Part shown: in pieces, positions 1 through 41,178 of the stretch | Position numbering within the stretch: the first letter of the stretch is position 1 | Layout: each line of letters starts with the position of its first letter | Source of the DNA: Candidatus Omnitrophota bacterium | GTDB taxonomy: Bacteria; Omnitrophota; Gorgyraeia; Gorgyraeales; Gorgyraeaceae | Length of the DNA: 41,178 nt | Direction of reading: 5' to 3' | Assembly (NCBI GenBank): GCA_018824725.1 | Contig: JAHJGB010000124.1 | Coordinates: forward strand, 1 to 41,178 | Made by a program: the position numbers and the translations under genes | The notes under the pieces: model-generated | Told to the model about the DNA's origin: nothing | Seen by the model: only the letters and a program-made list of their open reading frames with translations | Database searches by the model: none

Positions 1-48
1 ATTTTTCGTATATTAAACTTTTTTAAAAAGTTATCCATATTAGTAGGC

Positions 49-76
49 AAAAAAAGGCCACATTTCCATGGCCTTT
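49..76 (-). terminator. Intrinsic terminator-like hairpin (AAAGGCCAUG-GAAA-UGUGGCC followed by U7 on minus strand)
   Basis: aaaggcca(53-60)/tggccttt(69-76) inverted repeat with A-run 49-55; about 85 nt downstream of the hss1 stop. Confidence 0.7.
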
Positions 77-109
77 ATATACAGCTGGATTCTTATTTTA
101 TTGAGCTAA

Positions 110-138
110 ATTGTACCAAATTATGGGCTAAAAGTCAA
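110..138 (-). promoter_or_regulatory. sigma70-type promoter TTGACT-17-TACAAT with extended -10 TG
   Basis: agtcaa 133-138 and attgta 110-115, 17-nt spacer. Confidence 0.55.
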
Positions 139-163
139 CTATAAAAACGACGATGTTGAATTT
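136..163. repeat. AT-rich dispersed repeat family E, copy 1
   Basis: caactataaaaacgacgatgttgaattt; near-identical to 25536-25563 and 31002-31029. Confidence 0.75.
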
Positions 164-1620
164 TATGGTTTGGAGAGGAAGTTTTTGAAGGCCCAGGGGG
201 TTTTTTTGTCGAGGTACGCGTTCGGGTTTTCTTTGAAGAATACCTGGTAGTTTTTGAACGGGGTCCAGTCTGAAGGTTCTGATATTAATTTTCCGAGATA
301 CGGCTTTGCTATCTTCAATATATATTCGTGGGGCAGCTCGTCAGGCTCTAATACGCCCCGGTCAGGGTTTTCTATGGCCCACATAATGCCTGACACGACT
401 CCTATGGCCACCTGAAGCGTGGTGGCATTCTGATGTTTGATTAATTTTCTGGATTCGCCTATGCTCAGCATACTGCCTGTCCACCACGAGTTATACCTGT
501 GGCCCATTATAAGCGCGCCGAGCGTATCAGAGCCGCTGATTATCTCGTCGTTCATGATGCGTATTCTAGGCTGTAATTCATAATTCCTGCACCTGAGCTC
601 GTAAAGCGAGGAAAGCGTTTCGTTGCAGGGCATATAGGCATAATGAACCGTAGGCCTGTAAACAGCTTTTCCTTTTCTCCACATAGTGAGCCTGTCTGAA
701 ATAGTAAAGGCTTCTGCATGCCTTATGACCATACCGACGACTTCGCCGTAAGGAACCCATGAGCGCACCCACGTATTCATTCCCATGCGCGAAAGAAATA
801 TCTGATTTCTGGGACCGACTTCAGGGACGTTGGCTAGTTCAGGCAATTCATTCTCGTGCGTGCCCCATCCTATCTCAGCAGGGGCAATCCCCTCTTCCCT
901 GAGGCCTTCTATGCTCCAGGTGCCTACGAATTCGTCCACCTGTTTCGGCTTATCCGTTATCTGGGTGTCGCGCTCGCTTATGTGTATTACTTTTATGCCG
1001 AGCTTCATGCTCAGCTCCGGAAACTTTTCCTCTTTTATAAAATGCTCAAGGATCTTTTCGTCTTTTTTCGCAACAGCCCTGTCTTTTAAAACCCTTTCGG
1101 CAATATCAATGATGCCTTTTTTGGTAAAATGCGAGATAAGGCCGGGATTCGCGCCGTGGTCCAGTACAGCTGTTGTGGTTTTGTGGTCAGTGTCCCACCT
1201 GGAAATCAGTTTCCAGATCTCCATCTGTTTGTAATAAAGGGATTTTTCGTAAGGCGTTTTCTTCTCGATATTGGCGTACGGGTCCCATTCTTCCACCGAG
1301 GTGTTGACATACAATACTTTATTTTCGTGGCACCAGTTAAGCATGCTCACGGATTCTATGTTCCAGGCGAGATCCACGACAAGCCCGCCGGGAGACACGT
1401 GCCTGGAAAGGGTACTGGCTATATTGACAGGCGTGATCCTTTCCTGGAAATATTTCATGCCCTTTTTTATCCAGGGGCCTAGTTCTTCGCGCTTATCCAC
1501 GAAATCTATCACGGTGATATTCTTGTAAGGGGCGCTGATGTGCTTTATCAGAAGCGGCAACGTGCATCTGCCCACTGCGCCGTGGCCTATCATGAGGATT
1601 TTATTTTTGAACTTTATCAT
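163..1620 (-). CDS. hss: Homospermidine synthase, paralogue 1
   Basis: Rossmann GHGAVG; DHGANPG, HISERD, TWSIEG, IRHAEA, RPTVHYAY and QNATTLQV motifs of bacterial HSS. Confidence 0.9.
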   Translation of the reverse strand: MIKFKNKILMIGHGAVGRCTLPLLIKHISAPYKNITVIDFVDKREELGPWIKKGMKYFQERITPVNIASTLSRHVSPGGLVVDLAWNIESVSMLNWCHENKVLYVNTSVEEWDPYANIEKKTPYEKSLYYKQMEIWKLISRWDTDHKTTTAVLDHGANPGLISHFTKKGIIDIAERVLKDRAVAKKDEKILEHFIKEEKFPELSMKLGIKVIHISERDTQITDKPKQVDEFVGTWSIEGLREEGIAPAEIGWGTHENELPELANVPEVGPRNQIFLSRMGMNTWVRSWVPYGEVVGMVIRHAEAFTISDRLTMWRKGKAVYRPTVHYAYMPCNETLSSLYELRCRNYELQPRIRIMNDEIISGSDTLGALIMGHRYNSWWTGSMLSIGESRKLIKHQNATTLQVAIGVVSGIMWAIENPDRGVLEPDELPHEYILKIAKPYLGKLISEPSDWTPFKNYQVFFKENPNAYLDKKTPWAFKNFLSKP

Positions 1621-1634
1621 AATTTTCTTTCTAT

Positions 1635-1709
1635 AGTTTACAACAATTCCGCGCTTATGTCAAACGCGGTAAAAATTTTATTTGATTAAAAAAATATTTT
1701 TGATAGAAT
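1635..1709. promoter_or_regulatory. Back-to-back sigma70 promoters for the two hss genes
   Basis: Minus strand: TTGACA(1658-1663)-17-TAAACT(1635-1640). Plus strand: TTGATT(1682-1687)-16-TAGAAT(1704-1709) with extended -10 TG. Confidence 0.55.
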
Positions 1710-1740
1710 AAACCTATAAAAATTAACTAAAGTAGGGGGT

Positions 1741-3195
1741 GTGATGAGGTTCGCAGGAAAAATTCTAGTTATCGGATGCGGTTCTGTTTCGCAGTGCGCA
1801 ATACCGCTCGTATTAAAAATTATAGACGCCCCGCCAAAAAATATCACCATAATGGATTTTACGGATAACCGGTACCGCGTAAAAGACAGCCTGGATAAAG
1901 GCGTAAATTATGTGATTGACCGCGTTACCCGCGAAAACTACCCGAATCTTTTAAAAAAATACGTCGGCCCGGGAGATCTGATAATCGACCTGGCATGGAA
2001 TATAGGCTGCATGGAAATACTTCAGTGGTGCAGAGACAATAAGGTGCTGTACGTGGACACATCTGTCGAGGTCTGGGATCCCTATTCAATGGATGTCAAA
2101 GACCCGAGAAACCTGACTCTCTATGTCAGGCAGATGGAGATACGTAATCTCATCAAGAAATGGGGCGATAATAACGGCCCTACAGCGGTAGTGGACCACG
2201 GCGCCAATCCCGGACTTGTGTCCCATTTCACAAAAATCGCCCTGGAAGATATTGCCAAAAAAATTATTTCCGATAAATCTAAGGATAAGCGCGTAAAAAT
2301 ATTAAAAGAAGCCCTGGATAATAAAAATTATCCTACGCTCGCAAAAACAGCTGCTGTCAAAGTCATACACATAAGCGAGCGGGATACGCAAATCAGCGAC
2401 AAGCCCAAAGAAGTGGATGAATTTGTAAATACGTGGAGCATCGAAGGGTTTTTTGAGGAAGCCATTGCTCCGGCTGAAATGGGCTGGGGAACTCATGAGA
2501 AAAATATCCCTGAGGGCGCGTGTTTTCACAAGTCAGGGCCTAAAAACCAGATATGCCTGGAGAGCATGGGCGTAAATACATGGGTCAGATCGTGGGTGCC
2601 TGACTGCGAGATAGTGGGAATGGTCATCCGTCACGGCGAGGCATTCGGGATATCTGACAGATTAACTCTCTGGGATAAAAAAGGTAAGGCTATCTACAGG
2701 CCCACAGTGCACTATGCGTATTGCCCTAGTGACGCCGCGATAACTTCCCTGCACGAACTCGAGATGAGGCGCTATAACCTTCAGGAAAAACAAAGGATAA
2801 TGAACAACGAGATTACTAAAGGTGAAGACAGGCTAGGGGTGCTCGTCATGGGACATGATTTTAATTCATGGTGGACAGGAAGCCTTCTGGACATCGAAGA
2901 GGCAAGAAGGCTCGTCCCTAACCAGAATGCCACGACCCTACAGGTCGCAATATCAGTAGTGGCTGCTGCCAGATGGATGATAGAAAACCCCAATAAAGGC
3001 TTTAATCTTCCTGACGACCTGCCGCACGAAGACATAATGAAAATTTCAAGGCCGTACCTGGGGCCTTTTATTTCAAAACCAGTTGACTGGACGCCGCTTA
3101 AGAACTACAATAAGACTTTCCGGACGCTCGGCCTTAAAAAACCGAAAGAAAAAGATATCTGGCAGTTCACGACATTTTTAATAACCCAGTCATGA
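1741..3195 (+). CDS. hss: Homospermidine synthase, paralogue 2
   Basis: GCGSVS, DHGANPG, HISERD, NTWSIEG, IRHGEA and QNATTLQV; collinear with paralogue 1; G-rich RBS before GTG/ATG. Confidence 0.9.
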   Translation: MMRFAGKILVIGCGSVSQCAIPLVLKIIDAPPKNITIMDFTDNRYRVKDSLDKGVNYVIDRVTRENYPNLLKKYVGPGDLIIDLAWNIGCMEILQWCRDNKVLYVDTSVEVWDPYSMDVKDPRNLTLYVRQMEIRNLIKKWGDNNGPTAVVDHGANPGLVSHFTKIALEDIAKKIISDKSKDKRVKILKEALDNKNYPTLAKTAAVKVIHISERDTQISDKPKEVDEFVNTWSIEGFFEEAIAPAEMGWGTHEKNIPEGACFHKSGPKNQICLESMGVNTWVRSWVPDCEIVGMVIRHGEAFGISDRLTLWDKKGKAIYRPTVHYAYCPSDAAITSLHELEMRRYNLQEKQRIMNNEITKGEDRLGVLVMGHDFNSWWTGSLLDIEEARRLVPNQNATTLQVAISVVAAARWMIENPNKGFNLPDDLPHEDIMKISRPYLGPFISKPVDWTPLKNYNKTFRTLGLKKPKEKDIWQFTTFLITQS

Positions 3196-4319
3196 AAAAT
3201 AAATCCGGTGGCATAGAAAATCTGATACGTAAAATGCTCAAGAAGCACTCCTCCCCTCTTATGCTTATACAGGAGGAGGCGCTTGAGAAACAATTCAGGG
3301 CTTTCCTCAAAGCCCTGCCTGAAGTCATGCCTTACTACGCGATAAAGGCAAATCCGTATCCGGGAATCATTAAAAAGTTCATTGAATTAGGCGCTGGTTT
3401 TGACGTGGCGAGCGCCAACGAGATGAATACTGTTCTGGAACTCGGCGCAAATCCTGACAAAATAATCTTCGCTAACACTATAAAGTCCCATGAAGATATG
3501 AGATCCGCTTGCAAGAAAAAAGTAAAGCTCATGACCTTTGACAATGAGCCGGAATTATACAAAATAGCGAAAGCCTGCCCTGGCGCAAAAGTCATTATAA
3601 GGATCAAAGTGGCAAATATCGGCAGTATCGTAGAGCTCTCTCTGAAATTCGGGGCGGATCCGGAGCAATCGATATCCCTCCTCAAAAAAGCAAGGTCGCT
3701 GGGACTAAAACCCGTGGGCGTGAGCTTCCATGTGGGATCGCAATGCACCAATGCTGAAAATTATTTACAGGCCCTAGAGGTGTCTAGTGTGATATTCAAC
3801 GAAGCAAAACAATCAGGGATATTCTTAAATATACTGGATATAGGCGGCGGATTCCCTATAAAACATTTTGACGCTGACAGCCACCTTACATTTGAGCGCA
3901 TGGCAAACCCGATAAGGAAAAAATTACAGAGGCTTTTTGATAAAAACGTAAAGTTCATCGCTGAGCCCGGCAGATTTTTTGCAGGCCCTTCAGGAATATT
4001 GATAACGCAGGTGATAGGCAGGGCTTTCAGGAATAATAAAAACTATTATTATTTAAATGACGGCCTGTACGGCGATTTTTCAGGTATAGTGTTTGACCAC
4101 TGCAAATATGAATTCAAGACTTTAAACCGCGGGCAAAGGTTCCTGAGCACCCTGGCAGGACCTACGTGCGATTCATTTGATACGATTTCCTTAAGCGAAG
4201 ATCTTCCTGAGCTGGATGTGGGTAATGTGGTCTATGTGAAAAATATAGGCGCCTATTCATGCGCAAGCGCTGTGCCGAACTTCAACGGTTTTAAACCCGC
4301 AAAGATCGTGATGTGCTAG
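3192..4319 (+). CDS. Fold-type III PLP-dependent ornithine/lysine decarboxylase
   Basis: YAIKAN (PLP Lys), FDVAS, KFG, HVGSQ, DIGGGF, EPGR, GPTCD and GAY motifs; ATGA overlap with hss2. Confidence 0.88.
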   Translation: MKNKSGGIENLIRKMLKKHSSPLMLIQEEALEKQFRAFLKALPEVMPYYAIKANPYPGIIKKFIELGAGFDVASANEMNTVLELGANPDKIIFANTIKSHEDMRSACKKKVKLMTFDNEPELYKIAKACPGAKVIIRIKVANIGSIVELSLKFGADPEQSISLLKKARSLGLKPVGVSFHVGSQCTNAENYLQALEVSSVIFNEAKQSGIFLNILDIGGGFPIKHFDADSHLTFERMANPIRKKLQRLFDKNVKFIAEPGRFFAGPSGILITQVIGRAFRNNKNYYYLNDGLYGDFSGIVFDHCKYEFKTLNRGQRFLSTLAGPTCDSFDTISLSEDLPELDVGNVVYVKNIGAYSCASAVPNFNGFKPAKIVMC

Positions 4320-6063
4320 CTTCAAAAAATAAAATACTTCCTGCGTCGTAAAGAGGCCCATCGTATAATTCTACTATTTTCTTTCCCCTCTTCTTTATAA
4401 AATCTCTTATCGCGCAGCCGTCAGGATGATTTTTTAACGAGCCTATAAAAAATACCCTGTCTTTATGAACTCCTGATGCGCCGCCTATAAAACCAGTGCC
4501 GTAACCAGGTAGTTTTATATTTCCCGGCTTTACAAGCAAGGCATTTTTGCCCCAGATATCCTTTATGGATTTATCAGATGTAATAATACTCTTATCGTCC
4601 ACAGGCGCAATAGAACATTTCGCATATCCCTGTTTTACTTTTATAAATTTTACGTTTAGATTTTCTATATGCTTTTCGATTTTACCGTCATAGCGGATTA
4701 TGTATTTTCCGACACTGCACGCGTCGTAAATAATGTCTCCCGGATAGGCGGAAGATTTAATGACTTCGCCTTTAATACACTCATAGCCGTTATCCCTTAA
4801 AAGCCCGGCTATTTTTTCTAAATACGGTTCGTATATAACTTTTTTAGCATAAGAAAATAACATCATATCTGAGTGGCCTTTGACAGGCCCGGCCAGTTTT
4901 GGATGTAAAGGCACCTCTCTGACATAATAACCCATCTGCTTTAGTCTAAGTTTTGCTTCGGCCGGGATTCTAGGGTCAATAATGGCTATAACTTTTCTTA
5001 AATCTTTTATTTTAAAAATTTTAGACTCCCGTAATGAAATTTTAGCGCTATAAATTTTTTCCAAATATCTCTTCTCTTCTCCTTTATGCCCAGAGATGAA
5101 GCTGAAAAACTTTTTCGGGCCGTGGATTTCTATTAACCTGCGGTTTGGGATTTTTTTGGGGCCTAAAACACTTATTATTCTATTGCGCATTTGTCTGGCA
5201 CGCGCCATTTCCCCAAAGCTCACGTGATACGGCCCTGCCAGAATCGCAGCTTTTGAATTTAAATCTTCTGACGGGTGAAGGCCTATGCGGATTACTTTTA
5301 CGCCGGCTTTTTCAAAGATATCGCAAACTATAGCTGACCATTCTATTGCATCTTCGATCGAAAGCGGCTTGTATTTGCCATGTTTAAATAAATCCCCGAG
5401 CCCTGTGCCTTTTAAAACAATCGCAGGATATATGCGGCTTGTTTTTGGTTTTAACTTTACCAGCTCCAAAGCTGTCTTTATTGATTTCAGAAGCGTATCT
5501 CCGGGCAAGCCCAGCATCACCTGGATGCCTAAATCAAGGCCTGATTTTTTTATGATGCGGCTTGCGTTTTTAATCGTACTGAAATTCATGGCCCTATTAC
5601 ATTTCTTCAAAACCTCTTTATCAAGCGACTGTACGCCAAGCTCCACCAGGCATCCGCCCATTTTCTTAAACAGCTTCATTGATTTTTCAGTAACAGCCTC
5701 AGGATGCGTGGACATGCGGATCCCGGCTATTTTTTTATACATTCGCCCCGATTGCAATCGGGGCTCAGTATTCCGCCTAAGGAACCCCGGGCTTAAGCCC
5801 GGGTGGGCTCCATTTTCCACATAAGGGAAAACTGTTTCGAGGTACTTTTGCTGCAGCGCTTCAGGCAAAAGCGTAAACGTGCCGCCGAAAAAGGCAAGCT
5901 CCACCCTTTCGCGTCTTGGGATTGTTTTTAAATTTCTATCTATGACGGCTTTAATGTCTTTTTCTGAAGGGATGTTTACTGCGCCTGATATTTTATGCTG
6001 GTCGCAGTAAATGCACCTGTACGGACAGCCTGCGTGCGGGATAAATATGGGTATGATTTTCAC
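4291..6063 (-). CDS. Elp3-like radical SAM protein fused to a C-terminal DUF6873-like (GME/amidinotransferase-fold) domain; contains an in-frame palindromic insert
   Basis: IPIFIPHAGCPYRCIYC, FFGGTFT, ELGVQS and AGPYH; C-terminal ~235 aa with H-S-D, KQGYAKCS, ITSD, GFIGGASG and LYDAGSI, recognised from memory of clostridial DUF6873 proteins. Confidence 0.72.
   Translation of the reverse strand: MKIIPIFIPHAGCPYRCIYCDQHKISGAVNIPSEKDIKAVIDRNLKTIPRRERVELAFFGGTFTLLPEALQQKYLETVFPYVENGAHPGLSPGFLRRNTEPRLQSGRMYKKIAGIRMSTHPEAVTEKSMKLFKKMGGCLVELGVQSLDKEVLKKCNRAMNFSTIKNASRIIKKSGLDLGIQVMLGLPGDTLLKSIKTALELVKLKPKTSRIYPAIVLKGTGLGDLFKHGKYKPLSIEDAIEWSAIVCDIFEKAGVKVIRIGLHPSEDLNSKAAILAGPYHVSFGEMARARQMRNRIISVLGPKKIPNRRLIEIHGPKKFFSFISGHKGEEKRYLEKIYSAKISLRESKIFKIKDLRKVIAIIDPRIPAEAKLRLKQMGYYVREVPLHPKLAGPVKGHSDMMLFSYAKKVIYEPYLEKIAGLLRDNGYECIKGEVIKSSAYPGDIIYDACSVGKYIIRYDGKIEKHIENLNVKFIKVKQGYAKCSIAPVDDKSIITSDKSIKDIWGKNALLVKPGNIKLPGYGTGFIGGASGVHKDRVFFIGSLKNHPDGCAIRDFIKKRGKKIVELYDGPLYDAGSILFFEASTSRSLRV
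5737..5814 (-). mobile_element. Family A composite palindromic element (78 bp) inserted in frame in the radical SAM gene
   Basis: Perfect palindromes gccccgattgcaatcggggc (5745-5764) and cccgggcttaagcccggg (5786-5803); shares both ends with 7609-7713; encodes NGAHPGLSPGFLRRNTEPRLQSGRMY. Confidence 0.85.
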
Positions 6064-6066
6064 TTA

Positions 6067-6318
6067 TTACTTGTGGAATAGGACTGTAAAAACCATTACA
6101 AGCGTGAAGAAGAAAAAGTTTACATAGGTAAAAGTCCTATATACTATGTCAGGGCTTTGTATGCCCGTAGGAAACATTGCCAGGAAACAAACCCACACGC
6201 CTATTGCCCAGTATAGGCTCAGGTCCTTGGACGAGCGGCGCTTTATAATCCTAACTATAAGCGGGATGTTCCAGAGCGGGAGTATTATGCTGGCGATTAA
6301 AGCTATCTTAGTTAACAT
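6067..6318 (-). CDS. SemiSWEET/PQ-loop-like small membrane transporter
   Basis: 83 aa, three hydrophobic helices, P-x-I-x-R-I-I-K-x-x-S-S-K-D-L-S pattern (PQ replaced by PL). Confidence 0.65.
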   Translation of the reverse strand: MLTKIALIASIILPLWNIPLIVRIIKRRSSKDLSLYWAIGVWVCFLAMFPTGIQSPDIVYRTFTYVNFFFFTLVMVFTVLFHK

Positions 6319-6324
6319 ATATTA

Positions 6325-6361
6325 AGGGGACACATCTCCGATTGGCTCTAGAACCGTCCCT
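6325..6361. repeat. Degenerate GGGACGGTT...GTCCCC palindromic repeat related to 21263-21293
   Basis: Minus strand AGGGACGGTTCT...GTGTCCCCT, just after the fba stop. Confidence 0.45.
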
Positions 6362-6365
6362 ATCT

Positions 6366-7337
6366 TTATGCCTTGCCTGCGGAGCCCAGGACTTGCTCGT
6401 TTTTATGCTTATACATCTTTATAAGCTCGTCTCTTGCAGGGCCCAGGTATTTACGCGGGTCGAATTCTTTCGGGCTAGTCGCAAAAACTTCTCGTATCTT
6501 GGCTGTCATTGCGAGGCGGCCGTCTGAATCAATATTTATTTTACAGACAGCTGAAGCGGTGGCTTTTCTCAGCTGTTCTTCAGGAACGCCCGCTGTATTT
6601 TCAAGCTTTCCCCCGTATTTATTGATAAGGTCCACGTATTCTTTTGTGACAGAGCTTGCCCCGTGTAAAACTATGGGAAAACCCGGTATTCTTTTTTCAA
6701 CTTCTTCCAATATATCAAATCTCAGGGGCGGAACGCTTTCTCCGGGTTTTAATTTAAATTTATACGCGCCGTGGGAAGTGCCTATGGAGATCGCGAGGCT
6801 GTCAACGCCTGTCTTTTTTACAAAATCTTCCACTTCTTCAGGATGGGTGTAATGGCTAGCTTCGTGGCTTACCTCATCCTCTATCCCTGCCAGGACTCCG
6901 AGCTCGCCTTCTACTGTAACGTCGTATTTATGTGCATATTCGACTACTTTTTTAGTAAGGGCTGCATTGTCTTCGTATTTATGCGCTGAGCCGTCTATCA
7001 TGACAGAAGAAAATCCTGACTCTATGCAGGAAACGCAGAGTTCATAAGTATCGCCGTGGTCCAGGTGAAACGCCACAGGGATATTGGAACTTGCTGCTTT
7101 TATTATTTCCATTGAGCCCATTGCCATGTGCCTCAATAAAATCTGGTTTGCGTATTTTCTGGCGCCTGAAGAAACCTGTAAAATTACAGGAGACTTTGTT
7201 TCTATACATGCGGTGATTATTGCCTGGAGCTGTTCCATGTTATTAAAATTATAGGCTGGGATAGCGTATTTGCCCGCCATTGCCTTTTTAAACATATCTT
7301 TTGTATTAACCAGTCCTAATTCTTTGTAAGAATGCAT
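6366..7337 (-). CDS. fba: Class II fructose-1,6-bisphosphate aldolase
   Basis: HLDHG, SVMIDGS, VEGELG, GTSHGAYK, VLHGASS and KINIDSD; SD AGGAGG. Confidence 0.95.
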   Translation of the reverse strand: MHSYKELGLVNTKDMFKKAMAGKYAIPAYNFNNMEQLQAIITACIETKSPVILQVSSGARKYANQILLRHMAMGSMEIIKAASSNIPVAFHLDHGDTYELCVSCIESGFSSVMIDGSAHKYEDNAALTKKVVEYAHKYDVTVEGELGVLAGIEDEVSHEASHYTHPEEVEDFVKKTGVDSLAISIGTSHGAYKFKLKPGESVPPLRFDILEEVEKRIPGFPIVLHGASSVTKEYVDLINKYGGKLENTAGVPEEQLRKATASAVCKINIDSDGRLAMTAKIREVFATSPKEFDPRKYLGPARDELIKMYKHKNEQVLGSAGKA

Positions 7338-7365
7338 GAAATCCTCCTTTTTTTATGTGATATTT

Positions 7366-7394
7366 ATTATACCATTATATTAAACGTTGGTCAA
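7366..7394 (-). promoter_or_regulatory. sigma70 promoter of fba, TTGACC-17-TATAAT, overlapping the dusB 3' end
   Basis: ggtcaa 7389-7394, attata 7366-7371, extended -10 TG. Confidence 0.7.
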
Positions 7395-8453
7395 TTTTCT
7401 AAAGGACTGGATAATCTCCAGCATGCCTTCTTTTGTCTTTGTGCGGAAAGCCTTTTCCCTGAAAGACCTGACGCTGGGGATGCCTTTTGTGTACCATGCG
7501 AAAAATTTATGAAATCTCCTGATGCCATGAAGGGCGTCATAGAAATCAATATAGGAATTCATGTGCTCTATCATAACATCAGCTATTTCATCTATACTAG
7601 GTTTTTTGATACATTCGCGGCCACCTATCCACGGCCTTAAGGCCGTGGATAGGTAATGACCGCTCAGTATTCCGTCCAAGGGATCCCGGGTTTTAGCCCG
7701 TGTGGACTCCATTATCTTTTTATTTTTTAAGAATGTCTTTATCTGCTCGAAGATCCAGGGGTTCCCCAGCGCCCCCCTGGCCACAAGTAAGCCGTCGCAT
7801 CCTGTTTCATCCAGCATTTTTTTACCAAGCTCGGGACTAAGCACATCCCCGCTTCCTATAACAGGGATGTCCAGGGCCTTTTTTACATCTTTTATGGCGT
7901 CATAATCCACTTCTCCGCTGTAGCCCTGCTCCCTGTTTCTTCCGTGGATAAATAAAGCACTTATGCCTGCGTCCTGGCTCGCAAGAGCTGAATCTTTTGC
8001 GTTTATAGAATCCCTGTCCCAGCCTGTGCGGATTTTTACAGTGACAGGCTTGGCGGAATTTTTGACAATAATCTTTAATAACTTATTCAGCTTTTTAGGA
8101 TCTTTTAATAATGCAGCGCCTTCGCCGCGGCGCGCAACCTTTTTCACAGGGCAGGCTGCGTTAAAATCCAGGACATCGTACTCGTAAGAACCGAGTACGT
8201 CTAATGCCCTGGATATAAATTCTTCTTCGCAGCCTATGATCTGTATGCCGAGCGGCCTGTCCTTAGGGCTCGTGGAAAGCATTTTCTTCGTTTTACGCAT
8301 CTTATAGCTCAGGGACCTTACATTAATCATTTCTATAAAGCCGAGCTCGCAGCCAAACCTGCGGTTTAAGAGCCTGAAAGGCAGATCACTTACCCCTGCC
8401 ATAGGCGCCAGGATGAGATTTGACTTTAATTTTAAACTTCCGATTTTCAGCAT
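7380..8453 (-). CDS. dusB: tRNA-dihydrouridine synthase B with an in-frame palindromic insert
   Basis: LAPMAGVSD, N-x-x-CP (catalytic Cys), VTVKIRTGW, IHGR and ARGALGNPWIF. Confidence 0.92.
   Translation of the reverse strand: MLKIGSLKLKSNLILAPMAGVSDLPFRLLNRRFGCELGFIEMINVRSLSYKMRKTKKMLSTSPKDRPLGIQIIGCEEEFISRALDVLGSYEYDVLDFNAACPVKKVARRGEGAALLKDPKKLNKLLKIIVKNSAKPVTVKIRTGWDRDSINAKDSALASQDAGISALFIHGRNREQGYSGEVDYDAIKDVKKALDIPVIGSGDVLSPELGKKMLDETGCDGLLVARGALGNPWIFEQIKTFLKNKKIMESTRAKTRDPLDGILSGHYLSTALRPWIGGRECIKKPSIDEIADVMIEHMNSYIDFYDALHGIRRFHKFFAWYTKGIPSVRSFREKAFRTKTKEGMLEIIQSFRKLTNV
7609..7713 (-). mobile_element. Family A composite palindromic element (105 bp) inserted in frame in dusB
   Basis: Perfect 32-bp palindrome 7623-7654; 43/51 identity with 5763-5813 plus identical atacattcgc end; encodes MESTRAKTRDPLDGILSGHYLSTALRPWIGGREC. 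Confidence 0.85.
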
Positions 8454-8477
8454 AGATCTTATGTTGCCTTATAGTCA

Positions 8478-8527
8478 TGATGGAAGCCCGACTCCCATCA
8501 TAAATGATGGGAGTCGGGCTTCCATCA
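8478..8527. repeat. Family B REP-like inverted doublet
   Basis: Perfect 24-bp arms tgatggaagcccgactcccatcat / atgatgggagtcgggcttccatca with 2-nt centre. Confidence 0.9.
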
Positions 8528-8549
8528 AACCCTATTTTACCTCATACCA

Positions 8550-8578
8550 TTGATTTTTGGCAAATTATATGGTATATT
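8550..8578 (+). promoter_or_regulatory. sigma70 promoter TTGATT-17-TATATT for the HD-GYP gene
   Basis: Spacing and extended -10 TG; ATG follows 11 nt later with no SD. Confidence 0.5.
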
Positions 8579-8589
8579 ATGTTTCTTAT

Positions 8590-9630
8590 ATGAAAATTAA
8601 AAGACGGCTTTCAAAAAATAAGAAACCCCGCAGATCATATAAAGAGCTGAAGTCCACCCTTTCTCTTGAAAGAGCGCTTCTGCAGAACCTTTTAGACAAT
8701 ATACCTGACGCCATATACTTTAAAGACACTGACAATAGGATCATCAGGGTAAACAAGTTTTACGCGGAAGGCTTTAAGCTGTCACCTGAAGACATCATAG
8801 GCAAGACTGATTTTGACTTTTTCCCCAAAGACCAGGCCCAGAGGATGTTTGAGGACGACACCTATGTGCTTAAAACCGGCAAGCCTATTATAGGTAAGAT
8901 TGAGCGCACGCTTTTGCCTAACGGCACATATAACTGCGTCACCACCACAAAGATCCCGATAAAAAATAAAGAAGGCAAAGCCATAGGCACCCTGGGAGTG
9001 ACCAGGGATATCACAGCTTACGACAATACCGAACGCACAAACCTGGACATGATAATCAATTCCCTCAAGGTCCTGGATAAGATACTTGAAACCAAAGACC
9101 CGTACACATTCGGCCACACAAGGCGTGTCTCTCTGATCGCCGAAAGAATAGCCAAAGAGCTCGGCTGGGAAGAAAACAGGGTCCTGGAATTAAAGATGTC
9201 CGCGGAACTGCACGATATAGGCAAGATACTCATACCTCTTGAGATACTCAATAAGCCCGGAAAGCTCTCAGACCTGGAATATAAAATGGTGCAGGAACAT
9301 GTGCAGCAGAGCTATGACATGCTAATACCTTACTCGTTCCCTTCACAGCTTCCTGAGGCAATATACCAGCATCACGAAAGGCTGGACGGAAAAGGCTATC
9401 CCAGAGGTTTGGTGGCTGATAAAATTTTACCCGAAGCAAAAATCCTGGCCATATGCGACGTCTTGGAAGCCATGATATCGCACAGGCCTTACAGGCAGGC
9501 ATTGGGTATGGATGTAACGCTGCAGGAGTTAAGAGACAATGCAGGCAATAAATACGATAAGGAAGTCGTAGACGTTGTTTTAAGAATAATCAATGAAAAT
9601 AACAACAAGCCTTTTTGGTTAAACTCATAA
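8590..9630 (+). CDS. PAS domain plus HD-GYP cyclic dinucleotide phosphodiesterase
   Basis: PAS (IPDAIYFKD, IIGKTDFDFFP); DPYTFGH, LHDIGK, HHERLDGKGYP and RPYR. Start moved from TTG 8557 to ATG 8590. Confidence 0.88.
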   Translation: MKIKRRLSKNKKPRRSYKELKSTLSLERALLQNLLDNIPDAIYFKDTDNRIIRVNKFYAEGFKLSPEDIIGKTDFDFFPKDQAQRMFEDDTYVLKTGKPIIGKIERTLLPNGTYNCVTTTKIPIKNKEGKAIGTLGVTRDITAYDNTERTNLDMIINSLKVLDKILETKDPYTFGHTRRVSLIAERIAKELGWEENRVLELKMSAELHDIGKILIPLEILNKPGKLSDLEYKMVQEHVQQSYDMLIPYSFPSQLPEAIYQHHERLDGKGYPRGLVADKILPEAKILAICDVLEAMISHRPYRQALGMDVTLQELRDNAGNKYDKEVVDVVLRIINENNNKPFWLNS

Positions 9631-9660
9631 CCTTCTCTGTAGCCTCCCTCTCTTATTAAG

Positions 9661-10974
9661 ATGAAATTCCTTGGCATAAAACTTTCTCCCGATAAAAAGA
9701 TATTGCTTGTAATGCCGCCTCCTTTCTGGCCGAAGATGCCGCCTATAGGCATAGGGTATCTAGAGGCATTCCTGGCAGATAATAATATCAACTGCGGCAT
9801 ATTGGACCTGAATAATATATTTTATAATCTCGCTTCGGACGAACTTAAAAAATCGTGGCTAGTGAGCTGCAATACATTTCTGGAAGAAAATATTTTCAGC
9901 CTGATGCAAAAAAATCATCCTGAAGAATTTAAATCACTTATGGCTAAAATGCTGAGATATGAAATAATAGGGTTCTCATGTTTCAAAAGTAACATGCATA
10001 CTACCATGAAATTGGCAAAGCTACTTAAATCCCGTAATAAAAATATCAGGATAATATTCGGCGGGCCTGAGATGACAAGGGAATATTTCAAAAAATCCTG
10101 TAAGATTAAAGGTGCGGCTGATTTTACAGTGGTCGGCGAAGGTGAAAAGCCATTACTAGACCTTGTCCAACCTGTCCCGCCGACGCAGCGGGACAGGTGT
10201 TATTTATTTAATGAGATGGATAATCTGGATCAGCCGGCCTTTCCTACCTATAAAGGCCTTGATATGGATACATACCCGCGCAAAAACAGCGTCTCTATAC
10301 TATTTTCAAGAGGGTGCGTGAGGAAATGCAGGTTCTGCTCTGAAAGGCTTCTTTATAAAAAATTCAGGGTAAGGCCTGTTAAAAGCGTGATTGAAGAAAT
10401 CCGATATCATAAATCAAAAAATAAAACAGGTTTCTTCGTATTCCACGACTCTCTTATAAACGGCGACCTCAAAAAACTTGAAGAGCTTTGCGATGAGATA
10501 ATCAAAAACTTCGGCTCTATCAATTGGGAGGCGCAGATTGCTGTGCGTAACGATATGAGCCTGGAACTTTTAGAAAAAATGAAAAAAAGCGGGTGTTATA
10601 ATCTGTTCGTAGGACTTGAATCAGGCTCTGCCAGGACATTAAAAAATATGAATAAAGGTTTTACGCCTTTAGATGCTGTGAGGTTTTTTAAAAAATTAAA
10701 TACTAGAGGGTTATTTTTCGGGGTGAGCATTATAATAGGCTATCCCGGTGAAACAGAGACTGAATTCAGGGAAAGCCTGGACTTTATTATAAAGAATAAG
10801 CCTCTTATACCGAAAATCGAACAGGTAAACCCGTTCACTTATTACGACGGCATAAGCGCAGGCAAAAAGGCAGATAAAAATGCCCCAAAAAGGCTGGATA
10901 TTTTTATAAAAGAAATAAAATCGCATGGCTTTAAATACACAAATGCCTTCATAGGCAACCTTATAGAAAAATGA
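9661..10974 (+). CDS. Cobalamin-binding-domain radical SAM protein
   Basis: PPIGIGYL, IIFGGP, GEGE, SRGCVRKCRFC, GLESGS and GYPGET. Confidence 0.85.
   Translation: MKFLGIKLSPDKKILLVMPPPFWPKMPPIGIGYLEAFLADNNINCGILDLNNIFYNLASDELKKSWLVSCNTFLEENIFSLMQKNHPEEFKSLMAKMLRYEIIGFSCFKSNMHTTMKLAKLLKSRNKNIRIIFGGPEMTREYFKKSCKIKGAADFTVVGEGEKPLLDLVQPVPPTQRDRCYLFNEMDNLDQPAFPTYKGLDMDTYPRKNSVSILFSRGCVRKCRFCSERLLYKKFRVRPVKSVIEEIRYHKSKNKTGFFVFHDSLINGDLKKLEELCDEIIKNFGSINWEAQIAVRNDMSLELLEKMKKSGCYNLFVGLESGSARTLKNMNKGFTPLDAVRFFKKLNTRGLFFGVSIIIGYPGETETEFRESLDFIIKNKPLIPKIEQVNPFTYYDGISAGKKADKNAPKRLDIFIKEIKSHGFKYTNAFIGNLIEK
10170..10198. repeat. GC-rich hairpin inside the CDS (family D candidate)
   Basis: acctgtcccgc-cgacgca-gcgggacaggt, perfect 11-bp stem; shares cccgccg...cagcggg with 24642-24693. 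Confidence 0.55.
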
Positions 10975-11834
10975 TCGAATATAAAGAGGTCAAAATCTCC
11001 AGGATACTTAATCCCACAGGCATTGACCTGGGCGAATACGTGATAAACCCTTTTATGGGATGCGAATATTCCTGCCTTTACTGCTACGTAAGGTCCAATA
11101 AGGTCATCAGCAAACGCTCAGGCGAATGGGGTAAGTATGTGGATATAAGAATAAATGCCCCGGATTTATTGGAAAAAGAAATACTGGCAAAAAAGCCGAA
11201 ATGCGTGCTTTTAGGCTCCACCACAGACTGTTTCCAGCCGATTGAAACAAAATACATGATTACAAAAAGGATCCTCGAAATCCTGAATAAACATAAAGTT
11301 TATTACCACATACTTACAAGATCCCAGAATATCACAGAATACACAGATTTACTTAAACAGGGTTTTTGTAAAAAAATCTATTTTACGATAAATAACATTA
11401 CGCCTGAACTTAAAAATAAACTCGAGCCGAAAAGCCCGGGATTTGAACTTAGGGTCAAGGCCATTAACAAAATGCTGGATGAAAATATAGCAGTGGTACC
11501 ATATTTCTCGCCCATCCTGCCCTGGATATCTGACTTCAAAGACATATTTAGCCGCTTTCCAAAATCAGATTCAGTTGAATTTGAAGGCCTGAATATGACT
11601 CTTGTGAATATAAACGATATAATATCCGGAATCTCCTCTCTCTATCCCGTCTTAAGGCCGGAATACGAGAAACTGCTCAAGGACAAGACCTTTTACGATT
11701 CTTTCTGGGCTAGCGTAAAAAAAGATATAATTAGAGAGGCAATAAAGGCAAAAAAGAACTATAATATATACATTCACAATTTCCGCGCCTACTTCACCAA
11801 CAAATACGCCCCGGGGGATAAAAGAGAAAAATGA
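10971..11834 (+). CDS. SPL-like (Rv2578c-type) radical SAM protein
   Basis: INPFMGCEYSCLYCY, TDCFQPIE, ILTRS, LEP and PILP; ATGA overlap. Confidence 0.82.
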   Translation: MIEYKEVKISRILNPTGIDLGEYVINPFMGCEYSCLYCYVRSNKVISKRSGEWGKYVDIRINAPDLLEKEILAKKPKCVLLGSTTDCFQPIETKYMITKRILEILNKHKVYYHILTRSQNITEYTDLLKQGFCKKIYFTINNITPELKNKLEPKSPGFELRVKAINKMLDENIAVVPYFSPILPWISDFKDIFSRFPKSDSVEFEGLNMTLVNINDIISGISSLYPVLRPEYEKLLKDKTFYDSFWASVKKDIIREAIKAKKNYNIYIHNFRAYFTNKYAPGDKREK

Positions 11835-12895
11835 CGAAAAGCGAAGTGTTTTTTATAGAAGTTAAGTCTACTGATTTAGAGGCGAGATGCGAAGCGCTTC
11901 AAAAACTGCTGGAAAAAGTAACTCCTTTCAAAGATTACAAAAAAGAGGAGTTTATACCTGTAAAACTCACTATCGGGGACAGCCAGTGCGCTTATAACAT
12001 GCACCCGGAACTGGTAAAGGTGATTGTGTCCGAGATAAAAAAATCAAAGGCAAAGCCTTTTTTATTCGACACAAACGTTATATATAAAGGAGAGCGAATG
12101 AACGCGGTGAACCATTTGACCCTGGCGCAGACTAAGGGATTCGGCCACGCAAAAGTGGGCGCGCCTTTTATAATAGCTGACGGGGTATTCGGCCAGGACG
12201 GCAAAGAATACGCCATAGATTCAGAGTATCTTAAAAAAATAAAAGTCCCTTCTTTCATAGGTTCACTTGATAGCCTGCTCGTATTGTCGCACGCCACAGG
12301 CCATATCTTATCAGGATACGCGGGCGCGATAAAAAATGTCGCGATGGGCATGGTTTCAAAGCCTATGAAACAGGTTCAGCATTCATCCCTGAAACCCCAC
12401 GTGCTGGAGAAAAAATGTACTGCCTGCAGGTGCTGTATAAAAATTTGCCCCGTAGAGGCAATATCTTTTAAAAAAGAAAAGGCCTTCATAGACCAGGCAA
12501 AGTGCATTGGGTGCGGGGAATGCCTTTGCGCGTGCAAATTTGACGCTGTATTCATAAACTGGTCCGAAGACCACGATGTATTCGCAAAGCGCATGATAGA
12601 TACGGCGCATTTCATCCTCTCAAAGTTTAAAAATAAGTTTTTTATAACTTTCGGCTTTGACATCACAAAGGAATGCGACTGCATATCAATTAAAGGCGAA
12701 AAGATATTTTCGGAAAATATAGGGATCCTCGCTTCCATTGACCCTCTGGCAATAGACAAAGCGACCGTCGACCTGATAAATAAAAATAAGGACCTGTTCA
12801 GGGAAACCGGCATCCCGGCTACCTACAGGACAATATTTGATTACGGCTCTAAAAAAGGCGTTGGGAGCTTAGATTATAACCTCATAAAGATATGA
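11831..12895 (+). CDS. DUF362 domain protein with a 2x[4Fe-4S] ferredoxin insert
   Basis: DTNVIYKGER, IIADG, GAIKNVAMG, two CxxCxxCxxxC motifs, CDC and DPLAID. Confidence 0.82.
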   Translation: MTKSEVFFIEVKSTDLEARCEALQKLLEKVTPFKDYKKEEFIPVKLTIGDSQCAYNMHPELVKVIVSEIKKSKAKPFLFDTNVIYKGERMNAVNHLTLAQTKGFGHAKVGAPFIIADGVFGQDGKEYAIDSEYLKKIKVPSFIGSLDSLLVLSHATGHILSGYAGAIKNVAMGMVSKPMKQVQHSSLKPHVLEKKCTACRCCIKICPVEAISFKKEKAFIDQAKCIGCGECLCACKFDAVFINWSEDHDVFAKRMIDTAHFILSKFKNKFFITFGFDITKECDCISIKGEKIFSENIGILASIDPLAIDKATVDLINKNKDLFRETGIPATYRTIFDYGSKKGVGSLDYNLIKI

Positions 12896-13587
12896 CAAAA
12901 TTCGAAACGCTGTTCGGCATAAAAGAATCCGAAGTAAAAAATACATGCGTCTTGATGCCTCTGGTGCCTAAAGATTCATTGGAACCTCTCGGCGTAAAAA
13001 AATTGTCCAAAGGCAGAATATATTCTTCAGGAAACTCCTCTTCTTTTACGCTGATAAATACGCTCATGGGCGCGGCATTCACAGGAGACGCAGCGCTTTA
13101 TCTCAGCCAGACAAATTGCAAAAACCTCATACTTTTCGGCTCATGCGGCCTTGTAAAACCATGCGAAAAACTTGACATAGGAAGCCTTGTGGCGCCTATT
13201 GAATGTTATTCCATGGAAAGTTTCTCGGATCTACTATTAAAAAATCATAATTTTAAGGCGTTTTACCCGGACGATGGCCTGTTAGGATCTTTTTTAAAAA
13301 CTAACAAATCAGTCCGGGAAGTGAGCTGCGCGACCCTGGGCTCTTTAAAACTGGAAGAAGACTATCTGGGCCTGTTTTCCGAAAAAAATATCCAGGTAGT
13401 GGATATGGAATGCTCGGGTTTCTTCTCAGCAGCCACCCAGAAAAACCTCAAGGCCATGGCCCTCTTCTATATCTCGGACATAATAAACGAAAAGCCTTTT
13501 TACGGGCCCTTGATCGATGAAGACCGGGTAAGGCTATCGTCTTCTATCAAAGAAGGCATATATTCCATATGCAGCTTTATAAAATAG
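12892..13587 (+). CDS. Nucleoside phosphorylase family (PNP/UDP) protein
   Basis: MGA, FGSCG, VVDMECSG and YISD motifs. Confidence 0.72.
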   Translation: MTKFETLFGIKESEVKNTCVLMPLVPKDSLEPLGVKKLSKGRIYSSGNSSSFTLINTLMGAAFTGDAALYLSQTNCKNLILFGSCGLVKPCEKLDIGSLVAPIECYSMESFSDLLLKNHNFKAFYPDDGLLGSFLKTNKSVREVSCATLGSLKLEEDYLGLFSEKNIQVVDMECSGFFSAATQKNLKAMALFYISDIINEKPFYGPLIDEDRVRLSSSIKEGIYSICSFIK

Positions 13588-14885
13588 CCTCCTATTTTCC
13601 CGGCTTCGGCGTCAATAAAAGACAGGAAATCGAACGGCTCGTTTACGAAATATCCAAAAGAGATAAAATAAGCCCGGAAGAAATACTCAATCCGATTGAT
13701 TCCAATAATTTTGAATCTGTAAAAAACAGGCTTTTAAAAATAAGGTTTCCGTACGCCTCTAGGCATAACGAGGATATAAGGCCACACCTGCCTAAAATAG
13801 CGATAAAACCCGCCAATGAGTTTAATCTCGGCGATTCGGAATTCAGCCCTGCCAGAATATTTATTGAAAAATCAGCTGCTTTATCCGGCCTGAAAAATAA
13901 CTTCAAGAAATCTTTCCCTGAAGCGAAATTCATGGAAATATCCTCGCTAAAGGATTTTATCCGGGACGATAAAACATCAGGCATATCCTCTTACAACAAA
14001 AGGCGCGACAGGGTTTTTATCACAAATGAAAAATACGACTTCTTTAAAAAATGCCCGTGCACAAAAGGCGCCGCAGGCTGCGGCTACCATATATTCAATC
14101 TCGGGTTCGGGTGCATATTTGACTGCACATACTGCTATCTCCAGGAATATAACAATGCGCCGGGGCTTATATTCCCAGCGAATATCGATAAATTCTTCGA
14201 AAGATTCAGGCGCTACAAAAAACCAAAGATGCGCATCGGAACAGGAGAATTTTCAGACTCCATGATGCTGGACCATATAACAGAATATTCACTCGATATA
14301 ATAGAATTTTTCAATAATCATAAAGACGCTGTTTTCGAATTCAAAACAAAAAGTTCCACTATAGATAATATCTTAAAGGCGAGGCATTCCGGGAATATAG
14401 TTATTTCATGGTCTTTGAACCCAAAGAAGATAATAGATAAGAACGAATTTTTTACAGCTTCTTTGAGCAAAAGGCTCGAGTCGGCTGAAAAATGTGTTCA
14501 GGCAGGCTACAAGATAGGGTTTCATTTTGACCCGGTGATTTATTTTAATGGCTGGGAAAAAGAATACCAAGGCGTAATAGATTTATTATTCAGTAAAATA
14601 AACCCCAAAGACATAGCGTGGATAAGCATAGGCACATTCAGGTTCAAGCCTGAACTAAAGCCGATAATAGAAAACCGTTTTCCGGAAAATCAAATCCTGG
14701 ATGAAGAACTTTTACTGGGATACGACGATAAACTAAGGTATCCTTACGGCCTGAGATGCAATATGTATAAAAGTCTACTTAATAGCTTTAAAAAACATTC
14801 CAGGAAATTGCCAATCTATCTATGCATGGAAGAATTTAAAATGTGGAAGGATTTGAACCTCCTCCGCTGCTTAGGTGGGGTTTAA
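13569..14885 (+). CDS. Spore photoproduct lyase (SplB)-like radical SAM protein with N-terminal extension
   Basis: CPCT...GC, GCIFDCTYCYLQ, GTGEFSDS, EFKTKS, SWSLNP, GFHFDP and YLCME. Confidence 0.85.
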   Translation: MQLYKIASYFPGFGVNKRQEIERLVYEISKRDKISPEEILNPIDSNNFESVKNRLLKIRFPYASRHNEDIRPHLPKIAIKPANEFNLGDSEFSPARIFIEKSAALSGLKNNFKKSFPEAKFMEISSLKDFIRDDKTSGISSYNKRRDRVFITNEKYDFFKKCPCTKGAAGCGYHIFNLGFGCIFDCTYCYLQEYNNAPGLIFPANIDKFFERFRRYKKPKMRIGTGEFSDSMMLDHITEYSLDIIEFFNNHKDAVFEFKTKSSTIDNILKARHSGNIVISWSLNPKKIIDKNEFFTASLSKRLESAEKCVQAGYKIGFHFDPVIYFNGWEKEYQGVIDLLFSKINPKDIAWISIGTFRFKPELKPIIENRFPENQILDEELLLGYDDKLRYPYGLRCNMYKSLLNSFKKHSRKLPIYLCMEEFKMWKDLNLLRCLGGV

Positions 14886-14905
14886 ACTCCGCCTACGCAG
14901 CGGAG
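14862..14905. repeat. Family C GTAG-type REP-like hairpin supplying the last 7 codons and stop of the SplB-like gene
   Basis: ctccgctgc...gcagcggag arms around minus-strand GTAGGCGGAGTTTAAACCCCACCTA. Confidence 0.75.
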
Positions 14906-14917
14906 AAAACAAAGTTA

Positions 14918-16324
14918 TTATGGCAAAACTCGTATGGCTCTTTCGGGCCTCGTGGGGCACTTATTCTGGCAAATCCCGCATCCCACGCATAAAGAAATAT
15001 CCACATAAGGCTTGCGGATCTTTTTACCCGCAATAACTTCTTCATAGGTCTTAATGGCTTTACTGGGCACAGGGCAATGCTCTTCGCATACAATGCATTC
15101 TTTATTCTGCGACCAGGGAAGGCAGATAAATTTATCAATGAATGCCGTACCCAGCTTTTGTTCCTGTTTTTGAACCAGGCTTAATTTAGGTATAGCGCCT
15201 GTCGGGCAGACGTTTCCGCAAAGATTACAGTTATACTCGCAGTATCCTATTTCAGGCACAAGATGAGGCGCCCATATGCCGATCAAGCCTGATTCAAATA
15301 TCGCAGGCTGGAGGCCGTTGGTCGGGCAGATCTTCATGCAATTACCGCATCTTATGCATTTATTTAAAAATTCATGCTCATTTTTAACTCCCGGAGGCCT
15401 GATAAGTTTTTTCTTGGCAGCCTCTTCCCTTCCTTTAAACCCTAAAAATAAAAATGAAGACGCTATCAAGAATAAAAAATCTTTGCGCGTTATGGAATCT
15501 TTGGCCTGGGGTTTAGCAGGCTTCGCAGGCCAGACGAACCTCGTAGAATGGACAGGGCAATCATATACGCAGTCCATGCATAATACGCATTCGCTTTTTT
15601 TATAACTCATATCCTCATTTATCGCTGACATGCGGCAGTTGATTTTACACTTCATGCAATTAACGCATTTATCCACACGCCGGATTAATATAGAAAATTT
15701 AGCAACGATAGAATATATCGCGCCCAAAGGGCAGATTATGCGGCACCAGAATCTTTTCGTTGCAAACGCAAGTCCGCAGATTATAACAAAAAAACTTAAA
15801 GTGATAAAAGAGTGCGGGAAATAAAATATCTTTGTTCCGAGTATGGATAATTTCAGCATGCGGTAAAAATCATAGAGCGGCGCGTAAAAATTAAGGCTCT
15901 TTATAAGAAAAATGAATGATTTGTCCAGGGCCAGGGTAAAAGACGGTATAAAATTTAAAGAAATAAATCTCGCTGTAATAACAAGCGGATCAAAAATCCA
16001 CGCAATCTGTATCCCCAAAAAAGCGAATATAACAATAACCCCGAGCACATAATACTTAACCTTTCTAAGAAACCCGGTATCTCTATTTTTCGCTTTTATT
16101 CCGCATACATCAATAATAGTCCCAAGCGGACAAACCCATCCGCAGAAAAATCTTCCTATTATAAGGGTCGCGCCAAGCATTATCAGGGAAAACAGGCTAA
16201 ATATTGAAATAAGCGGGTCTATTTTAAAAAACGCGGCTGTGTGCGGGGTCAGCCACAAAAGATAAATAAATAATAATAGAAATAGCGCCTGGCTGAGCTT
16301 TCTGGCTAAGATTAGTTTTTTCAT
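14918..16324 (-). CDS. Membrane polyferredoxin (NapH/MauN-like plus NapG/MauM-like) with an internal Tat-like motif
   Basis: GRFFCGWVCPLG, RFWCRIICPLGA, RPPG, multiple CxxCxxCxxxCP motifs; internal TRKDFL before a hydrophobic stretch. Confidence 0.85.
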   Translation of the reverse strand: MKKLILARKLSQALFLLLFIYLLWLTPHTAAFFKIDPLISIFSLFSLIMLGATLIIGRFFCGWVCPLGTIIDVCGIKAKNRDTGFLRKVKYYVLGVIVIFAFLGIQIAWIFDPLVITARFISLNFIPSFTLALDKSFIFLIKSLNFYAPLYDFYRMLKLSILGTKIFYFPHSFITLSFFVIICGLAFATKRFWCRIICPLGAIYSIVAKFSILIRRVDKCVNCMKCKINCRMSAINEDMSYKKSECVLCMDCVYDCPVHSTRFVWPAKPAKPQAKDSITRKDFLFLIASSFLFLGFKGREEAAKKKLIRPPGVKNEHEFLNKCIRCGNCMKICPTNGLQPAIFESGLIGIWAPHLVPEIGYCEYNCNLCGNVCPTGAIPKLSLVQKQEQKLGTAFIDKFICLPWSQNKECIVCEEHCPVPSKAIKTYEEVIAGKKIRKPYVDISLCVGCGICQNKCPTRPERAIRVLP

Positions 16325-16325
16325 A

Positions 16326-17312
16326 TTAGACTTCGATGGTTAATATGTCTGACTTTGCTATATCAGTATATTCGCCTTTGCCTATATTGTATTTCACAGC
16401 CTGCTTTATATAACTCATGGAAGACGGCTCCTGGCCCATCAATACGCAGGAGTACGCGTCGCACAATACAGGATCCGTGCCGACTATCAGGGTTTTCATA
16501 TCCACGACATCTGCAAGATTACCGCCTGAGGGCCCGTTTCTTTTGAGAATCCTGTAGGCGTCTATCACGTTCAGGTCAGGTTTTATGAAATCTGTAAGAT
16601 GCGCCAGCTTTGTTCCTATATCAAAATGTATGAGGCCCCTGTTGCCACTGCAGATACCCATCAGGTTTTTCATGGAAATCGTGAGGCCTGCCAGTGAATG
16701 ATGTTTCAATATAGGCACGTTTATAAAAGTATCGCATTCCAGAGCATCCCTGTAGATAGGCCAGCCTTTCATGGGGCTTTCATAATTAAATTTTGCCTTT
16801 ACCACGTTCCAGTCATCAGGAGAATAGACGTTGGCGCCTTTTTCCCTGGCGATTTTTTCTATGCCGCTATTTTTATAACAGCGCTTTTGGTCGTTACATG
16901 ACCTGTCGAATATATTTACCCTTTTAGCGCCTGAGTTAAAGCACAAATCCACAAGAGCCCCTACAACCTGAGGATTGGTATTTGCTGCCTGCTCAGGAGA
17001 ACGGTCCCATCCTATGTTTGGCTTCACAAGCACAGTGCTGTTTTTCCTGACAAATTTTCCCATCCCGCCCATTGCCTCTATCGCCTTAACAGTCATTGCG
17101 TAAGGGTCTCCCCCTTTTGCAACAACCAGGTCGTGCAGTCCTTTTATTTTTTTGCCGGGTCTTCCGGTAGAAACTTCTTCCTTGCCAAACGCGAATTTAA
17201 CGAGCGCGCTGTTTAATGCAAGGCTTCCCGCGCCTATCCCGCATAGTTTCAAAAATCCTTTTCTTGTAATTTTTCTCTTGGGCAAGCTTTCAAATATTGA
17301 AACCTTATTCAT
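16326..17312 (-). CDS. DUF362 domain protein with a Tat-like signal peptide
   Basis: VKPNIGW, ANTNP, INVPILKHH, MKNLMG and DPVLCD; TRKGFLK signal; start 17312 forms an ATGA overlap with the tatC stop. Confidence 0.85.
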   Translation of the reverse strand: MNKVSIFESLPKRKITRKGFLKLCGIGAGSLALNSALVKFAFGKEEVSTGRPGKKIKGLHDLVVAKGGDPYAMTVKAIEAMGGMGKFVRKNSTVLVKPNIGWDRSPEQAANTNPQVVGALVDLCFNSGAKRVNIFDRSCNDQKRCYKNSGIEKIAREKGANVYSPDDWNVVKAKFNYESPMKGWPIYRDALECDTFINVPILKHHSLAGLTISMKNLMGICSGNRGLIHFDIGTKLAHLTDFIKPDLNVIDAYRILKRNGPSGGNLADVVDMKTLIVGTDPVLCDAYSCVLMGQEPSSMSYIKQAVKYNIGKGEYTDIAKSDILTIEV

Positions 17313-18040
17313 GCCTTTCTTCTCTTTTCTATTACCCATGACGCAAATATGCCTGCCTCATAAAGCGCAAGCATAGGCACTGCGAATATCAGCATGTTCA
17401 CGATATCCTGCGTCGGCGTAATGATAGCGGCTATTATAAAGATAGCCACTATGGCGTATTTGCGATTTTTCCTAAAAAATACTGTGTTCAGTATCCTGAT
17501 ATAAGATAAAAGCGCCATGACAACCGGTATCTGGAATATCCCCGCTCCTACCAGAAGTAAAGCCCCTGCGAATGAAAAATATTTACCTATGCTTATCATG
17601 GGGGCTGCCGCGCCTTTTGCAAAACTGATAAGAAACTTAAGCGCGAAAGGCAATGCAAGAAAATAAGAAAATATTATGCCCAGCATTGAAAGTAAAAATG
17701 AGATTATTAGCCAGCTTACTATGGCTTCTCTTTGATCCCGCTGCACCGCAGGCATTAAAAAAAGTCCCAGCTGCAGCAGGATAAACGGCAGGGAGATTAC
17801 AAAACCGGCAAGGATTGACATCCTAAGATACGCGGTGAAAACCTCTGTCGGGGTAAGAAATATGAAATTTTCAATAATACCTAAGGCCGGCAGCCTCAGG
17901 ATATCGGAAATTTTATCCGCAAACATGAAGGAAAAGATAGATGCTAGTGTAAAAAAAATAAGGCTGGCAATAATGCGTTTACGCAATTCCTCAAGATGCT
18001 CTATGATTGACATCTTGTTTGGATATATATCATCAGCCAT
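17309..18040 (-). CDS. tatC: Twin-arginine translocase subunit TatC
   Basis: EHLEELRKR, PTEVF, FQIP, RKYAIV, IITP-x-x-D and PMLALYE; six hydrophobic segments; SD AAGGA before ATG 18040. Confidence 0.9.
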   Translation of the reverse strand: MADDIYPNKMSIIEHLEELRKRIIASLIFFTLASIFSFMFADKISDILRLPALGIIENFIFLTPTEVFTAYLRMSILAGFVISLPFILLQLGLFLMPAVQRDQREAIVSWLIISFLLSMLGIIFSYFLALPFALKFLISFAKGAAAPMISIGKYFSFAGALLLVGAGIFQIPVVMALLSYIRILNTVFFRKNRKYAIVAIFIIAAIITPTQDIVNMLIFAVPMLALYEAGIFASWVIEKRRKA

Positions 18041-18057
18041 TTTTAATCCTTTCATTG

Positions 18058-18124
18058 ACTATGGGAGCCCGACTCCCGTAGTTTTTCTTGCCAGCCCTCA
18101 CTATGGGAGTCGAACTCCCATAGT
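18058..18124. repeat. Family B inverted doublet with 17-nt spacer
   Basis: actatgggagcccgactcccgtagt (18058-18082) and actatgggagtcgaactcccatagt (18100-18124). Confidence 0.88.
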
Positions 18125-18142
18125 TTTACAGAGCTTTATTTC

Positions 18143-18171
18143 TTTACAAGCCATCAGGTATTAGGTATATT
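18143..18171 (+). promoter_or_regulatory. sigma70 promoter TTTACA-17-TATATT for the desulforedoxin-like gene
   Basis: Correct spacing; overlapped by direct repeat gtatattata x2 (18165-18184). Confidence 0.5.
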
Positions 18172-18209
18172 ATAGTATATTATATGATATTTGGAAAGAG
18201 GAGGTATTT

Positions 18210-18335
18210 ATGGCTGTAAAAAAGGCCGGTGAAAAGTACAAATGCAATGTCTGCGGAAATGAAGTGACCGTGACAAAGGTAGGCGGCGGGGAACTGGTGT
18301 GCTGTAACCAGCCCATGGAAAAAACAGCCGGTTAA
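18210..18335 (+). CDS. Desulforedoxin-like FeS4 iron-binding protein (41 aa, not in ORF track)
   Basis: MAVKKAGEKYKCNVCGNEVTVTKVGGGELVCCNQPMEKTAG: YKCxxCGN...LVCC-x-x-PM signature; SD GAGGAGG. Confidence 0.9.
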   Translation: MAVKKAGEKYKCNVCGNEVTVTKVGGGELVCCNQPMEKTAG

Positions 18336-20755
18336 ACTAACTGAACGTCTATTATATTTAAACCCTTTCCTGCCAGGCTCAGGAATTCTTCCCTTTTTAC
18401 AGGTAACATTTTTACGGCCTTGCCATTTATAGAGATATTGTCTATCTTATACTCGCCGTAATCAAGATTACCAGGATTAAAATAATTGATCCGTATAGCT
18501 TTATCTGCAAAAGTCGTAGTTACCGAAACCTTTTTGGATTTTCCGAACTGCGATTTCACCAGCTTCGGATCTATCATAAGGCTCCCCATATCCCCTCTTA
18601 CCCCGAATACCTGGGTGAGCATCGTAAATAAAAGCCAACTGGCTGAGCCTGTCAGGTAATGATACATGCCGCGGCCCTCGGAATTAAAATACTCGGGGAT
18701 GCCGGGATAAATCTTACTGATGCCCGTATTTAGGCACATGCTGCATATGGATTTTATAACCTCGTATCCTTCCCTGGCAAATCCCCTTTTATAAAGCGCA
18801 TACGCAAACATCACGTTCATGTGGCTGAAGAATGCCCCGTTTTCTTTTTCGCCGTAACTAAACCCGAATGCCCTGCCAAGATTAGGCTGGATCTCTTTAA
18901 AATCAGTGTTCAGCCTGAAACCCTCCAGAGTCTTGTCCCATAAATATCGTTTTACGCTTCTGTATATTTCATGCACCTGCTCGTCTGTAGCTATCCCGCT
19001 CATTATCGGAAATACCTGTCCTGTGAGAGTCATGCGCACACCATTTATATGATCCCCCTCCACCCTCTGGCCCAGGTTATCATAATATCCGTTAAAGAAA
19101 CTGCAGCCTGAATTAATCTTTATCCATTCATCCCTTCTTATGTGTTCCGCCAGGCTATCGGCCTTTTGGCGCAGCTCGCTTATTGTTTCCTTTTTATAAT
19201 TTATTTTTTCAAGCAAGTTTGCCAGGTCAAAAAGGTTTCCCGCGTAAGCAGCGGTAAACGCAACGCTCTCCCCGTTTTCCCCGGCCATATCAAGCCCGTC
19301 GTTCCAATCAGCGCCTTCCAGAAGAAAATTCCCGTGTTTGCCTATTTTTGTAAAAGGCCTCTGGTGCTGTAATAGGATATGTTCTAGCACGGTATCTATC
19401 CTGTCGCTTTCAAAAAAACCGGCTTTTTCAAAAAGTATATCCTTATCGCCTGACTGATTTATATAAAGATTCAAGGTCACCAGCGGCCAAAAGCCATGAT
19501 CCATCCAAGTGCGGGAAATATTATTCCTGTCAGAGATAAACTCCCCCCGGGTTTTTCCTATTATAGTGGCGTTTGAACCATCGGGCCGCACTCCCCCGAA
19601 ATTATTTATAAGCATAGCGCGCGCTTCTTCGGGATGCATTAAAAGCAGCGTCAATAAATCCTGCCACAGATCTCTCCACCCGCGGCCGCCTCTACCATAA
19701 TCAAAATCAGGAAGGAATGAACAGCCGAATATCTTTCTGAATATAGGCTGGCCGCCTACCCACTTCATCCACCTGTCAAAATCCTTGTCATCCGTAGAAA
19801 AATAAACCCCCTCCGATTTTTCAACCCAGAATTTTTTATTAAAAGCCAGGGTCTTGTTTAATTTTTTAGCGGAATTAAACTTTTGGAATATCTTCTCCGG
19901 GCTAGATTCTGTTATACCCATGGCGGCGATGTATTTCATTGATTTGCCCGGAGTTATAGAGAGTGTTTTAAATCTTACGGCGCCCATTGCCTCTTTGCCC
20001 TGCCTTCCAATGCCTGATTTTTTCTCAGGGGCTTTATTTTTTAAAACAGCTTCCGGCTTTTCAAGGCTTCCGCCTTCACCTGTAAACTCCATCAGCGTAG
20101 GAAAAACCCCTTCAGGTAAATCGGCATTACCCTGGCTCCCAAACACAAAATAAGATAATTTATTTATTTTATGGCCCCTTTCATCAAAACTCATCGTAGG
20201 AGTTACTGTAACGCCATACTTAGTTAGCCTGATTCTATTTAAAAGGGAAGTCACATGCCTGTGATCGCGAAGATTATCACTAGACCTGGCGTATATAGGT
20301 ATAGCCAGGGTAGGGGTTATTTTTAATTTCTTTTTTGAAATATTAGTGACTTCCAAAGACATCAGCTCAACCGGTTCGCCATGGGCAGGGATAAAATTTA
20401 ACGCCTCTACTTTTATCCCGAGTTTTCTATTTATCTTTATAACCTTATGCCATAAAAATCCGGCCTCCACCAATGTCTCGTCGCTCTCTCCAAAAGCAAC
20501 AGACCATGCGCAGCCAGGATCAACATACAGCCAAAAATTGCGATTATACAGGGTGTTAGCCAAATCTTCCGCGGAAACCGGGACTGTCAGGAATGAATGC
20601 TGGCCTGTTTTTATATCTCCGTGCAGATTCGGGGTGATGGAGCTCATTATGCCGGATTCGTTTGCAAGAGGGAAATAAAGCCTTGAGATTTTATCCGGGT
20701 TCTCGGCTACAAAAGTGGCGTCATCGTCTATGAATCTCCAGAACGTGTTATGCAT
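18332..20755 (-). CDS. GH94 glycoside phosphorylase, laminaribiose-phosphorylase-like
   Basis: YGRGGRGWRDLWQD, ADWNDGLD, GESVAF, KENGAFFSH and YLTGSASW; N-terminus resembles Paenibacillus LBP from memory; start moved to 20755 (SD GGGAG). Confidence 0.8.
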   Translation of the reverse strand: MHNTFWRFIDDDATFVAENPDKISRLYFPLANESGIMSSITPNLHGDIKTGQHSFLTVPVSAEDLANTLYNRNFWLYVDPGCAWSVAFGESDETLVEAGFLWHKVIKINRKLGIKVEALNFIPAHGEPVELMSLEVTNISKKKLKITPTLAIPIYARSSDNLRDHRHVTSLLNRIRLTKYGVTVTPTMSFDERGHKINKLSYFVFGSQGNADLPEGVFPTLMEFTGEGGSLEKPEAVLKNKAPEKKSGIGRQGKEAMGAVRFKTLSITPGKSMKYIAAMGITESSPEKIFQKFNSAKKLNKTLAFNKKFWVEKSEGVYFSTDDKDFDRWMKWVGGQPIFRKIFGCSFLPDFDYGRGGRGWRDLWQDLLTLLLMHPEEARAMLINNFGGVRPDGSNATIIGKTRGEFISDRNNISRTWMDHGFWPLVTLNLYINQSGDKDILFEKAGFFESDRIDTVLEHILLQHQRPFTKIGKHGNFLLEGADWNDGLDMAGENGESVAFTAAYAGNLFDLANLLEKINYKKETISELRQKADSLAEHIRRDEWIKINSGCSFFNGYYDNLGQRVEGDHINGVRMTLTGQVFPIMSGIATDEQVHEIYRSVKRYLWDKTLEGFRLNTDFKEIQPNLGRAFGFSYGEKENGAFFSHMNVMFAYALYKRGFAREGYEVIKSICSMCLNTGISKIYPGIPEYFNSEGRGMYHYLTGSASWLLFTMLTQVFGVRGDMGSLMIDPKLVKSQFGKSKKVSVTTTFADKAIRINYFNPGNLDYGEYKIDNISINGKAVKMLPVKREEFLSLAGKGLNIIDVQLV

Positions 20756-21245
20756 ATTTCTCCCAGTGCAAAACATCCTTGAGGCCTCTTTTAGCGTGAG
20801 GCTTAACTTCATTTTTGGGATATCCGGCTGTTATCATGCTGACCAGCTTATACCCATCCGGCGCGTTAAATATCTTGCGGATATCTTCCGCATAATCTTT
20901 TTTATCCCCCGCTATCCAGCAGCCAGCCAGGCCCAGCGCTTCTATAGCCAAAAGCATATTCTGGGTAGCCGCGGAGCAGTCTTCAATATAGTATTTTGTG
21001 TCTTTTGAAAATACCGCTACTAGATGCGGAACATCTTTAATGAAAGGCCCGTTCGGGCACATGTCGCATATTTTTTTAAGAGTTTTTTTGTCAGATGTCA
21101 CTACAAATTCCCACGGCTGCTCATTCCTGGCAGTCGCAGCCAGCCTTCCCGCGTCTATGATTTTTTCTATAAGGAGCTTGGGCACGACTTTATCAGAATA
21201 TTCCCTGACGCATTTCCTGTTTTTTATTACTTCGAAAAAATCCAT
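20748..21245 (-). CDS. Nitroreductase family protein
   Basis: R-K-C-V-R-x-Y, AATARNEQPWEF, QNMLLA and GLAGCW. Confidence 0.88.
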   Translation of the reverse strand: MDFFEVIKNRKCVREYSDKVVPKLLIEKIIDAGRLAATARNEQPWEFVVTSDKKTLKKICDMCPNGPFIKDVPHLVAVFSKDTKYYIEDCSAATQNMLLAIEALGLAGCWIAGDKKDYAEDIRKIFNAPDGYKLVSMITAGYPKNEVKPHAKRGLKDVLHWEKYA

Positions 21246-21262
21246 ATTAACCGCCCCAGCTG

Positions 21263-21293
21263 CGCAGGGGACGGTTTAAAACCGTCCCCTGCG
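21263..21293. repeat. Family C REP-like hairpin
   Basis: Perfect 15-bp arms cgcaggggacggttt-a-aaaccgtcccctgcg between co-oriented genes. Confidence 0.8.
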
Positions 21294-21308
21294 GTAACCT
21301 ACAAGGTT

Positions 21309-22577
21309 TTATGTTTTATTAAGATTTGACGTAAACCGCCTTATCTCCCTTGCCTTACGGACATAGGCCGGCATCAAAAGTTCGGAGAAAATCGACTTAT
21401 TGTGCCACAAAGGATCGATGTTATCTTTTATTATATTATTTTCAACAAGTATCTTATAATCCAGGGTCCCGGGTATGGGGGAATAAGACGCTATAATCGC
21501 CTTTGCGCCGAGAGCATTTATAAAAATTATATCCTCCATGGTCTTTTCCATATCAATATAGCTAGCGCCCATCAATATATAAACGCCCAGATCTTTTTTC
21601 GTAAAGCCGGCTTCTTTCAGATTTCTGAGAGCGAGCTTCAGGTCATTATTACTGACCTTCCCGCCCGTAAACTGCTGGACGCCTTCATCTGAAGTCTCAA
21701 GCGATATGCGCAGCTCCCTGAAATTTGTCTTCCTAAAAAGATCCGCAAGCTCTTCGTCTATAAACCTGGCGTGCAAGCCGTTCGGCGTATGAAAAGTAAA
21801 CTGCACGCCTGAGGCGATAACAAGCCTTAAAAATCTTTTGATGCCTTCCGCGTTTCTATACAAAAGCGCGTCGTCATAAAAAACAAAGCTCTTTGTCCCG
21901 AACACCCTAGTGTAATGCATCACCTCTTCAAACAGGCTTACAGGGTCTTTCATCTCAAATTTTGCGCCGAACATCCTGGAGGCGCAGTAGGTGCACCTGA
22001 AAGGGCATCCTGTTGTAAGCTGTATCGGGAGGATCTCTTTATCCGCCAATAAATCATATGCGGGATAAAACCCGCTCTGATAAAAACATTCCTTATCAAG
22101 AAAATTGCCTTTCCACACGATATCCGCATTGCTTGTGAGGCGCGCGTGCTTATGGCAGATAGTGGCGTAAATACCGCCGAGTATGACAGGCGTATTTTTA
22201 AAACGCTCTTTCAACAGCTTTATAGCCAGATGAGCCCCGGGATACCAGTAAGTCATTCCGGAAGCTACGTAGATCTCATCTATTTCTGAAAACGCGGATA
22301 TCTTTTCCATAAACTCCGAAATAGATATGCCGTACCTGAAATAAGGCCTTTCTATATTTTTCAACATATCAGGCTTTTCCGCTTTTTCTTTTCGTATCTT
22401 TGAAAAGCCGTATTCGTCTTTGCGCCTTGCGCACCCCTGGAGGCAATCCACCAGGTCTACCCTGGCGCCTTTACTGCGCAGAGATTGGCCTATGCGTAAA
22501 AGCCCTACCGGCTTTATGCCAAAGTCATACGCGCTGAAATCATATATCCATGGATTTACTAAAAGTACTTTTTTCAT
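21309..22577 (-). CDS. B12-binding-type radical SAM protein
   Basis: LLVNPWIYDFSAYD, MTYWYPG, LGGIYAT, GCPFRCTYC, FYDDALL and TPNGLH. Confidence 0.85.
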   Translation of the reverse strand: MKKVLLVNPWIYDFSAYDFGIKPVGLLRIGQSLRSKGARVDLVDCLQGCARRKDEYGFSKIRKEKAEKPDMLKNIERPYFRYGISISEFMEKISAFSEIDEIYVASGMTYWYPGAHLAIKLLKERFKNTPVILGGIYATICHKHARLTSNADIVWKGNFLDKECFYQSGFYPAYDLLADKEILPIQLTTGCPFRCTYCASRMFGAKFEMKDPVSLFEEVMHYTRVFGTKSFVFYDDALLYRNAEGIKRFLRLVIASGVQFTFHTPNGLHARFIDEELADLFRKTNFRELRISLETSDEGVQQFTGGKVSNNDLKLALRNLKEAGFTKKDLGVYILMGASYIDMEKTMEDIIFINALGAKAIIASYSPIPGTLDYKILVENNIIKDNIDPLWHNKSIFSELLMPAYVRKAREIRRFTSNLNKT

Positions 22578-23143
22578 TAAAAAATAACTTTCGGGACCTC
22601 TTTTGCGCCTTCCACTGCCTTAAAATAAACCCTTGGCTGGCTCAGGCCTCTCAAACTGCAGAAAACACTGCCGAATATAGTCCTCTGGTACGCGTTAAAA
22701 GTTTTTACAGCGTCATTATATCTCATCCTCTCTACCGCGATCCTGTTTTCAGTGCCTTCCAGCTGCGCCTGAAGGCTCAGAAAATTTTCATTTGCCCTTA
22801 ATACAGGATAATTTTCAGCAACCATTAAAATTTTTGACAGCGTTTCAGTGATCGCGTTCGATGTTTCTATCTTTTCTTGCGTGCTGGCTGCCTTTGCCCA
22901 CTGGCTCCTGAGCTCTGTTATTTTTTCAAAGGTGCCTCTTTCATGCTCCATATAGCCTTTTACAGTGCTCACCAGATTCGGAATCAGGTCAACCCTTCTT
23001 TGGAGCTGATTCTCAACCTGAGCCCAGGTATTATTCACCTGCTCGTCCAGGATCACAGGCTTATTAAGCCCTGCTATTACCATGCCTCCTAAAACCACTA
23101 TCACCCCTAAAATAACCAATAAAACCATTCCTATTTTTTTCAT
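22577..23143 (-). CDS. lemA: LemA family protein
   Basis: N-terminal TM; WAQVENQLQRRVDLIPNLV, ENYPVL and LEGTENRIAVER. Confidence 0.93.
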   Translation of the reverse strand: MKKIGMVLLVILGVIVVLGGMVIAGLNKPVILDEQVNNTWAQVENQLQRRVDLIPNLVSTVKGYMEHERGTFEKITELRSQWAKAASTQEKIETSNAITETLSKILMVAENYPVLRANENFLSLQAQLEGTENRIAVERMRYNDAVKTFNAYQRTIFGSVFCSLRGLSQPRVYFKAVEGAKEVPKVIF

Positions 23144-23162
23144 ACCACCCTCCTTGGTTTAA

Positions 23163-23906
23163 TTACCAGCTGCCTGAGGCGCCACCGCCGCCAGAAAAAC
23201 CGCCTCCGAAGCCTCCAAACCCTCCGCTAAATCCGCCTGAATTTCCTCCGCCTGACCAATAACCTCCGCTCTTACCGCCTACCCGGCCTGACATCGGAAA
23301 AAACCAGAAAAGGCGGATCCTTATTAATATTATAATAACAAAAATAATAAATAAAAAGTCAAAAATGGAAGGCTGCTTTGAAGAGGCGGCTATTTTTATA
23401 TTTTCTAATTCAGAGATTTCTACATGATATTCGCCGGCTATAAGCTTACTTACAACTGCCGCGCCCTGAAGAATCCCGGCGTTGTAATCCCCGCTTTTAA
23501 AAAACGGGCGCATAAACTTTTCGATTATATTTTTAGCCAGCACATCAGGTATTGCGCCTTCCAGGCCATATCCCACTTCTATCCTTACCTGCCTGTCTTT
23601 TACAACCACCAGGATCAGGACGCCGTTATCTTTGCCTTTTTGGCCGATGCCCCATTTTTCAAAAAGCTTTACCGCATAAGTTTCTATATCCAGCGGCGCA
23701 GTCGTATCCAGCGTCAGGATAGCCAGCTGGCTCGTGGTTTTAGCTTCAATCTCCGAAGAAAGCGCAGCGAGCTTTGCTTTTGCTTCATCTGATAAAATGC
23801 CTGCGTAATCATTTACATAACCTGCGTAGTTCTGGAAACGCGGCTCTTCGCAGAGTCCGATGCCTGTAAAAATAAAAAAGGCGGCTATTATAAATATCTT
23901 TTTCAT
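23163..23906 (-). CDS. TPM (YgcG/DUF477) domain membrane protein
   Basis: VNDYAGIL, WGIGQKGKDNGVLIL, IEVGYGLEG and Gly-rich tail ending ASGSW. Confidence 0.92.
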   Translation of the reverse strand: MKKIFIIAAFFIFTGIGLCEEPRFQNYAGYVNDYAGILSDEAKAKLAALSSEIEAKTTSQLAILTLDTTAPLDIETYAVKLFEKWGIGQKGKDNGVLILVVVKDRQVRIEVGYGLEGAIPDVLAKNIIEKFMRPFFKSGDYNAGILQGAAVVSKLIAGEYHVEISELENIKIAASSKQPSIFDFLFIIFVIIILIRIRLFWFFPMSGRVGGKSGGYWSGGGNSGGFSGGFGGFGGGFSGGGGASGSW

Positions 23907-24625
23907 GAAAGCTTTTCTATCTCCTTCAGGTACTTTTCAAAAAATACCTCTACGTCCTCGCCTTTTATCTTTTCATCGTTCATCCTGTCTCTCAGAATAG
24001 CTATAAACACGTCTTTGGAAAGGCCGTAATAATTGCAGAACTCTATGAGTATCTGTTCTTTATCCACAGGAGGCTTTTGGGGCTTCTGCCTTAAGAGCGC
24101 CCTGAATACAGGGATCAGTGAATTCAAGGATTCTTTCATGAGCGCCTCGACGCCTTTTTTCTTAAGCCCTATTTCCAGATAAGCCTGGCGGATCCTTATA
24201 AGCTTTCCCTCTATCTCTTTTTTGCAGAAAAGCCTCAGGTTAGCTTCGTCTATCTCTAAGCCGCTGAACACGTCTTTGCCGTAGACTAAAATATTATTTT
24301 CTTTTATCTCAATAAATTCTATGGGGAAGGTGTCCTTGGATGTTGCAATGCGGGACAGAGATAAAAATAAAGGCGCTGTTATTCTTCTGGATATGCCGGA
24401 ATTTATAACCCGGAGAGAATCTTTCAGCTGCTTTAATCCAAGATCCTTGAATACAACAGCCAGATTTATATCTGATTTTTCGGGAATGAAATACTTCCCG
24501 GTAGCGCTCCCGTACAAAACTACAGAGATTATATTTTCTTTATGTATTTCAAGGAGCTTGATAAGATAAGGCTGAATAACGGCCTTTAATTCAGGCTTTA
24601 TGCCGTCTAATTTTAAACTTTCCAT
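23903..24625 (-). CDS. Nucleotidyltransferase-domain protein
   Basis: LYGSA...SDINL, DTFPIEF and YGKD; start moved to ATG 24625 (SD GAGGA). Confidence 0.75.
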   Translation of the reverse strand: MESLKLDGIKPELKAVIQPYLIKLLEIHKENIISVVLYGSATGKYFIPEKSDINLAVVFKDLGLKQLKDSLRVINSGISRRITAPLFLSLSRIATSKDTFPIEFIEIKENNILVYGKDVFSGLEIDEANLRLFCKKEIEGKLIRIRQAYLEIGLKKKGVEALMKESLNSLIPVFRALLRQKPQKPPVDKEQILIEFCNYYGLSKDVFIAILRDRMNDEKIKGEDVEVFFEKYLKEIEKLS

Positions 24626-24641
24626 GTTAAATTTTCCTCTG

Positions 24642-24693
24642 AATTTTGCCCCCGCCGCTTTGCTTCGCAAAGCGAAACAGCGGGGACAAAATT
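24642..24693. repeat. Nested intergenic hairpin (family D candidate)
   Basis: aattttg-c-ccccgc[cgctttgc-ttc-gcaaagcg]aaaca-gcgggg-a-caaaatt. Confidence 0.65.
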
Positions 24694-24704
24694 GGTTAAG
24701 GAAT

Positions 24705-25286
24705 TCATAGGTGGAATATCTGGATAATGCCTTTCCGGATAAGCATTACTGCTATTGCAGCTAAAAGAAGATTTGTAACTTTTGACAATGCCCTTGAACC
24801 AGCCTTCCCGAGAATTTTTATTATGACATCGGAAAGCGAAAGTATGACGCCTGCCAATAAAATATTGATCAGCACTGATATGAGCGTGGCAGGCAGGCCG
24901 TATTCACCTCTCATAATAAGCGATGTGGTAAGAACAGCCGGCCCTACGATAAGAGGCGTGCCTAAGGGTACGGCCCCAAGTTCCTGATTAGCATAATGGC
25001 TCCCCTTGCCAGGCCCCCTGATGTCCGCAACGGCAATATAAAAAAGAATCGAGCCTCCGGCGACCATGAAATCGCCCAGGGTGATACCCATAAGGTTAAA
25101 AACAGCCTTGCCGAGGAATATAAAACATACTGCCAGGCACATGGCTGTAATCATTGACTGAAATATTATTCTGGATTTTTCTTCTTTCTTGTGGCTTTCC
25201 GTGAGGCTGACAAAAAGCGGCAGTATACCTATAACGTCAACCGCCACAAAGATAGGAATAAAAGCCAATAAGACATTCTTAATCAT
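24705..25286 (-). CDS. MarC family membrane protein
   Basis: PIFVAVD, FMVAGG, VPLGTPLIVGP and LLLAAIAV. Confidence 0.9.
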   Translation of the reverse strand: MIKNVLLAFIPIFVAVDVIGILPLFVSLTESHKKEEKSRIIFQSMITAMCLAVCFIFLGKAVFNLMGITLGDFMVAGGSILFYIAVADIRGPGKGSHYANQELGAVPLGTPLIVGPAVLTTSLIMRGEYGLPATLISVLINILLAGVILSLSDVIIKILGKAGSRALSKVTNLLLAAIAVMLIRKGIIQIFHL

Positions 25287-25313
25287 GATCTACCTCTTTC
25301 CGGTAGCCGTCGC

Positions 25314-25433
25314 CTATTTATTTTTTCTTTTTCTTTCCTGCTGCTTCAATAGGCCTTTTATATTTTTGATTAAAAGATATGCCCTGACTTTATTAATTCT
25401 GATAAAACCGCGAGGCTTTTTACTGTCTTCCAT
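25314..25433 (-). CDS. Possible small basic protein (39 aa)
   Basis: ORF MEDSKKPRGFIRINKVRAYLLIKNIKGLLKQQERKRKNK fills the gap downstream of a promoter; weak SD. Confidence 0.3.
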   Translation of the reverse strand: MEDSKKPRGFIRINKVRAYLLIKNIKGLLKQQERKRKNK

Positions 25434-25499
25434 TGATGCAATTCTTTCTATCTATATTAAGGCTGCTTTATAATTTTAAACCAATGTGCCGATGGAAAT

Positions 25500-25528
25500 A
25501 TAATACATATAATAGGCATCATAGTCAA
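25500..25528 (-). promoter_or_regulatory. sigma70 promoter TTGACT-17-TATTAT
   Basis: agtcaa 25523-25528 and ataata 25500-25505. Confidence 0.5.
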
Positions 25529-25530
25529 GA

Positions 25531-25572
25531 CCAAACAACTAGAAAAACGACAATGTTGATTTTCTAGTTGTT
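25531..25572. repeat. Family E copy 2, embedded in a 13-bp inverted repeat
   Basis: ccaaacaactagaaaaacgacaatgttgatttt; arms aacaactagaaaa/ttttctagttgtt. Confidence 0.78.
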
Positions 25573-25843
25573 ATAGTTTGCCGAAGAGCATCAGTACGCC
25601 GAGTATTATAAATAACGACGCGCCGCAGTATTTTATGATTTCCGGTTTTATATATTTTCCGAGCGTAGCGCCTATTAAAACCGAAACAGCCGTAATGATC
25701 ATGTATGCGCAAACCGAACCGAAAAATACCGTCAAGGGCTTCGCTGACTTTGAAGCCATGCCTATCCCCACCATCTGCGTCTTATCCGCCATCTCCGCAA
25801 AAAATACAGCTGTAAACGTGGCAAAAAATATTTTCAAATCCAT
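25571..25843 (-). CDS. TMEM165/GDT1 (UPF0016) single-repeat cation exporter
   Basis: F-x-A-E-M-A-D-K-T-Q (E-x-G-D-K-T-like) motif, three TM segments. Confidence 0.85.
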   Translation of the reverse strand: MDLKIFFATFTAVFFAEMADKTQMVGIGMASKSAKPLTVFFGSVCAYMIITAVSVLIGATLGKYIKPEIIKYCGASLFIILGVLMLFGKL

Positions 25844-25876
25844 GCTGCCTCCTGAATAATCAGCGCTCTGCGCATT

Positions 25877-27196
25877 TTAAAACTGGGTTGTCATGATAGC
25901 TGTTAACTGGTCGTTACTGGCCTCTTGCGTAGAAGGGCCTGTTTCCCTATTCCAATCGTAACCAAGTTTCAGAAGCGTGTTATCACTCCATCTGTATCCC
26001 ATGCCAAGCGAATAACGGTCATACTTATTCGCGGTAACGCTGTTCAATCCTGCCGTTACTTCATCTTCCAGGTTCACATAACTATATCTCCCGGCGGCAT
26101 AAACCTTCTTGGTTAAATTATACATGCCCTCGATAAAAGCAAAATCCCCCGCTCTTTCAACTGCTCCTGCAGTGCTCGTAATATCATGAAATCCTCCGTA
26201 CGAAAGCCTTACGATAGCCTTGCTGTCAGAATAAGCAAGCGGGTCTAGCGGCTTTTTGCCTTTTTTAAAATCATATCTTGTGTCAAATTCCCATATATTT
26301 CTCTGCCAGTCAGTTGCGCCAGTAGGTCTGGTCTTTAACCCTGCTATGGATAATTCTGAATCAGAAGACTTCAACCTGCCTGAATCATAATAGCTGGCAG
26401 ATAGATAGAGCGGCTCGATGGGCGCATAATACAGTTTCCCCATAAACGCCTTTCCGTTGCCTGAATCAGAACCTGCGGTAGTATTACCATCACTTATAGA
26501 AGTGACCCAGCCTAGAGGCTTTAATCCTGCTTTGTCTAATTTTATTTTACCTGCTAATTCTAATCCTTCATCGTTGACAGTAGCATTGGCCGCAGAAGTA
26601 GATGGTAAAACACCATCTACTATATTATTAGACCATGTCTCTTCCCCAAAACCAAGTTTAAATCTGCCAAGCCTGCTCGAAAGGCTGAAAGGCGTATCTT
26701 TCAAAGATGGTATAAAATCCGTGGACTGCAGATAAAAGTAATCCAATAACGGGTTTGTTGTTGATATGCCTGTCACGCCATTATCCAGCTTAAACCGCAT
26801 AACCACTGTATTTACCTCGTCAGGCTGAAAACTGAATTGGAGTTTTGCGTCCGGCATCTCAAAAGACCCTGAAGAAAACGAGCCTGCGCTCCCTGATTTA
26901 TAATATCCTGTTGCCAACCTGCCCTTTATTTTAAGGTTTGACAGCGCATTTGAAAGGTCCACTTTCGGAGCCGCGCCTGCCGGACCGGTTTCCTTTATCT
27001 TTGCGAGCTCTTCTTTTGTCTTGGCTGTTTCATTCTTTGCCTGTAATTGCTCAGATTCCAGCTTTTCAATACGCTGCATAAGCTGCTGAACCTGCTGTTT
27101 CAATGCCTGGATTTCTTCATCTGTACCTGCAAAACTGCAAGGGATAAACAAAGCCAGCAACGCTAACGCCAGCATAGATATCAATATGCTTTTCAT
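25877..27196 (-). CDS. Outer-membrane porin-like beta-barrel protein with N-terminal coiled coil
   Basis: Signal peptide from ATG 27196 (SD AGGAG), coiled coil LKQQVQQLMQRIEKLE, amphipathic strands, C-terminal Phe. Confidence 0.7.
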   Translation of the reverse strand: MKSILISMLALALLALFIPCSFAGTDEEIQALKQQVQQLMQRIEKLESEQLQAKNETAKTKEELAKIKETGPAGAAPKVDLSNALSNLKIKGRLATGYYKSGSAGSFSSGSFEMPDAKLQFSFQPDEVNTVVMRFKLDNGVTGISTTNPLLDYFYLQSTDFIPSLKDTPFSLSSRLGRFKLGFGEETWSNNIVDGVLPSTSAANATVNDEGLELAGKIKLDKAGLKPLGWVTSISDGNTTAGSDSGNGKAFMGKLYYAPIEPLYLSASYYDSGRLKSSDSELSIAGLKTRPTGATDWQRNIWEFDTRYDFKKGKKPLDPLAYSDSKAIVRLSYGGFHDITSTAGAVERAGDFAFIEGMYNLTKKVYAAGRYSYVNLEDEVTAGLNSVTANKYDRYSLGMGYRWSDNTLLKLGYDWNRETGPSTQEASNDQLTAIMTTQF

Positions 27197-27310
27197 ATTC
27201 ACTCCTATCAATCCTTTTTCTCTCAGATTTCGCAGTGTAGCGGGACAAACCTTGATAAGATCTGCAGTAATGCCTATGGTGTAAAGAGACGTGGTATGTT
27301 TTTCTTGCAC
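27197..27310 (-). pseudogene. Truncated MerR/HspR-type HTH remnant in frame with the porin
   Basis: YTIGITADLIKVCPATLRNLREKGLI matches the MerR N-terminal HTH pattern but runs directly into the porin RBS. Confidence 0.6.
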
Positions 27311-27406
27311 TTTATTTCCCTATGTATAATAGATATTTTTATATCATATATAATTATTGTTCGCAAGTACTTTTTTATTTTTAGAAAAAAGGGTATAATG
27401 GTGGGT

Positions 27407-29287
27407 ATGATTTATGACCCTTTTCAGGAAAAAGCTATCAATTACATCAAGGAAGGTTATTCTGTAATAGTGTCTGCCCCCACAGGCGCAGGCAAAACCG
27501 TCATAGCCGAACACGTGATAAATGACTGCCTGGCCAAAGGCACCAAGGCTATATACACAGCTCCTATAAAAGCTCTCTCTAACCAGAAATTCAGGGATTT
27601 CCAGGAAAATTTCAAAGACCATATAGGCATACTCACGGGAGACGTAACGATAAACCCTGCTGCATCAATACTTATCATGACAACAGAAATCTTTAGGAAC
27701 AAAGTACTGGAAGAAGAAACCAACCTGAACGAATATTCCTGGATAATTTTTGATGAAATACACTATCTGGACGATTACGAGCGCGGCACTGTATGGGAAG
27801 AGTCTCTCATATTTCTGCCGCCCAGGATGAAAATGCTCGCGCTTTCAGCGACCATACCCAATATAGACGAATTTGCCAGGTGGATCGAGTCGATACACAA
27901 AAAACCTCTTAAAGTAATCAAAGAGGATAAAAGGCCTGTGCCGCTCCATTTCTTTTTTCAATGCCATAACAAAATTCTGGATAATACCATAGCTATAAAA
28001 AATATCGGGCGACATGAACAGTTCAAGCCGAATAAGCCTGTAGGGCTGATAAAATACCTTTTTGAAAACAATAAATTGCCTTGTATCTATTTCTGTTTCT
28101 CAAGAAGGCACTGCGAAAGGCTCGCAGAGGAAATCATGTGTTTTGATTTTTTAAATTACGATGAAAAACAGGCTATAAAAACTCTTTACCGCGAGCTGCG
28201 GCAGAGATTTGACCTTTTGAATGAAAAAAGCGCTGAGGCCATGCTTCCTTTTGTAGAAAAAGGTATTGCATTTCATCACGCCGGGATGATGCCCACGCTG
28301 AAGGAAGTAGTGGAAAGGCTTTTTACTTCCAGATTGATAAAAGTGATATTTACAACAGAGACATTTGCGCTGGGCATAAACATGCCGGCGCGGACAGTCG
28401 TGTTTAATGAGCTCAGGAAATTCTACGGAAATTTTTACAGCGCCTTGAAAACAAGGGATTTCTATCAGATGGCAGGCCGCGCAGGAAGGCGCGGCATAGA
28501 CGAAGAAGGCTTTGTCTATTCCCGGATAAACCCGCACCATACTTCCGGCCAGGAATTAAATAAAATAATTTACGGCACCCCGGAAAAGGTGGAAAGTAAA
28601 TTCAATGCATCTTACGCCACCATATTGAACCTTTACAGTAAATACAAAGAAAAATTATATGAGATCTATCCTCTTTCATTTCATTATTTTCAGGCAAATA
28701 AACACTCAAGGCAAAAAGCCCTGGACCTTTTGTATAATAAAGTCAGGCTGTTGAAGGACCTGGGATATATAAAAAATAATTCTCTTACAAAAAAAGGGGA
28801 ATTCGCCAGTAAAATCTACGGTTATGAACTCTCGCTCGCAGAGCTTTACGAAAGAGGGATTCTGGAAAACCTATCAGAAACAGAGCTTGGAATACTCTGC
28901 CTCGGCCTTGTATTTGAGCCGAGAAAGACCAGTATCCTGCCCAAGCTCTCTAAGACCGCAAAATCCATTAAAAATATCACTGATACGGTCCTGGAAATAA
29001 TAGAAAAATCCGAGAGAAAGATGAGGATAAGGCCTTTCAGCAAAAGATATTACTATCATCTTTCGCCCTGCCTGGAGGCGTGGGTAAGAAATGAAAGTTT
29101 TGACAATATCCTGCGGCATACAGATTCTGACGAAGGAGAGATAATACGCTATTTCAGGATGGGGGTCCAAATACTAAGGGAACTCATGGACACACCCTGC
29201 TCTCCGGAATTCAAAGAAAAGGCGCTAAAATTAATCCGCATCATTAACCGCGATATAATAGACGCGGAAAAACAGCTAAGAGGGTAG
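27407..29287 (+). CDS. Ski2/HelY-like DExH RNA helicase
   Basis: APTGAGKT, PIKALSNQK, MTTEIFRN, DEIH, LSAT, FHHAG and QMAGRAGRRG; start likely 27407 or 27398. Confidence 0.9.
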   Translation: MIYDPFQEKAINYIKEGYSVIVSAPTGAGKTVIAEHVINDCLAKGTKAIYTAPIKALSNQKFRDFQENFKDHIGILTGDVTINPAASILIMTTEIFRNKVLEEETNLNEYSWIIFDEIHYLDDYERGTVWEESLIFLPPRMKMLALSATIPNIDEFARWIESIHKKPLKVIKEDKRPVPLHFFFQCHNKILDNTIAIKNIGRHEQFKPNKPVGLIKYLFENNKLPCIYFCFSRRHCERLAEEIMCFDFLNYDEKQAIKTLYRELRQRFDLLNEKSAEAMLPFVEKGIAFHHAGMMPTLKEVVERLFTSRLIKVIFTTETFALGINMPARTVVFNELRKFYGNFYSALKTRDFYQMAGRAGRRGIDEEGFVYSRINPHHTSGQELNKIIYGTPEKVESKFNASYATILNLYSKYKEKLYEIYPLSFHYFQANKHSRQKALDLLYNKVRLLKDLGYIKNNSLTKKGEFASKIYGYELSLAELYERGILENLSETELGILCLGLVFEPRKTSILPKLSKTAKSIKNITDTVLEIIEKSERKMRIRPFSKRYYYHLSPCLEAWVRNESFDNILRHTDSDEGEIIRYFRMGVQILRELMDTPCSPEFKEKALKLIRIINRDIIDAEKQLRG

Positions 29288-30988
29288 CCGGGCCGGCTGG
29301 ACTAAAGCCCTCTGCCAGTTTCTTTCCTTGATATCTTTGGCTACGTAAACACTTTCTCCGGTAAACGGGTTTTTACCTGTCCAGTACATGGCAGCTGATG
29401 CAGTCATCGGAAGGGGTATAAAATCCTGGATCTGTTCCGGCCTGATTTTTTTTTCTGAAAAGTATCGCGCCATTTCCAGGCTTGCAGGCTTATCCGCGCC
29501 CGGATGAGATGTTATAAAATAATTCACGATAAACTGTTTCTTGCCAAGTTCTCTATTTACATTCTGAAACCTCTTTACAAATCTTTCATATACCCTGATC
29601 CCGGGCTTATTCATAAGCTCCAGGACCTTACCGGAGACGTGTTCAGGAGCTACTTTCAGATAACCGCTTACATGTTCCCTGCATAAAGCCTTCAGGTATC
29701 TGTCAGACTGCTTGTCTGTCAGGAGATCGTATCGCAGACCGCTTCCTATAAATATATGTTTCACGCCTTTAATCTTTTTAACCCTGTCCCAGAGGCTCAG
29801 GGTTTCGTCGTAGCCAAGCTCAAGATTAGGGCATTTCGAAGGCATAAGGCATTTTTTATCTTTACAAGCCCCGCGCCTCTCCCATGATTTGCAGCCTGCG
29901 GCGTATAAATTCGCGGTAGGGCCTCCTATATCCGTTATCGTACCTTTGAAATATTTTTGCTGCGTCAGAATTTCTATTTCTTTAACTATAGATTCCCTGC
30001 TCCTTGACTGTATTATGCGGCCCTGATGAATCCCCAGAGAACAGAAGCTGCATTCACCGCTACAGCCCCTGTGGGAGATTATTGAATTTTTTATCGTCTC
30101 AAAACCCGGCACCCCTCCCTCTTTGTCATAGCTGGGATGGGGCAGCCTCACATAATCAAGCAGATATATATCGTCCAGCTCTTTAGGGGTCAGGGGTTTT
30201 TCCGGAGCTAGCTGTACGACAAATCTATCGCCGTGCTTCTGGGCAATAGTTTTGCCTCTCACAGGATCAGACTCCAGATAAAATAATTTGAACGCTTCGT
30301 TAAACTTATCTTTATTTTTTTCAACCTCTTCAAAAGAAGGTATTTCTATATAATTTTTCAGGCCATCCAATGTCTTTTTTACAATCACTGTCCCGCGTAT
30401 ATTATCAAAACTTTTTACGTCTTCGCCTTTCTCTATGCGCCTGGCTATTTCTACAATCTGTTTTTCTCCCATGCCGTAGGCAAGTAAATCCGCTTTTGCA
30501 TCTAAAAGAATCGAGCGGCGCACCGTGTCTGACCAGAAATCATAATGAGCCAGCCTTCTCAGGCTAGCCTCTATGCCGCCTAGCACAATCGGCGTGTCTG
30601 GAAAAAGTTCTCTTATCTTGTTCGCGTAAACAATTGTGGCCCTGTTAGGCCTCAAACCTATCCTGCCCCCCGGCGAATAATCATCTTGTTTCCTCTTGGA
30701 GCGATTGATGGTGTAATTAGAAAGGATCGAATCCAGATTGCCTGCTGTAATCCCGAAAAATAACTTTGGTTTTCCCAGTTTTAAAAAATCATCCGAGGTC
30801 TTCCAGTCAGGCTGGCTGATAATACCTACTTTATACCCGGTCTGCTCCAAGACCCTGGCAATAACAGCTGCGCCAAAAGAAGGATGGTCCACATATGCGT
30901 CGCCTGTCACAAGGATAACATCCAGATGATCCCAGGCTCTATCTTTAATATCCTGCCCGCATACAGGCAAAAACTTTGATTTCACCAT
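29276..30988 (-). CDS. ygiQ: YgiQ/UPF0313 family radical SAM protein
   Basis: GDAYVDHPSFG, GGIEASLRR, HRGCSGECSFC, GGPTAN and KVAPEH; start moved to ATG 30988. Confidence 0.9.
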   Translation of the reverse strand: MVKSKFLPVCGQDIKDRAWDHLDVILVTGDAYVDHPSFGAAVIARVLEQTGYKVGIISQPDWKTSDDFLKLGKPKLFFGITAGNLDSILSNYTINRSKRKQDDYSPGGRIGLRPNRATIVYANKIRELFPDTPIVLGGIEASLRRLAHYDFWSDTVRRSILLDAKADLLAYGMGEKQIVEIARRIEKGEDVKSFDNIRGTVIVKKTLDGLKNYIEIPSFEEVEKNKDKFNEAFKLFYLESDPVRGKTIAQKHGDRFVVQLAPEKPLTPKELDDIYLLDYVRLPHPSYDKEGGVPGFETIKNSIISHRGCSGECSFCSLGIHQGRIIQSRSRESIVKEIEILTQQKYFKGTITDIGGPTANLYAAGCKSWERRGACKDKKCLMPSKCPNLELGYDETLSLWDRVKKIKGVKHIFIGSGLRYDLLTDKQSDRYLKALCREHVSGYLKVAPEHVSGKVLELMNKPGIRVYERFVKRFQNVNRELGKKQFIVNYFITSHPGADKPASLEMARYFSEKKIRPEQIQDFIPLPMTASAAMYWTGKNPFTGESVYVAKDIKERNWQRALVQPARLPS

Positions 30989-30996
30989 ATACCCTT

Positions 30997-31029
30997 CCAA
31001 ACAACTATAAAAACAACAATGTTGAATTT
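30997..31029. repeat. Family E copy 3
   Basis: ccaaacaactataaaaacaacaatgttgaattt, 30/33 identical to 25531-25563. Confidence 0.78.
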
Positions 31030-31064
31030 ATTGTTAAAAGTGTTATTGTTGTCATAATTTTAAA

Positions 31065-31481
31065 TTAGTCTCCTATTATTTTTATTAAAATTCTCTTTTT
31101 TCTCTGGCCGTCGAATTCGCCGTAGAAAACCTGTTCCCACGGCCCGAAATCAAGCTCGCCTTTTGTTACCGCTACCACAACTTCCCTTCCCATAATAGTC
31201 CTTTTAAGGTGCGCATCGCCATTGTCTTCTCCTGTGAGATTATGCTTATACTTATCAACTCCGTATGGCGCGAGCTTTTCCACCCATTTCAGGAAATCTT
31301 CATGCAGGCCGCTTTCGTTGTCATTTATGAATACGCTGGCTGTTATATGCATTGCATTCACAAGGCAGATGCCTTCTTCTATGCCGCTTTTTCTGACAGC
31401 GTTTTCTACCTCCGAAGTAATATTCACTATCTCGTATCTATTTTCGGTATTCATCCAGATGTATTCTGTAAAATGTTTCAT
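31065..31481 (-). CDS. yjbQ: YjbQ (UPF0047) family protein
   Basis: HITAS-x-x-[10 protein letters not shown] and [13 protein letters not shown]. Confidence 0.9.
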
Positions 31482-31517
31482 AACTCACCTCATTTTCGTT
31501 CGCCGAACGGAGTAGTT

Positions 31518-31559
31518 ACTATGGAAGTCCGACTCCCTGTGGGAGTCGGACTTTCTATA
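31518..31559. repeat. Family B inverted doublet overlapping the hemW stop
   Basis: aagtccgactccc-tgt-gggagtcggactt core preceded by actatgg. Confidence 0.85.
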
Positions 31560-32688
31560 AAAATGCCGATGAAACAGTGTCTGAAAACAAAAAACCTTTT
31601 TCAGTAAGCACTATACCTGTCCTCTCCCGAGTCACTTTATCTATTCTATACTCCAGAAGATTGTCTTTGAAAAGTTCATCAAGAACGCCTTTTTCCAGGA
31701 TATCCTCGAAATCAAAGCCTGTTTTATTTTTAAACCATTCATAATCTATTCCCTGTTTCGTCCTTATTTTCACTGCCGCAGCCTCTTTTGCCATTCTGAC
31801 GCCTGATAGATTTTCCCTGTACGCAATAAGGCTCACGCCTTTTTCGTACCTATCAATGTATTCCTCTACCCCGGCTACATTTTCAGAACGGCCGCTTTCT
31901 ATATACGAAACAGCTGACGGCCCCAGGCCTATATAAGGATTATTATCCCAGTAATTCAAATTATGAGCGCATTCAAAACCTGGCTTTGCAAAATTTGAAA
32001 CCTCATAATGATTAAAGCCTTTAGCGGGCAGATAAGACATTGTATATCGATACATCTCTGCCATGGTTTCATTATCCAGAGGCGCAATGCGATTTTTTTC
32101 TCTCATCCTGAATAAAGGCGTATCTTTTTCATAACTAAGGGAGTAGCAGGATATGTGCTGGCTAGCGCATCCTGCGACATTTGCAAGGTCAGCCTGCCAC
32201 GCCTTTAAATCTTCTGTGCTTATGCCGAATATCATATCAATACTTATATTTTTAAAGCCTGCTTTCTTTGAAAGCTCTATCGCTTCCATTGCCTCTCTTG
32301 CGTCATGAATCCTTCCAAGCGTTTTTAATTTTTTATCATCAAACGACTGGACCCCTATACTGATGCGGTTTACGCCTTTATCCAGAAATAATTTAAGTTT
32401 TTCTGAATCCACGCTTTCCGGATTCGTCTCTATTGTAAATTCCATATCAGATTTTAGAAATTTTTTTAAACCTGATAATAATTTATCCAATAAATTCAGG
32501 CTTAAAATGCTCGGGGTGCCTCCGCCTATATAAATAGTTGAAAAATCCTGATTCAATCCCTGAAGCTGTTTTAAAATCACTGATATGTATGAACCCGCCA
32601 GGCTTTCGGAATACTGGGCGCTGTAAAAATCGCAATACAGGCACTTCTCTTTGCAAAAAGGGATATGTATGTATAATGCGGATTTCAT
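31555..32688 (-). CDS. hemW: Radical SAM heme chaperone HemW (HemN-like)
   Basis: LYIHIPFCKEKCLYCDF, GGGTPS, RISIGVQSF, YEVSNF and HNLNYW. Confidence 0.9.
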   Translation of the reverse strand: MKSALYIHIPFCKEKCLYCDFYSAQYSESLAGSYISVILKQLQGLNQDFSTIYIGGGTPSILSLNLLDKLLSGLKKFLKSDMEFTIETNPESVDSEKLKLFLDKGVNRISIGVQSFDDKKLKTLGRIHDAREAMEAIELSKKAGFKNISIDMIFGISTEDLKAWQADLANVAGCASQHISCYSLSYEKDTPLFRMREKNRIAPLDNETMAEMYRYTMSYLPAKGFNHYEVSNFAKPGFECAHNLNYWDNNPYIGLGPSAVSYIESGRSENVAGVEEYIDRYEKGVSLIAYRENLSGVRMAKEAAAVKIRTKQGIDYEWFKNKTGFDFEDILEKGVLDELFKDNLLEYRIDKVTRERTGIVLTEKGFLFSDTVSSAFL

Positions 32689-33176
32689 GCGTTGGGCTTA
32701 CAGGCAAAGATATTTTTTATGAATTTCTTTTTACAATTTTCATCTCGAAGCCTTTCTTCGTCTTCTACAGGCAAGGCGCGAAAACGCTTTATAACTTCCA
32801 TTGCGAAGATACCAGTGCCTTTTTTATGAAACACTTTATGCAAACCGCAACTTGGAGAATTATTTTTAAAAATAAAACCTGAGATATTCTCCTTTTTAAG
32901 CTCATTTAGCCTTTTTTCAGACCACTTAAGCATTCTATCTGTATGGTCTATCTTGGAATTTCTTGTGACAAGCCTGATAGACTCAACAGTACCCACCAAA
33001 TGCATTGCCTCTCTTGGGATCCCGAGCCCGCATTCAGTTTCAGGACATACACCGGTCCATTCAACGAACTTGCCAATCGTATCTTTCAGATAATGATCCA
33101 GCTTATGCCCGCCGTCATATCTGACGTTCTCGCCCAAAAGACAGCTAGATATCCCAAGTTTAATCTTCTTATCCAT
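32685..33176 (-). CDS. DUF523 / 2-thiouracil desulfurase family protein
   Basis: ISSCLLGENVRYDG, VCPE-x-x-x-GL-x-x-PR and SPSCG. Confidence 0.85.
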   Translation of the reverse strand: MDKKIKLGISSCLLGENVRYDGGHKLDHYLKDTIGKFVEWTGVCPETECGLGIPREAMHLVGTVESIRLVTRNSKIDHTDRMLKWSEKRLNELKKENISGFIFKNNSPSCGLHKVFHKKGTGIFAMEVIKRFRALPVEDEERLRDENCKKKFIKNIFACKPNA

Positions 33177-33499
33177 TATCTTCTCGGGGTTTCATCGGAA
33201 AGCCACTTCAAATAATCCTTACTCCCCTTTATAATAGGAATGGCTATAATTTCAGGGACTTCATAAGGATGTATTTTTTTAACTGCGCTTTCCAGTTTTT
33301 TATAAAGCCTGCCTTCGGTTTTTATGGCCAAGGCCCATTCCGTTGTCTTTTCGACTTTGCCTTTCCACCTGTATACGCTTTTAAACGGGCCTATAATCTG
33401 CACGCACGCGGCAAGCCTCTTGTCAATAAGCGCCTTTGCTATTTTCTCAGCCCCAGCTTTGCTGGATATAGTCGTGATTACCTGTATATACCTATTCAT
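33176..33499 (-). CDS. cutA: Divalent-cation tolerance protein CutA
   Basis: RLAACV, SVYRWKG, HPYEVPEI and YLKW. Confidence 0.93.
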   Translation of the reverse strand: MNRYIQVITTISSKAGAEKIAKALIDKRLAACVQIIGPFKSVYRWKGKVEKTTEWALAIKTEGRLYKKLESAVKKIHPYEVPEIIAIPIIKGSKDYLKWLSDETPRR

Positions 33500-33516
33500 A
33501 TAAAATTCAGCTGTGG

Positions 33517-33867
33517 CTATACATCTGATTCGACTTCAATGTTATCTATGTAAAATTCTTTGCCAGGACTCATCAAAACGCCCAGACCGCGGCATTTTGG
33601 ACAGTTAAAATCCGTTTCCTGATGTTCAAATATTTCGCCGCAGTCTTTACATTTTAACTTTGATTTAACGGGTTTAATAATAAGTTTCGCGCCTTCAAGA
33701 ATATTTTCTTTGGAAAGATTATTAAAATACATCCTGATAGATTCTTCCTGTAATCCTGAAAGTTCGCCTAAAATAAGCGTAACGCTGGTTATTTTTTTAG
33801 CATCGGAGTTTTTTGCTTTTTCCAGTATCTGCTTAACCATCCCTTCCACAATATGATACTCATGCAT
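33517..33867 (-). CDS. hypA: Hydrogenase nickel metallochaperone HypA
   Basis: N-terminal MHE, GELSG, two CxxC motifs and G-x-EF. Confidence 0.92.
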   Translation of the reverse strand: MHEYHIVEGMVKQILEKAKNSDAKKITSVTLILGELSGLQEESIRMYFNNLSKENILEGAKLIIKPVKSKLKCKDCGEIFEHQETDFNCPKCRGLGVLMSPGKEFYIDNIEVESDV

Positions 33868-33904
33868 TACAAAATATCTCCTCTCTATTTGTCAACTACT
33901 ACCT

Positions 33905-33951
33905 TCACTATGGGAGCCCGACTCCCATCGGGAGTCGGGCTCCCATAGTGA
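33905..33951. repeat. Family B inverted doublet
   Basis: Perfect 22-bp arms tcactatgggagcccgactccc-atc-gggagtcgggctcccatagtga, 2 nt after the phoU stop. Confidence 0.9.
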
Positions 33952-33953
33952 CC

Positions 33954-34625
33954 TTATTCTTTTAGTTTCTCCGGGTGGTGCTTTACAACCTCTGCCTGAA
34001 CCATGTATATCACATCTTCTGCAATATTTGTGGTGTGGTCGCATATGCGTTCCAAGAAACGCGCTATCAATAACAGCTGGACAGCCCTGGGGGCGCTGGA
34101 AGAGTCCTTTGCCATATAATCTTCTGTTAATTCTTTCTGGACCAGGTCGCGCAGGGCATTAGCCTCCGGATCGGATAAGAGTACTTTTTTGGCAAGTTCT
34201 ATGTCCCTTTTTATGAAAGCATCTATGGACATCTTAACCATATTCTGAGCTACAGAAGTCAACTTAGGTATATCAATCAAAGGTTTTAATAATGGCTTAT
34301 CTACTAGCTCAAGCGTGCGCTGAGCTATATCCACAGCAATATCAGCTATCCTTTCCAGCTCAGCGTTTATTTTCATGCCTGTTGCAATAAAGCGGAGATC
34401 CTTGGCCATAGGCTGGTACCGGGCTATCAGGTCTATACACTTTTCATCTATAGCCAGCTCCAGATTATCGACATCATTATCATGATCAATAACCGCATGA
34501 GCTAACTTCGTATCCTGATTTTTCAAAGCCTCCACAGATTTATAAATAGCCTCTTCTGCAAAGGCGCCCATTTTCAGTATTTCCTGATTTAAATCTTTTA
34601 ACTCCTGGTCAAAATGTCTTTCCAT
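33954..34625 (-). CDS. phoU: Phosphate signalling protein PhoU
   Basis: QPMAKDLR, LERIAD and LERICDH; last gene of the pst operon. Confidence 0.95.
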   Translation of the reverse strand: MERHFDQELKDLNQEILKMGAFAEEAIYKSVEALKNQDTKLAHAVIDHDNDVDNLELAIDEKCIDLIARYQPMAKDLRFIATGMKINAELERIADIAVDIAQRTLELVDKPLLKPLIDIPKLTSVAQNMVKMSIDAFIKRDIELAKKVLLSDPEANALRDLVQKELTEDYMAKDSSSAPRAVQLLLIARFLERICDHTTNIAEDVIYMVQAEVVKHHPEKLKE

Positions 34626-34639
34626 ACAAACCCTCCTTT

Positions 34640-35398
34640 TTATCCATACCTGCCTGTAATGTAATCTTCTGTGCGCTTATCGCTGGGAGCAGTAAATATT
34701 TCATGCGTATCGCGGAATTCTACAAGTTCTCCAAAAAGCATAAATCCTGTATTGTCTGAAACGCGCGCTGCCTGCTGCATATTATGCGTAACTATTATTA
34801 TAGTATAGTTATTCTTAAGCTCCCTCATCAATTCTTCTATCCTGGCTGTTGATTGCGGATCCAATGCGGAACACGGCTCATCCATTAATAATATATCTGA
34901 CTTTACAGCTATGAGCCTCGCGATGCAAAGCCTCTGCTTCTGTTCTAAAGATAGCTTCATGGCTGATTTATTCAGCCTGTCTTTCAATTCATCCCACAAA
35001 AGTACGCTTTTTAAACTTTCTTCAACAATATCGTAAAGTTTGTCTTTTTTTATGTTATCTCCGTGAATTTTTTCTCCGAAAACTATATTTTCATAAATAG
35101 ATAACGGGAACGGGTTTGGCCTCTGAAAAACCATTCCTACTTTTTTTCTTAAATTCACAAGGTCTATGTCCGGATTAAGGATATTTTCACCTTCAACAAG
35201 AATTTCGCCATTCATTTTAACGCCTTCTATCAGGTCATTCATGCGGTTAAATACCCTGAGCAAAGTAGACTTGCCACAGCCTGAAGGCCCGATGATGGCT
35301 GTAATCTTATTTGCCTTGAAACCGGAATTTACGTTTTTTAAGGCCTGAAAATCTCCATACCATAGATTTAAATTTTTAGTTATTATCTTTTCCATCAA
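34640..35398 (-). CDS. pstB: Phosphate ABC ATPase PstB copy 2 (degenerate signature LSLEQ)
   Basis: [22 protein letters not shown] and VTHN. Confidence 0.92.
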
Positions 35399-36141
35399 CC
35401 AAATTTTCCTCTGATGTATCCGTCTGTGCGCTTATCTCTAGGCGCTGTAAAAATTTTGTCTGTCTTATCCAGTTCAACAAGTTCGCCGTTTAGAAAAAAA
35501 GCTGTCCTGTCGCCTACCCTGGCTGCCTGTTTTACATTGTTAGTCACAAGGATTATCGTATATTTTTCTTTTAATTTAACCATGGCATCCTCTACCTTTG
35601 CCGTAGAAATAGGGTCAAGGCCTGAGCATGGTTCATCAAAAAGAATCACTTCAGGTTCCACTGCAAGAGTTCTGGCTATACATAAACGTTGCTGCTGGCC
35701 GCCGGATAATTTAAACGCTGACTCGGTAAGCCTATCTTTAACCTCATCCCACAGATAACCCTGCCTCAACGCCTCTCTTACTTTTTCCGCCATTCTGGTT
35801 TTATCAGTTAAACCGTGCATCCTGACGCCATACGCTACATTATCGAATATTGATAATGGAAGAGGCAAAGGTAATGCAAAAACCATTCCTATTTTTCTTC
35901 GCAAGAGCTCCACATCTATTTTCATTATATCTTCTTTTTCGAACATAACATTTCCGCTCATCCTGAAATTAGGGTTAAGGTCATTCATGCGATTAAGCAT
36001 CCTTAAAAAAGTGGTCTTGCCGCTATTGGACGGACCTATGACGCTTAAAACTTCATTGGGCAGGATCTGCATGCTGACATCTTTTAATGCCTGAGTAGAA
36101 TCAAACCAGATGTTAAGATCATTTATTTCAAATTTTACCAT
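35395..36141 (-). CDS. pstB: Phosphate ABC ATPase PstB copy 1 (degenerate Q-loop and H-switch)
   Basis: [27 protein letters not shown] and VTNN. Confidence 0.9.
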
Positions 36142-36986
36142 TTCTTTTTCTTTCTGAATTTATAACGTATGATTATTGCCACCAGATTCATAAATAAAAC
36201 CAGCGCCAGTAATACAAAAGCAGTCCCGTATCTTATTTTCTCATCAACATTTGGCACCTGGGTGGAGATAACATACAGATGATACGGCAGGGCCATTGCT
36301 TGGTCAAAAATAGATTTCGGAAGCTGCGGCAGATAAAAAGCAGCAACTGTAAATAGTATCGGCGCTGTCTCTCCGGCAGCTCTTCCCAGCCCCAGAATAG
36401 TTCCTGTCAAAATCCCAGGTATGGCATTCGGCAGGACAATATGACGTATAGTCTGCCACTTACTTGCTCCCAAAGACAGGCTTACCTCCCGGAATGACTG
36501 AGGAACGCTTTCAAGCGCCTCGCGCGAAGTAGTAATTATTATAGGAAGTATCATTATTCCAAGCGTAAGAGAACCTGAAAGAATCGATGCCCCGAATTTA
36601 AAAAATACGACAAAAAGCGCCAGGCCGAAAAGCCCGTAAACCACTGACGGCACCCCTGCCAGATTAACAATGGCCAGTTTTATAATGCGATTAAGCGGAT
36701 TATCTTTAGAATATTCGCTTAAATATATTGCAGCTAAAAGACCTATGGGCAAAGCAAATATAATTGCCCCTGTAACTAAATATATTGTTCCTACGATTGC
36801 AGGGAATATGCCTCCGGCGCGCATTCCCTGCCTCGGGACATCAGAGAGAAACTGCCAGTTTATGGCAGGCAAGCCTTTTTGAATAATAATTACAACTATC
36901 AGGCTCACAGGCACCACTATTAAAAGCATTGCCACCAGTAAAAAGAAAAAAGCGATATTCTGCGTTCTATGAGGATTTCTCTTCAT
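36135..36986 (-). CDS. pstA: Phosphate ABC permease PstA
   Basis: [21 protein letters not shown] and RAAGETAP. Confidence 0.95.
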
Positions 36987-37846
36987 TGTTTTTTATGCAG
37001 GAATAAATCCGCTGTTACGTTAACTATAAAACTTATGACAAATAAAACTATGCCTACAGCAAAAAGAGCGAAATAATGTTCGCTGCCGACCACTGCCTCT
37101 CCCATCTCAGCTGCAATAGTAGCTGTTAAAGTACGGACCGGGGCCAAAATACTATTTGGTATAACAGCCGCATTTCCTGTAATCATCATAACTGCCATGG
37201 TCTCGCCGATCACCCTTCCTATCCCTAGCATTATAGCAGCCAGTATGCCGCTAGATGCAGCAGGAAGCATGATCCGCCATATTGTCTGCCAGTGAGTTGC
37301 CCCAAGCGCAAGAGCGCCTTCTTTGTAAGTTTTCGGGACAGAATAAAGCGCATCTTCAGCGATTGAGACTATTGTAGGCATAGCCATAAAAGCAAGCATT
37401 ATAGAGCCTGACAATGCTGTCAAGCCTGTCGGCAGATGAAAAATATTTTTTACAAGAGGCACAAGGGTCACCATACCTATAAATCCTAACACCACGCTTG
37501 GGATTGCAGCCAAAAGCTCTATGCCTGCCTTAAGAGTTTCTTTAATCTTTCCGGGCGCAACTTCTGCAATATAGACTGCGCAGCCCACTCCTATAGGAAT
37601 AGAAATAATAGCTGCGCCTAAGGTAACCAATAATGACCCGAGAATCAGAGGAAGTATTCCCAACTGCGGCGGTTCTGAAATAGGATACCAACTTTTACCG
37701 AATAAAAAATTAAAAGGGCTTACAGTATTAAATACTGAAAGCCCTTCTTTAAGAAGAAACAGGAATATCAATACAACAAAAAATATTGAGGCAATGCCGC
37801 TGATAAGTATCAGCTTCTCTATGATAAATTCTTTAAACTTACGCAT
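36983..37846 (-). CDS. pstC: Phosphate ABC permease PstC
   Basis: ELLAAIPSVV, ALGATHW and GETMAV; start moved to ATG 37846 (SD AAGGA). Confidence 0.95.
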   Translation of the reverse strand: MRKFKEFIIEKLILISGIASIFFVVLIFLFLLKEGLSVFNTVSPFNFLFGKSWYPISEPPQLGILPLILGSLLVTLGAAIISIPIGVGCAVYIAEVAPGKIKETLKAGIELLAAIPSVVLGFIGMVTLVPLVKNIFHLPTGLTALSGSIMLAFMAMPTIVSIAEDALYSVPKTYKEGALALGATHWQTIWRIMLPAASSGILAAIMLGIGRVIGETMAVMMITGNAAVIPNSILAPVRTLTATIAAEMGEAVVGSEHYFALFAVGIVLFVISFIVNVTADLFLHKKQ

Positions 37847-37855
37847 ATCCTTTAC

Positions 37856-37907
37856 AGTTAGCCACAAAGTAGGGGAGGTTTAAACCGCCCCTACTTTGTG
37901 GCTAACT
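37856..37907. repeat. Family C GTAG-type REP-like hairpin between pstS and pstC
   Basis: Perfect 20-bp arms; core GTAGGGGAGGTTTAAACCGCCCCTAC (37869-37894). Confidence 0.85.
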
Positions 37908-37910
37908 AAT

Positions 37911-38765
37911 TTACTTGCTAACTGGGACGAAATCAGTGGCTAAAACTATATCCTGGCCTTCTTTGGAAAGCGCAAAATCAATAAACTTTTTTACCAGGTC
38001 CTGAGGCGCGCCATTTGTATAAATAAGCAATGGCCTTGATATAGGATATTTATTGTTCAAAACATTTTCAATTATAGGCTCCACATATTCTGATTTTTCA
38101 TCTTTGGCTATAGCAACTGGTTTTTGCTTGGCTGAAATATAGCCCATACCATAATATCCTATAGCGCTGGAATTTCCAGCCACTTCATCAGCAATGGCCT
38201 GGGATGACGAAAGCATCAAGGCGCCAGGCGAAAACTCTTCTTTGCTATTCGGATCATTTTTTCTTAAAACATGCTCTTTAAAATAAACATGCGTGCCTGA
38301 ATTCACTTCGCGGGAAAGCACCACTATTCTTTCATCTTTACCGCCAAGTTCTTTCCAATTAGTTATCCTTCCCGTAAAAATACCTGAAAGCTGGTCCAGT
38401 GTAAGTTTATCCACAGGATTAGAGGGATTGACTACCACTGCTAAACCGTCCAAAGCTACTTTAATCTCATTCGGATTTATGCCTTTCTTATTTGCCAGGC
38501 TTATTTCTTTTTCTTTTATATTCCTAGAACTCATTGCAATATCGCACGTGCCGCTTATGAGGCTGGAAAGCCCTGTGCCGGAACCCCCTCCTGTAACAGC
38601 AACAAAATCTCCAGGATTTTTTTCCATATATTTCTCAGCCCATGCCTGGCCTAAATTAACCATGGTATCGGAACCTTTTATCTGTATAGAATTCTTGCTC
38701 TGGCCAGCAAGCGCAGAAGCCGCAAACATGAAAATAGCCAAAATAAATACTGCTTTCTTAAACAT
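37911..38765 (-). CDS. pstS: Phosphate-binding protein PstS
   Basis: Signal peptide; GSDT, GGGSGTG, SSR, REVNSGT and YPISRPL. Confidence 0.95.
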   Translation of the reverse strand: MFKKAVFILAIFMFAASALAGQSKNSIQIKGSDTMVNLGQAWAEKYMEKNPGDFVAVTGGGSGTGLSSLISGTCDIAMSSRNIKEKEISLANKKGINPNEIKVALDGLAVVVNPSNPVDKLTLDQLSGIFTGRITNWKELGGKDERIVVLSREVNSGTHVYFKEHVLRKNDPNSKEEFSPGALMLSSSQAIADEVAGNSSAIGYYGMGYISAKQKPVAIAKDEKSEYVEPIIENVLNNKYPISRPLLIYTNGAPQDLVKKFIDFALSKEGQDIVLATDFVPVSK

Positions 38766-38829
38766 CTTTCCTCCTGAATATTATAAATTTTCTCATGTTA
38801 ATCATAGGAAATATATTTTACCCCTAAAA

Positions 38830-38869
38830 GCAAAAAATCCCAAGCAAATTCTGCCTGGGATTTTTTTGC
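38830..38869. terminator. Bidirectional terminator-like hairpin after mscL
   Basis: gcaaaaaatccca...tgggatttttttgc with A and T tracts on both sides. Confidence 0.7.
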
Positions 38870-38902
38870 CTTGCCACTCATTGGATAACTCTAACTGCCT
38901 GA

Positions 38903-39247
38903 TTATTTTGCTGCGCTTTTTTTCAAATAATTAATACCTTTAACTGCTAGAAAAATACAAAACGCCACAATCAAGAAATCAATTACTGTGTTTATAAATA
39001 ACCCGTAATTAAGAGTAACTGCCGGAATTGACGGAGTTGGTGGCGTATTAATAACTGCTTCCTTAAGAACTACTTTCAGGCTTTTGAAATCAACTCCTCC
39101 AAGCAATATTCCTAAAGGCGGCATCATTACATCGCCTACCAGAGAAGTGACTATTTTTCCAAACGAAGCTCCGATTACAATGCCTACTGCCATATCCACT
39201 GCGTCGCCTTTAACGGCAAATTCCTTAAATTCCTTGATAATAGACAT
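38903..39247 (-). CDS. mscL: Large-conductance mechanosensitive channel (short C-terminus)
   Basis: EFKEFA-x-KG-x-x-VDMAVG-x-x-IG-x-x-FGKIV and YG-x-FI...FLIVAF. Confidence 0.92.
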
Positions 39248-39265
39248 TAGGCCACTCCTTTTTTA

Positions 39266-39601
39266 TTACGCCTGCTTTTCCGCCATATCTCCGACTATGG
39301 GCAATTTGAACTTCTCTCCCTGATAAGACTTGATCATCAAAACTACCCAAAGTATCAGGCTTGCAATACTTATTATAGGTATTATTATAGCTCCTACTAC
39401 AGGAATAAATGCAAATACTATCTGAATCACAAATAATCCGCCAAAGGTTATTATGGATTGCATTGCGTGAAACCGCACAAATTTATTTTCTTTCTCAATT
39501 ATTAAAAAGATAACCCCTGTAAGAACACCCAACACATAACTTAATAGGGCTGCTACATTAGGCTGTATGCCGGTTGAGGTCTTTCCCAGATCATTTGCCA
39601 T
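39266..39601 (-). CDS. DUF4870-type membrane protein
   Basis: NVAALLSY, EKENKFVRFHAMQS and KLPIVG. Confidence 0.8.
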   Translation of the reverse strand: MANDLGKTSTGIQPNVAALLSYVLGVLTGVIFLIIEKENKFVRFHAMQSIITFGGLFVIQIVFAFIPVVGAIIIPIISIASLILWVVLMIKSYQGEKFKLPIVGDMAEKQA

Positions 39602-39618
39602 ATACTCCTCCTTTTTGG

Positions 39619-39858
39619 CTATAGCTTTATCAATGCCAGTTTTTTATTTCTTGTCCAGCTTTTGATTTCTGATTCACGCTTGAGAGCCAGGGATCTATCT
39701 GGATATGCTTTTTTATATAACAATTTTACCGGCCGGCGGGCCATGGTACAGTGGCCGCCTTTGCCGGAATTGTGTTCTTTTATGCGGCGAGGAATATCAG
39801 TAGTAATTCCGGTGTAAAGGGAATTGTCAGAACAGGAAATTATATAGACATGCCACAT
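39619..39858 (-). CDS. Small GIY-YIG nuclease (UPF0213)
   Basis: VYII...LYTGIT...RR-x-x-EHN...ALKRE-x-x-IK. Confidence 0.9.
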   Translation of the reverse strand: MWHVYIISCSDNSLYTGITTDIPRRIKEHNSGKGGHCTMARRPVKLLYKKAYPDRSLALKRESEIKSWTRNKKLALIKL

Positions 39859-39894
39859 ATTGCAGATATATTTAAAGCCTTGAGACGCTACCTT

Positions 39895-40062
39895 TTAACG
39901 GCCGCTATCTTTACGCTTCGAGAAACATTCTTTGCAGTATACAGGACGGTCTCCGCTGGGCTTGAAAGGAACTTCGCATTCTTTCTTGCATTCTGAACAA
40001 GTCACCTTATGCATTTCCCTTGGTCTCCCGCCGAATCCGCCATCACGTTCTTGAAACCCCAT
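39895..40062 (-). CDS. CxxC-x17-CxxC zinc-ribbon protein (55 aa, not in ORF track)
   Basis: MGFQERDGGFGGRPREMHKVTCSECKKECEVPFKPSGDRPVYCKECFSKRKDSGR; SD AAGGAG. Confidence 0.9.
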   Translation of the reverse strand: MGFQERDGGFGGRPREMHKVTCSECKKECEVPFKPSGDRPVYCKECFSKRKDSGR

Positions 40063-40095
40063 ATTATCTCCTTTTTAATTTTCTTTGCATCAAAG

Positions 40096-40299
40096 TTATA
40101 CCTTTCTTACATTTGTTGCCTGAGGGCCTTTTGGTCCTTGTTCTACTTCAAACTCTACTTCCTGGCCTTCGCCTAAAGATTTAAAACCTTCTCCCTGAAT
40201 TGCCTTATGATGAACAAAACAATCTTTCGATCCATCATCCGGGGTGATAAATCCATAACCTTTCTGGTCATTGAACCACTTCACTTTTCCTTTTGCCAT
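40096..40299 (-). CDS. cspA: Cold-shock protein
   Basis: GKVKWFN, KGYGFI, FVH and GPKGPQA; SD GGAGGT. Confidence 0.97.
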
Positions 40300-40348
40300 T
40301 ATCCGCTACCTCCTTCCGATAAGATTTTAGTAAATAACATCGAGTATC

Positions 40349-40389
40349 AAAAAAAACCGCAAGGCGAATTATCTTTTACCTTACGGTTT
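40349..40389 (-). promoter_or_regulatory. Hairpin plus U-tract in the cspA 5' leader
   Basis: AAACCGTAAGG...CCTTGCGG followed by T8, between promoter and RBS. Confidence 0.6.
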
Positions 40390-40422
40390 AAAATCTCTAC
40401 TCACCTATTTACTATTCGACTC

Positions 40423-40451
40423 ATTATATTTCTATTCTCTGTATTTGTCAA
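40423..40451 (-). promoter_or_regulatory. Consensus sigma70 promoter TTGACA-17-TATAAT for cspA
   Basis: tgtcaa 40446-40451 and attata 40423-40428. Confidence 0.85.
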
Positions 40452-40483
40452 TAAAATTAACTTGGCTGTAACTTATGATGCCT

Positions 40484-40948
40484 TTATTTATTTTCTACAT
40501 TTATACTATAAACATCCAGAAGCTGGAGCCTTGTCGCTTCGAGGCGCTGGGTAAAAACACTCATAAGCCTCTTTAATAACTCATATCCTAAGTCAGAATT
40601 CTTTTCACATTTTTCTCTCAGGCATTTTCCATCCAATACCACTGCCCTGGTATTTTCCACAGCTTCAGCGCTGAACCGATATCTATACGGCGGGATAAGC
40701 CATGACCATCCCAGGATATCGCCTTCTTTAATAGTCTGTATCGGATTCTGGCGGCGCTGGTCTATATAGATAGCTACAAGACCGCCGCGAATGACATAAA
40801 ACTTATCCGCAGATTGGCCCTCTTTGAGGATAACCTCTCCCTTTTTAAATACAGCGTTAGAAGCGCAGCCCACTATAAAATCGAAATATTTTGACGGCAA
40901 ATCTTTGAAAAACGAATGCTCTTTCAAAATAGATTCAATTGTTATCAT
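40484..40948 (-). CDS. Stand-alone cyclic-nucleotide-binding (Crp-like) domain protein
   Basis: EGQSADKFYVI-x-x-G, GDILGWSWL and RLEATRLQLLD; no HTH; start moved to ATG 40948 (SD GGAGG). Confidence 0.85.
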   Translation of the reverse strand: MITIESILKEHSFFKDLPSKYFDFIVGCASNAVFKKGEVILKEGQSADKFYVIRGGLVAIYIDQRRQNPIQTIKEGDILGWSWLIPPYRYRFSAEAVENTRAVVLDGKCLREKCEKNSDLGYELLKRLMSVFTQRLEATRLQLLDVYSINVENK

Positions 40949-41082
40949 CTGTCCTCCTTGTTTCAAAAAAATGGCTCCCCGTATTGGCCGAGTTTCGCAA
41001 CTTCTTGGAGGAGTTTAGGCCATATTGTATCACAGAAGAAGCGAATAAGCTATATAAAGAACTTGCTATTGCGTAAAGCATC

Positions 41083-41178
41083 CTATCCCGCAAAAAATCC
41101 AAAAAAGGTCAAAATAGCGCCAAGGATAAGCGTAACAATTGGATGAATTATTTGCAAGCTTTTATTTTTCTGGTAAGC
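41083..41178 (-). CDS. 3' end of a probable membrane protein running off the window
   Basis: Open frame LTRKNKSLQIIHPIVTLILGAILTFFGFFAG-stop, hydrophobic. Confidence 0.5.
   Translation of the reverse strand, partial: AYQKNKSLQIIHPIVTLILGAILTFFGFFAG

Follow-up and report, generated by a model that had tools for sequence, protein, structure and literature searches.

What are two short, related palindromic sequences doing inside the reading frames of a radical SAM protein and a tRNA-dihydrouridine synthase, and how did they come to be there? This question is raised by a contig of a groundwater bacterium of the phylum Omnitrophota, of which a stretch of 41,178 nucleotides (the window) was analysed together with the rest of the genome assembly (G000; 1.66 Mb, 181 contigs, 93% complete) and 37 other genomes of its family. 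That palindromic selfish DNA can settle in frame in housekeeping genes is textbook knowledge for Rickettsia, and to our knowledge few cases outside Rickettsia have been worked out. We consider it likely that the two window sequences are copies of a non-autonomous, transposase-less family of mobile elements that are read through when they lie within genes.

Results

Two copies of one element in two unrelated genes

A sequence-only reading of the window had placed two element copies at 5737-5814 and 7609-7713 of the minus strand, which is the coding strand of both genes, and both were recovered at these positions. The copies share a 5′ block (AATGGAG...CTGAGC) that is identical at 44 of 52 positions, a slight correction to the 43 of 51 counted earlier, and the tail GCGAATGTAT, which is identical at 10 of 10, while their middles are perfect palindromes of different length (Table 1). 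Orthologue alignments show inserts of 75 and 102 nt, and the leading AAT is therefore host sequence. Thus, the palindromic insert is real but 3 nt shorter in each copy than first described, and the encoded loops comprise 25 and 34 aa rather than 26-35 aa. Each copy carries a TAA in the frame used by the other, and both carry a TGA in the third frame; in copy 1, the hairpin-1 loop variant TTAA leaves frame 0 open and places the TAA in frame 2. The ATAC of the copy 1 core pairs in the fold with the GTAT of the tail, which closes the second structured domain. A degenerate 29-nt pattern of the element head matched twice in the window and not once in 100 shuffles. A third core-like site (32607-32619, one mismatch) has neither head nor tail and was rejected as a copy.

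Table 1. Features of the two element copies and their host genes in the window
Feature	Position	Strand	Description	Basis
Host gene 1	4291..6063	-	radical SAM (Elp3-like N-terminal part) + DUF6873, 590 aa	Pfam
Copy 1, 3′ flank	5734-5736	-	AAA, host
Copy 1 proper	5737..5811	-	75-nt insert GGAG...GAATGTAT, S-class hairpin 2	75-nt gap in 11/11 congener orthologues
Copy 1, peptide	5737..5811	-	GAHPGLSPGFLRRNTEPRLQSGRMY, 25 aa, frame 0, within radical SAM gene	translation
Copy 1, hairpin 2	5745..5764	-	20-nt perfect palindrome	sequence
Copy 1, conserved core	5763..5775	-	CGGAATACTGAGC	sequence match, fold
Copy 1, hairpin 1	5786..5803	-	CCCGGG-CTTAAG-CCCGGG	fold
Copy 1, 5′ target flank	5812..5817	-	GAAAAT, host-derived	orthologues uninterrupted, (A/G)A(A/G)AAT^AAAAA
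Host gene 2	7380..8453	-	tRNA-dihydrouridine synthase (Dus, DusB), 357 aa	Pfam Dus 14-349
Copy 2 proper	7609..7710	-	102-nt insert, L-class hairpin 2
Copy 2, peptide	7609..7710	-	(M)ESTRAKTRDPLDGILSGHYLSTALRPWIGGREC(I), frame 2, net +34 aa in DusB	translation
Copy 2, hairpin 2	7623..7654	-	32-nt perfect palindrome	sequence
Copy 2, conserved core	7662..7674	-	CGGAATACTGAGC	sequence match
Copy 2, hairpin 1	7685..7702	-	loop TAAA (frame 2 open, TAA in frame 0)	fold, frames
Copy 2, 5′ target flank	7711..7716	-	GATAAT, host-derived	found in orthologues' empty sites

The orthologues of both host genes lack the insert residues and have contiguous empty sites, in 11/11 congeners for the radical SAM gene and in all 10 orthologues with both DusB pieces. 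For DusB, the gap spans 102 nt in 8/8 aligned orthologue DNAs and 34 columns in 10/10 orthologue proteins. By sequence, neither host looks like a pseudogene, as both have intact ORFs with Pfam domains that span or flank the insert; Radical_SAM, for example, covers residues 8-191 of host gene 1, with the insert occupying aa 85-109. In an alignment to PDB 1vhn, the DusB insert falls where the barrel gives way to the helical domain, and an AlphaFold2 model, weak as a whole (mean pLDDT 63.9), assigns the insert a pLDDT of ~27. The extra loops that the sequence-only reading attributed to working enzymes are indeed encoded, and we infer that the enzymes function and that the inserts are translated as extra protein loops. 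Among the contigs of four sequencing runs, none runs across either insert of the window, and no joint leaves them out. As a separate observation, contigs from DNA runs tend to end within elements, as expected of repeats.

A modular family with a strand-asymmetric fold

The expectation that further copies exist was borne out. The 13-nt core occurs exactly 39 times in the 1.66-Mb genome, in which nhmmer gave 54 matches and a covariance model (CM) 53, and the relatives yielded 62 CM matches in 15 of the 37 other genomes of the family, of which 40 were fetched for locus inspection. Both ends could be located for 46 copies in G000, with element lengths of 60-153 nt. Insertion sites differ among species and nearly all orthologues are without the insert, while a paralogous empty site lies within another repeat (C180 compared with C153 and C161). 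One insert, in uvrA, is common to G000 and a relative, G010, and the two differ by an in-frame 12-nt deletion that makes the G010 copy the shorter; hairpin 1 has decayed in these retained copies. The first UvrA insert has no counterpart in structure 9gxk. The family has spread in one genus and has multiplied in a burst in G000.

The element comprises two structured domains, a 5′ stem with hairpin 1 and a 3′ stem closed by ATAC/GTAT that bears hairpin 2. The proposed modularity is real, as S, M, L and shorter classes of hairpin 2 share one 5′ module and one tail. Both window copies fold strongly (z = -3.4 and -6.7). The element has no terminal inverted repeats (9.0/20 end matches, compared with 8.2/20 for shuffled ends), and palindromes lie near both termini, with hairpin 1 beginning 8 nt in from the 5′ end and hairpin 2 stopping 8 nt short of the 3′ end. 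The fold is strand-asymmetric: the top strand folds more stably in 41/46 copies, by a mean of -4.9 kcal/mol, a bias that is also compatible with structure at the RNA level, and the L-class stems contain 24 G:T pairs versus 4 A:C, with compensatory changes. An Rfam search with E up to 10 returned four weak matches in 5600-7850, none of which overlaps either window copy. A hammerhead-like or kink-turn reading of CUGA...GAAU was dropped by eye, its core positions not fitting the consensus. Under a beneficial-RNA reading, the UGA/GAAU internal loop could form tandem G·A pairs.

Copies inside genes are in frame and free of stops

With genes called by ORF heuristics, internal sense copies were defined from their flanks alone, requiring 60 or more open codons both before and after the copy. 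In G000, 14 of the 46 complete copies lie in long ORFs in this way, and all 14 have a length that is a multiple of 3 and are stop-free in the host frame. The joint probability of readability in all 14 is ~7e-10; among the other 32 copies, six are readable in frame 0, eight in frame 2 and none in frame 1. That 22 of 32 non-genic copies also have multiple-of-3 lengths adds no independent evidence, since entire subfamilies have a common length. The hosts include UvrA, MurB, a Mur ligase, TilS, HolB, NadE and DusB. In 10 of these 14 proteins, Pfam support reaches both sides of the insert, through a domain across it or domains next to it; the remaining 4 have such support on one side only. The 40 loci fetched from relatives hold seven more internal sense copies, in five species, all readable, which brings the tally to 21/21 that are multiples of 3 and stop-free. 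Internal copies therefore obey an in-frame, stop-free rule. One antisense copy, C28, lies between open flanks yet contains a stop, and a candidate unreadable internal copy (L245) was dropped, as it lies between stops in all frames. Approximately 15 further copies touch a gene end. The sole hint of expression comes from one contig of an RNA library, whose loose ends match the uvrA-element junction, a match that could also reflect DNA carry-over.

A nine-nucleotide target fixes the usable frames

The 46 copies give a target logo of G-A-A-A-A-T^...^A-A-A, with GAAAAT^AAA as the preferred site. The 5′ flank (G)AAAAT is present in 34-46 of the 46 copies, position by position, and likewise in relatives; conservation of AAA on the 3′ side comes in addition. 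The sequence-only reading had seen no clear target duplication, and none is clear, but AT stands at both junctions in all empty/filled comparisons, which fits a 2-nt AT duplication as well as it fits none. The target contains TAA in one frame, and its intragenic occurrence is therefore limited to the other two sense frames. Consistently, the two usable sense frames hold 55 and 48 of the 175 unoccupied GAAAATAAA sites and the third sense frame holds 0; a further 56 are antisense and 16 lie outside genes. The two sense frames allowed by the target are the two in which the element can be stop-free. Intragenic copies number 14 in sense and 5 in antisense orientation, and we rejected this excess as a sign of selection or strand-specific insertion because free targets, at 103 sense versus 56 antisense, account for it. 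A TAA stop codon is the insertion site of five copies, each of which has a GAAG variant that rebuilds a TGA stop, compared with GAAG in 11 of the 41 remaining copies; relatives add three stop-codon copies, two of them orthologous to a G000 locus.

Resident transposase genes

The Y1_Tnp profile has five matches in G000, for which a RAYT model is the best NCBIfam match, and these RAYT-like Y1 genes are the only transposase genes found in this assembly, which is fragmented, 93% complete and could have lost repeated insertion sequences. TnpB, IS110, DDE_Tnp_1 and rve were absent from G000, whereas control genomes did match; the Y2_Tnp profile matched nothing anywhere, controls included, and is uninformative. 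A proposed check for TnpA or RAYT genes flanked by the element's hairpins came back empty, with element modules absent from the 34 Y1_Tnp loci of the family. Hairpin 1 had been likened to IS200/IS605 ends, and the architecture is alike, but the likeness is architectural only because the element ends are missing from 34/34 Y1 loci. The RAYT-like genes at C17 and C139 are instead flanked by a different repeat (AGGGACGGTTCTAG...), and such genes are present in 36/38 family genomes regardless of element presence. The search for an autonomous copy was negative: the G000 5′ modules without a nearby tail are one at a contig end and one partial match, and among the 40 loci of relatives tail-less 5′ modules occur only in incomplete or composite copies. 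Nor does a gene lie between the element's two ends at the G000 5′ modules or at these 40 loci.

Discussion

Our analysis suggests a simple route by which such inserts could accumulate. The element would insert at GAAAAT^AAA-like sites, and most insertions into genes would presumably be lost. Survivors would combine a multiple-of-three length with a hairpin-1 loop variant that keeps the host frame open, and the mRNA would be read straight through, giving the enzyme a loop of 21-42 aa that is probably disordered. An insertion onto a TAA stop could persist if element position 2 is A, as T|GA then rebuilds the stop.

How the element moves can be stated more tentatively. A Y1 (HUH) tyrosine transposase that acts in trans may move it as single-stranded DNA, a possibility that we put forward with some reserve, and the 3′ AAA conservation would be unexpected under targeting of the IS200/IS605 type. 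For mobilisation alone, a MITE of the usual kind, moved by a DDE transposase with duplication of a 2-nt target (AT), would match the AT at both junctions of every empty/filled comparison and the conservation of the target on both sides of the insert. However, such a double-strand mechanism does not need strand-asymmetric folding, the element lacks terminal inverted repeats, and the assembly yielded no DDE_Tnp_1 or rve gene where control genomes matched, which together make this origin improbable.

Other explanations concern why the inserts are kept or whether they reach the protein. We think it decidedly improbable that they are host-beneficial modules retained for function, either as a structured mRNA motif (protein-binding or stabilising) or as a useful peptide. 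Compensatory stem changes, G:T pairs specific to the top strand, the co-orientation of about three quarters of copies with genes and the uvrA insert kept in two species all speak for such a role, but the hosts are unrelated, the sites vary by species and are missing from nearly all orthologues, the co-orientation matches the target supply, hairpin 1 has decayed in the very uvrA copies that were retained, and Rfam holds no match. RNA excision or translational bypass could remove the insert and so leave the proteins unchanged, a reading that draws on the strong, stable structure and on the fact that the insert-containing protein is deduced from sequence. Yet removal does not require frame-keeping, which all 21 internal sense copies display; the deletion in the uvrA copy of G010 is of exactly 12 nt, no match to a ribozyme or intron family was obtained, and the RNA-library contig retains the uvrA junction, so we rate it very improbable. 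Chance similarity or an assembly artefact has next to no credence, being excluded by the counts: a reversed-pattern control gave 0 matches in 31/31 genomes, copies occur in independently assembled species genomes, and the window stretch is present in runs from several studies. Mobile elements that are read through in frame thus remain our preferred reading.

Small intragenic sequences of the ERIC/RU and BOX type are mostly MITEs bearing terminal inverted repeats, and internal in-frame copies are exceptional among them. The consulted parts of PMC2759123 and PMC3184786 describe occasional in-frame fusions or 3′-end gene extensions for these and similar sequences. The Omnitrophota element differs, with 14/46 copies internal and in sense and ~15 more at gene ends, and has neither the repeats nor a DDE_Tnp_1 or rve gene to go with them. 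The family is new, and is both Rickettsia-palindromic-element-like and PATE-like. Rickettsia palindromic elements (RPEs; Ogata et al. 2000, as presented in the review PMC10969869) are in-frame palindromic repeats in genes, and the likeness, as far as that review describes them, extends to a short palindromic repeat in a small genome, many in-frame copies in unrelated housekeeping genes, a family-typical peptide per copy, insert-free orthologues and no encoded transposase. The RPE size of ~100-150 bp without transposase coding compares with 60-153 nt and two hairpins here, and in-frame residence in unrelated genes with insert-free orthologues is seen for the 14 internal sense copies in G000. 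The host phylum, in contrast, is Omnitrophota rather than Alphaproteobacteria, and the ~9-nt target, the two target-fixed frames, the stop-restoring variant and the exchangeable hairpin 2 are not among the RPE features in the passages of that review used for the comparison. By this comparison of descriptions, the element appears to be an analogue of RPEs and not a member.

PATEs are palindrome-associated transposable elements of Haloquadratum derived from IS200/IS605 and, in the portion of PMC3119063 consulted, are described as lacking terminal inverted repeats, carrying palindromes near both ends, being too short for a transposase, inserting 3′ of a fixed short sequence and forming a heterogeneous family with nested elements; the features of IS200/IS605 are taken from PMC7290912. 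Our element likewise has palindromes close to both termini and no such repeats, is too short for a transposase, lies 3′ of a specific tetra-/pentanucleotide, belongs to a heterogeneous family that includes nested elements and folds preferentially on one strand. Its ends do not match a resident tnpA-bearing IS200/IS605 (34 Y1_Tnp loci, no TnpB, Y1 best classified as RAYT), its 3′ flank is also conserved, an AT duplication is possible, and colonisation of reading frames is not described for PATEs in that source. The REP/BIME-RAYT system also couples hairpin repeats to genomes with only RAYT-like Y1 enzymes, but REPs, as characterised in the excerpts of PMC2817692 and PMC3184786, are 20-40 nt, extragenic and inverted around a RAYT gene, whereas the Omnitrophota element is longer, composite and often intragenic, and the RAYT-like genes here are flanked by the AGGGACGGTTCTAG... 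repeat.

Our findings add an independent case, from an uncultivated phylum with small genomes, and its rules are legible from sequence, namely a defined target, two frames, a multiple-of-three and no-stop filter, stop-codon rescue and retention across species. The inserts in UvrA, MurB, TilS and DusB are natural tests of the tolerance of these proteins to loop insertion, and the AAAAT^GGAG and GTAT^AAA junctions on one strand offer a concrete substrate for questions about RAYT-like transposases. It is also conceivable, if rather unlikely, that the element is a gene-dwelling specialist, which the RAYT-like Y1 transposases of the host move as single-stranded top-strand DNA into a 9-nt target of Lys/Asn/Glu codons or a stop, with a sequence shaped by evolution to stay readable in just the two target-allowed frames through a one-base hairpin-loop switch and a one-base stop-restoring switch. 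Such an element would be a transposon adapted to hide as protein loops, and would tie RAYT enzymes functionally to intragenic elements for the first time. For annotation, the inserts inflate protein lengths and break contigs in metagenome-assembled genomes (MAGs) of the genus.

The main element in the window genes

The radical SAM/DUF6873 gene (copy 1) and dusB (copy 2) are interrupted by copies of one two-hairpin element, hereafter the main element, which share one architecture. Their 5′ block, consisting of AATGGAG, hairpin 1 and then CGGAATACTGAGC, is identical at 44/52 positions, and the tail GCGAATGTAT is identical in both. The middle is occupied by differing perfect palindromes, of 20 nt in copy 1 and 32 nt in copy 2. 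The window has two matches to the head pattern versus 0 in 100 shuffles, and both copies fold far more stably than shuffled sequence (z = -3.4 and -6.7). As the sequence-only reading described, copy 1 is open from base 1 alone and copy 2 from base 2 alone, with a TAA in each closing the frame of the other and a TGA closing the third frame of both.

Among 12 congeners searched, DusB matches as two adjoining pieces in 10 (1-248 and about 281-357), the remaining two being a gene cut by a contig end and a genome without a match. The dusB insert corresponds to a clean 102-nt gap in a DNA alignment of 8 orthologues and to 34 columns in a protein alignment of 10. For the radical SAM gene, amino acids 85-109 are absent from 11/11 congeners having a match, leaving a 75-nt gap in the DNA alignment (11 orthologues). 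These empty sites confirm the inserts proposed earlier and correct their extent: the AAT before GGAG belongs to the host in both genes, and the true insert is therefore GGAG...GAATGTAT. Because AT stands at both insert ends, as at a paralogous empty site, the data are equally compatible with a 2-nt AT target duplication and with none.

A modular family with one folding strand

The sequence-only reading had called for a search of the whole genome. In the genome holding the window (G000; 1.66 Mb, 181 contigs, 93% complete, 41% G+C), a covariance model of 22 copies gave 53 matches and nhmmer with the 5′ module gave 54, and the 13-nt core occurs in 39 exact copies. Both head and tail were located in 46 copies, the base set for flank and frame counts. 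A common 5′ module and tail accompany all hairpin-2 classes, namely S (GCCCCGAT..ATCGGGGC), M (GCCCGCC, a 12-nt loop and GGCGGGC), L (GCGGCC...inner stem...GGCCGC), short deletion forms and forms with another repeat nested inside, and two copies have an extra 21-nt hairpin between hairpin 1 and the core. The earlier description of the element as modular is thus borne out.

No terminal inverted repeat was found in the main element. In the consensus fold, a 5′ stem surrounds hairpin 1, and an ATAC/GTAT stem closes hairpin 2 via a UGA/GAAU internal loop. The L-class inner stem shows compensatory changes (325 Watson-Crick, 24 G:T, 4 A:C and 7 other pairs in 12 aligned copies). The top strand is more stable than its complement in 41/46 copies (mean -4.9 kcal/mol; Wilcoxon p = 5e-8). 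This preference and the G:T versus A:C counts in the L stem indicate that one strand folds, as single-stranded DNA or RNA, although both counts overstate independence through kinship of the copies.

Location of the main element, other repeats and related features (Cn, G000 contigs; Lnnn, fetched loci; G numbers, genomes)
Feature	Location	Strand	Remarks
Copy 1	5737-5814	minus (host coding strand)
Copy 2	7609-7713	minus (host coding strand)
Core-like 13-mer	32607-32619		one mismatch; no head, hairpins or tail; chance match or very old remnant, no copy of main element
uvrA with two inserts together	C148:34325-37255 (L155)
uvrA insert 1	aa 192-219	sense	common to G000 and G010
uvrA insert 2	aa 388-409	antisense	G000 alone among 7 genomes aligned
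Second abundant repeat	8483-8522 (directly upstream of dusB start), 18064-18118, 33913-33943		6 arm matches in window vs 0 expected
Third repeat	6324-6368		between small membrane-protein ORF and fba-like gene
Third repeat	C17, C139 (L042, L043)		both sides of two RAYT-like Y1 genes
Long RAYT-like ORF	C7:349-1638 (L044)		429 aa; N-terminal 140 aa match RAYT model, then about 290 aa
Element 'B'	C153:1665-1805, C161:5850-5995, C180:3619; L188, L189		L188, L189: uvrA of G004, G005
Nested module	C38:5092, C169:17423, C179:11722, C159, C160; L243, L251

Target choice and presumed loss of genic insertions

The 46 copies have a flank consensus of G-A-A-A-A-T on the 5′ side and A-A-A on the 3′ side. 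Positions -3 to -1 belonged to the search pattern, which left -6 to -4 and +1 to +3 free; relatives' copies have the same flanks. Only two frames are used because the target motif GAAAATAAA has a TAA in the third: of the 175 unoccupied motifs in G000, none falls in the TAA frame, the other sense frames hold 55 and 48, a further 56 are antisense, and 16 are non-genic or at a gene edge. Copies in G000 ORFs number 14 sense versus 5 antisense, and the remaining copies 20 co-oriented versus 6 anti-oriented, with most of the sense bias arising from the frame and strand availability of the target. Non-genic and edge sites make up 9% of targets yet hold 59% of copies, indicating that the majority of genic insertions must be lost.

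Retained copies inside genes and at stop codons

Internal copies were defined from flanks alone, which had to have 60 or more codons without a stop to either side and a frame continuous over the empty site. The 14 internal sense copies in G000 have as hosts, by Pfam, radical SAM/DUF6873, Dus, CAAX protease, a PyrK-like protein, a second radical SAM protein, YfhO, TilS, DNA polymerase III delta′, Mur ligase, glutamine-dependent NAD synthase, polysaccharide deacetylase, UvrA, a thioredoxin-reductase-like flavoprotein and MurB. Pfam domains lie across the insert or on both its sides in 10/14 hosts and on one side only in 4/14. The count of intergenic against in-frame copies, suggested by the sequence-only reading, gives 14/46 internal sense copies, every one readable, that is, a multiple of 3 in length and stop-free in the host frame. 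Frame 0 is readable in 6, frame 2 in 8 and frame 1 in none of the other 32 copies, giving a joint probability of ~7e-10 if the 14 were drawn from that pool. The open frame is largely set by the hairpin-1 loop, with TTAA or TCAA opening frame 0 and TAAA, TAAG or TGAA opening frame 2. Antisense in-frame copies comprise the second UvrA insert, a GT2 glycosyltransferase insert and, by ORF calls, three close to N-termini; another antisense copy, on C28, has open flanks but a stop inside.

Five G000 copies coincide precisely with the TAA that terminates an upstream ORF. Each of them is of the GAAG variant, whose A at element position 2 restores a stop there (T|GA); 11 among the other 41 copies are of this variant. 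By ORF calls, ~10 further ORFs enter the main element and stop in the hairpin-1 loop, deeper, or just past the 3′ end.

Distribution among relatives

A 16-mer with at most one mismatch is present in 9/12 congeners, and its reversed control gave 0 matches in 31/31 genomes. The covariance model matches in 11/12 congeners and 4/16 other genera of the family (16/38 genomes overall), with 53 copies in G000, 13, 11, 9 and 6 in the next four genomes and 1 to 4 in each of the other eleven. From relatives, 40 of 62 matches were fetched, with both ends located in 36. These 40 include 7 internal sense copies in five species, 7/7 readable (L245, its head mis-set, was left out), and 3 stop-codon copies, GAAG in 3/3. 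Two of these three lie at a locus also occupied in G000 (C38); the hairpin-2 class differs in each species, which points to either repeated insertion at one target or module exchange.

The uvrA sense insert is absent in eight congeners; its G000 and G010 copies have a degenerate hairpin 1 in common, with exactly 12 nt lost in G010. No congener where both flanking pieces were found has the Mur ligase insert. In G006, the radical SAM gene orthologous to that of the window harbors an M-class copy, antisense and in frame, at a different site, and another copy lies ~20 nt upstream of its start codon.

Expression and protein context

Contigs of four sequencing runs included none across either window insert. 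In one RNA-library contig, the loose ends match the uvrA-element junction exactly, hinting weakly at retention of the uvrA insert in RNA. Mapped on 1vhn, the DusB insert separates the catalytic barrel from the helical domain; its pLDDT is about 27 in an AlphaFold2 model that is weak as a whole (mean pLDDT 63.9). Solved UvrA 9gxk lacks a counterpart of UvrA insert 1 and aligns end to end with the rest.

Place among known elements

In-frame palindromic elements are established in Rickettsia, with occasional cases elsewhere, according to excerpts of PMC10969869 and PMC3184786. Our literature search found no description of them in Omnitrophota, and 'palindrom', 'MITE', 'in-frame' and 'IS200' are absent from the main text, supplements aside, of a 2026 preprint on complete Omnitrophota genomes. 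The main element resembles Rickettsia palindromic elements in behavior, and its architecture is that of IS200/IS605-derived palindrome-associated transposable elements (PATEs) as defined in excerpts of PMC3119063 and PMC7290912, but the link to one particular transposase is missing. It is a new family, behaving as the former and built as the latter, and its rules are unusually clear.

The G000 assembly has five Y1_Tnp matches, and the best NCBIfam match of these proteins is the REP-associated tyrosine transposase (RAYT) model, at 48-79 bits versus a cut-off of 80. TnpB, IS110, DDE_Tnp_1 and rve gave no match in G000, with control genomes matching in the same searches; a Y2_Tnp search gave none anywhere, control genomes included. 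The sequence-only reading had proposed a search for TnpA/RAYT or other nuclease genes flanked by the same hairpins; 0/34 Y1 loci of the family carry main-element modules. The Y1 genes on C17 and C139 are flanked, in the classical REP-RAYT arrangement, by a different, third repeat (…CTCTAGAACCGTCCCT…; ~10 matches in G000), which recurs in the window. Long RAYT-like forms (427-444 aa open frames) also occur in other genera of the family.

Other repeats

The second abundant repeat is palindromic almost throughout its ~37 nt (ATGGGAGCCCGACTCCCAT-CGGGAGTCGGGCTCCCAT); a 24-mer gives 103 matches in G000, both strands counted, and these frequently lie at the ends of contigs. The small palindromic element 'B' (GCCGCAAAAG.CTTTGCGGC...AAAAT^AACCGCCAGTCGGCATTTTTTGCC) includes a perfect target of the main element, which has invaded it twice in G000; in uvrA of G004 and G005, 'B' lies in frame at the spot of the G000/G010 main element. 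A module CCCTCGACTTCGCTCGGGATG...GTGAGCTTGTCGAACCAAAG is nested in hairpin 1 or hairpin 2 of some main-element copies, and at L243 (G002) a 114-nt composite with this module keeps the frame of the surrounding ORF and remains readable.

Follow-up and report, generated by a model that had tools for sequence, protein, structure and literature searches.

The two insertions and their host genes

The window, a stretch of 41,178 nucleotides from a Candidatus Omnitrophota genome, contains a radical SAM gene and a dusB gene, each of which carries one copy of a small structured repeat in frame within its coding sequence. The features of the two loci are as follows.

4291..6063, minus strand: host gene 1, radical SAM protein; intact ORF of 590 aa with Radical_SAM, Radical_SAM_C and DUF6873
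5737..5813, minus strand: short-type copy in the radical SAM gene, ATGGAG...GAATGTAT, 77 nt, read in phase 1
5763..5813, minus strand: left module of this copy, consisting of the outer stem, hairpin 1 and a conserved core ending GGAATACTGAGC
5747..5762, minus strand: hairpin 2 of this copy, short type
5737..5746, minus strand: right-end 10-mer of this copy, GCGAATGTAT
7380..8453, minus strand: host gene 2, tRNA-dihydrouridine synthase DusB; intact ORF of 357 aa
7609..7712, minus strand: long-type copy in dusB, 104 nt, read in phase 0
7662..7712, minus strand: left module of the dusB copy (nhmmer match 7720-7662, E 6.7e-16)
7619..7661, minus strand: hairpin 2 of the dusB copy, long type, with a basal stem and a distal hairpin
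7609..7618, minus strand: right-end 10-mer of the dusB copy

The two copies have the common architecture that an earlier, sequence-only reading had described. Their left blocks align with 8 mismatches in 52 positions, the 13-mer core and the right-end 10-mer (10/10) are identical, and the hairpin between the core and the right end differs. In the radical SAM copy the core lies at 5763-5775 and the nhmmer match extends from 5823 to 5763 (E 1.4e-19); the dusB copy scores 124 bits with the covariance model. The reading frames differ, as that reading had also noted: dusB is read ATG GAG, the radical SAM gene xAT GGA, and the third frame is closed. Two further matches to the core motif, at 20642 (2 mismatches) and 32607 (1 mismatch), are regarded as chance, the other parts of the element being absent there.

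The net insert is 75 nt, or 25 amino acids (residues 85-109), in the radical SAM gene and 102 nt, or 34 amino acids (residues 248-281), in dusB. The inserts had previously been taken as 78 and 105 nt; the empty sites described below shorten both, and the lengths remain multiples of three. Each insert is covered by the domain match of its host (Radical_SAM, residues 8-191; Dus, residues 19-354). Both hosts are intact ORFs.

Copies of the element in the genome

The repeat family has 56 copies in the 1.66-Mb genome (nhmmer), 52 of them with both ends, and the elements range in size from 63 to 153 nt. The 12-mer core occurs exactly 39 times genome-wide against 0.2 expected, which is far above the chance level, and 59 times if up to one mismatch is allowed. 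The genome is a draft of 181 contigs, 93% complete.

Gene context was assigned with a crude ORF caller, by which 22 of the 52 complete copies lie in a coding context: 15 are intragenic in the sense orientation, 5 are at the 5' ends of genes and 2 are credible antisense copies. The remaining 30 are intergenic or at ORF edges. All 22 coding copies are stop-free in the frame of the host and have a length divisible by three, compared with a divisible length in 19 of the 30 others (Fisher p 0.0012). In intergenic copies the frames are for the most part closed, with 9/25 open in phase 0 and 8/25 in phase 1. An antisense ORF over a 73-nt insert (C41) was discarded as spurious; its length is no multiple of three, and by the crude gene calls this copy is intergenic.

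The hosts include ValRS, UvrA (two copies), UvrC, MurB, TilS and HolB. Pfam families were found in all 20 host ORFs scanned, and a single Pfam domain match spans the insert in DusB, the radical SAM protein, TilS, a TrxB-like protein and ValRS.

The element has the same orientation as the local genes in 39 of the 52 copies. This bias arises in part because the target itself is strand-biased and because antisense frames carry stop codons. GC skew tracks the coding strand in this genome, so that replication and transcription cannot be separated as sources of the bias. Many of the intergenic copies lie directly upstream of a ribosome-binding site.

Empty sites and the target sequence

Clean empty sites are present at all six insertion sites that were compared with same-genus orthologues. 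The dusB site is empty in 7/7 same-genus loci aligning across the insertion point, and the insert is also absent from the 12 homologues in the DusB protein alignment. The radical SAM site is empty in 10/10 such loci; in 12/12 same-genus genomes the protein match stops at residues 83/84 and restarts at residue 110. Among same-genus orthologues, the tilS site is empty in 5/5, the murB site in 4/4, the site of the uvrA antisense copy in 4/4 and that of the uvrA sense copy in 3/4. Without the insertions the host sequences read YVE-N-KKIAG (radical SAM) and FLKNKKI-IKKP (DusB). At each site the earlier excision had also taken out one residue that belongs to the host. Together with the 56 copies, the 22 copies read through in frame, the Pfam matches that run across the inserts and the DusB model described below, the six empty sites bear out the earlier proposal of a non-autonomous repeat family through which working enzymes gain loops.

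Every empty site has the form (G)AAA-AT-AAA, and the filled site has AT at each end. The flanks of the element are host sequence that is present in the empty sites. The counts over 52 copies are G37 A42 A42 A47 -AT- A46 A47 A42; the T of the AT is invariant (52/52), and the preceding base is A in 47/52. Free GAAAATAAA sites within genes occupy two phases only, 51 and 45 of them respectively. The empty site has a single AT, the insert one at each end; the second AT represents a 2-bp duplication or comes with the element. The sequence-only reading had seen no clear target duplication; the target is in fact sharply defined.

Fold and subfamilies

The consensus fold has 30 base pairs, 10 of which show compensatory double changes. 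Across the 19 long-type copies, each pair of the distal stem shows between 2 and 8 double changes. The termini are unpaired and all pairing is internal, that is, the consensus has no terminal inverted repeats. Hairpin 2 had been described as swapped between the two window copies. It does differ, and this is better understood as a difference between subfamilies, which are distinguished by co-varying stems and by the presence or absence of the distal hairpin. Wobble pairs are commoner on the sense strand (35 vs 19, p 0.04).

A search of Rfam 15 with positions 5600-7850, at E values up to 10, returned four weak matches, none of them on either element, and known ribozymes and small RNAs were set aside as the identity of the repeat. 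The sequence of the left module is strongly conserved across families of the class, which could also mean that it has a function for the host.

Distribution in other genomes

In a covariance-model search of 150 other genomes from the class, 36 gave a match, and the family is present in at least 33 of the 122 genera sampled. Copy number among related genomes ranges from 0 to at least 24. In-frame copies in these relatives are found also in MoaA-like, Mfd and other genes, and in one genome (G006) the same radical SAM gene carries a copy at a different site.

A search through 185,579 species genomes for one 22-mer of the element, without mismatches, gave 18 stretches, 17 labelled Omnitrophota or Omnitrophica and one Planctomycetia. 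The 22-mer has zero exact matches in Rickettsia within the same set, this being an exact-match search and not a homology test, and it is absent from viral contigs. This distribution speaks against membership in the families RPE-1 to RPE-10. A literature search of openly accessible main texts turned up no report of elements of this kind from Omnitrophota.

The insert in mRNA and protein

The AlphaFold model of DusB, calculated from an alignment of 110 sequences, has a mean pLDDT of 86.1, values under 50 being confined to residues 246-281; a shallow alignment of 13 sequences had given a pLDDT of 60. The insert is predicted to be the only disordered segment in an otherwise confident model. An RNA-library contig joins the uvrA flank to a copy of the element (loose ends at 5780 and 5817). 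The library may contain DNA, and the contig is a weak hint that the element is transcribed with uvrA. The insert is presumably kept in the protein.

DNA contigs from another sample run into the dusB copy from both flanks with zero differences. In the contigs of four runs no junction skips either window element and no empty-site allele is seen; rare variants are lost from contigs, which also end at repeats, and the missing allele is therefore no evidence of fixation.

Comparison with known repeats

The two stretches are members of a real RPE-like family in a new phylum. As summarised in the MITE review PMC10969869, Rickettsia palindromic elements (RPEs; Ogata et al. 2000, 2002) are short, structured, non-coding repeats of roughly 100-150 bp that lack a transposase and whose movement is unexplained. 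Close to half of their copies are described there as lying in frame within unrelated housekeeping genes and kept open, adding a stretch of peptide that the protein fold seems to accommodate. The Omnitrophota element resembles them in being short, structured, non-coding, without a transposase and in frame in unrelated genes. It differs probably in its sequence, and in its occurrence in an unrelated phylum and in its shorter length (63-153 nt), in its sharp GAAA-AT-AAA target with AT on both sides, in the use of two sense frames and some antisense frames, and in its spread over at least 33 of 122 sampled genera of a class.

REP/REPIN sequences mobilised by RAYT (Y1) proteins are likewise short, G+C-rich, multi-copy hairpins, and this genome has palindrome-flanked Y1_Tnp genes. 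However, the repeats flanking these genes belong to other families, the consensus of the element has no GTAG or CGTC tag beside a hairpin, and the element is not solely extragenic, since 17 copies lie inside coding sequence and 5 at ORF 5' ends. Bacterial MITEs such as ERIC and Correia/NEMIS are also small, multi-copy, non-autonomous and occasionally intragenic in frame. They are characterised by terminal inverted repeats, defined duplications such as TA and only exceptional intragenic copies (PMC10969869), whereas the Omnitrophota element has about four in ten copies in genes and no terminal inverted repeats.

The similarity to IS200/IS605 elements and their transposase-less derivatives comprises the lack of inverted repeats, a hairpin near each end, precise empty sites and strand-specific insertion 3' of a fixed short sequence. 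IS200/IS605 elements are not known to show target conservation on both sides of the insertion point, whereas the target of the present element is conserved on the 3' side too. Its two hairpins are also unlike each other, and no TnpA or TnpB bearing its ends was found. The resemblance of hairpin 1 to the ends of such elements, pointed out earlier, stays a lead: Y1 genes exist here, and none is flanked by the element.

Search for a mobilising enzyme

Neither a cognate transposase nor an autonomous copy was found in the genome. It has five Y1_Tnp genes, with proteins of 162 aa and 164 aa encoded on contigs C17 and C139, and a motif scan of their flanks revealed other palindromes and not this element. 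At 30 Y1 loci of five element-rich genomes, examined with the covariance model, there is one full element, 55 nt downstream of the gene with nothing upstream, which is read as chance adjacency and not as a cognate pair. None of the five own and thirty foreign Y1 loci is flanked by the element on both sides. There is no match to TnpB (PF07282), and the IS110-type domains PF01548 and PF02371 are absent; as the genome is 93% complete, these absences are weak. One large serine recombinase gene is situated on contig C129, and it was rejected as the mobiliser as no link to the element was found. As the mobilising enzyme we would guess first at a Y1 HUH transposase that works in trans and on single-stranded DNA.

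Proposed explanation and alternatives

The two stretches are most probably (probability about 0.85) copies of a small, non-coding, non-autonomous selfish repeat of Omnitrophota that inserts site-specifically at an AT target and adds in-frame loops to proteins. The element consists of two hairpin domains, the left conserved in sequence and the right in shape only. It inserts at one exact point of the A-rich sequence (G)AAA-AT-AAA, leaving AT at either side, and the A-rich strand of the target becomes the sense strand of the element. Within genes the target fits two frames, encoding Lys-Ile-Lys or Glu-Asn-Lys; the third would hold TAA. The main subfamilies insert a multiple of three bases. Given a target restricted to two frames and lengths divisible by three, part of the insertions leave the gene open. 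Such frame-open copies would survive, being transcribed and translated with the host gene, and the result would be a hydrophilic loop of 21-42 residues in places that tolerate it, for example linkers, surface loops and signal or leader peptides.

Roles as host signals have been proposed for REP sequences, and the present repeat might similarly be retained by the host primarily as a structured signal in RNA or DNA, for instance one that stabilises mRNA, regulates as a hairpin or binds a protein, with the intragenic copies as by-products. The fold conserved through compensatory changes, the left module shared by many families of the class, the position of many intergenic copies just 5' of a ribosome-binding site, the co-orientation of 39/52 copies with local genes and the sense-strand wobble preference would all agree with such a role. 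However, the target's own strand bias and antisense stop codons account for part of the co-orientation, no Rfam family matches, and the copies occur in either orientation, in genes and at positions that are unrelated to one another. None of the six tested insertions is common to sister species, and related genomes differ in copy number, from 0 to at least 24. A host signal is accordingly an improbable explanation. It is more improbable still, to the point of being hardly credible, that the element behaves like an intervening sequence, cut from the transcript or skipped by the ribosome to give proteins without the loop. The strong structure of the element and the predicted disorder of the DusB insert would suit removal, but frame and length would then not matter, and yet all 22 coding copies are three-fold in length and stop-free against 19/30 three-fold among the others. 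There is also no match to a known ribozyme or intron family, and the uvrA contig from the RNA library weakly hints at retention.

The other question is how the selfish repeat moves. In place of a Y1 enzyme, a DDE transposase making a 2-bp AT duplication, as for a classical MITE, or a serine or IS110-type recombinase with a 2-bp crossover core might be responsible. Either would account for AT at both ends of every copy and a single AT in every empty site, as well as for a target conserved on either side of the core, and a large serine recombinase gene is present. The unpaired ends, which lack terminal inverted repeats, count against this, as do, weakly, the missing IS110-type domains, and the C129 gene has no shown link to the element. 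This origin is possible but doubtful. It is likewise possible, though doubtful, that the element moves by a site- and strand-specific mechanism outside the described transposon classes, and that lengths in multiples of three and frames that are open in part evolved for persistence in essential genes throughout the class. The absence of inverted repeats, the A-rich target of 9 bp around a shared AT, the unlike end hairpins and the lack of a visible cognate enzyme in a 93% complete genome are pointers to such a mechanism. If the lengths and frames did evolve in this way, the element would be a steady source of new protein loops.

Colonisation of housekeeping genes in frame by a selfish repeat has hitherto been treated as a peculiarity of Rickettsia, and the repeat described here would be the same phenomenon, arisen independently in an uncultured groundwater phylum. 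It is a tractable system: the target is exact, sister species have clean empty sites, and the subfamilies are discrete. The copies in ValRS, UvrA, MurB, TilS, DusB and others are natural experiments on where these proteins tolerate a loop of 21-42 residues. For annotation, the inserts inflate protein lengths, and assemblies break at each copy.

Architecture of the two copies and the family in the genome

The element family is filed as one that works like the Rickettsia palindromic elements (RPE), the closest known case, to which it is likened by behaviour and not by sequence homology. Both copies in the window lie within long, intact genes:

4291..6063, minus strand: radical SAM host ORF, 590 aa, long and intact, with the domains Radical_SAM, Radical_SAM_C and DUF6873
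5737..5813, minus strand: copy of the element in the radical SAM gene
7380..8453, minus strand: DusB host ORF, 357 aa, long and intact
7609..7712, minus strand: copy of the element in dusB

On the coding strand the two copies have the same plan: ATGGAG, a hairpin with a four-base loop, a conserved stretch running to CGGAATACTGAGC, a second hairpin and GCGAATGTAT. The left block is mismatched at 8 of 52 positions, there is no mismatch in the 13-mer core and the terminal 10-mer, and the second hairpins of the two copies are unlike each other. The shared architecture proposed in the sequence-only reading is thus borne out, as is its claim that the element is read in different frames in the two hosts, as ATG GAG in dusB and as xAT GGA in the radical SAM gene.

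The genome of the window (G000) is a 93% complete draft of 181 contigs and 1,662,076 bases, with 41% G+C. The 12-mer GGAATACTGAGC has 39 exact occurrences in it, or 59 when one mismatch is allowed, the expected number being 0.2. Searching G000 by nhmmer with a profile of the left module (outer stem, hairpin 1 and core) gave 64 matches at E <=1, of which 56 were retained at E <=0.02; the 8 discarded matches (E >=0.17) were short and mostly on the opposite strand of known copies. The supposed mobile palindromic element is therefore a multi-copy family. Of the 56 copies, 52 allowed both ends to be located, and the remaining 4 are truncated by a contig end or broken by another repeat. The ATG-to-GTAT lengths of the copies fall into classes of 75, 77, 80, 83 and 104 nt. 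A few are shorter, having an internal deletion, and a few are longer, having a further small palindrome nested within them. Such nesting is seen in copies on contigs C29 (524-627), C45 (23808-23905), C38 (5017-5171), C71 (7237-7364), C169 and C179, and its places are fixed, being the loop of hairpin 1, the bulge that follows this hairpin, or hairpin 2. There are thus several small repeat families that insert into one another.

Fold of the element

RNAalifold, applied to 19 long-type copies, predicted a fold of 30 pairs, comprising an outer stem around hairpin 1, a four-pair ATAC/GTAT stem, the basal stem of hairpin 2 and a distal hairpin. Pairing is maintained despite changes on both sides in 10 of the 30 pairs; in the distal hairpin, double changes that keep the pairing occur in 2 to 8 sequences per pair. 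Both termini of the element are unpaired, showing that there are no terminal inverted repeats. The left module is about 90% alike across subfamilies, while hairpin 2 differs, and the medium type resembles the long type minus the distal hairpin, with a co-varied basal stem. Hairpin 2 had been described as swapped; it does differ between subfamilies, in the sense of being conserved in shape and free in sequence. There are 35 wobble pairs on the sense strand versus 19 if the other strand is folded (p 0.04), a weak indication that it is the sense strand that folds.

Empty sites and target

All named homologues of DusB come from Candidatus Omnitrophota / Omnitrophica. The closest of them (up to 88% identical) mostly have 323 residues, versus 357 in the DusB of the window. 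Alignment with 12 homologues leaves a clean gap of 34 columns between FLKNKKI and IKKP in 11 of them, and a longer gap in the twelfth. Orthologues were also compared as DNA.

Insertion sites compared with same-genus genomes at the DNA level
dusB: 102 nt absent in 7/7 loci aligning across; 3 more loci aligned on one side only
radical SAM gene: 75 nt absent in 10/10 loci aligning across; 1 locus aligned on one side only
uvrA, sense copy: insert absent in G001, G006 and G011; unrelated ~90 nt in G004
uvrA, antisense copy: insert absent in 4/4 genomes
tilS: insert absent in 5/5 genomes
murB: insert absent in 4/4 genomes

As the sequence-only reading had supposed, orthologues lack the inserts, and empty sites were found at all six sites compared. 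The G004 uvrA gene (locus L123), with its unrelated sequence in the place of the sense insert, has an ORF of 977 aa versus 933-939 in three other relatives; the UvrA loop at this site seems to tolerate differing inserts.

In six of six cases the empty site reads ...AAA-AT-AAA... and the filled site ...AAA-AT-[GGAG...GAATGT]-AT-AAA.... Since there is one AT in the empty site and an AT on both sides of the insert in the filled one, the net insert is two bases shorter than the ATG-to-GTAT length. Either the AT is a 2-bp duplication of the target or it is part of one element end. The A-runs flanking the insert on both sides are host sequence and not part of the element. The bases around the insert (n=52) are G (37), A (42), A (42), A (47), AT, A (46), A (47) and A (42). 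G000 has 175 unoccupied GAAAATAAA sites, which by crude gene calls are 96 sense, 55 antisense and 24 between genes. The 96 sense sites are found in two phases only (51 and 45); a target in the third phase contains TAA, and the element is consequently read in exactly two sense frames.

Frame and orientation

The context of each copy was assigned by the ORFs reading through it, which were called by a crude method, supplemented by Pfam matches for 20 hosts.

Context of the element copies and divisibility of their net length by three
Inside long ORFs, sense: 15 copies, 15/15 divisible
5' end of long ORFs, sense: 5 copies, 5/5 divisible
Inside long ORFs, antisense: 3 copies, 2/3 divisible
Antisense at ORF 5' ends: 4 copies, 4/4 divisible
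Between genes or other: 25 copies, 15/25 divisible

An antisense copy on contig C41 (73-nt insert, between genes by crude gene calls) was set aside as a coding candidate and counted as intergenic. The length is divisible by three in 22/22 coding copies versus 19/30 others (Fisher p 0.0012). Intergenic copies are mostly closed, phase 0 being open in 9/25, phase 1 in 8/25 and phase 2 in 3/25. That each window copy is open only in the frame of its host is best understood as the mark left by a filter, through which only open insertions of three-divisible length survived within genes.

Of the 52 copies, 39 are co-oriented with the surrounding genes (p 0.0004), in part because the target is commoner on the sense strand and in part because almost every antisense frame of the long-type copies is closed. 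The coding copies, 20 sense to 2 antisense, are still biased above target availability (p 0.013). GC skew in G000 tracks the coding strand.

Several of the 5'-end copies lie just ahead of a hydrophobic signal-like segment, and one ahead of a pilin N-methylation motif. Signal-like segments and the N-terminal parts of pilins are often cleaved off. At four gene 5' ends, C121:10620-10723 (L006), C93:4919-5022 (L012), C45:3562-3665 (L005) and C176:5662-5765 (L017), the element is directly followed by such a segment or motif. The element's own ATG, with GGAAA before it, may be the start codon of the SurA-like gene. By eye, this gene has no alternative start codon between the element and the signal segment.

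Host proteins

The 20 host ORFs searched against Pfam all gave family matches: DusB, two radical SAM proteins, an Rce1-like protease, a PyrK-like Fe-S protein, YfhO, a weak GH5 match, a SurA-like chaperone, TilS, HolB, a Mur ligase, NadE, a polysaccharide deacetylase, ValRS, a TrxB-like reductase, MurB, a pseudopilin, UvrC, UvrA (one sense and one antisense copy) and a family-2 glycosyltransferase (antisense copy). The hosts are real genes, and a single domain match spans the insert in five of their proteins: DusB, the window radical SAM protein, TilS, the TrxB-like protein and ValRS. With both window proteins as queries, no second close copy of either was found in G000; apart from distant paralogues of the radical SAM protein, the other matches were peptides that element copies encode.

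An AlphaFold model of DusB, based on a 110-sequence alignment, has a mean pLDDT of 86.1. Its sole segment under pLDDT 50 comprises residues 246-281, the insert being 248-281, and sits between helices 234-251 and 287-305. A first model, built on 13 sequences, was of insufficient quality and was discarded. The solved Thermotoga homologue 1vhn aligns to DusB residues 10-253 and 284-353, with the break at 1vhn residues 237-241, which we take to be where the TIM barrel of Dus enzymes is connected to their helical domain. The insert is probably retained in the protein.

Contigs of four sequencing runs were mapped to window positions 5400-8100. Difference-free contigs of run X3 reach into the dusB copy from either side and overlap within the element, showing that the insertion is present in the DNA of that run. 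Over both elements there is a sharp rise in depth with contig breaks, the usual behaviour of repeats. The RNA library X7 has loose ends at 5780 and 5817 that correspond to the uvrA flank and to a private variant of the uvrA copy, so that the element is joined to uvrA coding sequence in this library; the join is only a hint of transcription, because the library may carry over DNA.

Distribution among relatives

BLAST with the dusB copy as query found the family in 7 of 12 other same-genus genomes and, beyond the genus, in a second genus of the same taxonomic family and in a single genome from a different one. With a covariance model based on 19 copies, the element was detected in 36 of the 150 other genomes sampled from the class, related genomes being non-independent samples; with the window's genome included, 33 of 122 genera are represented. 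Counts per genome range up to at least 24, with 24 candidates scored in each.

In-frame copies in relatives lie in a MoaA-like gene, two U5-methyltransferase genes, mfd and a lipid A acyltransferase fusion. A further in-frame copy, in antisense and at a different site, lies within the DUF6873 domain of the window radical SAM gene's orthologue in G006. The insertions are thus independent and lineage-specific. Upstream of this G006 orthologue (C38, locus L034, local ~560-635) are two adjoining copies, one of which contains two masked bases (NN).

An exact 22-mer of the element was found in 18 stretches among species genomes, 17 labelled Omnitrophota/Omnitrophica and 1 Planctomycetia, and in none of the viral contigs. 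The sole match outside Omnitrophota-labelled records (L171, uncultured Planctomycetia bacterium) may be a matter of binning or labelling, or a real occurrence outside the phylum.

Known systems and the mode of movement

For organisms other than Rickettsia, a review (PMC10969869) goes no further than suggesting that similar elements may exist. A search of article texts, mostly open-access, found none on such elements in Omnitrophota. The element does not qualify as a classical MITE, or as one half of a REP/RAYT pair.

Five Y1_Tnp matches are present in G000, of which three are full small genes of 140, 162 and 164 residues. The element was not found at the flanks of these Y1 genes, which carry other palindromic repeats; the latter are abundant, one motif (GGGAGCCCGACTCCC) having 217 matches at <=1 mismatch and another (GGGACGGTTCTAGA) 16. 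Among 30 Y1 loci in five element-rich genomes, searched by covariance model with filters off, 29 are without a full copy. The single exception has the element 55 nt downstream of a 281-aa Y1 gene and nothing upstream. The hope of a TnpA/RAYT gene flanked by the same hairpins thus came to nothing in G000, and in the five element-rich genomes to a one-sided case. TnpB and IS110 domains were not found in G000 (93% complete), which has one large serine recombinase gene.

The end hairpins, the lack of inverted repeats, the strand-specific insertion right after AAAAT and the precise empty sites point to a single-strand HUH (Y1) mechanism acting in trans, which we consider possible but on balance unlikely. 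A recombinase with a 2-bp crossover fits just as well for two features, the AT at both ends and the target conserved on both sides.

Two other palindromic repeats occur in the window:

8478-8527, 33910-33948 and near 18063: GGGAGCCCGACTCCC family
6324-6365: GGGACGGTTCTAGA repeat, between a small membrane-protein ORF and an aldolase gene

The GGGAGCCCGACTCCC family consists of perfect palindromes of ~40-50 nt around the motif and is far more abundant than the element. One such palindrome is just upstream of the dusB start. Others adjoin Y1 transposase-like genes on C7 and C162, an arrangement resembling that of classic REP-RAYT pairs. The GGGACGGTTCTAGA repeat is found on both sides of the 162-aa Y1 transposase-like gene of C17.
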